The notes under the pieces were generated by a model. That model did no database searches. It worked only from the letters and a program-made list of their open reading frames with translations, and was not told the origin of the DNA. Positions 1 to 56,791 of a stretch of 56,791 bases of DNA are shown piece after piece. Positions within the stretch are counted from its first letter, which is position 1; each line of letters starts with the position of its first letter. Location: sequence record PQ437329.1; one strand, written 5' to 3'. The position numbers and the translations under genes are program-made. Source of the stretch: Acinetobacter phage HD01.

Positions 1-498
1 ATGGCTGGCATCAATGATGGCTTGTTCGACAACAAGGTAATGTTACCAACGTTGACGGATGCGGAGCGCGATTTACGCGATCGTTTTGTTGCAGAGTACG
101 TGATAGACCGCAACGAATATAAAGCAACCATGCGCCTTGGATATATGTCCTCCGTCGCAACAAGTTATTCTCAGATTTTCATGAACTGTCCGTATGTGCA
201 AAAGCGCATCTCGGAACAAATGTATGCACCGCAACCGCATCTAAATAAAGAGAGTGCTGCTGCTTTTGCTGTTAATACTTTAGCACAAGTAATGGCAAGT
301 GGCGGATATAAAGAGCGTGTAAGTGCTGCTAAGGTGTGGGCTGACATACATGGTTTAAATGCACCAACTAAGACAGAGAATAAACATATGATATCTGGTG
401 GGGTAATGCTTATCCCTGCTATTGCAGATATTGACGCATGGGAACGTGAAGCTGTTAATAGTCAATCCCAACTTGTAGAGGATACTAGAAACGGATGA
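1..498 (+). CDS. terminase small subunit (Terminase_2-like)
   Basis: 165-aa ORF whose stop overlaps the TerL start (ATGA at 495). Segment RDRFVAEYVIDRNEYKATMRLGYMSS resembles the conserved HTH region of phage TerS proteins. It sits immediately upstream of the large terminase. Confidence 0.6.
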   Translation: MAGINDGLFDNKVMLPTLTDAERDLRDRFVAEYVIDRNEYKATMRLGYMSSVATSYSQIFMNCPYVQKRISEQMYAPQPHLNKESAAAFAVNTLAQVMASGGYKERVSAAKVWADIHGLNAPTKTENKHMISGGVMLIPAIADIDAWEREAVNSQSQLVEDTRNG

Positions 499-2117
499 AC
501 GCATTAGTACAACAAGAAGCTCCGCGAGTTTTATGGCAACCCTTAGCAGGTTCGCAGACGTTAGCAATGTCTTGCCCTGCACATATTATTCTATTCCACG
601 GTACTCGCGGGCCTGGCAAAACAGACTCCCAGTTAATGCGCTTTAGACGCAACGTTGGTAAAGGGTATGGGCGTCATTGGCGCGGTATTATTTTTGACCG
701 CGAATATAAAAACTTAGACGACTTAGTTTCCAAGTCCATGAGGTGGTTCCCCGAATTTAAAGATGGTGCTCGCTTTCTTAGTTCAAAGTCCGACTATCGA
801 TGGGTATGGCCTACAGGGGAAGAACTTCTTTTTCGTGCTATTAAACGTGATGTGGATTACTGGGGTTATCACGGGCAGGAATTTCCCTTTATTGGTTGGA
901 ACGAATTAACCAAATACCCTACAGACACCTTGTTTGAATCCATGATGTCTTGTAATCGTAGTTCGTTCCGCCCTGAGGATTACCCTATAACAATTGACGG
1001 CGAAACTTACGAGCAAACTGGTCAGATTGTTTTAGTTGGGGAAGACTACCCAACAGCAATTGAATACTTACTTCCAAAAATACCGTTAGAAGTATTTGCA
1101 ACCTGTAACCCATACGGAGCAGGTCATAACTGGGTCAAGAAGCGTTTTATTAATGCTTCCCCAATGGGTAAGATTAAACGTACAGCTATTAACGTGTTCA
1201 ACCCTCAGACGCAGAAGCGCGAAGATGTAGTTAAAACTCAAGTTCACTTGTTTGGTAGTTACCGCGAAAATAAATATTTACCTCCTGAATACATTGCAGA
1301 CCTTGAAAGTATCACTGACCCTAACAAGCGTAAAGCATGGTTAGGCGGTGACTGGGACGTTGTAGCGGGCGGAATGTTCGATGAAGTATGGGATTCACAT
1401 CAGCACGTTATTACACCTTTTGCAATACCTAAAAACTGGAGAATTGACCGCTCGTTTGACTATGGTAGCTCTAAACCGTTTTCAGTTGGTTGGTGGGCAC
1501 AGTCGGACGGTTCGGACGTGCGTATGCCTGACGGTACGTGGAGAAGTACCGTTCGCGGAGACCTTTTCCGAATTGCTGAATGGTACGGTTGGACAGGTAA
1601 ATCAAATCAGGGTTTACGCATGTTAGCCGCAGACATTGCAAAGGGTATTGTGGAACGTGAAATTGCAATGGGGCTTTATGGACGTGTTCAGCCTGGACCT
1701 GCGGACAACAGCATCTGGGACGAAATGAACGGAAGCAGTATTGCAGGGAGCATGGCTAAACCTGTTAAGATTAAAGATAAGCTCTATAAGGGTGTAACTT
1801 GGGCACGCTCAAACAAAAGTCCAGGCAGCCGGAAACATGGTTGGGAAAAGATTCGCGAATACCTTGCACAAGCGAAGCGACAATATGTGGTCATGGACGA
1901 TGGGACTAAGATTGCAACCCCTCGCGAAAAACCTGGATTGTTCGTTTTTAATATTTGTCAGTGTTTTATAGATACCGTTCCAATTTTACCAAGAGACGAA
2001 ATTGACCCTGACGACGCAGACACAGACGCAGAAGACCATATTGCGGATGAGGTGCGTTATAAAGTATTATCCATGCAAACTGGGGCCCGCGGTGGTCGAA
2101 CTAAAGGACACAACTAG
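495..2117 (+). CDS. terL: terminase large subunit (ATPase + nuclease)
   Basis: 540 aa with a Walker-A-like HGTRGPGKT near the N-terminus. Size and position (TerS upstream, portal downstream) are typical. Confidence 0.85.
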   Translation: MNALVQQEAPRVLWQPLAGSQTLAMSCPAHIILFHGTRGPGKTDSQLMRFRRNVGKGYGRHWRGIIFDREYKNLDDLVSKSMRWFPEFKDGARFLSSKSDYRWVWPTGEELLFRAIKRDVDYWGYHGQEFPFIGWNELTKYPTDTLFESMMSCNRSSFRPEDYPITIDGETYEQTGQIVLVGEDYPTAIEYLLPKIPLEVFATCNPYGAGHNWVKKRFINASPMGKIKRTAINVFNPQTQKREDVVKTQVHLFGSYRENKYLPPEYIADLESITDPNKRKAWLGGDWDVVAGGMFDEVWDSHQHVITPFAIPKNWRIDRSFDYGSSKPFSVGWWAQSDGSDVRMPDGTWRSTVRGDLFRIAEWYGWTGKSNQGLRMLAADIAKGIVEREIAMGLYGRVQPGPADNSIWDEMNGSSIAGSMAKPVKIKDKLYKGVTWARSNKSPGSRKHGWEKIREYLAQAKRQYVVMDDGTKIATPREKPGLFVFNICQCFIDTVPILPRDEIDPDDADTDAEDHIADEVRYKVLSMQTGARGGRTKGHN

Positions 2118-2126
2118 GAGAACATT

Positions 2127-3644
2127 ATGGGTCTTGATGCTAAACATCCGAGCTATGTTGCAAATGTAGATAAATGGATTAAAAACCGTGACGTCTACAA
2201 TGGTAGCGAGCACATTAAAGAAAAGGAAACAACCTATCTCCCTGCAACAAGTGGGATGGAACTTGACGGCATGAAAGAGGGTCAGGCTGGGCGTAAAGCT
2301 TACGAGCGTTATATTGACCGAGCTGAGTTCCCTGAAATTTACCGTGAGGGTGTTGACATGTTAGTGGGCATGATGCACCGCAAACCTGCTGACATCAAGT
2401 TACCTGCTAAGCTTGAATTTTTACGTGAAAAGGCAACTATAACAGGTGAGAGCTTGGACTTGCTTCTACGTCGTATTAATATGGAGCAACTTTGCCCGGG
2501 GCGACTTGGTATCCTGTTAGACTTTAATGTTGTTAAAAACGTCCCTGTCCCTTACTTATCCTTGTATTATGCTGAAGCGATACCAAACTGGGACGAAAGC
2601 AACGATTACAACGGTCAGAACAAACTCCAGTTTGTACAGCTCAACGAGAGCGGTTACTACCGTGAAGAATTTGAGTGGAAAGAGCGTACTCAGTACCGCA
2701 TCTTACAACTAGGTAACTCAATTGACGAGTCAGAAGAAGACCAAGTTGAGCGCGTAATGTTTGGGGTGTTTAAAGAAGACGGTGGTGGTCAGCCAACTTA
2801 CGTTCCATCGGATATGCAAGAGTACCTTGTTTTAGGGCAACCGTTATTTGACATCCCTTTTACATTTATTAACTCACGCGATTTGCTTGCAGAACCAGAC
2901 GTTCCCCCTTTAAACGGTTTAGCTAACCTCAGCCTCACCATTTACAAAGGTGAAGCTGACTATCGTCAAACACTGTTCCAACAATCGCAAGAAACGCTTG
3001 TTGTTATTGGTAGCATACGAAATCCCGATGGTGTTGAGGGTGAAGACGATGCTATTCGTGTGGGCACTGGTAGCCGTATTGACGTAGACCAAGGCGGTGA
3101 CGCAAAATATATTGGCGTAAGTGGTGCAGGGTTATCGGAGCAGCGAACAGCTCTTGAAAACGACTACAAACGTGCTAAGGAAATGGCGGGCCAATTAAAT
3201 ACAAACGGTTCTAACACCGAATCGGGCGAAGCTTTAAAAGTTCGCGTAAGTGCGCAAACTGCAAACCTTGTTCAGATTGCCTTAGCAGGTGCTAAGGGTT
3301 TAGAAACAATTCTTAAAATGTGTGCAACTGCTTTAGGTGCAAACCCTGATGAAGTAAAAGTTGACCCGAACCTAGAATTTAGCTCAGCTTCGTTTAATGC
3401 TCAGGAGCTTGCACAATACATGGCAGCTCGTAACATGGGTGTTCCATTGTCCTTAGAATCTATTCATGCGTTACTGGTTGACAAGGGTATTACAAAGCTT
3501 GACTTCCGTACAGAAAAACGCAAGTACGATAAAGAAATGGAAAGTGCAGGTTTTGGACTTACTGGTACAGGAACAGACCATAACCACAATGAAGAGCTTG
3601 ACGAAAACGGTAATCCTATTAAAAAGGAAGTAGAAGATGAATAA
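2127..3644 (+). CDS. portal protein
   Basis: 505-aa ORF directly after TerL with an acidic C-terminus. Call rests on canonical gene order. Confidence 0.7.
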   Translation: MGLDAKHPSYVANVDKWIKNRDVYNGSEHIKEKETTYLPATSGMELDGMKEGQAGRKAYERYIDRAEFPEIYREGVDMLVGMMHRKPADIKLPAKLEFLREKATITGESLDLLLRRINMEQLCPGRLGILLDFNVVKNVPVPYLSLYYAEAIPNWDESNDYNGQNKLQFVQLNESGYYREEFEWKERTQYRILQLGNSIDESEEDQVERVMFGVFKEDGGGQPTYVPSDMQEYLVLGQPLFDIPFTFINSRDLLAEPDVPPLNGLANLSLTIYKGEADYRQTLFQQSQETLVVIGSIRNPDGVEGEDDAIRVGTGSRIDVDQGGDAKYIGVSGAGLSEQRTALENDYKRAKEMAGQLNTNGSNTESGEALKVRVSAQTANLVQIALAGAKGLETILKMCATALGANPDEVKVDPNLEFSSASFNAQELAQYMAARNMGVPLSLESIHALLVDKGITKLDFRTEKRKYDKEMESAGFGLTGTGTDHNHNEELDENGNPIKKEVEDE

Positions 3645-4836
3645 AACAGCTAACGAGCTGTTTTATGATATGCAGGTGCGCCATGCGGTACACCTGCACC
3701 AATACAGTTCGCACATACTTAACCAGATTAACAGCTTGCTTAACAAAAGTGAGCAAGCTCTTGAGGAAAAACTTCTTTTAAATTTACCCAAAGTTCAGAA
3801 AGGTGGGGAAACAGACTGGACAAGGCTTGCTAAGTTACTTGACGAAATTAAGCAAGTACGTTCAGAAGTTTGGGGTACAACGTACAGCGTATTTGAAGAA
3901 GAGCTTGTAACCCTTGCAAAATCGGAACCTGCTTCTTACGTTGCAATGTTGGAAACTGCTCTACCTGTGGTCATAGCTACCACATTGCCTCAAGCGCACA
4001 TGCTTAAAGCTATTGCAACCAGTCGACCTTTCCAAGGCAAGGTTTTACGAGACTGGGCCCGTAAAATGGAAGCGGACGACATTGGTAGAATACACCAGTC
4101 AATCCAAATTGGAATGACGTTGGGTGAAACTACCCCTTCCATTGTTAAGCGTATTATTGGTTCTAGCGGTGCAAAAGGCACTGATGGAATCACCCAAATG
4201 GCACGCAACCAAGTTGAAGCGGTTACACGTACAGCAGTTCAGCACGTTGCAAACAGTGCTAAAGAAGAGTTTCTTAAACTCAACAGCGATGTTATCGGTG
4301 AAGACGATATTTACATCAGTGTGTTAGATTCTCGCACAACTCCAGGATGTAAAGCTCTTGACCATAAAACCTTTAAACGTAATACAGGTCCACGACCCCC
4401 TTTACATTTTAGATGCAGGGGTATTCGTTTAGCTGTTTTGGATGCTGGATTGTTAGGCGACAGACCTGCAAACCCAACAACAAGAAAAATACTACTTTCG
4501 GAATACGCAAAAGAAAACAATTTAGGAACTATTGCAAAGCGGGACGACTTGCCGTATGGTACGAAAACAAAGTACGACAAGTGGGAAAGGGCGCGTATTC
4601 GTGAGCTTGTCGGTCCAGTACCTAGCTCTAAAAGTTATAACAACTGGCTTAAAGAACAATCGGTTGTATATCAAGAAGAGACATTGGGGAAAGCTAAAGC
4701 TAAACTGTTCCGTGATGGTGGTTTAGACCTTGACAAGTTTGTTGACCGTAACTATCAACCCTTAACACTTAAAGAACTTGCCGCGCGTGAAGCAGAAGCG
4801 TTCCGTCGTGCAGGATTAGATCCAAAATCTTACTAA
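3637..4836 (+). CDS. head morphogenesis protein (Mu gpF / SPP1 gp7 family)
   Basis: 399 aa, overlaps the portal stop. The C-terminal RTTPGC...H..L...PPLHFRCRG motif is typical of Phage_Mu_F minor head proteins. Confidence 0.6.
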   Translation: MNKTANELFYDMQVRHAVHLHQYSSHILNQINSLLNKSEQALEEKLLLNLPKVQKGGETDWTRLAKLLDEIKQVRSEVWGTTYSVFEEELVTLAKSEPASYVAMLETALPVVIATTLPQAHMLKAIATSRPFQGKVLRDWARKMEADDIGRIHQSIQIGMTLGETTPSIVKRIIGSSGAKGTDGITQMARNQVEAVTRTAVQHVANSAKEEFLKLNSDVIGEDDIYISVLDSRTTPGCKALDHKTFKRNTGPRPPLHFRCRGIRLAVLDAGLLGDRPANPTTRKILLSEYAKENNLGTIAKRDDLPYGTKTKYDKWERARIRELVGPVPSSKSYNNWLKEQSVVYQEETLGKAKAKLFRDGGLDLDKFVDRNYQPLTLKELAAREAEAFRRAGLDPKSY

Positions 4837-4865
4837 ACCTAACATGAGTTAGAAAGGAGAAAGGC

Positions 4866-5678
4866 ATGGGCCTTAAAGCAGTTGTAGACGACATTAACAC
4901 AGTAGATGAACATTTACGTGACAATTACATCCAACGCGATGGCAAGTATGAGCTTGCTGTGGAAGTTGGTGTTGAAGGTATTAAATCCTATACCGACTTT
5001 GCAAAGCTTAACGAAGCTTTGCGTAAAGAACGTAATGACCACACTACAGCAAAAGCAACTTTGTCAAAACTGGGTAACCGTCCAATTGAAGAAATTTTAG
5101 CGGACTTAGACTCTATTCCTGAGCTTAAAGCCAAGCAAGGTCAAGTTGACGATACTAAACTTGAAGAAATTGTTGGCACACGTCTTAAGACACAGCTTGC
5201 TCCTTTACAACGTGAAAAGCAAACGCTTGAGCAGACAGTACAGGAATTAACTGGTCAGGTGCAAACCTATGTTAAGAAAGAAAACGACCGTTTAATTGCT
5301 GACGAAATCCGCAAAGCTTGTACTGCTGCAAAAATGCTTCCTGAAGCTGTAGAAGATGCTCTTATCTACGGTAGCTTATTGTTTGAAGTAACTGATGGGC
5401 GCATTGCAGTGAAAGAAGGTGCGGGCTTTACGCCAGGACTTGACGCTAAAAACTGGTTAATGGACATGCAAGAAAAACGTCCTCACTGGTGGGGTGAAAC
5501 AACTGCTGGCGGTGCTCGTGGTGGACAAGGTGGCTCACATGCTTCTAATCCATGGTCTGCTGAAGGTTGGAATATGACCGAGCAAGGTCGCTTGTATGTG
5601 AAGGACAAAGCTAAAGCTGAGCAGTTAGCTAAGCAAGCTGGAACAACAATTGGCGGCCCACGACCTGCTAAAAAGTAA
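4866..5678 (+). CDS. scaffolding protein (putative)
   Basis: 270 aa, charged and coiled-coil-like (KQTLEQTVQELTGQV). Lies between the head morphogenesis gene and the capsid gene, with a strong RBS (GGAGAAAGG). Confidence 0.45.
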   Translation: MGLKAVVDDINTVDEHLRDNYIQRDGKYELAVEVGVEGIKSYTDFAKLNEALRKERNDHTTAKATLSKLGNRPIEEILADLDSIPELKAKQGQVDDTKLEEIVGTRLKTQLAPLQREKQTLEQTVQELTGQVQTYVKKENDRLIADEIRKACTAAKMLPEAVEDALIYGSLLFEVTDGRIAVKEGAGFTPGLDAKNWLMDMQEKRPHWWGETTAGGARGGQGGSHASNPWSAEGWNMTEQGRLYVKDKAKAEQLAKQAGTTIGGPRPAKK

Positions 5679-5812
5679 TAGGCACTTGAATTATTGCTTT
5701 AAAAATAGGACTCATGCTACATTGCGCTTAAACGTGGCATGAGTCACAAATTAAACCGTAGGCCATGGGGCTAGTCGGTATTTAACCATAATATCATTCT
5801 AAGGGAAGTTCC

Positions 5813-6847
5813 ATGACTACTCGTATTGCTGATGTTGTTGTACCAGAGGTTTTTTCTCCATACGTCCAACAACTTACCGAACAAAAATCACGTCTTATCC
5901 GCTCTGGCGCTGTTATGTTGGACGACGTCCTAAATAACAACCTTTCGGGTGCAGGTTTAACCTTTAACGAACCTTCTTTCCGCGACTTGGAAGACACAGA
6001 AGAGAACGTTTCTAACGACGACCCAAATGACAACTCTACACCGAACAAAATTGCTACAGGTACTGAAATCCAAATTCGTTTATCGCGAAATAACTCTTGG
6101 TCTTCAATGAACCTTACTGCTGATTTAGCAGGTGTTGACCCTATGGACGCAATTGCAAACCGTGTATCCGATTACTGGGTACGTCGTGAGCAACAAGCTT
6201 TCATTGCAACCATTAAAGGCGTATTTGCGGATAATGCTGCTGCACCTACTGCACAAGAACACGTACAAAACGACATGACGTTTGACATTTCTGGTGCAAG
6301 CTTCAGCAACGGTGTAACAAACTTCAGTTCTGCTGCGTTTATTGACACTACTGCAACAATGGGCGACTCAATGGAAGACTTAGGTCTTGTAATGGTTCAC
6401 TCAATTGTTTATGCGCGTATGCTTAAAAACAACTTGATTGACTTCATCCCTGACGCAATTAACCCAAATGCGAAAGCAATTCCAACGTTCCTTGGACGTG
6501 TGGTTATTGTTGACGATGCTATGCCTAACACAGCAGGCGTCTTTGAAACTTGGTTGTTTGGTGCAGGCGCTGTTCGTATGGGTCGCGGTTTACCTAAAAA
6601 CGCAACAGAAGTTGAATCTAAGCCTTCGGCAGGTCGCGGAGCAGGTCAAGAAATCTTGTACAACCGTAAAGAGCTCATCCTTCACCCAGTTGGTAATGCT
6701 TTCGTGGCAACCCCAGTGGCAGGCGGCCCGTCTAACGCTGCCACAACTGGAAACCTTGCTAACGCTGCGTCTTGGCAACGTGTGTTCACAGAGCGTAAAC
6801 AGATTAAAATGGCACGCTTGATCACGCGCGAATTTGCTGGCGTTTAA
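5813..6847 (+). CDS. major capsid protein (putative)
   Basis: 344 aa, follows the scaffold gene, has a strong RBS and is followed by a hairpin/T-rich region. Size fits HK97-fold capsid proteins. Confidence 0.6.
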   Translation: MTTRIADVVVPEVFSPYVQQLTEQKSRLIRSGAVMLDDVLNNNLSGAGLTFNEPSFRDLEDTEENVSNDDPNDNSTPNKIATGTEIQIRLSRNNSWSSMNLTADLAGVDPMDAIANRVSDYWVRREQQAFIATIKGVFADNAAAPTAQEHVQNDMTFDISGASFSNGVTNFSSAAFIDTTATMGDSMEDLGLVMVHSIVYARMLKNNLIDFIPDAINPNAKAIPTFLGRVVIVDDAMPNTAGVFETWLFGAGAVRMGRGLPKNATEVESKPSAGRGAGQEILYNRKELILHPVGNAFVATPVAGGPSNAATTGNLANAASWQRVFTERKQIKMARLITREFAGV

Positions 6848-6908
6848 TTAGACTTAAAAAGGTGGCTTAGGTTACCTTTTTATTCATAACCTTTTGGAGA
6901 AGATTGTA

Positions 6909-7589
6909 ATGAATATTAAGGATGCGTTAGCGCAGTTAGACCCACAAAATAACGATCATTGGACTGGTGACGGCTTGCCTCTTGTACAAGCTGTTTCAGA
7001 TTTAGTTGGTAAAGACGTGAGTCGTAAAGAAGTAACCGATGCTTTGCCGGGCTTTTCGCGTGCTTTAGCGATTAAAAACGCTACTGGTACACAGGTAGCT
7101 TCACAAGCGGTAAACACACCAACAGCAAGCGAGCAGGCAGCACAATCGCAAAGCACAACGCCAACCCAAGCAACCGAAAACGGTGATAAGGGGGCTCCCA
7201 AGGATGAAGATCAGGTACAGCAAACCCAATCGGATGAAATGGAAGATGGAAGCGGTGACGCGGATGTCGACTTATCGCTTGCTGATGTGTTACAACAAGC
7301 GCAAAAGACCCTTGAAGCAAAGCGAAAAGAAAAAGCTGAAGCAGATGCTGCTGTCAAAGAGGCGGAAAAAGCGTTTGACGCTGCGTTGGTAGAGTACGAG
7401 CAGTCCGTTGCTACAAACAATTCACAACCCCTTGCAATTCAGCAATATTTACAAAGTCAGGTAAAAGCTGCTGAAGAAAAGAAAGCACGAATTGACATTA
7501 TTACAGCAAGCGGATTAGACCTAAATACATTGACGGAGTCTTTAAAGGGTTCACCTTTAGACGAAGCAATGAAAAATAAACGTAAATAA
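6909..7589 (+). CDS. acidic coiled-coil protein, head-associated (hypothetical)
   Basis: ATG at 6909 preceded by GGAGAAG; the tracked ORF starts earlier at a TTG. Q/E/A-rich, acidic and coiled-coil. Confidence 0.3.
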   Translation: MNIKDALAQLDPQNNDHWTGDGLPLVQAVSDLVGKDVSRKEVTDALPGFSRALAIKNATGTQVASQAVNTPTASEQAAQSQSTTPTQATENGDKGAPKDEDQVQQTQSDEMEDGSGDADVDLSLADVLQQAQKTLEAKRKEKAEADAAVKEAEKAFDAALVEYEQSVATNNSQPLAIQQYLQSQVKAAEEKKARIDIITASGLDLNTLTESLKGSPLDEAMKNKRK

Positions 7590-7598
7590 GGTGACGTT

Positions 7599-7901
7599 AT
7601 GCGTGCAAGGAATTACGATACACGGTTGTCCAAAGCAGCTTTTGAACAATTAATTTCAAACCCTGCTCAGGATAGCGTTTCTTTACCTTGCAACGCCCTT
7701 TTAAAAGCTGTGCCTAAGGGTGCAGCTTTTCCATATGATGGGTTCACAATTTCGGGTCAGCTGGAACCATATACGTTCACCGCTCAGGATAACCACATTG
7801 AGTTCTATGGTGAAGCTAATCAGGTTATTACCCTTGTTAATTGTGAATTATACCTTCATGCAGGTTTAGGGAGTTGGGAGCTAATAGGGGTGAACGGATA
7901 A
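7599..7901 (+). CDS. hypothetical protein (head-tail joining region)
   Basis: 100-aa ORF, RBS AAGGTGA, stop overlaps the next start. Confidence 0.3.
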   Translation: MRARNYDTRLSKAAFEQLISNPAQDSVSLPCNALLKAVPKGAAFPYDGFTISGQLEPYTFTAQDNHIEFYGEANQVITLVNCELYLHAGLGSWELIGVNG

Positions 7902-8392
7902 TGGACTTTATTGTTGAAGATGGTACAGGTTTAGAAAACGCTTTGTCTTTGGTGTCTGTTGAATTTGCAGACAACTATTTTACACAGCGCGGAAATCAAA
8001 CTTGGTTAGCGTTAAACCTTGAGCAGAAGCAAGTTAATCTTGTTAAAGCAACCGACTATATTAACATCCGCTTTAATTATAAAAATGAAGTTGTTAACAA
8101 AGATCAGTCTTTAAGCTTTCCACGTAAAGAAATTGGACTACCTGTTGACGTTTTAAAAGCATGTTGTGAGTACGCAATTCGTGCTAATTCGGGTGAGTTA
8201 ACACCAGACATTGAGCAAGATGCTAGCGGACTTTTAGTTACTGCTAAAACAGAAAAGATTGGCCCAATTGAAGAGTCTTACACTTTTGCAGGTGCTACAG
8301 CGTCAGACGTGCGAAGTTTTAAGCGTTACCCTGCTGCTGATAGTTTATTGCGTAAGTATATTAAAACTGTCGGTCGGGGGACATACCGTTGA
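7901..8392 (+). CDS. head-tail connector/adaptor protein (gp6 / DnaT-like)
   Basis: ATG at 7901 follows GGTGAACGGATA. N-terminal pattern ...VSVEFADNYFTQRGNQTWLALNLEQKQVNLVKATDYI is typical of gp6-like adaptors. Confidence 0.45.
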   Translation: MDFIVEDGTGLENALSLVSVEFADNYFTQRGNQTWLALNLEQKQVNLVKATDYINIRFNYKNEVVNKDQSLSFPRKEIGLPVDVLKACCEYAIRANSGELTPDIEQDASGLLVTAKTEKIGPIEESYTFAGATASDVRSFKRYPAADSLLRKYIKTVGRGTYR

Positions 8393-8748
8393 ATAACGAT
8401 AAATACATTGCGCTAGCAACTAAGTTAATTCAAAAGAACGGTCGCGCTGCGAAAATTCGTAAGCTGCAAACCTCTACAGGGTGGAAGGACGCTAATAACT
8501 TTGACCTAGCTGTTGACCGTGATGTGATTGGTTGCTTTATTCCTGCGAGCGGTGGTATTGGTGCAAACTTAGTAACTGAAGACTTAATTGCAAGGGTTAG
8601 CCAAGTTGTACTTGTTGCACCAGTGGACATTGACTTGCGTTTGCATAATGTGGTTATTGACGGTTCTTACAGTTGGAAAATTGAATGGGTGCAAGTGTTG
8701 CAACCTGCCGAAAAACCTCTTTTGTATGTAATTGGACTAAAAGTATGA
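8389..8748 (+). CDS. neck protein (head closure/stopper candidate)
   Basis: 119 aa, translationally coupled on both sides, positioned between adaptor and tail genes. Confidence 0.3.
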   Translation: MNNDKYIALATKLIQKNGRAAKIRKLQTSTGWKDANNFDLAVDRDVIGCFIPASGGIGANLVTEDLIARVSQVVLVAPVDIDLRLHNVVIDGSYSWKIEWVQVLQPAEKPLLYVIGLKV

Positions 8749-9155
8749 GTACAATAACCGTTGTAGAAGCAGTTGATACAATGATGCAAGCGTTTGCTTC
8801 TGCATGGGGTAATACTGGTCCAATTGCTTACGAAAACAAAGCTTTTACAATCCCAGAAAATTCAGTTTGGTGTCGCGCTGTAGTTCGCCATGCTGTGTCA
8901 CGTCAAACAACGTTAACCGACGAAAGCGGTTATAAGCGTTTTGGCGTCTATGGAGCTTTTATTGTGCAGATGTTTTTTCCCCTTGGAAATGGTACAGAGT
9001 CTGCATATAATGTCAGTGAGACCCTTGCAAACGCTTTAAGGAAACATAAGTCGCAGGTCACTTTTCAGAACGTTACTTGGGAAGAAGTGGGGCCCGATGG
9101 TAAATTCTTCATGTTTAAGCTAACGGCTCAATTTGAATATACACAAGTGAGATAA
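8745..9155 (+). CDS. neck/tail completion protein candidate
   Basis: ATG at 8745 overlaps the previous stop. 136 aa, immediately upstream of the major tail gene. Confidence 0.3.
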   Translation: MSTITVVEAVDTMMQAFASAWGNTGPIAYENKAFTIPENSVWCRAVVRHAVSRQTTLTDESGYKRFGVYGAFIVQMFFPLGNGTESAYNVSETLANALRKHKSQVTFQNVTWEEVGPDGKFFMFKLTAQFEYTQVR

Positions 9156-9157
9156 TC

Positions 9158-10660
9158 ATGGTTAATAAAATCGATTCCAATGTGACTGGTTTACGCTATG
9201 CTGAGGAAGCTACCCTCAAGAAGTTACCTGCGTCACCTATTTTCCACATGCTTGAGCCAAACTCGTATTCCGACTTTGGTGGGCAAATTGCTACCGTTGC
9301 ACGTAACCCAATTAACGCATCCCGTCAGCGTAAAAAGGGAGTTGTGACAGACTTAGACGCAAGCGGTGGCTTCAACCAAGACTTAACAACTGTAAACACA
9401 ACTCGTCTTTTACAGGGATTTTTCTTTGCAGATGCTCGTGAGAAATGGACCTCTAAATCGCTTCTTAATAACACAAATGCTTTAGTGGCTGTAACCGCTG
9501 AAGCTTACACAGTGACAGGCGCTCCTATTCTACCTGCGGGAACTTTAATCAAGGCATCGGGCTTTAACAAAGTTGCTAACAACGGTATTAAAAAGTTAGC
9601 TGCGCCAAGTACAGATTCAGCGATCACAGTGAGTGGATTATCCGCTGAGTCAACCGTTCCTGCTGCACGGTTGGAAGTAGTTGGTCAAGAATTTAATGCA
9701 GGGGATATTTCTATTGCGTTAAATGGTGGATTTGCACAACTTACAAGCGCAACCGTAGATATGACCACACTAGGTCTTATTCCTGGTGAATGGCTCTTCA
9801 TTGGTGGGGATTCAATTACAAACCGATTTGAAAATAGTTACGGTTTTGCTCGCGTTGGTTCTGTAACCGCAACATACATTGAGCTAGACAAGATTAGTTG
9901 GGAACCTGTAGTTGAAGACGGTGCAGGTGTGTCTCTTCATGTTTACTTTGGTACAGTAATTAAAAACGAAACTGAACGCTCTAAAATTAAGCGTCGTACA
10001 TACCACGTTGAACGCACCTTAGACAACGACGATGACGGTACGATGTCTGAATACCTAGTTGGTGCAGTACCTAACGAATTTACAATGACTGTAAGCCAAG
10101 CTGACAAGGTTACAATTGACATGTCTTTTGTTGCCTTGGACAACGAGCAGCGTACAGGAGCTGAAGGTCTTAAAGAAGGCGCACGCCCAATCTTACCTCC
10201 AGCTGACGCATTTAATACCTCAACCGATTTTACACGTATTAAATTAGCACCAGTTGATCTTGAAACCTCAAACCCTAAACCGTTATTCGCTTACGCAACA
10301 GAAATGACCGTTACAATTAACAACAACGTTTCAGCTAACAAAGCTATTGGCGTGCTAGGTGGTTTTGATACTACGGCAGGGACGTTTGAAGTTGGTGGGT
10401 CAATGACTGTTTACTTTGCAGACATTAAAGCGGTACGCGCTGTCCGTGAAAACGCAGACATTACCCTTGACGCTGCTCTTGTTAAAAATAACGAAGGTAT
10501 GGTATTTGATATTCCTTTGTTAAGCTTAGGTGATGGTCGTTTATCTGTAGAGCAAGATCAGCCGATTACCCTACCATTAGAAAACAACGCTGCTGAAAGT
10601 AAGTTTGGACATACGTTATTATTTAACAATTTTGCCTACTTGCCTGATATTGCACAGTAA
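9158..10660 (+). CDS. major tail (tube) protein
   Basis: 500 aa, between neck genes and the chaperone/tape-measure pair. Followed by a strong rho-independent terminator, consistent with high expression. Confidence 0.5.
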   Translation: MVNKIDSNVTGLRYAEEATLKKLPASPIFHMLEPNSYSDFGGQIATVARNPINASRQRKKGVVTDLDASGGFNQDLTTVNTTRLLQGFFFADAREKWTSKSLLNNTNALVAVTAEAYTVTGAPILPAGTLIKASGFNKVANNGIKKLAAPSTDSAITVSGLSAESTVPAARLEVVGQEFNAGDISIALNGGFAQLTSATVDMTTLGLIPGEWLFIGGDSITNRFENSYGFARVGSVTATYIELDKISWEPVVEDGAGVSLHVYFGTVIKNETERSKIKRRTYHVERTLDNDDDGTMSEYLVGAVPNEFTMTVSQADKVTIDMSFVALDNEQRTGAEGLKEGARPILPPADAFNTSTDFTRIKLAPVDLETSNPKPLFAYATEMTVTINNNVSANKAIGVLGGFDTTAGTFEVGGSMTVYFADIKAVRAVRENADITLDAALVKNNEGMVFDIPLLSLGDGRLSVEQDQPITLPLENNAAESKFGHTLLFNNFAYLPDIAQ

Positions 10661-10674
10661 CAGTAATATACGAA

Positions 10675-10700
10675 GGGAAAGCTAGCTTTCCCTTTTTATT
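10675..10700 (+). terminator. rho-independent terminator after major tail gene
   Basis: Perfect hairpin GGGAAAGC-TAGC-TTTCCC followed by TTTTTATTT. Confidence 0.7.
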
Positions 10701-10716
10701 TCCTTGGAGAAAAGTC

Positions 10717-11136
10717 ATGTCGTTATATAAGCAGTTTGCAACAGATACAAACTTAGAAAAAACTGGTATTGAATTACAGTACGGCGAAAATGCAAATGGG
10801 GACGAGATTATTATTCGCGTTGCTCGTGCAGGTGGTTCAAACACAGCATACACCAAACGAATGGAAGCACTGGTAAAACCTTATCGACGTCAAATCCAAG
10901 CAGAAACAATTGACAACAAAGTTTTAGAAAAATTAGTTATGCAAGCCTTTGCTGAAACGGTTGTACTTGGTTGGGAAAATGTAGAAGACCGTGACGGGAA
11001 CCTTATGGAATTTAATGTGGCTAACGTTATCCAACTATTTACTGATTTGCCGGACTTGTTTAAAGATGTTCAAGAACAAGCCCAAAAAGCTGTTCTGTTC
11101 CGTGAAGACATTTTGGAAGTTGAGTCAAAAAACTAA
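10717..11136 (+). CDS. tail assembly chaperone (G-like)
   Basis: 139 aa, directly upstream of the tape measure region. Ends in the slippery heptamer A_AAA_AAC immediately before TAA. Confidence 0.55.
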   Translation: MSLYKQFATDTNLEKTGIELQYGENANGDEIIIRVARAGGSNTAYTKRMEALVKPYRRQIQAETIDNKVLEKLVMQAFAETVVLGWENVEDRDGNLMEFNVANVIQLFTDLPDLFKDVQEQAQKAVLFREDILEVESKN

Positions 11137-11501
11137 CGGAAGTCCTGAGTTATACTTTAACACAGGGCAAAACAGAGAAAACAATATTAGAACAATGTTA
11201 TCGGAATAGAACACCTATTCCGAAAGCAATCCAAAATGCACCAGAGCTCCAAATAGGGTTAGAGCTATATTATAACGGATTTTTACATCTGTCAACGTGT
11301 AGAACTTTTGGGGCAAGTGGTACGGAAAGTCCAATTGGATGGTTGACAATAAATGAATACTGTGCTGTTCAGGGTATTACAGGAGACCAAAGAGAGGACA
11401 TGATTTACCACATAAGCAAGATGGATACCGTGTACCTCCAACACCGTTTGGACGAAGCGGAAAAACGTGCTAAGGAAAAACCAAATGGGCGACCTAGATA
11501 G
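10717..11501 (+). CDS. tail assembly chaperone GT-like fusion via programmed -1 frameshift
   Basis: Heptamer A AAA AAC at 11127-11133 in the G frame. The -1 frame is open from 11124 to the TAG at 11499-11501, a further 122 codons with no start codon of its own, giving a ~261-aa fusion. Organisation is canonical lambda G/GT-like. Confidence 0.55.
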
Positions 11502-11934
11502 TTTCAGCAAACGCATACGCATTTTAGGAAAACGAGTTGAAGAAAACTCGGATGCTTTAGTGCGCAAAGTTGCTGTGGCTATTGACACAACTGTAGTTCT
11601 TGCAACACCAGTTGACACAGGTCGCGCTCGGTCTAACTGGCAAGTTGGAATAGGTGCTGCACCAACTGGAACGCTCGGTTCCTATGGTGCAGGGTCTAGC
11701 GCCAACGTTGCTATTGCAAATGGAAAGCGCGTTATTCAGCAGTACAATGAAAGACATGCAGGTAAATATATTCATATTACTAATAACCTCCCTTACATTG
11801 TACCGCTAAATAACGGACACTCAGCTCAAGCTCCGGCAGGATATGTAGAAAAGGCCGTTGTGGTAGGTGTTGCAACTGTACAGGGTGCAAGCTCTTTACT
11901 ATCTGAAAACATTGGAGACCATTATAATGGCTAG
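11485..11934 (+). CDS. HK97 gp10-family tail component
   Basis: ATG at 11485; the tracked ORF begins at an upstream GTG. Motif PVDTGRARSNWQV is typical of the HK97 gp10 family. Stop overlaps the tape-measure start. Confidence 0.45.
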   Translation: MGDLDSFSKRIRILGKRVEENSDALVRKVAVAIDTTVVLATPVDTGRARSNWQVGIGAAPTGTLGSYGAGSSANVAIANGKRVIQQYNERHAGKYIHITNNLPYIVPLNNGHSAQAPAGYVEKAVVVGVATVQGASSLLSENIGDHYNG

Positions 11935-14900
11935 CGAAATTATTGACATTCGCGTAAGAGAAAACGGCTCCCGTGTTGTGCGTCGTAGTTTAGATGACAT
12001 TGCTAACAGCTCAGACGGTGCTAAAAAGAGTATTAACGCTTTAAATACTGTGCTTAGTGCAGTTGGTAGTTATTTAGCAATTAGTGAAGTTATGCGCTAT
12101 GCAGATGCCTGGACTAAATTTGAAGGGCAGGTTGCAACCAGTACCAAAAGCTTAAAAGAAAACTTAGCTGTGCAAAAAGAATTATATGCTATTGCTCAGC
12201 GTCATGGTACGTCCATTGATGCGCTAGGGGATCTTTATTCGCGCCTGGCTCGTTCGGGTAAAGAGTTAGGAACAAGTCAAAAGAACATTTTACAGTTTAC
12301 AGAACTTCTGTCCATGTCTCTTGGTATTCAGGGCACAAGTGCGCAAGCTGCTTCGGGTGCATTAATGCAGCTAGGCCAGGCGCTTGGTGGCGGTGTTGTA
12401 CGTGCGGAAGAGTTTAACAGTATCCTTGAAGGTGCTCCAATTATCCTTCAGTTTGTTGCACAAAAGATTGACGGTGTAGATGGTTCAATTGCTAAATTGC
12501 GCCAGCGTATGATTGACGGAAAACTAACCTCTAAAGAGTTTTTTGAAGCATATCTTGCAGCAGCTCCCCAAATTGAAGAAGCTTATGCTAAAACTGGTCG
12601 TACTTTTGGAGCAGGTATGACCGTAATGGAGAACGCTCTTAAAAAGTTCTTTGGTGAACTTAATAAGGGTTCTATCCTAAGCAATGCGTTCTATAACGCT
12701 ATGAGTTTAATTGCTAACAATTTAGACATTATTGCAATTGCGCTTGCTGCTGTGGGGATTGGTGTTGCTGTAGCTTTTGCTCCTGGCGCGGTGTTAGCTT
12801 TTGGGCGTGCTATTGCTACTGTATTCGCTTTAATTACAGCGCACCCATTAGCAGCACTAGCAACCGCGATCGCTGCTGTAGTGCTTTACCTGTACTCTAT
12901 GGGCGATGAAATTAATGCAGGCATTGACGACATTACAACCCTTGCTGATGTTGGTGCTGCTGCTTTAGATGGGTTAGCAGACGCTTGGCAATGGTTAGGG
13001 GATACAGTTGGTGGGATCTTTGATTACTTATTTATGGTAAACGAAGACGGCACATCTGGAATGCTAGATGACCATGTTGCAATGACAGAGGGTGCAGGTA
13101 ACGCCTACTCGGGTTTCTTTGATGGGATTAACGGTGGTTTTATTGGTGTACTTCAGGGAACTGCTCGGGTAGTTGACGCAATTGCAGGACTCTTAACAGG
13201 TCTTGGAATTGGTGTTGTACGTGTATTCACCGGAATCCCTAGTGTGGTCATTACTGCTTTTAATCAAATGTATAATGCAGTAATGACTATTATTGAAAAC
13301 ACAATCAATGCAGGTATTAGCGGAATTAACCGTTTGCGTTCTATGGTCAATCTTGGAATGCTGGACGCTGTTAAAATTCAGCGTAAAGAAGTAAACGAAA
13401 AAGCTTATAAAGAGTATGGAGCTAACCTTGCAGATTCGCTAAATGCAGGTTTTGCGATGCAAGGCGGTTACATGGAAGAGCAGGTTAAAAACCTTGCACA
13501 CAACGCTCAGATTAAAGCTAAGCAACGTCTTGCAAAAGGGAACTCAGGAGTTGACCTTTCAGAATCTATGGGTACACCTTCATCGCCTGCTGCAAAAGCT
13601 GCAAAAGGTAAAAAAGCAAAAGCAGATAATTCAGCGGAGAAAGCTGCTAAAGAAGCTGCTCGCGCATTGGAAAAACTTACCAACGAATATGAACGTTTGC
13701 TTGGTATTGTAGACCCATTGTTACAAGTCCAGAAACGCTATACTGAAGATCAAAAAACCTTGGACGCTGCACTTAAAGCAGGGTTAATGACTCAGGAGCA
13801 GCATACCAATTACACAGCTAAATTAAAAGAGCATTATAAAGATCTTTTAGATCCGTTAGGTAAATTAAAACGAGAGTGGGCTGAAGAAATTGAGCTTTTA
13901 AAAATGTCATCTAAGGAGCGAGAAGTTGAAGCTGCTTTAAGACAGCACGTTAAGAAGTTGCAAGAAGACGGAATTAATGTTACCGCTCTTGAAACCGAAG
14001 AACTTCGTAAGCAATTAACCACAATACAGCAACTTAATAAAGAACAGCAAATCCGCGACAGTATTACCAATAAAGCAGACGATTTATCTGGTCGTAACAA
14101 GATGCAGGAAATTGGTGTTATGGGTTCAATGCGTGCTAATGGAGAGTTAAGCAAAGAAGATACCCCACTGGTAGCAAATGACTTCTTATCCAATATGGGT
14201 CTTGACACAAGCGGAACAGCTGAGGGAATAGAGTCTAAGAAAGCACAGCTTGAGCAATATTACGAACAGCTTAAAGCTATGCGCGAAGCGGACTTAATTA
14301 ACGAACAAACCTACTCAGCTATGAAAATGCAGGTATGGAACCAAGAGCAAGCTCAGAAGCTTCAAACAGCACAGAGCTTCTTAGGCAGCCTTGCAAACCT
14401 GCAAAACTCTAACAGTAAGAAAATGGCTCGTATTGGTAAAGCTGCGGCAATTGCTCAAGCAGTTATTAACACGTACCAGTCAGCCACTTCCGCTTATGCA
14501 GCTATGGCAGGTATCCCATACGTTGGGCCTGCTCTTGGTGTAGCAGCCGCAGCCGCAGCAGTTGCGGCAGGTATGGCAAACGTGCAGGCTATTCGTAAAC
14601 AAAACGTTGCAGGCTATATGAATGGCGGTTACACTGGGAACGGTGGCATTGGTGACATAGCAGGTTTTGTTCATGGTCAAGAATACGTTATGGATGCGCA
14701 AACAACTAGCAACATTGGCGTAGATAACCTTGATGCCTTACGTCGCGGTCAAATGAGTTTAACCCCTACTAGCTCAACAGAGCAGAAAGGGGAAACGGTT
14801 CTTAATGTGTCAATTGAAAATACTGGTACATATAAAGACTTTGAGGTGCAGCAACTAAGCGAACATGAAGTTAGAATTATTGCTCGTGACGAAGCTCAAA

Positions 14901-15010
14901 ATGTGGTAACCAAACAAGCTGGCTCAGTAGTAGCCCGTGAGCTTGGTAACGCTAACAGCCCGCCTTCTAAAGCTTTAGCACGTAACACAACAGCTGAACG
15001 GAGTTTATAA
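11927..15010 (+). CDS. tail tape measure protein
   Basis: ATG at 11927 preceded by GGAGAcc. 1027 aa with the TMP-type segment AQAASGALMQLGQALGGGVVRAEEFNSILEG, long hydrophobic stretches and a coiled-coil middle. Confidence 0.8.
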   Translation: MASEIIDIRVRENGSRVVRRSLDDIANSSDGAKKSINALNTVLSAVGSYLAISEVMRYADAWTKFEGQVATSTKSLKENLAVQKELYAIAQRHGTSIDALGDLYSRLARSGKELGTSQKNILQFTELLSMSLGIQGTSAQAASGALMQLGQALGGGVVRAEEFNSILEGAPIILQFVAQKIDGVDGSIAKLRQRMIDGKLTSKEFFEAYLAAAPQIEEAYAKTGRTFGAGMTVMENALKKFFGELNKGSILSNAFYNAMSLIANNLDIIAIALAAVGIGVAVAFAPGAVLAFGRAIATVFALITAHPLAALATAIAAVVLYLYSMGDEINAGIDDITTLADVGAAALDGLADAWQWLGDTVGGIFDYLFMVNEDGTSGMLDDHVAMTEGAGNAYSGFFDGINGGFIGVLQGTARVVDAIAGLLTGLGIGVVRVFTGIPSVVITAFNQMYNAVMTIIENTINAGISGINRLRSMVNLGMLDAVKIQRKEVNEKAYKEYGANLADSLNAGFAMQGGYMEEQVKNLAHNAQIKAKQRLAKGNSGVDLSESMGTPSSPAAKAAKGKKAKADNSAEKAAKEAARALEKLTNEYERLLGIVDPLLQVQKRYTEDQKTLDAALKAGLMTQEQHTNYTAKLKEHYKDLLDPLGKLKREWAEEIELLKMSSKEREVEAALRQHVKKLQEDGINVTALETEELRKQLTTIQQLNKEQQIRDSITNKADDLSGRNKMQEIGVMGSMRANGELSKEDTPLVANDFLSNMGLDTSGTAEGIESKKAQLEQYYEQLKAMREADLINEQTYSAMKMQVWNQEQAQKLQTAQSFLGSLANLQNSNSKKMARIGKAAAIAQAVINTYQSATSAYAAMAGIPYVGPALGVAAAAAAVAAGMANVQAIRKQNVAGYMNGGYTGNGGIGDIAGFVHGQEYVMDAQTTSNIGVDNLDALRRGQMSLTPTSSTEQKGETVLNVSIENTGTYKDFEVQQLSEHEVRIIARDEAQNVVTKQAGSVVARELGNANSPPSKALARNTTAERSL

Positions 15011-15513
15011 TGACAGACTTAAAAGAATTAATTATACCTCCGGATCAAGACGGTTATAGTGTTGAAAAATCTGCGGAGAGCGTAATTCGCATTCAGCTTG
15101 ATGGTGGTGCAGGTCGCTACCGTCAAGACCTCTTTGGGGTGTCCGATTTAGTATCTTGCCAATGGATTTTAGATGGTTCACAGTACGATTATTTGCAATC
15201 CTTTTACAGGTCGCATTCAAGCGGATCTTTACCTTTTAAAGCTAACCTTATTATTGAACATGCTGATTTAAAACCGTACGAATGTCGTTTTATGCCTAAT
15301 ACCTTTAAGCTCACAGGGGTTAAGGGATTAGCTTATTTTTGCTCAGCAACTTTAGAATGTATTCCATTAGAAGAAATAAATACAGGTCTAGATAGCGATA
15401 TTGTATTCTTAGCGGACATGTTTGGAGAAGACTACGCAAATATTTTTGCAAGAACAGAATCTAAACTTCACTACATTGTTAACGTAACCATGCCGAGCCA
15501 CTATCATGATTGA
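15010..15513 (+). CDS. minor/distal tail protein (gpM-position)
   Basis: 167 aa, start overlaps the TMP stop (TAATG). Call from gene order. Confidence 0.4.
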   Translation: MTDLKELIIPPDQDGYSVEKSAESVIRIQLDGGAGRYRQDLFGVSDLVSCQWILDGSQYDYLQSFYRSHSSGSLPFKANLIIEHADLKPYECRFMPNTFKLTGVKGLAYFCSATLECIPLEEINTGLDSDIVFLADMFGEDYANIFARTESKLHYIVNVTMPSHYHD

Positions 15514-16015
15514 CCAACGCTATATTGATTATTTTCTTAAAGCTCGTAGTGATGTTGGTCAGTTGGATACAATTCAACTTTCCCATCCAAATTTCAGTAA
15601 GACTTATTATTTAGTTAGAAACCATTTAAAAGGTTTTACAGCTACTTTAGAAGATGGGGTTACTTTAAAATTCTTTGAATATGTGCCAATGCAAATTGGT
15701 AAAGGTAGCGTTAAAGACGACCTAGACCAGACAATTGACATTACTTTAGGGGACGTTCGCGACATATTATCTATGGAATTGCAAAACGTTAAATCTAACA
15801 ACGGTTTTTCAGTTAAGCCAACTTTAATTTATAGAACGTATAGAACAGACGACCTTAGTAGACCTTTATTTGGCCCAGTAGTCTTAGAAGTTGCAGACTT
15901 CCAACTTACTAAAAAGGGCGCAAGCTTTCAAGCTAAAGCTCCTAGTCTTAATGTGGTTAAAACTGGGGAACTTTATACCCTTGAGCGTTTTAAAATGCTA
16001 AGGGGCTGTACATGA
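15506..16015 (+). CDS. minor tail protein (gpL-position)
   Basis: 169 aa, overlapping starts and stops. Call from gene order. Confidence 0.35.
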   Translation: MIDQRYIDYFLKARSDVGQLDTIQLSHPNFSKTYYLVRNHLKGFTATLEDGVTLKFFEYVPMQIGKGSVKDDLDQTIDITLGDVRDILSMELQNVKSNNGFSVKPTLIYRTYRTDDLSRPLFGPVVLEVADFQLTKKGASFQAKAPSLNVVKTGELYTLERFKMLRGCT

Positions 16016-16362
16016 ATATTGACCCTTATTATTTTAAAGAGTACGATGAAAATACTTACAACTGCGCCCATTTTGTTTGCGAGGTGTGGGAGCAATACAC
16101 AGGTGAAGACATACGTTGGAAATTATTGCCGTTGCTAGATACTAGGGATAAACGACATGCAGTTGCTAACTTGCGCCACAATTTTGATAAATTGCAAACC
16201 CCCGAAGAACCTTGTATTGTGTTAGCACATCGCAGACGTTGCGGACCTCATGTGGGCATGTTTATTTCCAACAAGGTTTTTCATATTAGCGATGTAAGAG
16301 TTGAGTTAGTTCCGTTGGAAGTTTTTAAAATTGGGTTTGATGGTGTTGGGTATTACAAATGA
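16012..16362 (+). CDS. tail assembly protein K-like NlpC/P60 peptidase
   Basis: 116 aa with catalytic-Cys context NCAHFVCEVW and a downstream His (CGPHVGMF). Sits between the gpL-position gene and the J-like gene. Confidence 0.5.
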   Translation: MNIDPYYFKEYDENTYNCAHFVCEVWEQYTGEDIRWKLLPLLDTRDKRHAVANLRHNFDKLQTPEEPCIVLAHRRRCGPHVGMFISNKVFHISDVRVELVPLEVFKIGFDGVGYYK

Positions 16363-19271
16363 AAGAGCTTATTATCTTAGAGAAAATCCTAGAGCCCGAT
16401 TCTTGGGAACGGATTGAAACAGACAATATTTTAGAAGCTATTATTTCGCGTTACCCAGAGCTTCCACCTAACGTTAAATTTTATTATAACGAAGTAAGCG
16501 AAGCAACAGATATAACACCAACTTGCCCGGATGAAATTAGCTTACTTGCAGAACAAGACCGTGTAATTATGGTTTTGTATCCTGGAGCGGTTGCTGCTAT
16601 TATTGCAGTTGTTGCGGTTGTTGTAGGTGTTGCAGTTGCTTACTTTATGATGCCTAGCGTGCCTAGTGTGGGCAAGAATACAGTACAACAGTCGCCTAAC
16701 AATGAATTAACAGGACGAACAAATAAACCAAGACCGAACGCACGTATCCCCGATATTTTCGGTACAGTACGAAGTACCCCTGACTTAATTGCTCAACCGT
16801 TTAGTATTTTTATTAATCACCAAGAAGTTGAGCATTGCTTCATGTGTCTTGGTCGTGGGGCATATAACTTAGACACTAATAAGATTTATGACCACACTAC
16901 ACTATTCAGTGAGGTTGCAGGTGCAAGCTTAGAAGTTTATGCACCGTTTACAAGCCCCAACTCGGGCGACGTACCTCAGTTGAGTATTGGCGACCCAATT
17001 AACCGACGTATTGACACAGTTTACAAAGCAAACAGCGTCAACGGTCAAACCTTGCGTTCACCGAACTCTAACAATTATCGCGGTTCTGGGAACTTGCGTT
17101 TTGTTGCCCCTAACATAATCGAAGCTAGTGAAAATACTCAAAACTTTGACTTTACTCGTACATTTAATGCCGATGACGACCTTAAAATTGAAGGGGTGAA
17201 AGTAGCCACTGGGTATGTTGGAGAAGTGCGCACAATTAGAGCTCATTCACCTAACTACTTTATGTTCCAAATCCCATCAAACCAAGTCCCTGCTGAATTT
17301 GCAAACGGTGGAGCAATCCGTTTAACAGGTGCTTTATTTGAAGCAAAAGACTCTAACGGCTATGTTACCAGTACATATGACTTATCGGGAACTTATACAG
17401 CTAGCTCAATAAGTGTGGTTACTACTAATGAAAATACAGGGACGGTAGAAGACCCTGTTTACGTTACTAGATACTATTTAAAAATTGAACTTTTAAATGC
17501 TAACCTTGTTAACCCAAAATGGAACGTGGCGGATGGAGTTACCACAACAAGCGCAAACGTTCTAGCTGAAACTAATACAACAAAATTAAGTCTGGATGGA
17601 GTCTACAAAGTAACTTCGGTTTCACAATACTCTATTACACTTTCTAACCCTAGTTCGGTGAACCCTAACTGGTCACAGATTAGTACAACCGAATGGACTA
17701 GCGGTGCTTTAAGTGTTTCCGGCCCTCGTTGGATTGGACCATTTACCGCTACAGGTAAAGATATTACTGGTATGTATTTAAACTTTGTAGCTAGCAACGG
17801 ATTGTTTAAAGACAACGGTGAAAACCAAGTCCGCGTTGATGTAACTTTAGAAGCTGAAATTACGCAAGTTAATGAAGCAGGGGATGCAATAGCAGCCCCA
17901 ACGTTACATCAATACACTGTAGAAGGATCTGACGTTAACCGTTCGCAGCGTGCAGGGACTTTAGAGATACAAGGTTTAACGCCTGGACGCTACAAAGTAA
18001 GGGTTAGACGTGTTACACCAACTGATCTCAATTACAAGGGGAGTGTGATTGACGAAGTTAAGTGGCGTGAGCTATACAGCTTAACACCTATTGAAGATTT
18101 ACATTTTGGGAACGTCACTACAATTCAGGTTATTAACTATGCTACAACTGGAGCGTTAACTTTAAAAGAACGCAAAGTTAATCTTCAATCAACACGTTTG
18201 GTTCATAGTGTAGACGCTAATTTTAATTTATTACCGTATAAAATCCCGTCTAACAAAGCTAGCGATATTTTTGTAGACCTCTCTTTGGACCCTTTTATCG
18301 GTAGACGTAACATTGCGGAATTAAACCTGCAAGCTATTTACAACACTGTAAACGAGATAGAAAGCTATTTTGGAAGCTCCAAAGCTGCTGAATTTTGCTA
18401 CACTTTTGACAAGACAAATCTTACTTACGAAAACAGTGCTGCTATTGTTGCAAACGCTATTTACTGCGAAGCTTATAGACAGGGTAACTTAATCCAATTG
18501 TTTTTTGAGCGCAAAACCAACGACACCGTTCTCCTATTTAACCATCGTAACAAGCTTCCCGACAGTGAAAAAAGACATTTGCGCTTTGGTAACTTAGACG
18601 ATTACAATGGTGTAATTTATAGCTTTACAGACCCTGAAAATGAAGATACTTTGAGTAAAATCATTTTATCGGATATAGAAAACGAAGAACCAAATAATCC
18701 AAAAGAAATTGAAGGTGTTGGGGTTCGTAACCGTTTGCAAGCTTATTTCCACGCTCAGCGCATGTGGTCAAAAATTAAAAATCAAAATGCAACATGTACT
18801 TTTGACGCAACTCAAGAGGGTGAAGTATTACTCAAAGGTCACCGTATTCTTAACAGTGATAGTACAAGTAATTTCACACAAGAGGGATTTATAAGAAAAC
18901 AAGAATTGCTTGTACTTACCCTGTCTCAGGATTTTATTGCTGAAGAAGGTAAACAATACGGAATTAATCTTCAATTAACTGATGGTACTGTTGAAAATAT
19001 TCCAATTACTGCTACTTCTAATAAAAGACAAGTTATTTTACAAAGAGCTCCTAGCATCCCTTTAAACTTAGACCCTAGTAGTTATAGCGACAGTCGTTAT
19101 ATTATTTATCCAACAGACATAATAAATCCGGAGGCGTTTATTGTTAGCGAAAGGAAAACTAACGATAATATGACTACGACAATTAATTGTTATAACTATA
19201 GCGACCTTTACTATACTGGTGACTCGCATTATATTAGCGGTATCGTCGACGAAAACGGTTACAGGTTATAA
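16359..19271 (+). CDS. tail tip / host-specificity protein (J-like central fibre)
   Basis: 970 aa, the largest tail gene after the TMP. N-terminal TM-like stretch, beta-rich. Confidence 0.5.
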   Translation: MKELIILEKILEPDSWERIETDNILEAIISRYPELPPNVKFYYNEVSEATDITPTCPDEISLLAEQDRVIMVLYPGAVAAIIAVVAVVVGVAVAYFMMPSVPSVGKNTVQQSPNNELTGRTNKPRPNARIPDIFGTVRSTPDLIAQPFSIFINHQEVEHCFMCLGRGAYNLDTNKIYDHTTLFSEVAGASLEVYAPFTSPNSGDVPQLSIGDPINRRIDTVYKANSVNGQTLRSPNSNNYRGSGNLRFVAPNIIEASENTQNFDFTRTFNADDDLKIEGVKVATGYVGEVRTIRAHSPNYFMFQIPSNQVPAEFANGGAIRLTGALFEAKDSNGYVTSTYDLSGTYTASSISVVTTNENTGTVEDPVYVTRYYLKIELLNANLVNPKWNVADGVTTTSANVLAETNTTKLSLDGVYKVTSVSQYSITLSNPSSVNPNWSQISTTEWTSGALSVSGPRWIGPFTATGKDITGMYLNFVASNGLFKDNGENQVRVDVTLEAEITQVNEAGDAIAAPTLHQYTVEGSDVNRSQRAGTLEIQGLTPGRYKVRVRRVTPTDLNYKGSVIDEVKWRELYSLTPIEDLHFGNVTTIQVINYATTGALTLKERKVNLQSTRLVHSVDANFNLLPYKIPSNKASDIFVDLSLDPFIGRRNIAELNLQAIYNTVNEIESYFGSSKAAEFCYTFDKTNLTYENSAAIVANAIYCEAYRQGNLIQLFFERKTNDTVLLFNHRNKLPDSEKRHLRFGNLDDYNGVIYSFTDPENEDTLSKIILSDIENEEPNNPKEIEGVGVRNRLQAYFHAQRMWSKIKNQNATCTFDATQEGEVLLKGHRILNSDSTSNFTQEGFIRKQELLVLTLSQDFIAEEGKQYGINLQLTDGTVENIPITATSNKRQVILQRAPSIPLNLDPSSYSDSRYIIYPTDIINPEAFIVSERKTNDNMTTTINCYNYSDLYYTGDSHYISGIVDENGYRL

Positions 19272-19273
19272 AA

Positions 19274-21223
19274 ATGTCCGGAAATCTAGAAGAAGCGGTT
19301 AATCGCTTTGAGCAAAACGAACAGCGTGTCAATACTTGGGTAAACGGTGGGGATGGTGAATCTTATACTGACGAATCCGGACGTAACGTACCAAGTATTC
19401 AAAGTATTAACGCACAGGTTCTTTATTACCCTGCTGTATTTACTCAGCAATTATTAACAAAAGCTGATATTAGTTGGGTTGAAGGTGTGCTTGCAAGCTT
19501 CACAAATGGTGCAAGTAAGTTTTACCCAACTCTAGCACAAGCGAACGCCGATATTGCGAATATTGGTATTCACGACAAAGTTGAAATTGGAGAAATTGCT
19601 AACGGTGGTACTTGGTACAAACCAACAGCTGAGTCTACACAATTATCCAAATCGCTTTATGATGCTTTAACAGTATCGCAACGCTATACAGACCAGAAAG
19701 TAACCGACCTTACAGACGCACTAAAGCTCAAAAAATCAGACGACCCCGATATTATCTGTTTATGGGCGGATTCAAATGGTAGTGCTTTAATTTGGATTGA
19801 CAAGGAAACAGGGATCGGGCACGTCGTCGGTTTAGCAAATCATATTTTCACTAAACTTAACGGGATTCGCGCGTATGAGAGCGAAAATGTTGTTGCTGGC
19901 TATGTTGACAGCGAAGGGAATGTTCTTTGGGGTATTGATAAAAACACAGGTAAATTTTTTGCAGCAGGTTTAGAGTCTTCTAGTTTAGCTACTCAAGACA
20001 GTGTTGTTGCAAGTTACGATTTTTACGACACCCCTCCCGAAGTTCTTGACGTTAACCACATTGTTTCCTACGGTCAGTCCTTGTCGGTTGGTGCTACAGC
20101 TACCACAATTTTATCAACAGGTCAGCCGTATTACAACACAACTTTTGACACAGGGCCTCGGCAAGATACAGCCGCAACCGCTATTGCACCGTTAATTGAG
20201 CAGTTTAATAACCCATCCTCCGATGGATATGCAAATCGCGGTGAAACACATTGTTCAGGGATGGCAAACTATGCTTCGCTTCTTTTGTCAAAAGATTTTG
20301 GTGTTAATCCACAAAACCACGTTATTATGGCGTCAACTGCTGGGCATGGTGGCTACAGAATAGACCAGTTAGAAAAAGGAACAGCGTGGTATTCTGTGTT
20401 CATTGACCATGTAACTAAAGGTAAAAACTTAAATACTGGTAAAACTTATCATGTTCCGTTAGTTCCTTGGATTCAGGGTGAAAACAATGCTGTTAGCGGT
20501 GGCATTCAAACCCCATACGCAGAATATAAAGCAGACCTTGTACAACTTCAACAAGACATTGACGCAGATGTAAAAGCTATTACAGGGCAAGCTTCACCTG
20601 TTCGCTTTATTACATATCAAATGACCTATGCAGCAAAGACTTGGCCTGAAATTGCTAAAGCCCAGTTAGATCTTGCAATGGAAAATGATAACTTTATGTT
20701 ATCTACCCCAATGTATCACTTCCCTTATGCTAGCGACAAAATACATCTTACTAACGTTGGATATAAATGGCTAGGCGCCTATATTGGTCGAGCTTATGCC
20801 CAATATGTTGCTCAAGGTCGTAAACCCGACTTCCTTATGCCTTTACATGCTTACGTTGAAGGTAAAAAGGTAACTATTAAATTTAAAGTACCTACTCAAC
20901 CTCTACGTTTTGATACAACAAGTTTAGCAGCTACACAAAACCATGGATTTAAAATTATGCAGGGTACAACAGAGCTCACCATAGACTCTTTAACTGCGTT
21001 GGGTGATACTGTGGTTATAAATTTATTAACCGAACCAAGTGCTGAGGTTCAGGTTCGTTATGCGCTAGACTATTTAGGAGCAGGTTTAACCGTAACTAAT
21101 GGGGCAAGTGGAAACCTGCGTGACAGTACAATGGACTCAGTTGTTATTGCAGGTATTACAAGACCTCTTTACCATGTAGCGCCACACTTCGAATTAACAG
21201 CTAATTTGCTTAAAGGTATTTAA
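19274..21223 (+). CDS. tail fibre / receptor-binding protein with SASA/SGNH-type esterase-like domain
   Basis: 649 aa. Internal tandem motif DSNGSALIWIDKETGIGH / DSEGNVLWGIDKNTGKFF. C-terminal half carries YGQSLSVG, WIQGENNA and DKIH, matching the GQS(N)...W.QGE.D...D..H pattern of sialate-O-acetylesterase-type hydrolases. Confidence 0.45.
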   Translation: MSGNLEEAVNRFEQNEQRVNTWVNGGDGESYTDESGRNVPSIQSINAQVLYYPAVFTQQLLTKADISWVEGVLASFTNGASKFYPTLAQANADIANIGIHDKVEIGEIANGGTWYKPTAESTQLSKSLYDALTVSQRYTDQKVTDLTDALKLKKSDDPDIICLWADSNGSALIWIDKETGIGHVVGLANHIFTKLNGIRAYESENVVAGYVDSEGNVLWGIDKNTGKFFAAGLESSSLATQDSVVASYDFYDTPPEVLDVNHIVSYGQSLSVGATATTILSTGQPYYNTTFDTGPRQDTAATAIAPLIEQFNNPSSDGYANRGETHCSGMANYASLLLSKDFGVNPQNHVIMASTAGHGGYRIDQLEKGTAWYSVFIDHVTKGKNLNTGKTYHVPLVPWIQGENNAVSGGIQTPYAEYKADLVQLQQDIDADVKAITGQASPVRFITYQMTYAAKTWPEIAKAQLDLAMENDNFMLSTPMYHFPYASDKIHLTNVGYKWLGAYIGRAYAQYVAQGRKPDFLMPLHAYVEGKKVTIKFKVPTQPLRFDTTSLAATQNHGFKIMQGTTELTIDSLTALGDTVVINLLTEPSAEVQVRYALDYLGAGLTVTNGASGNLRDSTMDSVVIAGITRPLYHVAPHFELTANLLKGI

Positions 21224-21225
21224 AA

Positions 21226-21978
21226 ATGAATTTAACTCTACAACTCGACGATTATGTGTCCCCTTTTGCAGCCGAACTTCCAAAAGTCGTAACTCAAGAT
21301 TTAATTTACCAAGAACGTTACGAAATGGATGCTGTTGATCATTGGATGTTTGGTGTTAACGCTTCTTCACTCGTTGGTACTGTTGCAGCCAACCAACTTG
21401 TTCAACTTGGTGGTGCAACAGTACCAGTCTATTACGAGAATTATTTAACTATTAAAGACAACACAGGTCAGGCGCTTCATACACCTGTTTATGATACCGC
21501 CAACGAATTTACGCTATGCTGTGTAGCAAAACAGAACCACACAGGCATTTCAATTATTGCTGGATCTTTAGGTGCTACAGATACCCCGAATGGTATTGGT
21601 TTATTCACGTCCGGTGGAAAAATATACCTTACAATTCGTACCCAAGTGAGTTCGCTAGACTTGGGTTTAACAGCTATTGACACTTCAAAACCGTTCTTTG
21701 TTGCAGTAAGCGTAACAAAGCTAAGTTCAACAAGTTTTACTTACCGAGCAATTGCGTATCAAAATAAAGTTGCCTATACAAAAGAAGGTTCAATGACTGG
21801 TTTTGTAACTTCTGGTTCTAAGCTTGGTTTTGGTAACAGTCGATACACTTCAGCAAGTACCGCAATGCTTAACTTATATGAAGGAATTGTATATAACAAA
21901 TCTTTAAGTTTATCGCAGTTGCAGCTTTTAGCAGAGCGTTCCCGAATCCGCATGGAAAAACGAAACCAAGACTTTTAA
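21226..21978 (+). CDS. hypothetical tail-associated protein
   Basis: 250 aa, last gene of the structural block, followed by a bidirectional terminator. Confidence 0.3.
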   Translation: MNLTLQLDDYVSPFAAELPKVVTQDLIYQERYEMDAVDHWMFGVNASSLVGTVAANQLVQLGGATVPVYYENYLTIKDNTGQALHTPVYDTANEFTLCCVAKQNHTGISIIAGSLGATDTPNGIGLFTSGGKIYLTIRTQVSSLDLGLTAIDTSKPFFVAVSVTKLSSTSFTYRAIAYQNKVAYTKEGSMTGFVTSGSKLGFGNSRYTSASTAMLNLYEGIVYNKSLSLSQLQLLAERSRIRMEKRNQDF

Positions 21979-21988
21979 TTAATGCAGC

Positions 21989-22013
21989 AAAAAGCCCTTT
22001 TTAGGGCTTTTTT
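21989..22013. terminator. bidirectional rho-independent terminator between convergent gene blocks
   Basis: AAAAAGCCC-TTTTTA-GGGCTTTTTT, symmetric, with an A-run and a T-run on either side. Confidence 0.75.
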
Positions 22014-22090
22014 GTTTTAGTGGTATAAAGGTATAGCTTTTTATATAACGTCGCAGCTACCCCCGAAAAACCATGCAAATTTCGCACGTT

Positions 22091-24271
22091 TTAGTCGCTA
22101 TAGTAGCCAATACCCTTTAGCACGTTGTAAGTTTCGTTAATGTACCATTCTTTATCCACATTTTTAGGAAACTCTTGCGGTAATTCCATTAAAGGAACAG
22201 CACCCTCAGAGCGGGGAACTTTGTTACCATTCTTAGCATAAACAATTTCACCAGTAACGTCCTTCCCATAATACCAACGTATTGCCTTTCCTAAGTAGTC
22301 GTTACGCCCAGGCGGACACATTTGCAAAGCGTACTCGTAAGCACGTTCAAGGCTTGCATGGGTGTTAGGTGCCCAAGAGTCGTGACGGTAGTTACCCCCT
22401 GAAACTTCGCTGAACCCCATAATAGACAAAAGTTCTTCTTTTGAGCTGTGCTCGGGAACTAACCTATCCCAAGACTTAACAGCTCCACCATTAACGGAAC
22501 GCACGTTTAAGAATTTGCGTATATCTTGGCATTCGTTAATTGTTTCATGAACAGGTTTATTTTCCAATAACAGTTTACGAATAGCTTCTACACAAATTTC
22601 ATTAGATGGGTTTACCTGCAAACTGGTATTTGCTAAAGCCCCTTTTGTTTTTAACGGTTCTTTAGGATCAGGTCGATTTAACCATATACCGTCCTTTTGC
22701 TCTTTCTTAACAGCTATATAACTGTTAACGTCACGGGAATATAAAGCAAGGTATTCGGTATCTTCTGTTTCAAAGTTTGTAACCTGCTCCCACCATTTAA
22801 CAATCTTATTAAGGGTTTCTTCCATGTGGTCAGGGCACTTAATAACAATCCCGTCCGTGTTTGCACTAACCACACTAATTCCAGCAAGCTCAATTTGCTC
22901 AATAAGCATTAGCAGATTTAACTGACCGCTAATGGTTACCTGAATTAATAAGTCAGGGGAGTACAAAATAGAATATTTAGAACCAAGTTTACCAAACGAA
23001 CCGTTAATGACAATCTTGAGTGAGTTAGCAACTTTTTTATTCCCTGCACGCTTAGCGGTTAAGCGTCGTTGAACAATAGAGTTATACACACTAAGGAAGT
23101 TAGTTCCTAAATGTTTAGGGTAAAGACCCTGATTAAGGATAATAAATGGGTAGTAAGAAGTCACATCACGGTCAATAAGTTTAACCCCACCGCCTGCAAC
23201 ATGCCCGGCAGCAGACTCGGTACTATGTAGGCCGCCAATACCCATCTTGTAGACGCTGTTACCAATGCGTATTTTAAGACTTTTAAGTTCGGCAGGCATA
23301 CCAACAGCACCGCTATCCCCTACAACAAAGTTAGCTTTACGAACAATATCTAGAACGCTATTCATTAAAGGTGTTTGAAAGCGCATGTAAGCAGGAGGAT
23401 AATACTTGTAAGCAGTACCAATAGCAATTTCAGGCCTTTGTGGACGTGTACCAGTAATCTTTTCAATTTCATGTGCAATAACTGCTTCCGCAATTTGTGC
23501 ATCGGACTTACTTCGTAAGTCAATACCGTATTCTTCCGTCATTTCGGTGCGGAGCGTTAATTCGGTTTTCAAAGACTCATATAGCTCAACTGTTTGCTCT
23601 AAATCGTTTACACAGTAATAGCGTGTAATAGCAACTTGCTCGGGGCTTAACACCGTATCCGGAACAAACGGTAAATCCTGCGTCCGTTTAGTGTGCATAC
23701 GCGCACCATAAATTTTTAGCGAGCACATGCTAGGAGCTACTTCAATCAAGTCAATGTGGTTAAGCCGTTTCAACTTCTTAGCGTTATAGTCTTTAAATAA
23801 ATCTTTAGAGCGCACATTATATTGAATAATTTTATCGCTTGCTTCTTTAAGCTGAGCACAACTTAGTCCATGGATTGCAAGGGTAGCCATTGGAATATCG
23901 TAGCTGTTAGAGTTAAAACCAACAACTAGCATATTCTCCATAATCCAACGAAGTTTTTGAGTATTTAAAAAAGAGTTATTATCCTTTTCTAAATAAAAAA
24001 CTTTACCAGTTATTTGACTTTTAAATGCTATGAGGAAATAATTTACATAGCACTCAATATCAAAGATTACAGGGTGTCTTTTAACAGCGCATTCTATAAT
24101 CTCTTGGTCTGTCATTAAGGGTACATTAAACGCCAACGACTCTTCTAAATAAGGTAAATAGTCTGGGAGTAACCAAGTAGGTTCTGGCGGTTCACGTTTT
24201 ACTTTTTCAACTTTAACAGACTTTTCAGCGGGCTTATCTTCCCAAAATAAACCAAGTGCATCCGCTCTCAT
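22091..24271 (-). CDS. DNA polymerase, family B
   Basis: 726 aa. Exo I-like VIFDIECY, Pol-B motif A DVTSYYPFII (DxxSLYPS) and motif C SANTDGIVI (DTD). Confidence 0.7.
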   Translation of the reverse strand: MRADALGLFWEDKPAEKSVKVEKVKREPPEPTWLLPDYLPYLEESLAFNVPLMTDQEIIECAVKRHPVIFDIECYVNYFLIAFKSQITGKVFYLEKDNNSFLNTQKLRWIMENMLVVGFNSNSYDIPMATLAIHGLSCAQLKEASDKIIQYNVRSKDLFKDYNAKKLKRLNHIDLIEVAPSMCSLKIYGARMHTKRTQDLPFVPDTVLSPEQVAITRYYCVNDLEQTVELYESLKTELTLRTEMTEEYGIDLRSKSDAQIAEAVIAHEIEKITGTRPQRPEIAIGTAYKYYPPAYMRFQTPLMNSVLDIVRKANFVVGDSGAVGMPAELKSLKIRIGNSVYKMGIGGLHSTESAAGHVAGGGVKLIDRDVTSYYPFIILNQGLYPKHLGTNFLSVYNSIVQRRLTAKRAGNKKVANSLKIVINGSFGKLGSKYSILYSPDLLIQVTISGQLNLLMLIEQIELAGISVVSANTDGIVIKCPDHMEETLNKIVKWWEQVTNFETEDTEYLALYSRDVNSYIAVKKEQKDGIWLNRPDPKEPLKTKGALANTSLQVNPSNEICVEAIRKLLLENKPVHETINECQDIRKFLNVRSVNGGAVKSWDRLVPEHSSKEELLSIMGFSEVSGGNYRHDSWAPNTHASLERAYEYALQMCPPGRNDYLGKAIRWYYGKDVTGEIVYAKNGNKVPRSEGAVPLMELPQEFPKNVDKEWYINETYNVLKGIGYYSD

Positions 24272-25227
24272 AACTTCATACCTATAATAGCGCCACGTAA
24301 GGATTCACCAAAAAATAAACACGGTGCAGGGTATAAGCTCCAGTCCATAGAGGTTACCGTTCCTTTTAAACAATTAAGCATATCTACTTGATAAATGCCT
24401 TGCGCATTTAAACCCTGCACTTCGTAGTTCGCACCTTCTTCGTTATCTGTTTGACTGGTTGTAATAACGTCACCGTTAATATAAATACGACCAGTTTTAT
24501 CGGTGAAAGGTTTTAGATAAGTTAAAGCAGTGAAAACCCTTTCGTCCATTGGAACTGGGTTAGATGGTTTATCTAAAATTTTACCTATCGGGGGCCAGTC
24601 TGTACTAAATAACTGTGAGCGCACCCAACGTCCATCGCTATAATGAAAAGTGATTGAGTCTTTAGCAATTTGGACTTGTAACGGTGCTTCTTTAATGCGC
24701 AGAAGCTCTTTAACGCAAGGAGCAGGGATATTAACTTCAAAAGGTACTGCAACACCTAACCAGTATTCCACAGCGATGACGTTGTTGGTTGCGTATGCGC
24801 TGCAACCTTTCAAAAGAATACCGTTAGTCCAAGGTCTACTTGCATCGTCCCCAACAAAGTTCAGCAAAACTGTGAAAGCTTTTAAAAGCAGCTCCCCATT
24901 AAAGTCCTGTACAAAATCCCCTTCAGGTAAAACATGAGCGGTTTCTTCGGTAATACATTCAATAAAACTTTTAAACGTACCGCTCTGAATTTTTAACTTT
25001 CCAGCAGGGGTCATGGACATTGCAATAGTATCTTCACACAAGCTAATCGCTTTAACTAATTGCGCGGCTTTTGGTTTACAGTTAATATCAAACGGAATAG
25101 GCGAGCTAAGTGCGAGCATCCCGTTATAAGAGCGAACAACACCATCTTCAATGACAAAGTGTGTCATAGCAGGCAGGAAGTCTTTTTTAGCCACAGCACC
25201 TTGCACAAACTTCAATTCTTTAAGCAT
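24268..25227 (-). CDS. sliding clamp (DnaN/beta-clamp-like) candidate
   Basis: Start at 25227 with RBS AAAGGGGATAATA. N-terminus LKFVQGAVAKKDFLPAMTHFVIEDGVVRSYNGMLALSS resembles beta-clamp N-termini. Coupled to the Pol B gene (ATGA). Confidence 0.4.
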   Translation of the reverse strand: MLKELKFVQGAVAKKDFLPAMTHFVIEDGVVRSYNGMLALSSPIPFDINCKPKAAQLVKAISLCEDTIAMSMTPAGKLKIQSGTFKSFIECITEETAHVLPEGDFVQDFNGELLLKAFTVLLNFVGDDASRPWTNGILLKGCSAYATNNVIAVEYWLGVAVPFEVNIPAPCVKELLRIKEAPLQVQIAKDSITFHYSDGRWVRSQLFSTDWPPIGKILDKPSNPVPMDERVFTALTYLKPFTDKTGRIYINGDVITTSQTDNEEGANYEVQGLNAQGIYQVDMLNCLKGTVTSMDWSLYPAPCLFFGESLRGAIIGMKL

Positions 25228-25603
25228 TATTATCCCCTTTAAACTTCTTATACATTTTAGCATAACGCTCATAAAGCTGTAAGAAGATGCTCTCCACTGA
25301 GTAAGCATGTAACTCGGTGTCATCCCCGAAGCCAAAGTGGTCTTTAATAAAGTCCCAAGCGTGACAAGCTTCGTGGACTAACGTATGGGTTACTGTAATT
25401 GGCTCAACTTCATACATTCCAGGAAACACAATTACAATTGCATCCGTTTCACGTGTTGTATGTGTAACGTGGCAACACTTTGCAGCAGCGTTCCCCATAT
25501 CAGGAATAGTGTAACCTTTAAGGTACTTAATTTCATCCACCTCTTGCTGGCTTTCAACTAGGTAGATTGGGAGGGATGGTAACTTTGGTTTAATTGCTTT
25601 CAT
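25220..25603 (-). CDS. small HExxH zinc-metallopeptidase-like protein
   Basis: 127 aa with LVHEACHAWDF (HExxH). Overlaps the dpdA stop and the clamp start. Confidence 0.4.
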   Translation of the reverse strand: MKAIKPKLPSLPIYLVESQQEVDEIKYLKGYTIPDMGNAAAKCCHVTHTTRETDAIVIVFPGMYEVEPITVTHTLVHEACHAWDFIKDHFGFGDDTELHAYSVESIFLQLYERYAKMYKKFKGDNNA

Positions 25604-26523
25604 TAAAATAATTCCTGAGCACGCGCTTTAAATTCTTGGTCGTGACTTGCGTTTATCATGTGGTTAATTGTGCAGTAACCCCAAATATTATAGGCAGCAC
25701 GCGATTCATATACTGTACTTAGACGCTCGTAAGTGAACCCCATATCTTCAAGCTCTTTAAATAAAAAGTCTTGTTCAATTGGAGTTAAGTTACAAAGGTG
25801 TTGACCTGCATCGTGACGGGATGGGGACTTGTCCGATACACGTAAAGGCCCATGCTTTGGGTGTACAGCAGAACCAAAGGCAGCAGCTTGAATCCAAGAA
25901 GAGGAGTCACAGCTATACCAAGGATAGTCAGCCATTAAAGGCACAGACGTTAAACCAAATCCATGAACTTTAATCTTAGCGTTTCCGCTACCGTCAACCA
26001 AGTATCTATCCCAAATACGGTCAAGCCAAATACGGAGCTTTTGACTCGACTTCCCTACCATACCCCCAATGGTAATATATTCATAGTTTTGGATATACCA
26101 TTCAAGGTATTTTTCGTCTTCCCCAAAGTGAAAGCAGGGTAAAGGCTTAGCCCCACGCTGTTCCATTTCTAACTGGTTGCGCCATGTTTGCAAAGGGTCA
26201 CCAATACCATCCAACACAGAAGCCATCATTACACCGTCTTCGTGTCTAATAATGTCACGGTTGCGGATAATATAAGCGCAATAGTCCTCAATATTAATTG
26301 TTGCACCTAACGTCCAAGCAGAGAACGCACCCGAATCCAGGAATACGGTTGCGTTATCTCGACGCATATCGTCAACATATTTTTGCTTCAATACATAATG
26401 GTAAGATTCAAGAATGTGTGGTGTTTTAGCACAAATATCTTTTTCAATGTCGGTTAATTTTTCATAACGTGTTTGCCCGGGCATATAACCGTTCGTATAA
26501 AGAGCTGCAATAAACAGATTCAT
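25603..26523 (-). CDS. dpdA: DpdA, DNA-guanine transglycosylase (TGT-like) for 7-deazaguanine insertion into DNA
   Basis: 306 aa with TGT-family FLDSGAFS (cf. TDSGGFQ). Last gene of the que operon. Confidence 0.65.
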   Translation of the reverse strand: MNLFIAALYTNGYMPGQTRYEKLTDIEKDICAKTPHILESYHYVLKQKYVDDMRRDNATVFLDSGAFSAWTLGATINIEDYCAYIIRNRDIIRHEDGVMMASVLDGIGDPLQTWRNQLEMEQRGAKPLPCFHFGEDEKYLEWYIQNYEYITIGGMVGKSSQKLRIWLDRIWDRYLVDGSGNAKIKVHGFGLTSVPLMADYPWYSCDSSSWIQAAAFGSAVHPKHGPLRVSDKSPSRHDAGQHLCNLTPIEQDFLFKELEDMGFTYERLSTVYESRAAYNIWGYCTINHMINASHDQEFKARAQELF

Positions 26524-26577
26524 TCTAAACTCCTGAAAACAGGGAGTTCCCTCCCTGTTAGTTAAACCAGTTGATTA

Positions 26578-27159
26578 TCAGGTTGCTTGCTGCATAAATT
26601 CAGCGCGTGTCTCAGGTTGCTCTTTAATTACACCGCGAAGAGCAGTTGTTACAGTATGGTGTCCCTGCTGACAAATACCTCGCGACTCCATACACATGTG
26701 ACGAGCTTTAATAACCACACCAACGCCAAGAGGTTGCAGGTGTTCAACCAGTGCGTCAGCAATTTGCGAAGTTAAACGCTCTTGAACTTGTAAACGGCGA
26801 GCAAACGCATCCGCTAAGCGTGATAGCTTGCTGAGCCCTACAATTTTACCGTTCGGAATATAAGCAATGGTTGCAGTACCAAAAATGTCAGCTAAATGGT
26901 GTTCACACTTGCTGTAAATTGGAATGTCTTTAACAATTACCATTTGATCGTAATTGTCAGCACCGTCTTCAAAGACTTTTAACAGTGCTGCAATATCCAC
27001 GTTATAACCGCTACACCAGTGCTTCCATGCTTTAGCTACACGGTGCGGAGTCTCTTTTAAGCCTTCACGTTCAGTTTCCCCAACAAAGCCAAGAATAATG
27101 CGAATAGCAGGTTCAATATTCATTTCTTCGTAAGTTGGTGCGTTTGTTTGAGCGTTCAT
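26578..27159 (-). CDS. folE: GTP cyclohydrolase I
   Basis: 193 aa with the KCEHHL signature and the usual C-terminal conserved region. Confidence 0.8.
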   Translation of the reverse strand: MNAQTNAPTYEEMNIEPAIRIILGFVGETEREGLKETPHRVAKAWKHWCSGYNVDIAALLKVFEDGADNYDQMVIVKDIPIYSKCEHHLADIFGTATIAYIPNGKIVGLSKLSRLADAFARRLQVQERLTSQIADALVEHLQPLGVGVVIKARHMCMESRGICQQGHHTVTTALRGVIKEQPETRAEFMQQAT

Positions 27160-27611
27160 TAATTAGTACCTGTATAAATTGCGCTGTTTGCGCCATGTTC
27201 AAAAACTTCTACGGATTCAACTTTTACGTTGGTTGTTAGTTTAGCACTTTTAATCCAGTTTTGTGCAAAACCATACGCAATTTCTGCAAATTTTTCGCAA
27301 CCTACATTGTCAACAATAACTAGGTCTAAAATACCTGCATCACGCATTTCACGGAACTTGTCCAATTGTGGGTCGTCTGCTGCAACAACTGTCTTATGAT
27401 CAAAGTGTTCCATAAGCGTATTCTTTAAGCTTTTAAGTCCACCAAAATCAACAACCCAGTTTCGATCGTCCAACTCTTCAGCAACAAAGGTAAATTTAAA
27501 ACCAATCGCGTATCCGTGCAATTTTGAGCAATGCGAATGCACCGCTCGCCATTGACGGAAAGCGCAACTAATCCCAACTTCATGTCCGTAAGTTTTAGTT
27601 GACTTGTACAT
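27159..27611 (-). CDS. queD: 6-carboxy-5,6,7,8-tetrahydropterin synthase QueD
   Basis: 150 aa with CSKLHGY (Cx3HGH/Y) and a PTPS-like fold signature. Confidence 0.7.
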   Translation of the reverse strand: MYKSTKTYGHEVGISCAFRQWRAVHSHCSKLHGYAIGFKFTFVAEELDDRNWVVDFGGLKSLKNTLMEHFDHKTVVAADDPQLDKFREMRDAGILDLVIVDNVGCEKFAEIAYGFAQNWIKSAKLTTNVKVESVEVFEHGANSAIYTGTN

Positions 27612-28426
27612 TATTCATCTGTCCCATTGTAAGCGTCATAATTTGAAGTTTCAGGGTAATCCATTAAACCTTCTTTAACTGCACGTAATACAAGCGGATC
27701 GGGTTTACCTGCATCCAAGAAACCTTGAGCACGTAATACGTTAGCATGGTTCATGTCCGTTGGAGGATATTTACCGTCATATGAAGTGTGGCTATAAGCT
27801 AAAGCATCCCAACAAGTCCAAGGGCAAGGACCGCCTTCATGCGCTAGTTTGGTGTCAATGTGTAGTTTATAAGCAAGGTCTACAGTCTCAGCTTTGTCTA
27901 ACCACATTAACGGAGTAACAATATTAATCCAATTATCGTCGCGGTGATCGTGTCCTAAAGCTGTATTAATATACATTTCGGTGGCACGAATAAACACTTG
28001 TCGACAATCGTCATAATTAGCGTTATCCATTTGACATACCCCAGTGATAAGGTCGCAGTCACCAAGTGCTTCAGCGCGGTTAGCTGCTACCGTTAAGAAA
28101 AGTGCATTGCGCATAGGCACAAAGGTCTTTTCACGGTTGCTACCAACTTCAGCAGACATAGACTCAAAGTCTTGGTATTTGTCTAACTCGTTGCTGCTAG
28201 TAAGCGGTGAAACACTTTTTAAACAGTTTGGAATTTGAACAAATTCATGCGACGTAACGCCTGCCATTTCTGCAACCTTACGAGCAGCTTCTAGCTCAAT
28301 AATATGACGCTGACCGTAATCGAAAGTAATAGCGTGAATTTCTTTGTAACCTTGTTGTTGAGCCCAAAATAGACAGGTTGTTGAATCCTGACCCCCTGAT
28401 AAAATAACTAAAGCTTTTTGACGCAT
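27611..28426 (-). CDS. queC: 7-cyano-7-deazaguanine synthase QueC, with C-terminal extension
   Basis: PP-loop SGGQDST near the N-terminus. 271 aa, about 40 aa longer than typical QueC, with an atypical Cys arrangement (CPWTCW). No glutamine amidotransferase domain. Confidence 0.75.
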   Translation of the reverse strand: MRQKALVILSGGQDSTTCLFWAQQQGYKEIHAITFDYGQRHIIELEAARKVAEMAGVTSHEFVQIPNCLKSVSPLTSSNELDKYQDFESMSAEVGSNREKTFVPMRNALFLTVAANRAEALGDCDLITGVCQMDNANYDDCRQVFIRATEMYINTALGHDHRDDNWINIVTPLMWLDKAETVDLAYKLHIDTKLAHEGGPCPWTCWDALAYSHTSYDGKYPPTDMNHANVLRAQGFLDAGKPDPLVLRAVKEGLMDYPETSNYDAYNGTDE

Positions 28427-28431
28427 TGGTA

Positions 28432-29172
28432 TTACTCCACGTTAATGATTTTGTGTGTTTGCAGTTGCAAAGTGTACCCATGTTTAAGACATGATGCAAC
28501 ACATGCTTCCATATTTTGTGCATTTAGTTTAGCACATTTGTCGTCAAGCGGTTGTAAGTAGATTGGAACTGTTACTCTACTTAAATTGGGACGGAACAGG
28601 ATTGGTTTTGCTGTGTGGTCAAGTGCTGTTTTAGGAAGTCCATCGTGTGCATCCAAATCGCTGGCACCGCCAACGTATTTAAAAGCGCAAGCGTGTTCTT
28701 GGATTGTTTGGTGTACATTACCAGTCTTAGGACTGCAAACAATGTAAATTCCAAAACGACCGTGAGGGTTTAAAGTAATTATCTTCTGAATGCGGTTAGC
28801 AGGTTCGGGAATTGGCAAAGATCCGTTAGTTTCAATCTGCACATAATAACCGTTATCAACAAGAATATGCAGGAATTGGAACAGGTTACTCTGACGTAAA
28901 GGTTCGCCACCAGTAACCACAATAAGTCCGCCTTTTTGCAAGTTACGCACAGTGTCAACAATATCTACGTACTTCATTAGCTTACGCCCGTCCGTGTATT
29001 CGGTGTCACACTTTGGGCATTGTAGGTTGCAACCTGCTAAACGTATAAAGACGCAAGGTGTTCCAGTAAAAGGACCTTCACCTTGAATAGTTTTAAAAAT
29101 ACTATGTACGTCTAAACTGCGAACCTTATTTGTTAATGCAATACGCTTTTCTGGCTTTTGGTTGTTTAACAT
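28432..29172 (-). CDS. queE: 7-carboxy-7-deazaguanine synthase QueE (radical SAM)
   Basis: 246 aa with CNLQCPKC (Cx3Cx2C). Confidence 0.75.
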   Translation of the reverse strand: MLNNQKPEKRIALTNKVRSLDVHSIFKTIQGEGPFTGTPCVFIRLAGCNLQCPKCDTEYTDGRKLMKYVDIVDTVRNLQKGGLIVVTGGEPLRQSNLFQFLHILVDNGYYVQIETNGSLPIPEPANRIQKIITLNPHGRFGIYIVCSPKTGNVHQTIQEHACAFKYVGGASDLDAHDGLPKTALDHTAKPILFRPNLSRVTVPIYLQPLDDKCAKLNAQNMEACVASCLKHGYTLQLQTHKIINVE

Positions 29173-29631
29173 TTAGTTTATCTCTTGAGGAACGAACGTG
29201 CGCATTATACCATCTTCTAACGCTTCCAAGTCGACTAATATTTCGGGTCTTTCCTTAGCTAATTTGACAGCGTATTGTTGACGTAGGCCCATTCCCCCAG
29301 TTCCCTCAGGAATAATGTCTATAAGCTCACCAAGTACAGCACCTTTATATTCACGACCAAGCAGACTTCCACCACTATATTGAACAAGGTTTAATTTTTT
29401 AAACTGTTTAGCACGCTTCTTATCCATTTTAAGGTCGTACGTTTCAACCATGTCGTTAAGACGAAGCAAGCCGTAACCTGCGCTTAAAATGTACACATTC
29501 TTTGACATGCGGATAGCAAGGTTTAGCATGATTTTATAATAACCCCCAGTGTATAAGCGCCAAGCTTGAACTGGTTTATCTGTTTCTATCTTTGCTGCAC
29601 CGCAAGAAATAACAACTGCATCGTATTCCAT
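29173..29631 (-). CDS. hypothetical protein, first gene of the que operon
   Basis: 152 aa, stop abuts the queE start. RBS TTTTGGAGTAAAT. I recognise no motif. Confidence 0.4.
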   Translation of the reverse strand: MEYDAVVISCGAAKIETDKPVQAWRLYTGGYYKIMLNLAIRMSKNVYILSAGYGLLRLNDMVETYDLKMDKKRAKQFKKLNLVQYSGGSLLGREYKGAVLGELIDIIPEGTGGMGLRQQYAVKLAKERPEILVDLEALEDGIMRTFVPQEIN

Positions 29632-29640
29632 ATTTACTCC

Positions 29641-29669
29641 AAAAATAAAGGACGCATATAGCGTCCTTT
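29641..29669 (-). terminator. rho-independent terminator (minus strand)
   Basis: AAAGGACGC-TATAT-GCGTCCTTT followed on the minus strand by TTATTTTTGG. Confidence 0.6.
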
Positions 29670-29691
29670 ATTATAGCACATAAGTTATGTC

Positions 29692-30258
29692 TTATGCTTC
29701 TTCAGATGCAACTTCGGTTTCATCTTTAGGTGCTTCTACGCGACCTGTAATGCCGAAGAATTTGCGCCAGTAAGCGTATTGGCTGCGCATCATATTTTCA
29801 TTTGTACCTTCAGGCACAGCAGCGCGAAGTTCAGCAATTGCTACAGGGCGTTGAAGCTCAGTTGACAATTGGTCGCACAAGTCCCAGATAGCGCGAGTTT
29901 TAGTGCCAGGCTTTGGACGTCGCATACCATTTTGCTCAGGTTCACGTTCTGTAATGCGAGCAAGTTTAGCAGCTTCTTTTTCTGCTTTTTTAGCTTCACG
30001 CTGTGCTTCACGTTCTGCTTTAGCAGCTTCTTTAGCAGCACGCTTAGCTTCAGCTTCTTCAAGCTTAGCTTGCTTAGCAGCTTCTTTTTCTGCAATTTTA
30101 GCAGCGCGTTCAGCTTCTTTTTGAGCTTTCGCTTCAGCAGCAGCTTGAGCTTTGGCTTCTTTTTCAGCAGCGCGTGCAGCAGCTTTAGCTTCTTTTTCAG
30201 CAGCAGCTTGTTCTTTAGCTGCTTGAACTTCTTCTGGTGTTAACTTTTGGTTAGACAT
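29692..30258 (-). CDS. Ala/Lys/Glu-repeat protein with conserved C-terminal domain (hypothetical)
   Basis: Start at 30258 with RBS AAGGAG. N-terminal ~110 aa is AKEAEKAA-type repeats encoded by imperfect tandem DNA repeats. The C-terminal ~65 aa is paralogous to the C-terminus of the 31029-31766 gene. Confidence 0.5.
   Translation of the reverse strand: MSNQKLTPEEVQAAKEQAAAEKEAKAAARAAEKEAKAQAAAEAKAQKEAERAAKIAEKEAAKQAKLEEAEAKRAAKEAAKAEREAQREAKKAEKEAAKLARITEREPEQNGMRRPKPGTKTRAIWDLCDQLSTELQRPVAIAELRAAVPEGTNENMMRSQYAYWRKFFGITGRVEAPKDETEVASEEA
29880..30200. repeat. imperfect tandem repeats (GCAGCTTCTTTTTCTGC / AGCTTCACG units)
   Basis: Visible periodic repeats. Repetition produces the spurious plus-strand ORFs 29869-30243 and 29903-30124. 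Confidence 0.6.
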
Positions 30259-30346
30259 GGCTGTCTCCTTGATTACTGGATGTACGTTAAGTTTCATAAA
30301 TGTACAGGAATCCTATTGAATAGGCAATCGTTAAATAGAAAATAAT

Positions 30347-30985
30347 TTATTTTTTATTTACCTCCCATGGCCTAGGGATAGCCAAAACAATTGGCGGTTT
30401 TTCGGGTGCTTTTTTCGCGGTAGTTTCGCGCACCTGCGAGGTTTTCGGTGCGACTGGTACGTTAGCACCTGCAACAGGCAAAGGGGCAACCTGTAGCGCC
30501 TGCAAGCTGCTATTTTCAAGCTGCTGTTTTAACTTGTACCAGTCTTTCGCAATGTCCTGCACGTTGGGAAGAGGTTCTGTGGTTAAAAATAAACATCCGT
30601 CTTCAGCTAGCTGAGGTTTAATTGCACCTTCTACAAAATTGTAATAAAGGTTTTGTTCTTTACAGACTTTTTCTTTCCAATTAACCTGAGCAGCTAAAGA
30701 ACGCCAACTTGGATTTGTTACTTCCATTTTTTGGAATACATAACAACAAATAACCTGCAACTGACTAATATTCAGTTTTGAGTAATCGTTACCACATGTA
30801 TTCTTTAACAGTAGGGTGAGCTCTAATTGCGTATAACCCGAAAACATGCGTGGCACGTCGAAAGGGTGTACCGCTGAACGTATATTGCGAGGCAGCATAA
30901 GAAAAGCTAGGTCTGCTGCTGTATCAAGATTCTGCGTTTTAGCAACACAACGCATCTTCTCTAAATCTATAACTATGTATTCCAT
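30347..30985 (-). CDS. hypothetical protein
   Basis: 212 aa. RBS and start context TTTTGGAGTAAATATGGAATA is identical to that of the 29173-29631 gene. Confidence 0.4.
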   Translation of the reverse strand: MEYIVIDLEKMRCVAKTQNLDTAADLAFLMLPRNIRSAVHPFDVPRMFSGYTQLELTLLLKNTCGNDYSKLNISQLQVICCYVFQKMEVTNPSWRSLAAQVNWKEKVCKEQNLYYNFVEGAIKPQLAEDGCLFLTTEPLPNVQDIAKDWYKLKQQLENSSLQALQVAPLPVAGANVPVAPKTSQVRETTAKKAPEKPPIVLAIPRPWEVNKK

Positions 30986-30994
30986 ATTTACTCC

Positions 30995-31026
30995 AAAAGA
31001 AAAAAGGGGGTTAGCAACCCCCTTTG
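30995..31026 (-). terminator. rho-independent terminator (minus strand)
   Basis: AAGGGGG-TTAGCAA-CCCCCTT, followed on the minus strand by TTTTTTCTTTT. Confidence 0.6.
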
Positions 31027-31028
31027 TA

Positions 31029-31766
31029 TTATATACGACCTGTGATATTGTGGAACTTTCTCCAGTAAGAATATTGACTTTTCATCATGTTTTCGTTTGT
31101 ACCTTGTGCAACACGTTCACGCAATTCGCTAATTTTAAGAGGGCGACCCAACTCTTTAGTCATTGCGTCACATAAGTCCCAGATAACGCGAGTTTTAGTA
31201 CCTGCTGACGGATATTTCATACCGTTTTGCTCAGGACGGTTTTTCTCAATTTTGTTACCAGTAGGGTTCTGAACTGGTTTACGTGCTTTAGGTGTTTTAA
31301 TCTTAGGACCAAATTCACCGTCACAAGCTAAGCAAACAAACTGGAACTCGTCATGTTTAATGCGTGTACCGTTAACAATTTCACCATGCTCACCAACACC
31401 ATTTGATAAAGTAATGTTGCAATGTGGACAGTTAGTGTGACCGTAATGGTTCACAAGCTCTTGTTGATATTCAGTTAATTCAGGTTCTTGAGCAACCTCA
31501 ACAGCTTTGTTTTGCAACTCTTCAATTTCAATTGCTTCAAAACAATCTTTCTCAGTAAAGTCATCTTCGTTTTGCCAATCCCATTCGTTACAAGCGTTTA
31601 ACGCAGCTTGAGCGTTGTCAGCAAGAACTTCAGTGCGGATAGCTTGACGCATACCTTCGTTATTCATTTTGCCGTAGTTCTTAACACCTACTTCTTTACA
31701 AGCTGCACGTAATTCAGCTTTGCCCATTGCGTCTAGTTGTTCTAATTTAAAAGTTAAAGTGTTCAT
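31029..31766 (-). CDS. hypothetical protein with zinc-ribbon and C-terminal domain paralogous to 29692-30258
   Basis: 245 aa with CPHCN...CLACDG (Cys4). C-terminus EQNGMKYPSAGTKTRVIWDLCD...GTNENMMKSQYSYWRKF..ITGR is ~65% identical to the other copy. Confidence 0.45.
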   Translation of the reverse strand: MNTLTFKLEQLDAMGKAELRAACKEVGVKNYGKMNNEGMRQAIRTEVLADNAQAALNACNEWDWQNEDDFTEKDCFEAIEIEELQNKAVEVAQEPELTEYQQELVNHYGHTNCPHCNITLSNGVGEHGEIVNGTRIKHDEFQFVCLACDGEFGPKIKTPKARKPVQNPTGNKIEKNRPEQNGMKYPSAGTKTRVIWDLCDAMTKELGRPLKISELRERVAQGTNENMMKSQYSYWRKFHNITGRI

Positions 31767-31885
31767 AAGGTCATCCCTTTAATAACTTGGTTGGGGTGTT
31801 AACAACTTTGTTAACCTGTTAAAACACATATTAAAGAGTCTTGGATTAGTTTGCAAGTCCTTTTGCAAAAATAATTGAATTATTT

Positions 31886-33715
31886 TTAAAACGGTAAATC
31901 ATCCTCACCGCATTCAACTAGAACACCTTCTAAATCTTCATCTTCCTGTTTGTTAACAGTTGCAGCCTTTAAAGCTTTCCAGTCGTTTACAGGGACGTCA
32001 ATTTTAACTTTCTTGGCCAAGTGTGCGTAACCTTGCGAAGGACTGGTTGGATGACTTTGCATTGACTCAGAAGTTGGTCTAATAACTGTTTCAGGTGCAG
32101 GTTCTTTCCCAAAAGCTGTCCCGTCATAACAGTAAGCCATAATTTCAGGGTACTTTTTATTCACCCAAACGCGAATATGAGTAGGGACTTGAAGTTCACC
32201 TGTTAAACCTAGAGCCAAGTTAACTTTGTCAGGCATTGGGACGGAAGAACGCTCGCCCCACCATTTACGCGCCTTACGTTGTAAGAACTGGTTATCAGAA
32301 TGCTCAAGAAGTACCCATTCTGTATATTGAGTTAAACCTACATAATAGGTAACTTTAAGAGATGGGTTAGCACCTGCTTTTTCGTGACGCATGTATGTGA
32401 TGTGGTCAACTTTAAATACTTCAACTTGCGGCAAGTCCCCCTTGACAATCTGGTTAGTGCTTGCCATAGTGTTTAACTTTGTTTCAAACGTAAATTCATG
32501 ACCACATAAAGGCGCAATACAAATCCTCGCTGACGCATGGTTATACGTTTTACATTTAGGACACTCTTTAACTGGTGCAGGTCTTGTAGCTTTTCCCTTT
32601 TTATGGGGAATAACAGGGTCGTTAATTGGTCCAAGCTTCTTGGTATTACCTGCAAAGTCCAAAACTAAGCAATTTTCTTTCCCTTCACAAGGACGTGTTC
32701 CCCGACCTAACATCTGCACCCAAAGCACAGCTGAGCAGGTTGGACGTAAAACAACAATTAAATCAATAGCAGGGTAGTCAAACCCAGTTGTAAGAATATT
32801 GTTGTTTACAACTGCTCGCAATTTACCAGACTTAAAGTCAGCAATAACTTGCTTCCGCTCACCTGCTGACATTTTACCGTGAACAACACCAGTTGGAACA
32901 CCCATACCGTTCAGCATGTCTGCAATGTTACAAGCGTGTTCAACACCTGCTGCAAAGATAAGCCACGCTCTACGGTCAGCACCTTGCTCCATTGTTTCTT
33001 TAAGTGCTGCTTCAGTAATTTGCTCTTTGTCTACAGCTTTCTGTAACTCGGATTGAATGTAGTCGCCTGCTCTTATATGCACACCGTCTAAACTTATAGT
33101 TAAGTCTGTACGTTTAGGAATTAAAGGTGCTAGGAAGCCTTCTGCAATTAATCTGTTAAAAGCATGTAGACCAGTAATGTCAAAGCAGATGTCTGTAAAT
33201 ATCCCACCGTTCTCAATAATGCTCCCATGTCCAAGACGGTATGGTGTAGCAGTAAATCCAATAACTTTAATGTGAGGGTTTACAGTTCTTAAATTTTCAA
33301 TAAATGTTCGGTATGTTGTTTCGTCGTTTGGACTTACAAGTTGACATTCGTCAATAAGTATTAAATCCACTTTTCCAAGTTCTGCCCAATGCTTAGCAAT
33401 TGAAGCAATACCTGCAAATAAAATTTTAGAGTTAATGTCGCGTCTGTTTAAACCTGCGGAGTAAATACCTGCCGGAGCTTGGGGCCAAATAGAAATCAAT
33501 TTTTCATGGTTTTGCTCAATAAGTTCTTTAACATGGGTTAAAACTAAAACCCTTTGATTAAAAAACTGCTGAAAAATTGAATAAATAAATAAAGCAATAA
33601 TGACTGATTTACCAGTACCAGTTGGCAGAGCTGCAATTGGGTTTCCCTTACTCTTAGTAAAGTACGCCCAAATTGCGCTTACACATTCGGACTGATACGA
33701 ACGTGGCTGAATCAT
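31886..33715 (-). CDS. SF2 DNA helicase (RAD25 / type III Res-like) with C-terminal Zn-ribbon domain
   Basis: Motif I ALPTGTGKS, motif II LILIDECQ, motif III GFTATP, motif VI QMLGRGTR, and CPKCK...CGHEF. Confidence 0.7.
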   Translation of the reverse strand: MIQPRSYQSECVSAIWAYFTKSKGNPIAALPTGTGKSVIIALFIYSIFQQFFNQRVLVLTHVKELIEQNHEKLISIWPQAPAGIYSAGLNRRDINSKILFAGIASIAKHWAELGKVDLILIDECQLVSPNDETTYRTFIENLRTVNPHIKVIGFTATPYRLGHGSIIENGGIFTDICFDITGLHAFNRLIAEGFLAPLIPKRTDLTISLDGVHIRAGDYIQSELQKAVDKEQITEAALKETMEQGADRRAWLIFAAGVEHACNIADMLNGMGVPTGVVHGKMSAGERKQVIADFKSGKLRAVVNNNILTTGFDYPAIDLIVVLRPTCSAVLWVQMLGRGTRPCEGKENCLVLDFAGNTKKLGPINDPVIPHKKGKATRPAPVKECPKCKTYNHASARICIAPLCGHEFTFETKLNTMASTNQIVKGDLPQVEVFKVDHITYMRHEKAGANPSLKVTYYVGLTQYTEWVLLEHSDNQFLQRKARKWWGERSSVPMPDKVNLALGLTGELQVPTHIRVWVNKKYPEIMAYCYDGTAFGKEPAPETVIRPTSESMQSHPTSPSQGYAHLAKKVKIDVPVNDWKALKAATVNKQEDEDLEGVLVECGEDDLPF

Positions 33716-34632
33716 TTATTAATAAACCCATCTGATAGATAATATTGGTTACAGCCTGCAAGCTGCTGCTCTTTAGTGAGTTGGGAATTAGTTTTACCAC
33801 ACTTCCACACTCCACCTTCTGCAATTTTAGCATACTGACAAGTTCTACAATTGCGGTCAGGTTGCACACCTAGATGACAAATAGGGCGGAAGTTGCAAAA
33901 CTTACATTTAAAGAATCCAGGACTTGCATTTAACTTTTTAGGAGCGTCTTGCATTTGAACAAGCTGTTCGCCCCGATCCAAAAATGCGTCAGCTACTTCA
34001 GGATTTAACGGTACAAGTTCCCAATGTGTAGAGTCGTCGTTTTTATTCACTGCACCATATAACGCAATAGGTAAACCCATCTTGCGCATATACACGTTCA
34101 TTTGAACATAGTGTTCCCATTTAGCTTCCTTAACCCCAACTTCCACAAGCTTTTTAAAAGACTTGTCGTTATGGGTTTTAAATTCTAATAGACAAGCTTG
34201 TCCAGGCGCAAGGTCGGGCAAGCCGATAGCTATACCATCCCCACTTCCCCCAAAGTGTCCACCTGCATGACTAATTCTAAACTGTTTACCGTTTTCGTCT
34301 TGCTGAAATACTTCTACACCAATAGACAGCAGTTGGGCAATAAAGCGACCTTCCTCTAAATGACCCCTGTTAAATAAACGTATTAAACGTCCTTCAAATA
34401 CTGGTCGCATAGACCATCGGAAGCTATACCAAACAGCACGCCCACATTCGTTCCCGATAAGGGATGCACCCATGTGAGAACGAAAAGGGAAACTGTCCTC
34501 GCTGTATGCGTCCCCAATATGCGGAAGCACACGACCAAGCCACTTCCTGTACGTTGCACCCTGATCGGCTTTTATACATTCGTCAATAGCTTGTTTGGTT
34601 TTATGTGCAAGATAAATATTATTTGTCGTCAT
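33712..34632 (-). CDS. Cas4/RecB-like PD-(D/E)XK exonuclease with C-terminal Fe-S Cys cluster
   Basis: 306 aa. Nuclease core (...D...EFK, YVQMNVY) and C-terminal CKFCNFRPIC...CRTCQY. Coupled to the helicase gene (ATGA). Confidence 0.5.
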   Translation of the reverse strand: MTTNNIYLAHKTKQAIDECIKADQGATYRKWLGRVLPHIGDAYSEDSFPFRSHMGASLIGNECGRAVWYSFRWSMRPVFEGRLIRLFNRGHLEEGRFIAQLLSIGVEVFQQDENGKQFRISHAGGHFGGSGDGIAIGLPDLAPGQACLLEFKTHNDKSFKKLVEVGVKEAKWEHYVQMNVYMRKMGLPIALYGAVNKNDDSTHWELVPLNPEVADAFLDRGEQLVQMQDAPKKLNASPGFFKCKFCNFRPICHLGVQPDRNCRTCQYAKIAEGGVWKCGKTNSQLTKEQQLAGCNQYYLSDGFINK

Positions 34633-34948
34633 CTATATTCACCCACATTGCATGACGTGCGTTTTCAAAGCACTCAATATTGGCAATAGCGTCACCCTTA
34701 CGAACTTCGTAGTCTAAACCGGAAGCGTTAAAAAGGTGTATTTCAAGTTGACCATTAAATCCACCTTTAACTAATGTAGAACCTATAAGCAATCCATTGT
34801 CTGCTAACGGTTTACGAATACCAATGACACCGCTATAACCCTCTAGAATACGAACGGTTTCTAATGTGGTTATTTTAACTGTAGCGCCAGGAATAATTGT
34901 TGCGCTTGTTGAGCTTGTAAGCTCTTTAAAACCAGATTTGTATTTCAT
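34619..34948 (-). CDS. dUTPase-like protein (start uncertain)
   Basis: ATG at 34948 (MKYKSG) abuts the stop of the upstream gene; the longer ORF to 35044 would overlap its neighbour by ~95 nt. GYSGVIG.....GLLIGST segment is dUTPase/dCD-like. Confidence 0.35.
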   Translation of the reverse strand: MKYKSGFKELTSSTSATIIPGATVKITTLETVRILEGYSGVIGIRKPLADNGLLIGSTLVKGGFNGQLEIHLFNASGLDYEVRKGDAIANIECFENARHAMWVNIDDDK

Positions 34949-34949
34949 G

Positions 34950-35147
34950 TTACACCAACTTATATTTATCACGGCAACGCCCACAAGCGTTATTGACAAG
35001 ACGAGGAAATTCCTCACCACACCATTCACATTCACCTGCTCCATCGTTAGGTAAATCTTGAGCCTTTGCTCTTACCTTTTGGATGTTTAGTTCGTGCAGT
35101 TGTTCATAGTGTTCGCAGCAACTTTCAATATCTTTTTCGTTTGACAT
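34950..35147 (-). CDS. small C4 zinc-finger protein (DksA/TraR-like?)
   Basis: 65 aa with CEWCGEEF...CGRC. Confidence 0.35.
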   Translation of the reverse strand: MSNEKDIESCCEHYEQLHELNIQKVRAKAQDLPNDGAGECEWCGEEFPRLVNNACGRCRDKYKLV

Positions 35148-35213
35148 TAAGGTAACCCCAAATTAAATCTATAAAAATAGGGCACACGAAGCACCCTATT
35201 TATTCAACCTAAC

Positions 35214-36029
35214 TTATGCAGTAGCCCAAGGCGGTGTGGCTTGCTGAGCTGTTTGACCTGGCTGTAACTGGTGAGCAGCAGGCTGACCAACGATCGGAGC
35301 TTGGTTTTGAGCTTGTTGGATGGCTTGTTGCGCTTGTACAGGAGCTTGTTCAACTGTACCGTTAGCCCAAGGCTGCTGTACTGGTTGCTGTGCAGGTTGT
35401 TCAACTGGTGCTTGCTGTGCCCAAGGCTGTGCAGGTGCTTGCTGCTGTGCAGGTGGTTGCTGTACTGGTGCAGCTTGCTGACCTTGCTGCGCCCATGGCT
35501 GTGCAGCCGGAGCAGCTTGTGCAGCAGGTTGACCCCATCCCGCAGGCATTCCCTGAGCTTGTGCAGGAGCTTGCTGACCAAAAGGCGAACCTCCTGCAAC
35601 AGGTGCTGAACCAGTTGGACCAGTTGCGTGAGTACCTGCGGCAAAACGACCAGACACTTCGTTTGAAGCTTCGTAATCGCCAGACGCTGCACGGATTTTC
35701 ACTTTAACTTGTAAAGGGATACCGTGTAACTGTGCAGAGTCTTGAATGTGCAAAACGTTAACCGCATGAGCTAAAGCCGATAACTGTTTGTAACCAATTT
35801 CTTGAGCCACAGGGTTTTGGTTCTGAATGTTGAAACGGTCAAAAAGTTTACGACCTGCATATTGACCGTCTAAAATGTTGTAACGAACTTGTAAATAAGC
35901 ACCTGAGCCGTTAGAAGTTGGTTTTACGTCCGACTCATCTACCATTACATTGTAGACACCTGCTGGAACTGGAACTGGTGTACCTGCATCTGGCTCTACG
36001 TTAGTTGCGTTAAAGTTTAATTGTGCCAT
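35214..36029 (-). CDS. DUF669-like ssDNA-binding protein with Q/A/P-rich low-complexity C-terminus
   Basis: N-terminal ~130 aa resemble DUF669 proteins that usually partner Sak4. C-terminal ~140 aa are PAQQ/PWAQQ repeats. Adjacent to the Sak4-like ATPase. Confidence 0.4.
   Translation of the reverse strand: MAQLNFNATNVEPDAGTPVPVPAGVYNVMVDESDVKPTSNGSGAYLQVRYNILDGQYAGRKLFDRFNIQNQNPVAQEIGYKQLSALAHAVNVLHIQDSAQLHGIPLQVKVKIRAASGDYEASNEVSGRFAAGTHATGPTGSAPVAGGSPFGQQAPAQAQGMPAGWGQPAAQAAPAAQPWAQQGQQAAPVQQPPAQQQAPAQPWAQQAPVEQPAQQPVQQPWANGTVEQAPVQAQQAIQQAQNQAPIVGQPAAHQLQPGQTAQQATPPWATA
35230..35700. repeat. low-complexity CAG/CTG-rich coding repeats
   Basis: Encodes the Q/A/P-rich tail. Causes three overlapping spurious ORFs (35204-35692 -, 35271-35609 +, 35390-35707 +). 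Confidence 0.6.
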
Positions 36030-36030
36030 G

Positions 36031-36756
36031 TTAATGGACTCCTAGGATTTTGTTAATTACTGACGTCATGTTTGGTGCTTCCATTTCCGCTAATGCACCA
36101 GAGCGGTCTTTTGCAACGCGCTGCAAATCAGGTTGAGTTTGCAAGTAACGATATTTCCCGTGTTGTGGATGGTTGTTAACACCAACATAAAACACTTCAT
36201 CGAAAAAATACGCTAACTTTGGACCAAGCTTAGAGCCTGGCATTGCAGGTGAATATTTTACTACACCCGACAACTCATCTTTTAAAGGTTCTGTTTTAGC
36301 AACCATTAAAACATGCTTCTGAGGTAGGTCACGGAAAAGACGTACTGTATTTTCCATTTTACTAATTAGCTCACCATACGCCTGACGTGCGTCTTTAACT
36401 TGCTTTTTAGCATTGTTTAAGATCACTTCAGCTACTTCGGTTAAAGAGTCTAAACCTACACTTTGAAACTGTCTTGCTTCTGCGCTACTAGCACACCAAT
36501 TATATGCATCAATTAAGTCGTCTATGTTCTCAATTAAAATCATTGGCATGTTATATGTAACGGTCGGGTTATTAGGCCCAAACAAGCGAATCAAGTTTTC
36601 GGTCTTTAACGAAAGTGAACCACTTTCCGCACTAATTAGAACGGGAGTTGGTAACGTTGCGGTAAGGACTGTTTTACCTACACCAGACTCACCGTGAGCA
36701 AGGACTTTGACACCATTCATGGCGCTTGCATCCTGTGCTGTGGTAAATTTTGGCAT
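36031..36756 (-). CDS. Sak4-like RecA-family ATPase (AAA_24)
   Basis: 241 aa with Walker A GESGVGKT near the N-terminus. Size and pairing with the DUF669 gene are typical. Confidence 0.5.
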   Translation of the reverse strand: MPKFTTAQDASAMNGVKVLAHGESGVGKTVLTATLPTPVLISAESGSLSLKTENLIRLFGPNNPTVTYNMPMILIENIDDLIDAYNWCASSAEARQFQSVGLDSLTEVAEVILNNAKKQVKDARQAYGELISKMENTVRLFRDLPQKHVLMVAKTEPLKDELSGVVKYSPAMPGSKLGPKLAYFFDEVFYVGVNNHPQHGKYRYLQTQPDLQRVAKDRSGALAEMEAPNMTSVINKILGVH

Positions 36757-36954
36757 ATTGCTCTCCCTTAACTTGAAATAATTATAGCATAATTACTTTA
36801 CATCTAACTTAACTATTTTGGACTTGTTACTTCTACCCAAATACCCTTCTGACTATAATAACCAGTCATTCCCTTAGCTGTGAAAGTAAATGTTGGCAAC
36901 TTGTCAGCCCTGCGTTTCATTAAGCTGTATGGACCGTTGATTAATTTAATATAC

Positions 36955-37914
36955 CTACTCATTAACTAAGTCCACCGTATCACGGAACGTTAAGAATGTT
37001 GGGAAGCGAGGTTTATCTTTAACACCCTTTGGAAAGGTCTTAAATTTAAAAATCTGCCCAGTTAGTTCTTTACGTTGCTCAAAAAACTGTTTGCGTTCAA
37101 CTGCTGTTAGTTTTCCAGGCCCAACCTCTACGATGTCACCCTTGTTAAAAAGAATAACGTCTGTTATTGGGTCAAAAACGTCATCCACCAAACGCCCGAC
37201 AAGTGTACCGACTGTTCCGTTAGGGATCAAGTTTTCTTTGTGCGAACTCCGAAACTGTTTACCCAACTCGTTAATCTGCGCTTCATTGTTGTTGGTTACA
37301 CCTTCAACAATGTCAACCAACTCAGCTTCTGCGTCAATGAAGCGTTTAATACGCATATAAGACCCTTCACGAGCTGTAGCGCGACCCTGTTTAAATTTAC
37401 CATTCGGGTCACGTAAGATAACACCCTCGTAACCTTCTTGCAGATACATTAATTCAAGGTCTTCTAACTCCTCCATATTATGCACCAATACGCTAGGGAC
37501 AACGCGCAATCGTGACCACATGTGTTCAAGGTTAGGGTATTGCTTCAGAGCTTCTAAACGCTGTACAAGTGCGTTATAACGGTCTAAATAACCTTGTTCT
37601 TGTGTGAAAGGTGTAATGTAGTCAAACAGGTGCCAAAGGATATAGGGCGTACCTTGTCGCGTGGATAGTGCGCTACTGGTTAAGCGACATAAGTCAGGGT
37701 GAGTTGCAGCTTCATGAGCCATTTCGCCGTCAAACCCCTGAAATATTGGGTCGCTAAAAAACTCGGTTACATGGTAGTTCGCATGGAGTTTAAGACTGCG
37801 ACCTGTTAACGTACCTGTAAAATTTAAAGAGCGTACCCCATCAATTTTAGGCTGAACTAAGATTGGGAAGTTAATCTTTTTTAAGTTTGCATCGCAACAT
37901 AATGTAGGCTTCAT
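36955..37914 (-). CDS. ATP-dependent DNA ligase
   Basis: 319 aa with motif I KIDGVR (KxDG adenylation lysine), followed by OB-fold-size domains. Confidence 0.65.
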   Translation of the reverse strand: MKPTLCCDANLKKINFPILVQPKIDGVRSLNFTGTLTGRSLKLHANYHVTEFFSDPIFQGFDGEMAHEAATHPDLCRLTSSALSTRQGTPYILWHLFDYITPFTQEQGYLDRYNALVQRLEALKQYPNLEHMWSRLRVVPSVLVHNMEELEDLELMYLQEGYEGVILRDPNGKFKQGRATAREGSYMRIKRFIDAEAELVDIVEGVTNNNEAQINELGKQFRSSHKENLIPNGTVGTLVGRLVDDVFDPITDVILFNKGDIVEVGPGKLTAVERKQFFEQRKELTGQIFKFKTFPKGVKDKPRFPTFLTFRDTVDLVNE

Positions 37915-37956
37915 AATAACCTCTAAAAAGAGCAGGTTTTACCCTGCTCTTAACTA

Positions 37957-38706
37957 TTACTTAAATTGTCGGTGTGTACGGAAAGATTGCATTGCAGCAG
38001 GTAAATGCTGCTCAACTAGGTTTAGAATAGCATTACCGTATTCACGGTCTTCAATTTGTGCATGACCGTCAATCCGTAAGCTTAGGAAGTGCATAAGGTT
38101 ATGCAAGTCCATTTTCCAAAGCCAGATTGTATAATGGTTTAAACTTAGGAACATTCGAGCATGTTCTGGTGCAACACCTCGGAGCAGAGCATTCTGGTAA
38201 TAATCATATCCAAGCTTACAATGTTCATTAAGGGTATTTTTAAACAATTTTTGCTCGTTAATGTCAAGCGTATTCACTTGACCCTGTTTAATACCTGTTT
38301 CCTTGCTTGGTTTAGCACCAACAATTTCAGGAATGTACCAGTCAGCAGGGAGCGTGATATAACGACCACTAATTTCGTTAATGCTACCAGTACGGTGACG
38401 CACAAAATGACGAGCAACAAAAATTGGAAGTTTAATTTCGAACCACAATTCAATCATTTCAACTGGACTTGTGTGCCAGTGCGAAATAAGGTAGTTCATT
38501 AAGCGAATGTCGTCTTCGCGTGTACGGTCTTTGTTGCTTTCCGGCCCAAAGGAGTAGCGTGCAGCTTGTGCAATATCTACATCGTCTGCGTCAAAGGTTG
38601 CTTCGGGGCGACGTGTGGGCCCTGCCATATTTCTTAAAGCCACGTAACCTTTGTCTAAGACGTTTAGTGCAAAAGGTGCGTCGCCTTGATAATTTAAAGT
38701 ATTCAT
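37957..38706 (-). CDS. thyX: flavin-dependent thymidylate synthase ThyX
   Basis: 249 aa with the ThyX signature RHRTGSINEISGR (RHRxxSxxExSxR). Confidence 0.75.
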   Translation of the reverse strand: MNTLNYQGDAPFALNVLDKGYVALRNMAGPTRRPEATFDADDVDIAQAARYSFGPESNKDRTREDDIRLMNYLISHWHTSPVEMIELWFEIKLPIFVARHFVRHRTGSINEISGRYITLPADWYIPEIVGAKPSKETGIKQGQVNTLDINEQKLFKNTLNEHCKLGYDYYQNALLRGVAPEHARMFLSLNHYTIWLWKMDLHNLMHFLSLRIDGHAQIEDREYGNAILNLVEQHLPAAMQSFRTHRQFK

Positions 38707-39542
38707 TAAACAATTTGTCCAACTGGGTCAGGTTTAAAAGAAAGGGTCGTTTGGAACGTTGTTGTATTAACAACTGTTTCGGTTAATCCACCCTTGATGA
38801 AATACTGGTGCATAAGATTAGTTAATAAGCGAATACCAAGAGTATTATTTTCGAAGTTTTTCTGAACTGCTCCCATAATATCCGCTTCAGCTTGTTTACG
38901 GTCTACTTCTGGGAATAAGCGTAAGTAATGGTTAAAGAGCTCGCTGTTTTGTAAAGCTGCATACATGCTATTAATAGATAACTTTTCTAAATTATAAATT
39001 AAACCGACACGTCCAAGGAACTCGGTTTTAATACCAAAGCTTCGCAACTCGTCTAACGACAGGTTTTCTTGACCGTTGAAAGCACCTGCAAAGATGAATA
39101 ATATGTGGTCAATTTTAATATCTACATATTTACCATAATCACCAAAGACAGAAGTATTGCGCGACTCCAAAACTTTTAAAAATTCGTTCTGAACGCCATT
39201 GGTTGTTTCATGGGCAAGCTCGCTGTTTTGGTTACCGCTAATAAACAGTTTATCAAACTCGTCAATGAAGCAAATACCCAAGCCAGGACGCTGTCCAATT
39301 GGTGCAAGTGCTTTGGATAAGCTGTTTCCGCTTGTACCTTCTTTTGTTAATTGTGCAGCATTAATTTCAAAGAAGTTTAAACCAAACTCAGCGCACAGGG
39401 TTTGAATTGTGTGCGTTTTACCGCTACCACTTGGGCCAGTTAAAATAAAGTGAGGACGAATAGTCCCTTCAGTAGTACGGTAGATTTCCATAATACGACG
39501 TAAGTCGCGCTTAACTACTTCTTGTTCAGCAATTTGATTCAT
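38706..39542 (-). CDS. AAA+ ATPase, ClpX/HslU-like
   Basis: Walker A GPSGSGKT, Walker B CFIDEFDKL (cf. IDEIDKI). The segment after Walker A, NAAQLTKEGTSGNSLSKAL, parallels ClpX ADATTLTEAGYVGEDVENI. No zinc-binding N-domain. Confidence 0.5.
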   Translation of the reverse strand: MNQIAEQEVVKRDLRRIMEIYRTTEGTIRPHFILTGPSGSGKTHTIQTLCAEFGLNFFEINAAQLTKEGTSGNSLSKALAPIGQRPGLGICFIDEFDKLFISGNQNSELAHETTNGVQNEFLKVLESRNTSVFGDYGKYVDIKIDHILFIFAGAFNGQENLSLDELRSFGIKTEFLGRVGLIYNLEKLSINSMYAALQNSELFNHYLRLFPEVDRKQAEADIMGAVQKNFENNTLGIRLLTNLMHQYFIKGGLTETVVNTTTFQTTLSFKPDPVGQIV

Positions 39543-40023
39543 AAATTCTTCCTCGCGCTTCTTGTTGCGCTAGCTTTCTAAGCTTTTTCATTTCAGATTT
39601 AGCACGTTCATCACAAAGGTTATTTGTAATATAACGAGCCTGTCTAATGTTGGTGTGTCCCTTAACATGCTTATAACGTAAGGTTAAAGAGAATTGTAGC
39701 ATAACTTGATTCAGTCTACTAACAATTTCTTGCTCCATTTCAGATAACTTTAGGCGTTTAAATGTAAACGCATCTAATGCAGGTACACAGTTGGACTGAA
39801 TTAAGACAACATCCTGAACCTGCACAAGATTACTTTGACAAGCTTTGTACAAGGCTTTTACTATAGCCATCATTTCAGCTACTGTACTATTTTCAACCTT
39901 GTTACCCTTACCCAAAGGCCCACCGCCACCATCGCTTCCGCGGTCGCAGACTATCCAGTAGCCATAGCCTGCGACGTTATAATTAGGACAATAAGATGCG
40001 TCTGCAATTATTGTCACTAGCAT
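39526..40023 (-). CDS. RNase H-like protein
   Basis: 165 aa. N-terminal IIADASY....GYGYWI and a downstream conserved Glu fit RNase HI. Confidence 0.45.
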   Translation of the reverse strand: MLVTIIADASYCPNYNVAGYGYWIVCDRGSDGGGGPLGKGNKVENSTVAEMMAIVKALYKACQSNLVQVQDVVLIQSNCVPALDAFTFKRLKLSEMEQEIVSRLNQVMLQFSLTLRYKHVKGHTNIRQARYITNNLCDERAKSEMKKLRKLAQQEARGRIYESNC

Positions 40024-40024
40024 G

Positions 40025-40501
40025 TTATACCTGCACGTCTACAGGTTGAAAGTCAGGGTTGATACCAAGCTTTTTCGCTTCAGCCTTACTAAACTCAATC
40101 TTTAAGCTTGTAGAGCCTGGCTTAATTGTAAGCACTTGGTCAAACTTGTGACGCAAATCTTCAGGGAGTTTGCTGTATTCACTTTTAACAAGCTCTGGCT
40201 TGTTTTTAATAAGTGCTGAAACTGGTACACCCTGATTCTTCAAGTGTTCCCACATGGTTGTCAATACAGCAGGGTCAACAGTTCGTGTAATTGTGTGAGT
40301 ACCTTTCAGAACGTAACCATTGCCAAGACTATAGTTGTTAGTTCCTTCTTTAAGGTTAGCAGCAAACAAACCGCGAACAATACGGTCACGCATTAAGCCT
40401 TCCTTTTGTTTAAGGTCAGCTAACTGCTTTTGAAGCTCTTGCCATTGGGCAATGTCTGCGTTCGTAATTTCTACGTTAGGAATATCAACCATTTGCTTCA
40501 C
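40025..40501 (-). CDS. hypothetical protein
   Basis: 158-aa ORF, tightly packed between neighbours. Confidence 0.35.
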   Translation of the reverse strand: MKQMVDIPNVEITNADIAQWQELQKQLADLKQKEGLMRDRIVRGLFAANLKEGTNNYSLGNGYVLKGTHTITRTVDPAVLTTMWEHLKNQGVPVSALIKNKPELVKSEYSKLPEDLRHKFDQVLTIKPGSTSLKIEFSKAEAKKLGINPDFQPVDVQV

Positions 40502-41297
40502 CTGCTGTTTCCGGAGTGTTTACATTAGCTAACATCCAACCGCCACGCTGCAACTGACTTTCATAGGTGAAAGCTGTATGGTTAGCATAAATAATTTGAA
40601 CAGTACGCAACTTAGATTCATGCAAAGTTTGCACAACTGCAATTCCATTGTTCTTTTTAAATAGTTCACATTTATCTGCAGACTGTGCGTTAGCAGCAAT
40701 AGACAAATCAGCAACCGCAACAATGTCGTATAATGCATCTAATTGCATTTGAGCAATTTCAGCTTCGTTGTTGTTTTGCGAACTAATACTTAACAGGTAT
40801 TTTTGACCACATAGGGTTGACTCTTGCCCACCCATGAACGAACGTCCTTGGCTTTGTGCTACCGATTGCAATTCCTGAGCAGCATAAACGTCAACACCTG
40901 CTTTAAGAGTTTCTTTATCTTCGCGGTTGTTTGCAGCATCGTTAGAGTATGTTCCACCTTTATAACGGTGACCCAGTTTGTTGATATTTGCAACTAAAGT
41001 TTCTTCGCGTGTAAAACCTGTTATTTGACGGATGCGTTCCATGTAGAACTCCATGTCACCTAACTCTTCCAAAATGTTTTGGCGCAAGGTTTGACCGTCT
41101 TTTTGTACTTCGTCCAAGTCCTTTTCATAAATAACGTGACGTTTAACCGCATCCGCTAATTCAGCTGCTTCAATAGTTAAAGCGTCAGACATGTGGTACA
41201 GGTCACATTTTACAGGCGTTAAGCTTTTTAAGATTGCTTCACCTGGCTTAGCAAGAGCAGTAACCATTTCAGGGAATTGAATAGGTGTAAGATTCAT
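40485..41297 (-). CDS. MazG-like NTP pyrophosphohydrolase domain protein with unknown C-terminal domain
   Basis: N-terminal ELGDMEFYMERI is a MazG-type EExGD signature. 270 aa is about twice the size of a MazG domain. Confidence 0.4.
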   Translation of the reverse strand: MNLTPIQFPEMVTALAKPGEAILKSLTPVKCDLYHMSDALTIEAAELADAVKRHVIYEKDLDEVQKDGQTLRQNILEELGDMEFYMERIRQITGFTREETLVANINKLGHRYKGGTYSNDAANNREDKETLKAGVDVYAAQELQSVAQSQGRSFMGGQESTLCGQKYLLSISSQNNNEAEIAQMQLDALYDIVAVADLSIAANAQSADKCELFKKNNGIAVVQTLHESKLRTVQIIYANHTAFTYESQLQRGGWMLANVNTPETAGEANG

Positions 41298-41369
41298 AAG
41301 TCCTCCAGGACTGTAGGGTTGAAGTGTTAACGGTTGTTAGTATAACAGAACAACCGTTAATCTAAGTTA

Positions 41370-43862
41370 TTAGACGTCTTCTGGTAGTCTTAGAATTGCG
41401 TAAGCTTTACCATTGAACTTGAATGTTGTTCCACCTTTAGCATCGTTGTATTGACGCAAGTAACCTGAGTCAACTAAAGATTGCAAAGCAGTATCCAAAG
41501 CCACGCGAGAACCTGCTCGGTGTCTTGTAAACGCACTAACGCCCTGTATTTTAGAGTTCAAGTACCAACGCGGAACGACACCTGCTTCGTGCATTTCTTT
41601 TTTAAGGCGGTTGTTTAAGATGTGGTTAGTTGCACAATTATTCTTATTTCTAAGGTAATCGGCACAAATAGCCATAATTTTCTTCTCGCGAGTTGCGTCA
41701 CCTGTACCGATGTCACCCATAGAAATTCGAGCTTGCATCATCTTAATGTCGTTGTCTACAAGAGCTTTTGCCCATAAGACTTGTTCTTCATTAATAACAG
41801 GCTGCACCCAGTTATCCGCACATGCAAGCAAAGCAGATAAACGCATAACCTTTAACGATGCGCGGTTCCACATTTGTCGGATGCCTTCGTCTGTTGTACT
41901 GTTAATCTTGCTATCGCATAAGTTTTCGTATTCAAACATAAGTCTAGCAGCTTCAGCAGTACGACCAACAGCAACGTTCTGCCCTATGCCAATTAAATGC
42001 TTAACATGCTGAGCCAAGTCACCAATAGCGTCACCCAGTGCCTTAGTGGGCTCTAGAATAGGGTTTTGGTTTAATGGTGGACGGTCACCAGTATATTCAA
42101 CAATAGTAAAACGCGAAAGGAAACCATCTTCCATCATTGACTCGGTTAAACTGTCAAACAGTGTTCGCGGTGTAGTTTCACCAATCATACTGAACGCAAC
42201 CCCACTCACCGAAGCAATGTTGTTATCTTTGTTGGAATAGGTAATACCCCCAACAATGGATTGAGGTCCGGACTTTTGGTACAGGTTAGTCATAACGGTA
42301 CGCAATGTGGAATATCCGGAAGTATCGCGGTCATCCTGGCTCATTGCTTTAAGCTTGCGACCCCATTCGCCCGCAACGTTCACAACGCTAGGGGAAGCAA
42401 CAATCTTTTTAATTAAAGCAGGGCCGGAAGCATAGTCGTTAAAGTCAACAAAGTCCATAATACTTGGACAACGTGTTAAAGCTGCTTTACAAAGAGCAGA
42501 AATACCACTGTGCATGGCTTCTTTACCAACTGCAGAACGTGCAACCAAAATAATATAGACGTTCAAACCCGACTGAGGTATTGAGTACGCTTTACCGCAT
42601 AGTCCAGCTAGTAAACCAAGAGCAGCAACAATAGCAATTTCCCGAACAGGTCGGGGAGCACTATTATAAATAAAGGAAGCAATAGCACCACACATTCCAG
42701 GCGGCCAGGCGATGCCACCTTCGTGTTCTGGTGCAGGTGCAGTCACAGGGCCTGCAAGGGTAGCAACCGCTGAAGCAGGTTTAGGCATTTCATAGTCACC
42801 TACTCCGTCAATTGCGTGTAAAGCTGTAGGCATTGGGTTATTACCGTCGCTGAAGCGAACGGTGTTTCCGTTTCCCATTTCAATTTCTTGTAAGCGCGTT
42901 TGCTGAGCTAATTGTGCTGCTTCAAGCAATGCACTAGCGTCCACTTTATCTTCACGGTCTTGACGTCCGCGGATAATTCGCAACGTATAGTTTAAGTAAC
43001 GGTCATCCTTAACAGCTTTTTCACGTTTACCCAGTGCAGTCATACGGAACAAGCGTTTGCACTGTGCATTTGATTTACTGTAGAAAGTAAACATAGACAT
43101 TAAAGCAAGGTCTGCTTCGCTTTGACTTGGGAAACCAAACTGCTGCCAGCGACCCATGCAAAGCTCATTGAACTTTTGTCCGTTACCTGCACTCATAGCG
43201 CGGTCAATTACAACTTCATCGGGTTCATCTTCTTCAAGTTCTACAAGTTGGAAGCGTTCTGCTGCACCAGTGCCACGCATCTGCGAAACCATGTTGTCCA
43301 ATAGTGCTTGAGCTTCAACAATTGGTTTAGCTTCCAGGCGGTGACCTGTACAAATAATATAACGTTCTTGACTATATACTTCCACATGGTCGCGACGACA
43401 CCCAACACCAATATTCCCGCGAACCCAAATATGCAACCCTTTACCCGAACGCGATGTTTCCGTATAACTGTTAAACGCTTGCACCATTGCCCAATAACGA
43501 TCATATTGGTCTGGTGTAGTCCATTGGGATGCGTCTTTACAGTTAGTTGAGTCTTTAACGTCAAGGTCAATACAGGTAAATGGATCGTCCGCGCTAAGCA
43601 TATATCCAATACTATAACCCTGCTGCTTTATTTCAATACCATGTTTGTCTACATGTGTGGTAATAAGTTCGCGGTTATTCCAAGCAAACCAACAAGCGTC
43701 ATTGAATGTCATCCATGTTGCAGGGTCTGTTGACTTTGCACCAATAATCTTTCCGTTAATCATGCTAAGTGGCGCTTTATTAGCACCACTTACAACCCAT
43801 TGAGGACGCTCTTTTAACTCGTCCGGAATATTGCCCCAAGCAACACCAGTATTTTGAATCAT
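41370..43862 (-). CDS. DNA primase-polymerase / helicase
   Basis: 830 aa. N-terminal bifunctional prim-pol features (SRSGKGLHIW). Central P-loop-like ARSAVGKE and C-terminal DUF3987/D5-like region. Confidence 0.55.
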   Translation of the reverse strand: MIQNTGVAWGNIPDELKERPQWVVSGANKAPLSMINGKIIGAKSTDPATWMTFNDACWFAWNNRELITTHVDKHGIEIKQQGYSIGYMLSADDPFTCIDLDVKDSTNCKDASQWTTPDQYDRYWAMVQAFNSYTETSRSGKGLHIWVRGNIGVGCRRDHVEVYSQERYIICTGHRLEAKPIVEAQALLDNMVSQMRGTGAAERFQLVELEEDEPDEVVIDRAMSAGNGQKFNELCMGRWQQFGFPSQSEADLALMSMFTFYSKSNAQCKRLFRMTALGKREKAVKDDRYLNYTLRIIRGRQDREDKVDASALLEAAQLAQQTRLQEIEMGNGNTVRFSDGNNPMPTALHAIDGVGDYEMPKPASAVATLAGPVTAPAPEHEGGIAWPPGMCGAIASFIYNSAPRPVREIAIVAALGLLAGLCGKAYSIPQSGLNVYIILVARSAVGKEAMHSGISALCKAALTRCPSIMDFVDFNDYASGPALIKKIVASPSVVNVAGEWGRKLKAMSQDDRDTSGYSTLRTVMTNLYQKSGPQSIVGGITYSNKDNNIASVSGVAFSMIGETTPRTLFDSLTESMMEDGFLSRFTIVEYTGDRPPLNQNPILEPTKALGDAIGDLAQHVKHLIGIGQNVAVGRTAEAARLMFEYENLCDSKINSTTDEGIRQMWNRASLKVMRLSALLACADNWVQPVINEEQVLWAKALVDNDIKMMQARISMGDIGTGDATREKKIMAICADYLRNKNNCATNHILNNRLKKEMHEAGVVPRWYLNSKIQGVSAFTRHRAGSRVALDTALQSLVDSGYLRQYNDAKGGTTFKFNGKAYAILRLPEDV

Positions 43863-44263
43863 TGTTTACCCTTTCTAATATGTTCCAAAGCTTTTGCACG
43901 TTCTTCGTGAGCAGTATAAGCAAAAGTATAAGCGTCTTTAATTAACCCAGTGTTTACAGCAGACCAAGGACTAATATTACGATAATGGTAATAAGATAAT
44001 TTACCTGCTATAAAGGCATTCGCTAAACCATCTAATTCCGCAACGTACTGAGGGTCTAACTCAAGCTTTACCTCTTCAGACATCTTCATTTCCATAAGGG
44101 TTAATTCCATTTCACTAACGCCAAGGTCTTTAGCCTTAATAGTGTGTAACGTTTCACCAGTGTCGCGGTCAACTGCATCGGTACTTTGACAATGATAGCA
44201 GTTCTTACGTGCAGGGTACTCAAAGAACCATTTGCACTTATTACACTTAAAAACTCTTGTCAT
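43859..44263 (-). CDS. hypothetical zinc-ribbon protein
   Basis: 134 aa with N-terminal CNKC....CYHC. Start overlaps the upstream stop (TAATG). Confidence 0.35.
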   Translation of the reverse strand: MTRVFKCNKCKWFFEYPARKNCYHCQSTDAVDRDTGETLHTIKAKDLGVSEMELTLMEMKMSEEVKLELDPQYVAELDGLANAFIAGKLSYYHYRNISPWSAVNTGLIKDAYTFAYTAHEERAKALEHIRKGKQ

Positions 44264-44373
44264 TAGTTACTCCAAACTTCTTCAGAACCGCAGACAGGAC
44301 ATTGGTAGTTCTCAGCACTGTCCTCAGAAGACCAAGTTGTCCCACACTCTTCACATTGCAAATCTTCACCCAT
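44263..44373 (-). CDS. mini zinc-ribbon protein (36 aa)
   Basis: MGEDLQCEECGTTWSSEDSAENYQCPVCGSEEVWSN. RBS GAGGTG. TAATG overlaps at both ends. Not in the ORF track (<60 aa). Confidence 0.35.
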   Translation of the reverse strand: MGEDLQCEECGTTWSSEDSAENYQCPVCGSEEVWSN

Positions 44374-44501
44374 TAGTCCACCTCAATTGTGTCAATATCT
44401 GTACAACCGCAATCAGGGCATTCTACAGAAAGATCTTCATCTTCGTAACAAACCCATTCTTCACCGCATCCCATGCAGCGGAACTCAGTTTCAGCAGCCA
44501 T
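44373..44501 (-). CDS. mini zinc-ribbon protein (42 aa), paralogue of 44263-44373
   Basis: MAAETEFRCMGCGEEWVCYEDEDLSVECPDCGCTDIDTIEVD. Same CxxCG...W...ED...CPxCG architecture as its neighbour. TAATG overlap. Confidence 0.35.
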   Translation of the reverse strand: MAAETEFRCMGCGEEWVCYEDEDLSVECPDCGCTDIDTIEVD

Positions 44502-44736
44502 TTAATTCACCTCGACGTATTTGTAATGAATGTTTCCACTTTTCAAGGTTCTCTTTAATTTCAGCGCGAACCCAAATATAAGTCCCAGAACCGCGGATAA
44601 CAACTGGGTCAGGTAGAATACCCTTGCTTCGTGCATAAAGTAAAGACGCACGCGAAACCTGCAACTGATCGCAAATCTCGGAACCTGTAATGTAATGCGC
44701 ATCAAACGCTTCCTGATTTTGTGTAACTGTGGCCAT
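44491..44736 (-). CDS. HTH DNA-binding protein (excisionase/MerR-like fold)
   Basis: Start MATVTQ at 44736. ITGSEICDQLQVSRASLLYARSKGILP is a typical HTH. Confidence 0.4.
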   Translation of the reverse strand: MATVTQNQEAFDAHYITGSEICDQLQVSRASLLYARSKGILPDPVVIRGSGTYIWVRAEIKENLEKWKHSLQIRRGELNGC

Positions 44737-44775
44737 GTTAATGCTCCTATGTATGCGCAACATTATACACAAACT

Positions 44776-45399
44776 TTAAACATCCCCTTTAACAGGACGG
44801 CGAGGTTTTGGCTCAGCTTCCATCTTCTGCACCTCAATCCGCAATTGCAAAATTTCATTATTAAGCTCAGCAACAATACGTTCACGCTCAGCAACCTTTT
44901 GCTTCATCTTAGTACGCATGTCGCGGATTTTTTGTTTACGCTCGGAACATGCTTCTTCCCATGCGCGATAAGCGTTATTGAACTTTATTGTTTCAATGTC
45001 CTTTGTTGGGTCTACTGGGCGACCAACTGACCTTTTAACCACATTAGCTTTCGCATGTTCAGACTCACGTAAACCTTCCGCTTCTAAGTGAATGAATAAA
45101 TGCTTTTCAGTCAAAATTGGTGAACCAACGTGAGGGCTAAACGTACCATACAAACGAGGCAACCATTCAAGAATAAGATCGCTGTCTTCAGTGCTAAAGC
45201 TGCTGCCAATATATGTGACTGCTAATTTACCGTCAATTAATTTTGTATCAACAAAGTAGTCTTGAATTGTGCGTGCAGGTGCTTCGGTAACTTTAGTTTC
45301 CCCAGTGCCCAGTTGAGCAAGTAATTGGAACTCGGTTAAAGGTGTTTCAGCTTCGGTAGTTTGCTCAAAAAGAATTGCTTGTGGAAGTTGCGTTGACAT
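44776..45399 (-). CDS. hypothetical protein, promoter-proximal gene of the minus-strand block
   Basis: 207 aa. First gene downstream of the AT-rich divergent control region. Confidence 0.4.
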   Translation of the reverse strand: MSTQLPQAILFEQTTEAETPLTEFQLLAQLGTGETKVTEAPARTIQDYFVDTKLIDGKLAVTYIGSSFSTEDSDLILEWLPRLYGTFSPHVGSPILTEKHLFIHLEAEGLRESEHAKANVVKRSVGRPVDPTKDIETIKFNNAYRAWEEACSERKQKIRDMRTKMKQKVAERERIVAELNNEILQLRIEVQKMEAEPKPRRPVKGDV

Positions 45400-45639
45400 A
45401 CTAAACCCTTACAAAACGTAATTTAAAAGTTAAAACGCTAGTAGATTAACCTGATACAGCTAAACATGAATTTTCACGTTGTAAATGTAACAAAGTTTTT
45501 AATACAGCGAAAAATACAGTAAAAACTATAACACAAATAAAAATATTTAAAATTGCATCAGAGCATTTAGATGACTAGATACAAGAATGATAGTGTTTTA
45601 CGGTAGTTTCCCTAGTATATAAAAATAATTACCCTACCC

Positions 45640-45668
45640 CATATAAAAAAAAAATTTTTTTTATATAC
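45640..45668. promoter_or_regulatory. near-perfect A/T palindrome in divergent control region
   Basis: CCCCATATAAAAAAAAAATTTTTTTTATATAC, flanked by repeated TATATA(A/C)CC motifs. Confidence 0.4.
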
Positions 45669-45843
45669 TACCTAAATTATTTTGCCCTTTATATAAGGAC
45701 TGTAAAATACCGTAATAAACCAATAATTCCGAAGTACCCCTATTGAAAAATATTTTTTTTTCATATACCCCCCCTTTAATTGGCTTTATATCCCTTATAC
45801 CAGTTCGGTTATAAGTATATAAGTAAAACCAATATACAAATAT

Positions 45844-45872
45844 TTGCATCTATATCTAATTTTGAGTTATAT
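45844..45872 (+). promoter_or_regulatory. sigma70-like promoter for plus-strand small-gene block
   Basis: TTGCAT, 17-nt spacer, TTATAT. About 28 nt upstream of the first ATG (45900), which has RBS GGAGA. Confidence 0.45.
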
Positions 45873-45899
45873 TGTGCTTATATTCATTGGAGAACAAAT

Positions 45900-46160
45900 A
45901 TGAAAGCTAAATTCAACTTTAATACCCATCAGCTAGCAGCAGGTTCGCGCATTGTGAACGCTCACGGACGCACGCTGTACACTGTGGTTAAAGCTCTCAC
46001 TCCTGCATGGGAAACACCTGACAGCAATTATGAAAACGATTGCTTATGGGTGCAGGTAATTGACAACGAAGGTCAAGAGTGGGCTCAGCCTGTACAGTGG
46101 TTTAATGCTGTTATTGCTGTTAACGATGGGATGCACGTTATGCAGGGAGAAGCAGCATGA
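45900..46160 (+). CDS. hypothetical protein
   Basis: ATG at 45900 after GGAGAACAAAT; 86 aa. Confidence 0.45.
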   Translation: MKAKFNFNTHQLAAGSRIVNAHGRTLYTVVKALTPAWETPDSNYENDCLWVQVIDNEGQEWAQPVQWFNAVIAVNDGMHVMQGEAA

Positions 46161-46462
46161 TAACAATGCAATTCAAAGCACCAGTTGGCTACGGCGTCAA
46201 GAACAAGGTTTCACAACTGGTTTATATAACTAAACGTGATGCGGTATGGTGCAGCAGCCTCCCAGAAATACGTCAGCAGGTTGAAGCGACTCTTTGCGTA
46301 CCTGCTATAAGTCCAAGACAGTTAATGCGCGAAATTGAACTGGGTTACTTTAAGAACAAGCTTGTTATTGTGAGCGATGTTAATAAAGCTGACTGGAACA
46401 AGCTTAAACCCTTATTGGAAGCTAAAGAGCGCGAAGCCTGGCTTGTAAATATAGAGCTGTAA
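46157..46462 (+). CDS. hypothetical protein
   Basis: 101 aa, ATGA coupling. Confidence 0.45.
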   Translation: MITMQFKAPVGYGVKNKVSQLVYITKRDAVWCSSLPEIRQQVEATLCVPAISPRQLMREIELGYFKNKLVIVSDVNKADWNKLKPLLEAKEREAWLVNIEL

Positions 46463-46565
46463 ATAATTTAAACTTTTTAGACCTATTTGCTTGCATCTAG
46501 GTCTAAAGCTCTTTATAATACTTATATACCAAGCAATAAGGCTTGTAGATAAAAGGAAGACTTAA

Positions 46566-46781
46566 ATGAAAATTGTTTTAGAACTACCAGTAAACGCCAT
46601 CAGCGAAGAACGTATTGAAGACTTACTTATGGATCAAGACTATGTAACTGTAGACAGCACTTATGAAGTTAAAGGTGATAAACTTGTAGCAACCTTTGAA
46701 CCACACTGGGAAGATACTGAGAATGTGGATTGGTTCATGTTTGTGCAGTATATAACAGATGTCTTATTACCTTACTTATAA
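46566..46781 (+). CDS. hypothetical acidic protein
   Basis: 71 aa, RBS AAGGAAGA. Confidence 0.4.
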   Translation: MKIVLELPVNAISEERIEDLLMDQDYVTVDSTYEVKGDKLVATFEPHWEDTENVDWFMFVQYITDVLLPYL

Positions 46782-46797
46782 TTTAAACGTCTAGTCC

Positions 46798-46825
46798 AAC
46801 CTCCTGCAAAGGAGGTTTTTTATTT
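46798..46825 (+). terminator. rho-independent terminator
   Basis: AACCTCC-TGCAAA-GGAGGTT followed by TTTTTTATTT. Confidence 0.7.
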
Positions 46826-46833
46826 GTGCTATA

Positions 46834-47395
46834 CTGCGAACCAATAGCTAGGTAGTAAGCGAAAGCCCAGGCCCTAGACTCCCCTGATAGTTGGGCAGGA
46901 GACCACAAAATAAACTATCCAATGCAACGGTGTAATTACCTTAGCCTTAAAGTGTAAAGCGTAAACAATGCGAAGGTGGCTTAATCCACTGAAGCCAAAG
47001 CAATGGTTGAACTGCACCGTTAGCAGGGAACCCAAAGCCACAATCAGGGTAACGTCGCTCTAACTTGCTTATTGTGCCGTTACTTTACAGGTAGCTTCCT
47101 TGAAGCTGGACATAAGTGGGAATCACAGTAATAAAAGCCTATGCTGCCCTGCTACCTGTAGACACCTTATTGAGTGTTCACCATATCCTTCAGGGTTTCT
47201 TGAGTGTCCGTCTAGTAAGGTGTATTAGACCAGTGCAGCGATCGCATTGTGCATAATGTGGTCAGGAAGATGCACCTTCCAAGCACTGGTCAACCTCGTA
47301 CACCTTAGCCAGTGAGGAAGTAGCCCACAGGGTAGCCCATTCTATCTTGTGCCTCATTGGACTAAGGTGTGCGCTGTAGTTCACCTTTTTATAGC
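46834..47395 (+). ncRNA. ORF-free structured region, candidate ncRNA or regulatory element
   Basis: About 560 nt with no credible ORF in a genome otherwise >90% coding, bracketed by two terminators. Contains nested inverted repeats (TACAGGTAGC...GCTACCTGTA around AGCTTC-CTTG-GAAGCT) and a recurring CACCTT motif. Confidence 0.3.
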
Positions 47396-47430
47396 CCTGT
47401 ACCGTTCCCCGACGTACAGGGTTCTTTTTC
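47396..47430 (+). terminator. rho-independent terminator / attenuator
   Basis: CCCTGTAC-CGTTCCCCGAC-GTACAGGG followed by TTCTTTTT, 20 nt before the next start. Confidence 0.6.
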
Positions 47431-47450
47431 ACAATAGCAAAGAGGTCTAT

Positions 47451-47723
47451 ATGACTGCTCAAAAGGTTTCACCTGAACAAATTGCTGCACTAATGAAGCG
47501 CGTAACTGTCACAACAGAGTACAGTGAAGCACCAACACCACACGTGACAGCTAAAGCCTGGCTAGATGGTTCTTTCCACTTAGCAACGGCGATTTCCAAA
47601 GCTGTAAACCCTGCTGAATTTCGCCGTGACTTAGGTGAAGAGTATTCTACTAAAGAAGCTTTAGATAAAGCAGAAGATAAACTTTGGGAGTTGGAAGGTT
47701 ACGTGTTGTTCCAACAGAAGTAA
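47451..47723 (+). CDS. hypothetical protein
   Basis: ATG at 47451 after AGAGG; 90 aa. Confidence 0.4.
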   Translation: MTAQKVSPEQIAALMKRVTVTTEYSEAPTPHVTAKAWLDGSFHLATAISKAVNPAEFRRDLGEEYSTKEALDKAEDKLWELEGYVLFQQK

Positions 47724-47794
47724 TCCAAAACAATAAGAACCCTAATTGGTGTAAACTGGTTAGGGTTAAATTTTAACTATCCAAAGGAAAGAGT

Positions 47795-48232
47795 ATGAGT
47801 ACACCACTATTCACGTTAAACCCTGCTGAAATGTTGCAGCAAACTATGCTGAAGCTGCTAGACATTAAATCTAAACTTGTTGAATATGAAAGACACGGTG
47901 AACTTGAACTAATAGATGACGCTAAGCAAATTGTATCTACATGTCTTTTAAACGGTACAGGTTTAGGATTCATCCGCGTTGTTGGTTTACTATACGGTTA
48001 TGGTAAAGACTTTGACACATTTACAACAACTGAGGGTTTTATTCCTTACGAACATTATTGTTCATTACTTGAAGAAGACTTAGCTACATATGAAATAGAT
48101 GAATGTTACTGTGATGTAATAAAGCAGTTATATTTCAAGGATGAAATGTCCTTTGTTAAGATATACAATGAACAAGACCATGCGTCCCTAGTGCTAACAA
48201 TTTACAACGACTTTAAAAAGGAAGGCTTATAA
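47795..48232 (+). CDS. hypothetical protein
   Basis: 145 aa, RBS AAAGGAAAGAG. Confidence 0.45.
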   Translation: MSTPLFTLNPAEMLQQTMLKLLDIKSKLVEYERHGELELIDDAKQIVSTCLLNGTGLGFIRVVGLLYGYGKDFDTFTTTEGFIPYEHYCSLLEEDLATYEIDECYCDVIKQLYFKDEMSFVKIYNEQDHASLVLTIYNDFKKEGL

Positions 48233-48591
48233 TGCAAAAGACACCTCAATTAATTGCACACTTAAACACGCTTGGCGTTGATGACGTTGAGCTGAAGAAT
48301 AACAATGTGGTTAAAATCCACTTTCAGCAAGGTGTAAGCCAAAAGACTTGGTCCAAGAAAGAACTAACCGATATTTGTAATGCGTTTATTGCAGGTATGG
48401 AAGCTTCTAATGTTGCCCAGCATCCATTTTTAGCTAAGGTTGAAGCTCAGCTTTTGGGAATGCAAGTTGAACCGAATCAACAAAGTGAGATGGAAAAGGT
48501 TGAACCTTCTAAAGAGAGAGTTGCTGACTTTTGGGGTACGGTTACATCTAAACCAGACCTTGAACCTGCACCAGTGGAGCGTCTAGGATGA
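48232..48591 (+). CDS. hypothetical protein
   Basis: 119 aa, TAATG coupling. Confidence 0.45.
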   Translation: MQKTPQLIAHLNTLGVDDVELKNNNVVKIHFQQGVSQKTWSKKELTDICNAFIAGMEASNVAQHPFLAKVEAQLLGMQVEPNQQSEMEKVEPSKERVADFWGTVTSKPDLEPAPVERLG

Positions 48592-48791
48592 GAAGTTTAC
48601 GTTCAAGCATGGCACTTGCTGCAATTGGGACAATAATTGCTGTAGAGGAAGGTCGTCCCAATACAGGTGGATTAGCAATTGTTGATGAATTGCATTCCTT
48701 GCGTGCAATTTACCGTCCGCGTTCACCTAAGAAGCAAAACAAAGTGAGCCAGGCGAAGCGACGCAAATACAAGCGTCAAGGACGGAAGTAA
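48588..48791 (+). CDS. hypothetical protein with basic C-terminal tail
   Basis: 67 aa, ends KRRKYKRQGRK. Confidence 0.35.
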   Translation: MRSLRSSMALAAIGTIIAVEEGRPNTGGLAIVDELHSLRAIYRPRSPKKQNKVSQAKRRKYKRQGRK

Positions 48792-48982
48792 TGTTTACAG
48801 GGGCAGATTACAAGCCAGTTAGCGGCTCAGTTAGTTGGTTTGACTATGTTTTAGATTGTTGGTGTTATAGCGACCCATCAGAAAGAACATATAGTTCAAG
48901 TCTAATGTTAGCAACCCATTATTGGAACGGTACAGATTTTGTACAATACGAGGACAATGAGGAAGATGGAACCAGTTCTTAA
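48791..48982 (+). CDS. hypothetical protein
   Basis: 63 aa, coupled. Confidence 0.3.
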   Translation: MFTGADYKPVSGSVSWFDYVLDCWCYSDPSERTYSSSLMLATHYWNGTDFVQYEDNEEDGTSS

Positions 48983-49337
48983 AATACCTGCTATTGGTGA
49001 GCAGTACGAACACCATTCCAAACGCTTGTACACGGTTCTAGCTATTGCTAACCGTGACAGCGATAAACCAGAATATCCAGTGTCTGTTCTTTATATGGGT
49101 ACTAATGGGAAACTATGGGTTAAGACCCTGCAACGTTTCCATGAAACAATGCGTTCAACTGGTACATACAACAACGGCGAAATGTTTGCACGTATGCAGC
49201 AGATTAAAGCAGCGTTTCTAGAGGGTTATGCAATGGCTAACGACCGCATGACTTGGGACGAATCAAAACCGTGTTGGTCTAGCCCCGAGGAAGCATGGGC
49301 AAACAGCGATGCACAAGAACCCTTTGAGGGATTGTAA
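48957..49337 (+). CDS. hypothetical protein (DUF1653-like?), start uncertain
   Basis: Candidate ATGs at 48957 and 48966; the tracked ORF starts at a TTG. YEHHSKRLYTVL...PEYPVSVLYMG pattern. Confidence 0.35.
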   Translation: MRKMEPVLKIPAIGEQYEHHSKRLYTVLAIANRDSDKPEYPVSVLYMGTNGKLWVKTLQRFHETMRSTGTYNNGEMFARMQQIKAAFLEGYAMANDRMTWDESKPCWSSPEEAWANSDAQEPFEGL

Positions 49338-49627
49338 TGTCTAAAGTAAAAGCTAAACAGGTTAAAGATGCTTTTGAAGAAGGCTTCCGAATGGCACGCC
49401 AGGAGCATGGGCGCTATCCGTCCGAAAAACAATGGGTGGACTCAGAAGAAGCTTGGGAGCAAAGTACCGCTGAATATTATCTAAGTAAAGAGGGTAAAAC
49501 ACAAGTTAAGACGGATGTGTTAATTAACCTTCTTAAGATTATTGTGTGGATTCAAGTTGCTCTTGTCTTAGTGGTGTTTCTACTGTTCAAGTACGTTATA
49601 CCAGTTTGTACGTTTAAACTTGCGTAA
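49337..49627 (+). CDS. hypothetical membrane-anchored protein
   Basis: 96 aa with a C-terminal TM helix (IIVWIQVALVLVVFLLF). Confidence 0.4.
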   Translation: MSKVKAKQVKDAFEEGFRMARQEHGRYPSEKQWVDSEEAWEQSTAEYYLSKEGKTQVKTDVLINLLKIIVWIQVALVLVVFLLFKYVIPVCTFKLA

Positions 49628-49633
49628 AATAAT

Positions 49634-49659
49634 AAAGCATCTTCGGATGCTTTATTTCT
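49634..49659 (+). terminator. rho-independent terminator
   Basis: AAAGCATC-TTCG-GATGCTTT followed by ATTTCT. Confidence 0.6.
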
Positions 49660-49733
49660 ATCTAATGTATTGTGTCTGTTTAAAAGTCTGTTATACTGCA
49701 CAAGTACACTAATTAACTCAATGAGAGTATTCT

Positions 49734-50024
49734 ATGAAAACCTTTAAAATGCCTGCTGTAAACCTTGCAACCCTAGACCCTAACTTCCATTATGTTGCAC
49801 ACCTTGCAAACAACCTTTCTTTAGACGTTGAATCTGTAACTAAAGACGAACACCGTCCATTCTATAACGTCACCTTTTCAACTGGGGAAACCTATTCTTA
49901 CAATGCTGAAGGTGTAAACCAGTTCTGTCCTGAGCGCAATATCTTACGTTTAGTTCCAGTGATGCAAAAGCAACGTACTTGGAAACAAATCTTCTCTAAA
50001 ATGTTCACAGGTGCTACAGCATGA
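49734..50024 (+). CDS. hypothetical protein
   Basis: 96 aa. Confidence 0.4.
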   Translation: MKTFKMPAVNLATLDPNFHYVAHLANNLSLDVESVTKDEHRPFYNVTFSTGETYSYNAEGVNQFCPERNILRLVPVMQKQRTWKQIFSKMFTGATA

Positions 50025-50566
50025 AAACTATTAAAACAGCTCATATTGACCTAGCGTCTTTAGACCCTGTAGCTGATCGCGTACAGGTGCATCTTGCTAA
50101 TGGGTGGACTGGGGACTTACGTTCTGTAAGCTATGACAACAACCTGCAAGAGTTTACGTTGGATATGTCTGGTTTTGTGCAGAAGTACAATCGCGGTGGA
50201 ATACACCGGAATCACCCTTTCTTAAATGTGGTTAGTTTAACTATTGAGGTGCAGGACACACCTGCTGTCAAGCCTGGGCTTTGGGCTCAGCTTTGTGCGC
50301 GTGTTGGTCGTTGCATTAGTATTCCTATTGACTTTAGTGGGGAAAAGCAAGGGGGTCTTGTTCCTAAAGACTTTTCGTGTGAAGGATTGGTACAGCGCGG
50401 GCGTGATTTGCAGAAAGCTGAAGCTGAGCGTTTAGGTATTAAGGTTGAGCTGAATGTTCCACCTGTTCCATATTGCGGACTAATGAACCCTGAAGCATTT
50501 GCAATATTAAAAGTGTGCGACCAAAAGGACAAGGGTGCTCCGTGGGAGGACAATAATGACAAGTGA
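50021..50566 (+). CDS. hypothetical protein
   Basis: 181 aa, ATGA coupling. N-terminus is similar in style to the preceding gene (both begin MKTxK...ASLDP), suggesting tandem paralogues. Confidence 0.4.
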   Translation: MKTIKTAHIDLASLDPVADRVQVHLANGWTGDLRSVSYDNNLQEFTLDMSGFVQKYNRGGIHRNHPFLNVVSLTIEVQDTPAVKPGLWAQLCARVGRCISIPIDFSGEKQGGLVPKDFSCEGLVQRGRDLQKAEAERLGIKVELNVPPVPYCGLMNPEAFAILKVCDQKDKGAPWEDNNDK

Positions 50567-50843
50567 CTTCTACAGCTTTATGCACAACCAAAGTTTCACG
50601 CATTTCCAAGAATGGTTGCGTGAAGTACCAAACGTTGACCGACTGGAAAAGCTCAAGACCGATAAACACGGTCACCAGTTGTACGCTATGTTCTACCAAC
50701 GCGAAAAGCGCGGTCTTATCCGCATTCCTAGCAACTTGGTAGAAACACACGAGCAGAAACTTATTGACCAAGTTAAGGCTCAATTTAGCCACATGAACAA
50801 AGTTCGCATTTCTGTAGGCACACGGCGAACAAAGGAGGTTTAA
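50556..50843 (+). CDS. hypothetical protein
   Basis: ATG at 50556 after GGGAGGACAATA. Confidence 0.4.
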   Translation: MTSDFYSFMHNQSFTHFQEWLREVPNVDRLEKLKTDKHGHQLYAMFYQREKRGLIRIPSNLVETHEQKLIDQVKAQFSHMNKVRISVGTRRTKEV

Positions 50844-51199
50844 TGAGTCATTCCATTACAAAGAAAATGGAACACTTATACTTCCCTATTAACTGGAACG
50901 CTCAACTGGTCAACAGTCGGGCGTTAGGTTATCTAATAGGTCGGTATCATCCAAGGCTTTGCATACAGTTGCAAGCTATGTTCCATAACCGTTTAAACCT
51001 TGTTTATCACCAACACCGCTACATTGTAGAGGGTGCGCGTAAGCAATGGTCTGTTCCCTGCTACATGCTAACCAAAGAACAGGTGATTAAATACCTTGCA
51101 AAGTACCGCAACCCATACCAAGCAACCGTTCTAAAACAATTAGAAGACGGTGTTAGTTATAATAATGTAATTATCCATCACGCAAGGTATATTGTATGA
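50843..51199 (+). CDS. hypothetical protein
   Basis: 118 aa, TAATG coupling. Confidence 0.4.
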   Translation: MSHSITKKMEHLYFPINWNAQLVNSRALGYLIGRYHPRLCIQLQAMFHNRLNLVYHQHRYIVEGARKQWSVPCYMLTKEQVIKYLAKYRNPYQATVLKQLEDGVSYNNVIIHHARYIV

Positions 51200-51762
51200 G
51201 TGCAAAGAATTATCAAAAGGTTGTAAATATTGGGTATTCTGTACAAGAACGTCCCAACGGTAGAATTGAAGATCTTGAAGATTTAAGCTTTATTAAGGAT
51301 TCGCATTTTAATAAAGTTAATCCTATTTTTTACTGTGCTAATAAATCCTGGCTAGTTGGTTTCCTTAATGGTAAAGATAAAGTTCTTGGGGTGTTTTGCA
51401 AAACTGAGGAACAAGCTGAAAGGGTGCGTAAGTTTGCGCTCACTATCCTAGATTATATGGAGTTTCAAGAAGAGCAAAATAAAGCAGCTGAAAACGAACT
51501 AAATGTAGAAACTAACTACATGTCTATTATGATGTCTAGCGGTTACAACCTTGTACAGGAGCTTAATTATTTTTTAATTAAGAATCCTATATGGCACTGG
51601 GTGAAGTACGTTGCTGAAACTACACAGCGCGATGACTCAGGTGACACCTATTATAGAGTTATACTAAATAGACTTATCAGCGAACAAGAATTGGAGCATT
51701 TTAAACGTGTTATACTAAGCACTGGTTTAGACTGTCACATTTATGGAGAACGCTATGACTAA
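51196..51762 (+). CDS. hypothetical protein
   Basis: 188 aa. Confidence 0.4.
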   Translation: MSAKNYQKVVNIGYSVQERPNGRIEDLEDLSFIKDSHFNKVNPIFYCANKSWLVGFLNGKDKVLGVFCKTEEQAERVRKFALTILDYMEFQEEQNKAAENELNVETNYMSIMMSSGYNLVQELNYFLIKNPIWHWVKYVAETTQRDDSGDTYYRVILNRLISEQELEHFKRVILSTGLDCHIYGERYD

Positions 51763-52084
51763 GCTCAAAGCACCTGCAATGAAAAATTATATTAATATTC
51801 GTGCAGGTTATGAAAATCAACTGCTCCCTGTAGTAGTTTCTGACGTACCTATGGAGGAAAGTGGCTTGCTACCTGTGCCAGACGGTGCGCAATTATTAGT
51901 TCTATGGAAACATGGGGACTATGTGTTTTATAAAGATTCGCAAGGGTATTTTCCAGGCGATGCGGAATGGGATTGGCGCCACAGCAGCGAGAACGTTGAT
52001 AGCTTGCGTGCAGGTGCTCACGCAAATGCGCGTATTGTATGGGACATTGCAAATGACAGTAATAGGCTTAATCTTAGCTCTTAA
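51755..52084 (+). CDS. hypothetical protein
   Basis: ATG at 51755 after GGAGAACGCT. Confidence 0.4.
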   Translation: MTKLKAPAMKNYINIRAGYENQLLPVVVSDVPMEESGLLPVPDGAQLLVLWKHGDYVFYKDSQGYFPGDAEWDWRHSSENVDSLRAGAHANARIVWDIANDSNRLNLSS

Positions 52085-52194
52085 TAAGCCAAACCCCGAC
52101 AATTGTAAACACAATAAAGGGTTTCACATAATGACAGACGCGGACGGTCTAGTTACTGTTCGCCGTTGTAAACGCTGCGGAAAGGATTGTAGAA

Positions 52195-52395
52195 ATGAAC
52201 TTCGTTGAAGTTTCAATTAATATTTGTGTCTCCCTGTTAGCTGCTGTTATTTTTGGCGGATTGGTTGCAGCAGTTATAACTTTGCTGTTTAAACCATCGG
52301 CAGACGTTGTACCTGCAATCTTGATTATTTGCATGGTGCTGACGTTTGTTGTAACAATGTGGTTATTGTACCTTGAAGATATATCTAATACATAG
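52195..52395 (+). CDS. small membrane protein (two TM helices)
   Basis: 66 aa, strongly hydrophobic. Confidence 0.4.
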   Translation: MNFVEVSINICVSLLAAVIFGGLVAAVITLLFKPSADVVPAILIICMVLTFVVTMWLLYLEDISNT

Positions 52396-52416
52396 ATGTT
52401 AAAAAGCTGCTATATT

Positions 52417-52443
52417 AAGACCGTTCATACGGTCTTTTTATTT
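52417..52443 (+). terminator. rho-independent terminator
   Basis: AAGACCG-TTCATA-CGGTCTT followed by TTTTATTT. Confidence 0.65.
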
Positions 52444-52453
52444 AGGTGGAACT

Positions 52454-52546
52454 ATGGCTAAGTCAACAATCTACGGTTTAACATATTTAGCGATTTTATT
52501 TATTGCTTCAATTTTCTGTTTAATTAAAGAAGGTGTTTTATTATGA
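52454..52546 (+). CDS. 30-aa hydrophobic peptide (unlisted micro-ORF)
   Basis: MAKSTIYGLTYLAILFIASIFCLIKEGVLL. Stop overlaps the next start (ATGA at 52543). Confidence 0.35.
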   Translation: MAKSTIYGLTYLAILFIASIFCLIKEGVLL

Positions 52547-52767
52547 TACACGGTGTAACGGTAAAGGTAGAAAATCTATCTAAAGAGCCTGTAACAATGC
52601 CCGAGCTAGCGCGTGCATTACACGGTTTCCCATACAAGTTCATTTCCCCAATGGCTCACCAGTTTTATATTGAATTTGAAGTGGTGCAGGTAGACGATGT
52701 TGAGCTTACAGACTACTTAACCACAAAAGGGATTATAATCTCCAGTCTGGTTCCTTCAGTTTTATAA
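52543..52767 (+). CDS. hypothetical protein
   Basis: 74 aa. Confidence 0.4.
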   Translation: MIHGVTVKVENLSKEPVTMPELARALHGFPYKFISPMAHQFYIEFEVVQVDDVELTDYLTTKGIIISSLVPSVL

Positions 52768-52802
52768 CCTGCTATACTTAGCGAAATTTTAAGGAGACTA
52801 TT

Positions 52803-53099
52803 ATGTCTGAAGTTGTACGTCATTTCCCTTTAACCCAAGAGCAAGAACGCTCATTGCGTGCTTTACGCGATAGCGCACGGATGTCAATTACTGAGCAAGT
52901 TACACCAGTTGCAACCTATAGCCCTAATGCTTACGCTGAGCAGGCTGAGAAGCGTGGAAAGCTTGTTGGTCAGAATACTTTACGTTTTGTAATTCAACAT
53001 GTGGTACATAAGCAAACAGGTCTTAAACACTGGTTTGACTTTAAGCAGTACATGGCTTTAGACCAATTAATCTTAAATAAACGTTTAGGAGCTTACTAA
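52803..53099 (+). CDS. hypothetical protein
   Basis: 98 aa, RBS AAGGAGA. Confidence 0.45.
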   Translation: MSEVVRHFPLTQEQERSLRALRDSARMSITEQVTPVATYSPNAYAEQAEKRGKLVGQNTLRFVIQHVVHKQTGLKHWFDFKQYMALDQLILNKRLGAY

Positions 53100-53455
53100 T
53101 GAAAGCTCCTGACAAATATGTGGAACGTAATCGTGAAGAGCTGCTTCAACGGAGCTTGCTTGGTGTGAGCAAGTACGGTACAACAATTGAAAATTCCCCT
53201 CAGCGTTCACCTGAGTGGGCACAGCACGCAATTGAAGAAGCGTTAGACCTTGCTAACTACCTTCAGGCGTTAAAAGACCAATGTAGTCTAGACCATGATA
53301 GCTTTATTGCTTTGGAAGGGTTCTTGGTTGCATTGCGTCGTGACTTTGGTAACTTGTCCGTTACAACTGAGCAAGGTGTTTTCACTGGGTTAGATGAAGC
53401 AATCCAGCTTGTAAGCTTGCGTATTAATAAGAGGTACACTGGTGATTCTAATTAG
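53099..53455 (+). CDS. hypothetical protein
   Basis: 118 aa, TAATG coupling. Confidence 0.4.
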   Translation: MKAPDKYVERNREELLQRSLLGVSKYGTTIENSPQRSPEWAQHAIEEALDLANYLQALKDQCSLDHDSFIALEGFLVALRRDFGNLSVTTEQGVFTGLDEAIQLVSLRINKRYTGDSN

Positions 53456-53509
53456 TTTGTGGATAGGTTTTAACCTAGCTTTATATCGTTACAAAATGGG
53501 GTCATTCTG

Positions 53510-53800
53510 ATGGGTAAAATTATCGGGCATTTTGCTTTAGCGTTACAGGGGTTCTGCAAAGTCAAGGCTCCTAATAACTGTGCATTTCTAAGCGTTGCAC
53601 AACACGCGAGCGGTGATAACGTTGTCTACACTTGGTTAAATTCAGAACACAATGAGTCTGCAATTGTTGAATATAACTTCTATTGTGCGTTCACTGGTGA
53701 ACAATTACCTGAGCAGGTTCGTAACGTTGCGCAATATATTGGAACTATCCAACGTAAAGACGGTCTTGTTGTTCATGTGTTCCAGTTGGAGAAGTTTTAA
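53510..53800 (+). CDS. hypothetical protein
   Basis: 96 aa. Confidence 0.4.
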   Translation: MGKIIGHFALALQGFCKVKAPNNCAFLSVAQHASGDNVVYTWLNSEHNESAIVEYNFYCAFTGEQLPEQVRNVAQYIGTIQRKDGLVVHVFQLEKF

Positions 53801-54243
53801 TGGGCATTAATATACGACAAAAGGGTGCAACTGGAGAGCGTCAGGTAGCTGACGCTCTCAACTTAATTGCTAACCGTGTGTTAACTAAACACGGACGCCC
53901 ATTACCATTGAAACCTCTTGTACAACGTAACCAAAATCAATCAGCGGTTGGTGGAAGCGACTTAACTAATCCTTTCGGGTTATGTATTGAAGTTAAACGT
54001 CAGGAAAACCTGTCCATTAATACATGGTGGAAGCAATGCTTACAAGCTAAGTTGGAGTTTGGTGGTTTACCTATTCTAATCTTTAAGCAGAACCGTGAGA
54101 AATGGCGTGTTATAATGATGTTGCATTGTCCAATAGTTGACGCACCTTACAGAGCTGAAATGAATTGGGAAGACTTCCAGGATTGGGCAGAGCGTTACCT
54201 AACTATTAACTTCTTAAAAGGAGCATGGGATAATGTCGCTTAA
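53800..54243 (+). CDS. Holliday-junction resolvase, Hjc-like PD-(D/E)XK nuclease
   Basis: KGATGERQVADAL....GGSDLT....CIEVKRQE matches the Hjc pattern KGxxxERxLxxxL...D...iEVK. Confidence 0.45.
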   Translation: MGINIRQKGATGERQVADALNLIANRVLTKHGRPLPLKPLVQRNQNQSAVGGSDLTNPFGLCIEVKRQENLSINTWWKQCLQAKLEFGGLPILIFKQNREKWRVIMMLHCPIVDAPYRAEMNWEDFQDWAERYLTINFLKGAWDNVA

Positions 54244-54484
54244 TGAAGAGAACTTCCAACGCTTAATGGAAACAGCTAAAAACAACATTCAACTTGAAGC
54301 TAAGTTGCGTGACAAGCGAACCGAGCTTTGTTTAGCTGCTACCCTACCAAAACCAGACGCTAAGGTTATGGATAAACTTCGCCGAGAGTGCCACGACCTA
54401 TTAGACCTTATTTTGGATAACGAAACCTCTATGGTTGCTAATGTGGTTAAGGACGAGTTAAAGAACCTTAACAATAAAGAGTAG
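54233..54484 (+). CDS. hypothetical coiled-coil protein
   Basis: 83 aa. Confidence 0.35.
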   Translation: MSLNEENFQRLMETAKNNIQLEAKLRDKRTELCLAATLPKPDAKVMDKLRRECHDLLDLILDNETSMVANVVKDELKNLNNKE

Positions 54485-54543
54485 TCTAACTTCAAGTCTG
54501 AAAAATCGGTTATTATATTTACAGCATCCAACTAAGACAACAG

Positions 54544-54564
54544 GGAGCAAAAGCTCCCTTTTTA
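54544..54564 (+). terminator. rho-independent terminator
   Basis: GGGAGC-AAAA-GCTCCC followed by TTTTT. Confidence 0.7.
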
Positions 54565-54578
54565 ATGAGGGTTTAAAA

Positions 54579-54830
54579 ATGTCTAGTTCCACAGTAATTG
54601 GCTTGCACATAATCAAGCACTCTTTTAACAATCACAGGGGTCCACAGTGTGAATTTATAATTCGACTGGACAACTTAACCTTAACCACAATGAACACCGT
54701 AGATGAATCTATTTCAATTCCTGAATGTGCAACTCGCGTCGATGAGTATGTACGAAACCTTAAACGTAAATTAAATTTGTTTGTAGCTGTAGAGGTTAGC
54801 CGTGAAAATATCGTAAAGGTAGCAGGGTAA
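54579..54830 (+). CDS. hypothetical protein
   Basis: 83 aa. Confidence 0.35.
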   Translation: MSSSTVIGLHIIKHSFNNHRGPQCEFIIRLDNLTLTTMNTVDESISIPECATRVDEYVRNLKRKLNLFVAVEVSRENIVKVAG

Positions 54831-54993
54831 ATCTGCGCTGCCTGCTGCTTTAGTTGTAAAATAGTGCTTAGCTACCATAAAAATAAATAAACGCTGTAAA
54901 CGCAACACAGCGCAAAATAAACCTAGTTCATGTAACCGTTATTGTCCCATTTAAAACCCCTGTGTTATGGTAGCGAAAAACAGGGGTTATATT

Positions 54994-55701
54994 ATGTCCA
55001 ACTTACCTAAAGACCAAGTGAAAGCTGAACAGCAGAAACTTCTAGAACTTGGTTACTACAACGGTGAAATTGACGGTAAATGGGGTCGAGAGTCCAAGGC
55101 TGCTTTAGACGCTTACGAACAAGACCTTATCCTTATTTCTAAACTTTATGTCCCATCGGGTTCGGTTCTTGTTCCTGAAGATGCTATTGCATGGGGTAAG
55201 AAAGTAAGCGCAACTTTTAAAGCTCGTGTTAAATGGATTGCAGAAGCTCTAGAGATGCCTAAAGAAGGTCCAAACTGGTTAATGGCTTGCATGGCTTGGG
55301 AGTCAGCTGAAACATTTAGCTCCGACATTAAAAATGCAGCAGGTTCAGGGGCAACTGGTTTAATTCAATTTATGCCTACAACTGCCCTATCCTTAGGGAC
55401 TACAACTGCAAAGCTTGCACTTCTTACACCAGAAGACCAGTTAAACTATGTCTACAAATACTTTGCACCGCGTAAAGGCAAGCTCAACACCCTGTCGGAC
55501 GTGTATATGGCAATTCTTTGGCCTGCTGCAATTGGTAAAGCTGAAGACTCTATATTGTGGTCAAAGGACAAGCGTCCAACAACGTACCGCCAAAATAGCG
55601 GTTTAGACATTAACAAAGACGGTTTAATCACTAAGGCTGAAGCTGCTAAAAAGGTTCAGGAGAAATTAACAAAAGGTTTAACCGAAGCTTACTTTGGTTA
55701 A
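54994..55701 (+). CDS. endolysin: PG-binding domain + SLT-type lytic transglycosylase-like domain
   Basis: ATG at 54994. N-terminal LGYYNGEIDGKWGRESKAALDAY is a PG_binding_1-like repeat. C-terminal AWESAETF....GLIQFMP fits the E-S...GLMQ signature of lytic transglycosylases. Immediately upstream of the holin. Confidence 0.55.
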   Translation: MSNLPKDQVKAEQQKLLELGYYNGEIDGKWGRESKAALDAYEQDLILISKLYVPSGSVLVPEDAIAWGKKVSATFKARVKWIAEALEMPKEGPNWLMACMAWESAETFSSDIKNAAGSGATGLIQFMPTTALSLGTTTAKLALLTPEDQLNYVYKYFAPRKGKLNTLSDVYMAILWPAAIGKAEDSILWSKDKRPTTYRQNSGLDINKDGLITKAEAAKKVQEKLTKGLTEAYFG

Positions 55702-55713
55702 TAGGGGGATAAA

Positions 55714-56046
55714 ATGCAGGTGCCAGAACCTTTAGACCAATGGTGGGTCAAAGCTATTGCATTCACTATTCTAGCTATTGTTGCTGGAGCGGTGGGGCAC
55801 TTGTTTCGTACGTTTGAGTCTGGTGGGAAGTTTAGTGCTACCATTATGCTCATTAAGACGCTCGCAGCAGGTGTGACAGGTTTCTTAATGTATTTGTTGT
55901 GCTTAGCTCTAAATTTCAACGACATCTGGTCAGGAATTATTGTCGGGGTGTTTGGTTGGCTTGGTGCAGATACAACAATTTCAGTTCTTAAAGGTTTTGT
56001 CTACAACATGATGAAGGTAGATAAAACTAAAGGAGAAAAAGAATGA
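55714..56046 (+). CDS. holin
   Basis: 110 aa with 2-3 TM helices and a charged C-terminus, RBS GGGGGA. Sits between endolysin and spanins. Confidence 0.55.
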   Translation: MQVPEPLDQWWVKAIAFTILAIVAGAVGHLFRTFESGGKFSATIMLIKTLAAGVTGFLMYLLCLALNFNDIWSGIIVGVFGWLGADTTISVLKGFVYNMMKVDKTKGEKE

Positions 56047-56507
56047 GTTTAATTGCAGCAGGACTTCTTCTAAAAATTAAGCAGTATTTACTCAGCAAAG
56101 GCCGACTTGTTGTTGAGTATGTTATGATTGTTGCTGTGGTTATATTGGGTGCGTTAAGTATTAATTTATTTTTTCAATCGCGCGAAGCAGACAAAAAGCT
56201 TCAGACGCTGGAAGGTAAATTAACAGATCAGTCTGTTATGCTGTTTAAACTAACCGACTCGAATGTGCAGCAACAAAACACAATTAACAACTTAATGGAG
56301 CTAAGGTCGCGGGATGCTACAGCTATTGAAGGGTTAGTCACCGATTACAAAGCCTTAGCTGACACAAGTACCAAAGTTGACAAACGTCTTAAAAAACTGG
56401 AGGACTCCAATGAAGCTGTCCGTGTGTATCTTAGTAGCGATATCCCTGCTCCTCTTATGTGCTTGCTCAACAACACCTGTTCCCCCTCAGGCAATAGTAA
56501 AGACTGA
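56043..56507 (+). CDS. i-spanin (Rz-like)
   Basis: 154 aa with an N-terminal TM helix, then a coiled-coil periplasmic domain. ATGA coupling to the holin. Confidence 0.55.
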   Translation: MSLIAAGLLLKIKQYLLSKGRLVVEYVMIVAVVILGALSINLFFQSREADKKLQTLEGKLTDQSVMLFKLTDSNVQQQNTINNLMELRSRDATAIEGLVTDYKALADTSTKVDKRLKKLEDSNEAVRVYLSSDIPAPLMCLLNNTCSPSGNSKD

Positions 56508-56712
56508 ATACATTAAGGAGCGCCCAAGCGAGCAACTTTTAAAAGCTTGCGTTCCGCATGTAGACAAGGAATTACTTGTTACTCGGGATATTGTTACGTC
56601 TCGGTACGCTTGGATCAAAGCATATTGCGAATGTAGTAGCAAGAACAACCGTTTACTTGACTGGCACAACGGAACTACAACCCCACTAAATAAAATATGT
56701 AATACGCTTTGA
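56410..56712 (+). CDS. o-spanin (Rz1-like lipoprotein), overlapping i-spanin in another frame
   Basis: ATG at 56410 after GGAGGA. Signal peptide plus lipobox-like MKLSVCILVAISLLLLCACS. Pro-rich, with conserved Cys residues. The first 98 nt lie inside the Rz gene in a different frame. Confidence 0.5.
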   Translation: MKLSVCILVAISLLLLCACSTTPVPPQAIVKTEYIKERPSEQLLKACVPHVDKELLVTRDIVTSRYAWIKAYCECSSKNNRLLDWHNGTTTPLNKICNTL

Positions 56713-56791
56713 AGTATTGCATAGCTTAAACAGCCTAGCTATACTCCGACAAAAGGGTGATCCTTACCACATAATTCCATCGGAGTACAGC

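Follow-up and report, generated by a model that had tools for sequence, protein, structure and literature searches.

What does the genome of Acinetobacter phage HD01 carry between positions 46782 and 47450, where no credible gene can be read? The first-pass annotation of this DNA (the window, meaning the whole stretch analysed; PQ437329.1, 56,791 nt) had described 46834-47395 as free of credible open reading frames (ORFs), highly structured and bracketed by two strong terminators, and had named a structured non-coding RNA or a long 5′ leader as leading candidates. The ORFs of at least 30 aa in 46782-47450 are small on both strands (41, 55 and 66 aa on the minus strand; 31, 42 and 46 aa on the plus strand), and none is credible. 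The five that lie inside the ORF-free region have no PHROG match, and the minus-strand 66-aa frame crosses a terminator hairpin, as had been noted, the hairpin being that of the second terminator. The flanking gene at 47451 matches phrog_322 (E 1e-18), a family of unknown function. Elsewhere in the rightward gene arm, two further apparent gaps turn out to hold small plus-strand ORFs; therefore, the AT-rich divergent promoter region apart, 46782-47450 is the only large ORF-free stretch in that arm.

The composition and folding of the stretch agree with the earlier description. Its GC content is 47.4%, compared to 41.5% for the window, 38% for the flanks and 26% for the AT-rich promoter region from which it had been said to differ. 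The plus strand has a minimum free energy (MFE) of −210.9 kcal/mol, compared to −174.9 ± 6.9 kcal/mol for shuffled sequences (z = −5.19; none of 20 shuffles folds as well), while the minus strand reaches only z = −1.72, so that the strong fold belongs to the plus strand. In a constrained MFE fold, dense structure extends across the entire 590 nt. Based on the strand-specific fold, the raised GC content, the absence of any protein-family ORF, the syntenic homologues and a covarying pseudoknot, 46840-47430 on the plus strand is a predicted self-contained transcription unit, a structured non-coding RNA gene of about 590 nt (Table 1).

This putative gene has a predicted promoter and terminator of its own, and both bracketing terminators were recovered (46798-46825 and 47395-47429). 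The hairpin arms of T1, AACCTCCT and AGGAGGTT, occupy 46798-46817, and its T-run, which reaches 46825, runs into the RNA promoter; NP1-type homologues have a similar layout in which a terminator overlaps the promoter. The predicted transcription start is at about 46840-46843. Across the family, 18 of 24 distinct lineages have a sigma-70-like promoter 40-130 nt 5′ of the pseudoknot, compared to 4.4 expected from shuffles. At the other end, the stem of T2 is formed by CCCTGTAC (47395-47402) and GTACAGGG (47414-47421), followed by TTCTTTTT up to 47429; the consensus terminator scan missed T2 solely because its loop is longer than 8 nt. The next start codon lies 21 nt past T2 with no space for a promoter in between, and consequently any transcript that reads through T2 carries the RNA as its leader. 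Two further strong terminators, T3 (52417-52443) and T4 (54542-54566), are each followed directly by a Shine-Dalgarno sequence and ATG, also without a promoter. The order is thus promoter (46827-35), RNA, T2 (47395), T3 (52417) and T4 (54542), each terminator abutting the next ribosome binding site, and the RNA promoter is the last recognisable promoter ahead of all three. We infer the terminator function of T2, T3 and T4 from these sequence features.

Table 1. Predicted features of the RNA gene and its borders in the window
Feature	Position	Strand	Basis or remark
Putative terminator T1, belonging to the early three-gene unit upstream	46798..46825	+	8-bp stem, 4-nt loop, T-run (terminator scan; inverted repeat I10)
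Predicted extended −10 promoter, TGcTATACT	46827..46835	+	Read directly from the sequence
5′ domain: helix P1, CUAGG (46848-46852) with CCUAG (46873-46877), around a GC-GAAA-GC mini-hairpin (46859-46866)	46848..46877	+	
H-type pseudoknot core, invariant	46877..46919	+	Model R1 match 46873-46929, 55.3 bits, E 3e-9
Linker CAAUGCAAC	46920..46928	+	GCAAC/GAAC-type motif that recurs after the pseudoknot family-wide
Multi-hairpin insertion closed by AACGGUGUA/UGCACCGUU	46926..47021	+	Constrained MFE fold; inverted repeat I3; window-specific
Hairpin GGUAACG/CGUUACU	47048..47084	+	Constrained MFE fold only; window-specific
Module M: closing stem (47086-47095 with 47151-47160), single-stranded run, inner hairpin	47085..47161	+	Alignment with Pseudomonas-phage-type homologues
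Hairpin closed by ACACCUUAUU/AGUAAGGUGU	47162..47223	+	Constrained MFE fold; I11; window-specific
Domain of two inner hairpins within a closing stem, GACCAGUGC/GCACUGGUC	47228..47291	+	Constrained MFE fold; I8; window-specific
Long hairpin closed by GUACACCUUAG/CUAAGGUGUGC	47298..47372	+	Constrained MFE fold; I1; window-specific
Putative terminator T2, RNA 3′ end	47395..47429	+	8-bp stem, 11-nt loop, UUCUUUUU (inverted repeat I13)
Ribosome binding site AAGAGG and ATG of the first downstream gene	47440..47453	+	phrog_322 match; ATG at 47451

We found no known RNA family in the window. A scan with Rfam 15 at the gathering score gave no match anywhere in it, including to the GOLLD, ROOL, HEARO, preQ1-class, EAR, C4, STAXI, group I and II intron, RNase P, 6S and tmRNA models, and the sub-threshold matches within 46700-47550 are at chance level (Cobalamin, for instance, scores 12 bits where 31.5 is its gathering score). 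Rfam models matched none of the RNA in 16 homologous loci, and lowering the threshold to E ≤ 10 for the L097 and L109 copies returned nothing relevant. ARAGORN found no tRNA or tmRNA gene in the window, which accords with the earlier remark that no tRNA-like T-loop is present. A group I or II intron was also rejected, as the flanking genes are complete and unrelated and no intron model matched. Literature searches on the core sequence, on riboswitches or non-coding RNAs of 7-deazaguanine phages and on large phage RNAs did not find the element; a catalogue of 10,006 candidate viral RNAs is not sequence-searchable. Rfam 15 has no model of the RNA family, which these searches indicate to be previously undescribed.

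Homologues become visible only by synteny and then by way of GC-rich copies; in a direct blastn search, the window RNA matched none of 50,697 phage records. Using synteny and exact-pattern scans, we found about 35 distinct homologues in metagenomic phages, GenBank phages and P4-like integrative elements. The core-pattern scan returned stretches from viruses (13), genomes (6) and metagenomes (28), nearly all of which have the complete pseudoknot. The RNA is carried by 19 GenBank phage records (among them NP1, PaMx25, JG012/054, PAJD-1, DoCa3 and VPv62) and, in a divergent form, additionally by MMDA13 and R7M. The cultured carriers infect Pseudomonas, Xanthomonas, Variovorax, Sphingomonas and Alteromonas, and the RNA is annotated in none of them; several GenBank records instead have hypothetical proteins annotated across the homologous stretch. 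We looked for a conserved protein gene at this position in relatives, and found that they keep the RNA fold and no ORF.

The 45-nt core shared by these sequences is an H-type pseudoknot, every pair of which can form in the window. Its first stem, S1, pairs C46879-U46880-C46881 with G46899-A46900-G46901 and C46882-84 with G46893-95 around the bulge C46896-A46897-G46898; its second, S2, pairs GAUAGU (46886-46891) with ACUAUC (46914-46919); and loop L3 is ACCACAAAAUA. The window has all the features of the family core: S1 combines CWC/GWG with CCC/GGG, a 3-nt bulge interrupting it; the loop forms 5-7 bp with bases about 13 nt past S1; and L3 follows the pattern ACSACA..AAU. The unpaired bases, the CAG bulge and the ACSACA..AAU of L3, are invariant. 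In an alignment of 26 sequences, 95.3% of the paired cells hold standard pairs and in 9 of the 13 pairs both partners have changed. The covariation score of 0.438 compares to 0.117 for shuffles, is reached by none of 500 shuffles and collapses when the pairing partners are slid. All six pairs of S2 covary, although the search pattern had left S2 unconstrained, and pair 9:29 of S1 is A:U in 14 sequences, U:A in 12 and mismatched in none. These compensatory changes in related phages show that the predicted pseudoknot is conserved as an RNA fold.

Helix P1 closes the 5′ domain and stops directly before the core GAC, in the window as in the family. Read by eye, its position is kept while its sequence varies: CCCA.GG/CC.UGGG in the NP1 type, CCCAUG/CAUGGG in L095, CCGGUA/UACCGG in R7M and CUUGU/ACAAG in L134, with outer three pairs of CCC:GGG, CUA:UAG, CCG:CGG or CUU:AAG according to lineage. 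On this by-eye reading, P1 appears to covary across the family; an ungapped 7-mer complement search and an MAFFT alignment with RNAalifold were both non-discriminating.

The sequence 3′ of the pseudoknot is modular. Within the first 60 nt, across 20 lineages, GAAC occurs 22 times compared to 6.3 expected, and TGAA 16 times compared to 3.9 (z about 6.7). In module M, about 25 consecutive bases are kept in the alignment with Pseudomonas-phage-type homologues; the single-stranded run UUCCUUGAAGCUGGAC-NNAAG-NGGGA and the inner hairpin loop AAAGCC are conserved. Its closing stem is TACAGGTAGC/GCTACCTGTA in the window and CACTCGGG/CCCGAGTG in the homologues, wholly different and still complementary, and its inner stem is CAGUA/UGCUG compared to CGUCG/UGACG; these exchanges show that the predicted module M covaries. 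Beyond four NP1-type contigs, IMG/VR held no further variants of it. This comparison also revises the nested inverted repeats reported here at first pass. The outer repeat stands, being 100% complementary, but the enclosed hairpin has only AGCTT/AAGCT, and the proposed AGCTTC...GAAGCT hairpin is unconserved, its letters corresponding to the conserved single-stranded motif in the homologues. The recurring motifs that had been pointed out, ACACCTTA and TAAGGTGT, each occur twice, as arms of the hairpins at 47162-47223 and 47298-47372. For the insertion at 46926-47021 we found no close relative to compare. Beyond the pseudoknot, P1 and module M, the parts are exchangeable hairpin modules.

Comparing the homologues gives a predicted family layout of a promoter, P1 around a variable 5′ domain, the invariant pseudoknot, hairpin modules with GAAC/CAAC-rich linkers and a terminal hairpin before the next gene, over a modular length of 250-600 nt. 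The window RNA is a divergent and enlarged member. A terminal hairpin lies 15-35 nt before the next ATG in the NP1-type, L123, L137, L124 and R7M homologues. Several others, L100 and L102 among them, have a last hairpin with no U-tract behind it. The NP1, L102, L123 and L128 types have kissing loops (UGUGGG/CCCACA) and a terminal loop, CUGGUGC, that is conserved. L135 has two pseudoknot cores in tandem, and its RNA ends in a strong terminator of its own, followed by non-coding DNA and tRNA genes with no ORF; the L134 copy adjoins tRNA genes as well.

We asked which genes accompany the RNA. In the window, the primase/helicase gene (41370-43862, minus strand) lies 3 kb away, and the RNA sits in the early region beside a Prim-Pol/DUF3987 primase-helicase in L059-L063, L078, L079, L084, L089, PaMx25 and MMDA13 as well; in R7M, it sits deeper in the arm. 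Among 36 primase-related loci, syntenic homologues were found beside the primase/helicase in 9, with weak matches in 4 more and no detectable copy in 23. Two integrative elements, L109 and L110, carry the pseudoknot in the leader between an integrase gene and an HTH_17 gene that is followed by helicase/primase genes, and in L110 the likely S2 partner adjoins the start codon. The replication module (DUF3987, Prim-Pol, NrS1-1 HBD) is the only kind of gene common to the carrier phages and these two elements. ORF clustering of RNA-positive against RNA-negative loci, in which spurious GC-rich ORFs and kinship dominated, gave no conserved partner gene beyond the primase/helicase shared with the integrative elements. 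The gene downstream of the RNA varies among close homologues; an automated next-ORF search was noisy in GC-rich loci. No copy of the RNA occurs in 58 loci that encode relatives of the 47451 gene, and no relatives of the upstream gene were found. The RNA is missing from E. coli phage 9g, in which a 1-kb unannotated gap resembles an AT- and C-rich control region rather than the RNA. By classification, the NP1 group and R7M belong to Queuovirinae, and MMDA13 carries the 7-deazaguanine (preQ0) pathway (PMC7472734). The carriers of the family are Queuovirinae-type siphophages with 7-deazaguanine-modified DNA, and P4-like integrative elements with the same kind of primase/helicase.

Both of the candidates named at the outset, a structured non-coding RNA and a long 5′ leader, are supported by the covarying fold, the RNA's own promoter and terminator, and the gene that begins 21 nt on. 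The mechanism we favour, which we hold to be a little short of probable, has the RNA work in cis: as leader, it would head the rightward gene arm and promote terminator read-through into it. The nascent pseudoknot domain would stay with its own RNA polymerase, or recruit a factor to it, and that polymerase would then pass T2 and the further promoter-less terminators downstream, a form of processive antitermination as in HK022 put, EAR and conAn2. The RNA is placed as antiterminators of this class are, after a promoter and ahead of several terminators of the same operon. The overlap of T1 with the RNA promoter, together with the way in which T2 to T4 abut the next ribosome binding sites without promoters, suggests a leader, and so does the position of the pseudoknot before the HTH_17 gene in L109 and L110. 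As the downstream gene differs among close homologues, control would act on the operon and not on a single gene. There is precedent in cis-acting antiterminator RNAs of 260-600 nt (conAn2), as well as in put and EAR (PMC8191782, PMC9378689). Several observations count against a leader. The pseudoknot is unlike put or EAR, and no Rfam model matches it. In L135, no ORF follows the terminated RNA, and in L100 and L102, where the U-tract is missing, no antitermination would be required. The 23 primase-related loci and phage 9g without a detectable copy also have to be set against it, leaky terminators alone could account for the expression of downstream genes, and the elaborate, conserved, tertiary-looking features would be more typical of stable trans-acting RNAs.

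Such an RNA is the main rival, possible though doubtful in our judgement. Like GOLLD or ROOL, it would be made early, be released at the terminator or by processing, and bind a host or phage partner or self-assemble, while downstream genes would be expressed by leakage. The insulated order of terminator, promoter, RNA and terminator, the density of the fold throughout 590 nt, the loop sequences conserved in several lineages, a modular size similar to that of other large stable RNAs, the tRNA-adjacent copies and the tandem cores of L135 all point this way, and the GAAC/CAAC linker repeats could form a protein-binding array. However, in the integrative elements the pseudoknot is part of an mRNA leader, and no terminator separates it from the ORF; the 3′ hairpin of several homologues lacks a U-tract; no separate promoter serves the downstream genes; and matches of the RNA to other phage transcripts are only 11-13 nt long, at chance level, with no significant complementarity. 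Alternatively, the pseudoknot could be the aptamer of a riboswitch-like sensor for a small molecule that arises in infection, a 7-deazaguanine intermediate such as preQ0 being the most attractive candidate, and would gate late-arm read-through as well as an alpA-like or replication operon in satellites that detect their helper. The preQ1-I, SAM-II and fluoride aptamers have the same H-type topology, and invariant unpaired bases, tandem cores (as in some riboswitches), the S2 partner beside the L110 start codon and the preQ0 pathway in every characterised carrier phage would all fit. The window itself encodes FolE, QueD, QueC and QueE, but the que genes (26578-29172, minus strand) are about 18 kb away on the other strand and the RNA is not in their 5′ UTR. 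Moreover, no preQ1 or other riboswitch model matches even at E 10, the 75-500 nt between pseudoknot and terminator consist of unrelated modules and do not resemble an expression platform, the pathway occurs in phage 9g without the RNA, and the integrative-element stretches examined contain no que genes. We consider a sensor improbable.

Two further explanations fare worse. The proximity to the primase/helicase gene, always within about 3 kb, and the replication module shared with L109 and L110 would suit a replication origin, a structured single-stranded DNA initiation site or a primer transcript for the Prim-Pol/DUF3987 enzyme, in which the fold would matter in single-stranded DNA or an R-loop. 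The GAAC repeats resemble iterons, and an exact copy of TGTTCACC, which we take to be the P4 iteron, lies at 47175. A P4-type iteron cluster was nevertheless rejected as evidence of an origin: the RNA has one exact and one near match, only 2 in 600 nt and unclustered, although the window as a whole slightly exceeds shuffles (68 matches compared to 48). The element is flanked by promoter and terminator in one fixed orientation, its G-U pairs and A-rich L3 are typical of an RNA pseudoknot, most primase-related loci have no copy, and it is the divergent promoter region at 45400-45900 that is truly AT-rich and bears repeats; an origin is thus a very remote prospect. The idea of a functionless remnant of a protein gene or mobile element, to which the hypothetical proteins annotated over some homologues might lend colour, is scarcely credible: there is no conserved ORF and no PHROG match, modules are swapped and indels are not multiples of three, and compensatory changes keep the helices, so that covariation already contradicts it. 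The locus is syntenic across relatives with no terminal repeats, and this synteny, the absence of flanking repeats and the covariation led us to reject a degenerate mobile element.

Returning to the cis-acting leader, a bolder version, which we regard as unlikely, would make the pseudoknot a new class of elongation switch common to virulent 7-deazaguanine phages and P4-like satellites with the same type of primase/helicase. Alone, or with a helper-phage product bound to it (a protein, or a phage-specific metabolite such as preQ0), the RNA would let host RNA polymerase resist terminators, and satellites would thereby detect helper infection; that P4-like integrative elements contain the core as well hints at cross-talk between satellite and helper at the RNA level. 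To our knowledge, very few large structured phage-encoded RNAs exist in the record, and only three types of RNA-based antiterminator have been described. If our interpretation is correct, a whole phage group has a conserved RNA gene, 250-600 nt long, that has remained unannotated or been misannotated as hypothetical proteins; among its members are Pseudomonas aeruginosa phages under consideration for therapy (NP1, PaMx25, PAJD-1 and others). It would provide a fourth antiterminator type, built on a compact and strongly covarying pseudoknot, that informs the timing of phage genes and could serve as a portable regulatory part.

Comparison with known systems places the RNA among several partial likenesses. 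STAXI motifs are repeated pseudoknots near ssb, topoisomerase and integrase genes, and the family core resembles them as a pseudoknot unit that can occur in tandem, in mobile DNA and near replication or integration genes; it differs in having no Rfam match and in being usually single, inside a long transcript with a promoter and terminator. The P4 CI RNA and the c4 RNA of P1 and P7 are leader-derived stem-loops of about 70-80 nt that pair antisense with sites in the same leader. They share with the family the setting of a structured leader RNA of a P4-type primase/helicase operon, in phage and satellite contexts, whereas the window RNA has neither repeated complementary sites nor a C4-family match. 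Aptamers of the preQ1-I type are alike in their H-type fold with a short L1, an A-rich L3 along S1, invariant unpaired bases, occasional tandems and a link to 7-deazaguanine, but the window core has no covariance-model match, a CAG bulge in S1 and a 13-nt L3, is far from any expression platform and does not precede que or transporter genes. GOLLD and ROOL, which are reported beside tRNA genes, are likewise several hundred nt long, richly structured, modular, phage-encoded and of unknown function. They differ in host (here Proteobacteria) and in core motif, and neither the window nor the 16 homologous loci match them in Rfam; structures of both are available (PMC12286853).

A further likeness is to the RNA antiterminators. 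EAR contains a pseudoknot, and put consists of two stem-loops of about 70 nt, whereas the window core is an H-type pseudoknot with a 3-nt bulge. We found neither sequence nor structural homology to put, EAR or conAn2, and identified no ConAn1-like partner gene; the likeness is one of predicted layout. The conAn2 regions, at 260-600 bp, are in the same size range as the window RNA. HK022 putL/putR, Bacillus EAR and conAn2 of pLS20-type conjugative plasmids act in cis and let polymerase pass several intrinsic terminators, and, like the window RNA, each is a structured RNA that closely follows a promoter where a long operon of a phage or mobile element begins (PMC9378689, PMC8191782).

As the first-pass annotation had proposed, the gap that runs from the 71-aa gene's stop codon (46781) to the 47451 ATG holds no credible ORF; its longest frames reach 55 and 66 aa (minus strand) and 46 aa (plus strand), and five ORFs inside the region have no PHROG match, while the flanking 47451 gene, the first downstream of the RNA, does match a PHROG family. 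The region's GC content, said earlier to be mixed and unlike that of the AT-rich promoter region, is 47.4%, compared to 41.5% for the window and ~38% for the flanking genes. The plus-strand RNA folds at −210.9 kcal/mol, compared to −174.9 ± 6.9 kcal/mol for dinucleotide shuffles (z = −5.2), while the minus strand yields z = −1.7 against shuffles. The remaining apparent gaps of the rightward gene arm are filled by small ORFs. Therefore, the ORF gap, its GC content, the plus-strand fold and the coding content of the other gaps together confirm the observation beyond chance. Both bracketing terminators, predicted from the sequence, are present: T1, before the RNA gene, and T2, at its 3′ end, which a consensus scan overlooked solely because its loop is 11 nt. 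An inverted-repeat search recovered the repeats named earlier, and the fold places the recurring CACCTT and AAGGTGT words in the arms of two hairpins. Across the whole window, Rfam 15 returned 0 families at threshold and only chance-level matches at E ≤ 10, and neither a tRNA nor a tmRNA was detected, in agreement with the earlier reading, which saw no tRNA-like T-loop. Using the region itself as query, blastn against phage records found no match.

This ~57-kb window is the genome of a siphophage. Its structural genes are on the plus strand and are followed by a long replication and nucleotide arm on the minus strand; an arm of small plus-strand genes begins at an AT-rich divergent promoter region (~45400–45900). 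Further genes encode ThyX, a ligase, a helicase and a Prim-Pol/DUF3987 primase-helicase. The window also encodes que-type genes, which mark it as a Queuovirinae-type phage with 7-deazaguanine DNA. Neighboring folE-queD-queC-queE are two genes without a Pfam match (25603–26523 and 24268–25335, both minus strand), one of which is the expected place of the DpdA-like transglycosylase of 7-deazaguanine phages. Among cultured phages, Alteromonas phage R7M is the window's sole nucleotide-level relative.

Positions of features in the window and in two satellite-like integrative elements
Feature	Sequence	Position	Strand	Description
Deazaguanine genes	Window	26578–29172	minus	GTP cyclohydrolase I, QueD, QueC, QueE-like radical-SAM protein
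T1	Window	46798–46817	plus	8-bp hairpin, then T-run
Predicted promoter	Window	46827–46835	plus	Extended −10 TGcTATACT directly after T1, read from sequence
T2	Window	47395–47421	plus	Stem CCCTGTAC/GTACAGGG, then TTCTTTTT
Predicted strong intrinsic terminator	Window	52417–52443		SD and ATG (52455) directly after, without promoter
Predicted strong intrinsic terminator	Window	54542–54566		SD and ATG (54579) directly after, without promoter
Integrative element	L109	3249–6662		P4-type integrase, pseudoknot leader, HTH_17, DUF3987 helicase
Integrative element	L110	261–4842		P4-type integrase, pseudoknot leader, HTH_17, AAA_25 and Prim-Pol

Loci compared with the window bear L numbers below. Those with relatives of the 47451 gene contained no similar RNA sequence, and a search for relatives of the upstream gene returned none. 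Loci fetched via the primase/helicase showed short collinear similarities at the syntenic position in the closest relatives. The GC-rich phages among these loci have the window's layout: a terminator overlapping a promoter (TTGTGC-17-TATAGT), ~370 nt free of ORFs, a U-tract hairpin and then the next gene, which varies among otherwise near-identical loci. Searching with a degenerate pattern built on the best-conserved block yielded 13 viral, 6 genome and 28 metagenome stretches, almost all with the complete motif and amounting to ~35 distinct sequences. A blastn search that started from a GC-rich copy located the RNA in 19 GenBank records, including Pseudomonas phages (NP1, PaMx25, JG012, JG054, PAJD-1, Quinobequin-P09, BL5, TIVP-H6, PIP and others), Xanthomonas phage DoCa3 and Variovorax phage VPv62, where the stretch has no annotation, bears just the label ‘terminator’ or is overlaid by hypothetical proteins. 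The 1–4 hypothetical proteins over the RNA in BL5, JG012, JG054, TIVP-H6, Quinobequin-P09, pPA-3099-2aT.3 and SG_WM_Sew_P3 are probably spurious calls, given the covariation and lack of a conserved frame. In phage R7M, a 410-nt unannotated gap houses a divergent copy with a promoter-like site, helix P1, a pseudoknot and a terminator; an ATG adjoins it. No copy was found in E. coli phage 9g. Its ~1-kb unannotated gap between gp33 and gp34 (L146, NC_024146, 24867–25903) is rich in C and in AT, repeats CTTTATAAAT-like words and had no match to the pseudoknot model; it has the look of a control or origin region, not of this RNA.

Comparison of the homologues identified an H-type pseudoknot as the family's invariant element. 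Stem S1 consists of CWC/GWG and CCC/GGG with a CAG bulge between them on the 3′ side; in S2 (5–7 bp), a 7–8-nt hairpin loop pairs with the segment after the A-rich 13-nt loop L3 (ACSACAUAAU..). In an alignment of 26 distinct sequences, 95.3% of cells are standard pairs and both sides change at 9 of 13 pairs (covariation score is 0.438, compared to 0.117 ± 0.019 for shuffles, and is reached by 0 of 500). All pairing and covariation measures collapse when partners are slid by 1–3 columns. The exact pattern used to collect most of the family fixes much of S1, whose statistics therefore rest on two free positions, while S2, left unconstrained by the pattern, is unbiased and covaries in all six pairs: GAUAG/CUAUC (window), UCCGG/CCGGA, CGCGG/CCGCG, UCACG/CGUGA, CCGUC/GACGG, GCGUGC/GCACGC and CACCGG/CCGGUG. 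At the W:W pair of S1, 14 sequences have A:U and 12 have U:A, without mismatches, and divergent copies add the compensatory variants CCCG/CGGG (R7M) and CUG/CAG (MMDA13 type). The core covariance model matches the window at 46873–46929 (55 bits, E = 3e-9, a rough value from a quick calibration). The region is thus a plus-strand, RNA-level element in which purifying selection maintains this specific pseudoknot. The pseudoknot's 5′ half CCCTGATAGT (46882–46891) is 90% complementary over 10 nt to 47040–47049, 148 nt downstream, and the ACACCTTA/TAAGGTGT hairpins (47162–47169, 47216–47223, 47299–47307, 47363–47370) have arms that are exchangeable in principle; either pairing could produce alternative folds.

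P1, located immediately 5′ of the core, encloses a variable domain and has the outer pairs CCC:GGG, CUA:UAG (window), CCG:CGG (R7M) and CUU:AAG (L134); it was recognized by inspection of the sequences, as automated tests did not discriminate. The module at 47085–47161 is common to the window and the NP1 type (GC-rich Pseudomonas-phage homologues) only, with ~25 consecutive identical bases (UUCCUUGAAGCUGGAC..AAG.GGGA), a retained AAAGCC loop and two helices of wholly different sequence that are yet complementary. The window's remaining RNA (46926–47084 and 47162–47372) is a lineage-specific hairpin chain predicted from fold energy alone; no close relative of its marine lineage was found for comparing these hairpins. 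Modules of other lineages include a hairpin pair with complementary loops (UGUGGG and CCCACA) and a terminal hairpin with a conserved CUGGUGC loop. Linkers 3′ of the pseudoknot are rich in GAAC/CAAC (GAAC 22 versus 6.3 expected, z ~6.7). Two motifs absent from the window recur elsewhere: CACCGUCUAUUCGGGA ... GUUCAAGGCGGACUG in the 5′ domains of lineages L124, L125, L137, L073 and L085 and a conserved internal loop, CAGUGAGCUCC ... GGAUGAAYCUG, in the NP1, L102, L123 and L135 types.

The −10 element lies right behind T1, and the unit order is therefore terminator, promoter, ~590 nt, terminator, and RBS with ATG, the ATG being 21 nt past T2. By this prediction, the RNA would be transcribed from its own promoter, and it is physically the leader of any transcript that continues past T2. 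Of the family's 24 distinct lineages, 18 have a predicted sigma-70-like promoter 40–130 nt upstream of the core, versus 4.4 expected. A terminal hairpin precedes the next SD and ATG by 15–35 nt in the window, NP1-type, L123, L124, L137 and R7M copies; its U-tract is missing in some copies. Genomes of the Dechloromonas and Caballeronia types have the core in the leader between P4-type integrase and HTH_17 genes, the latter AlpA- or excisionase-like. The replication proteins of L109 and L110 have motifs in common with the phage primase/helicase, and both are integrative, satellite-like elements with the phages' kind of replication module. A gammaproteobacterial MAG (L112 1–3000, NCGK01000001.1, Gammaproteobacteria bacterium 28-57-27) carries a type I-E-like CRISPR array of ~49 repeats (CTGTTCCCCGCACACGCGGGGATGAACCG, 61-nt period), whose spacer at ~1054–1085 is identical to the invariant core; the host thus acquired immunity against exactly that segment.

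The earlier candidates, a structured ncRNA or a leader, are supported by the pseudoknot covariation, the predicted promoter-terminator unit and the leader position. The RNA promoter is the final recognizable one of the rightward arm, and T2 abuts the next RBS, leaving no space for another. Such promoter-less terminators abutting RBSs, of which the arm has two more (table), are a landscape typical of processive-antitermination operons; the small ORF starting at 52455 encodes ~30 aa, hydrophobic by eye. RNA-only or RNA-plus-protein antiterminators are located just after the promoter in HK022 put, EAR and the 260–600-bp conAn2 (PMC9378689, PMC8191782). On the strength of this landscape and precedent, we tentatively favor a cis-acting leader: T1 would halt upstream transcription, the RNA promoter would then serve the arm as its last one, and the pseudoknot domain, alone or with a bound factor, would render the transcribing polymerase terminator-resistant. 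The satellite-like elements, in which the core also occupies a leader, agree with this reading.

Its chief competitor is a stable RNA acting in trans, like the large phage-associated GOLLD and ROOL. We hold it to be somewhat less likely; it is favored by the insulation of the unit, the conservation of tertiary-looking loops, growth by modules and the neighboring tRNA genes. The RNA is followed by tRNA genes in two metagenomic contigs: L135 (features at 1108–1226 and 1552–1794) has two tandem cores, its own terminator and then three tRNA genes, and in L134 (features at 214–270, 526–599 and 942–1050) a tRNA gene adjoins the RNA. L134 also has an above-threshold Rfam match to the Rhizobiales sRNA Atu_At1. 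A metabolite sensor, for example for preQ0, is an attractive idea, as 7-deazaguanines are made by every characterized carrier and the fold resembles the preQ1-I type. It is nevertheless improbable, since any expression platform is far away, the RNA has no link to the que genes and phage 9g lacks it. We give very little credence to a role as an origin or in ssDNA. The earlier suggestion of a degenerate mobile element is, like a pseudogene, effectively excluded.

None of the papers searched contains the core sequence, and the only one touching a homologous region called it a non-coding region. The RNA belongs neither to the put/EAR/conAn2 class nor to the large ornate phage RNAs, as all Rfam models failed on the window and its homologues; at most, it resembles them in its working. 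It is a new structured-RNA family of phages, and probably a regulatory one.
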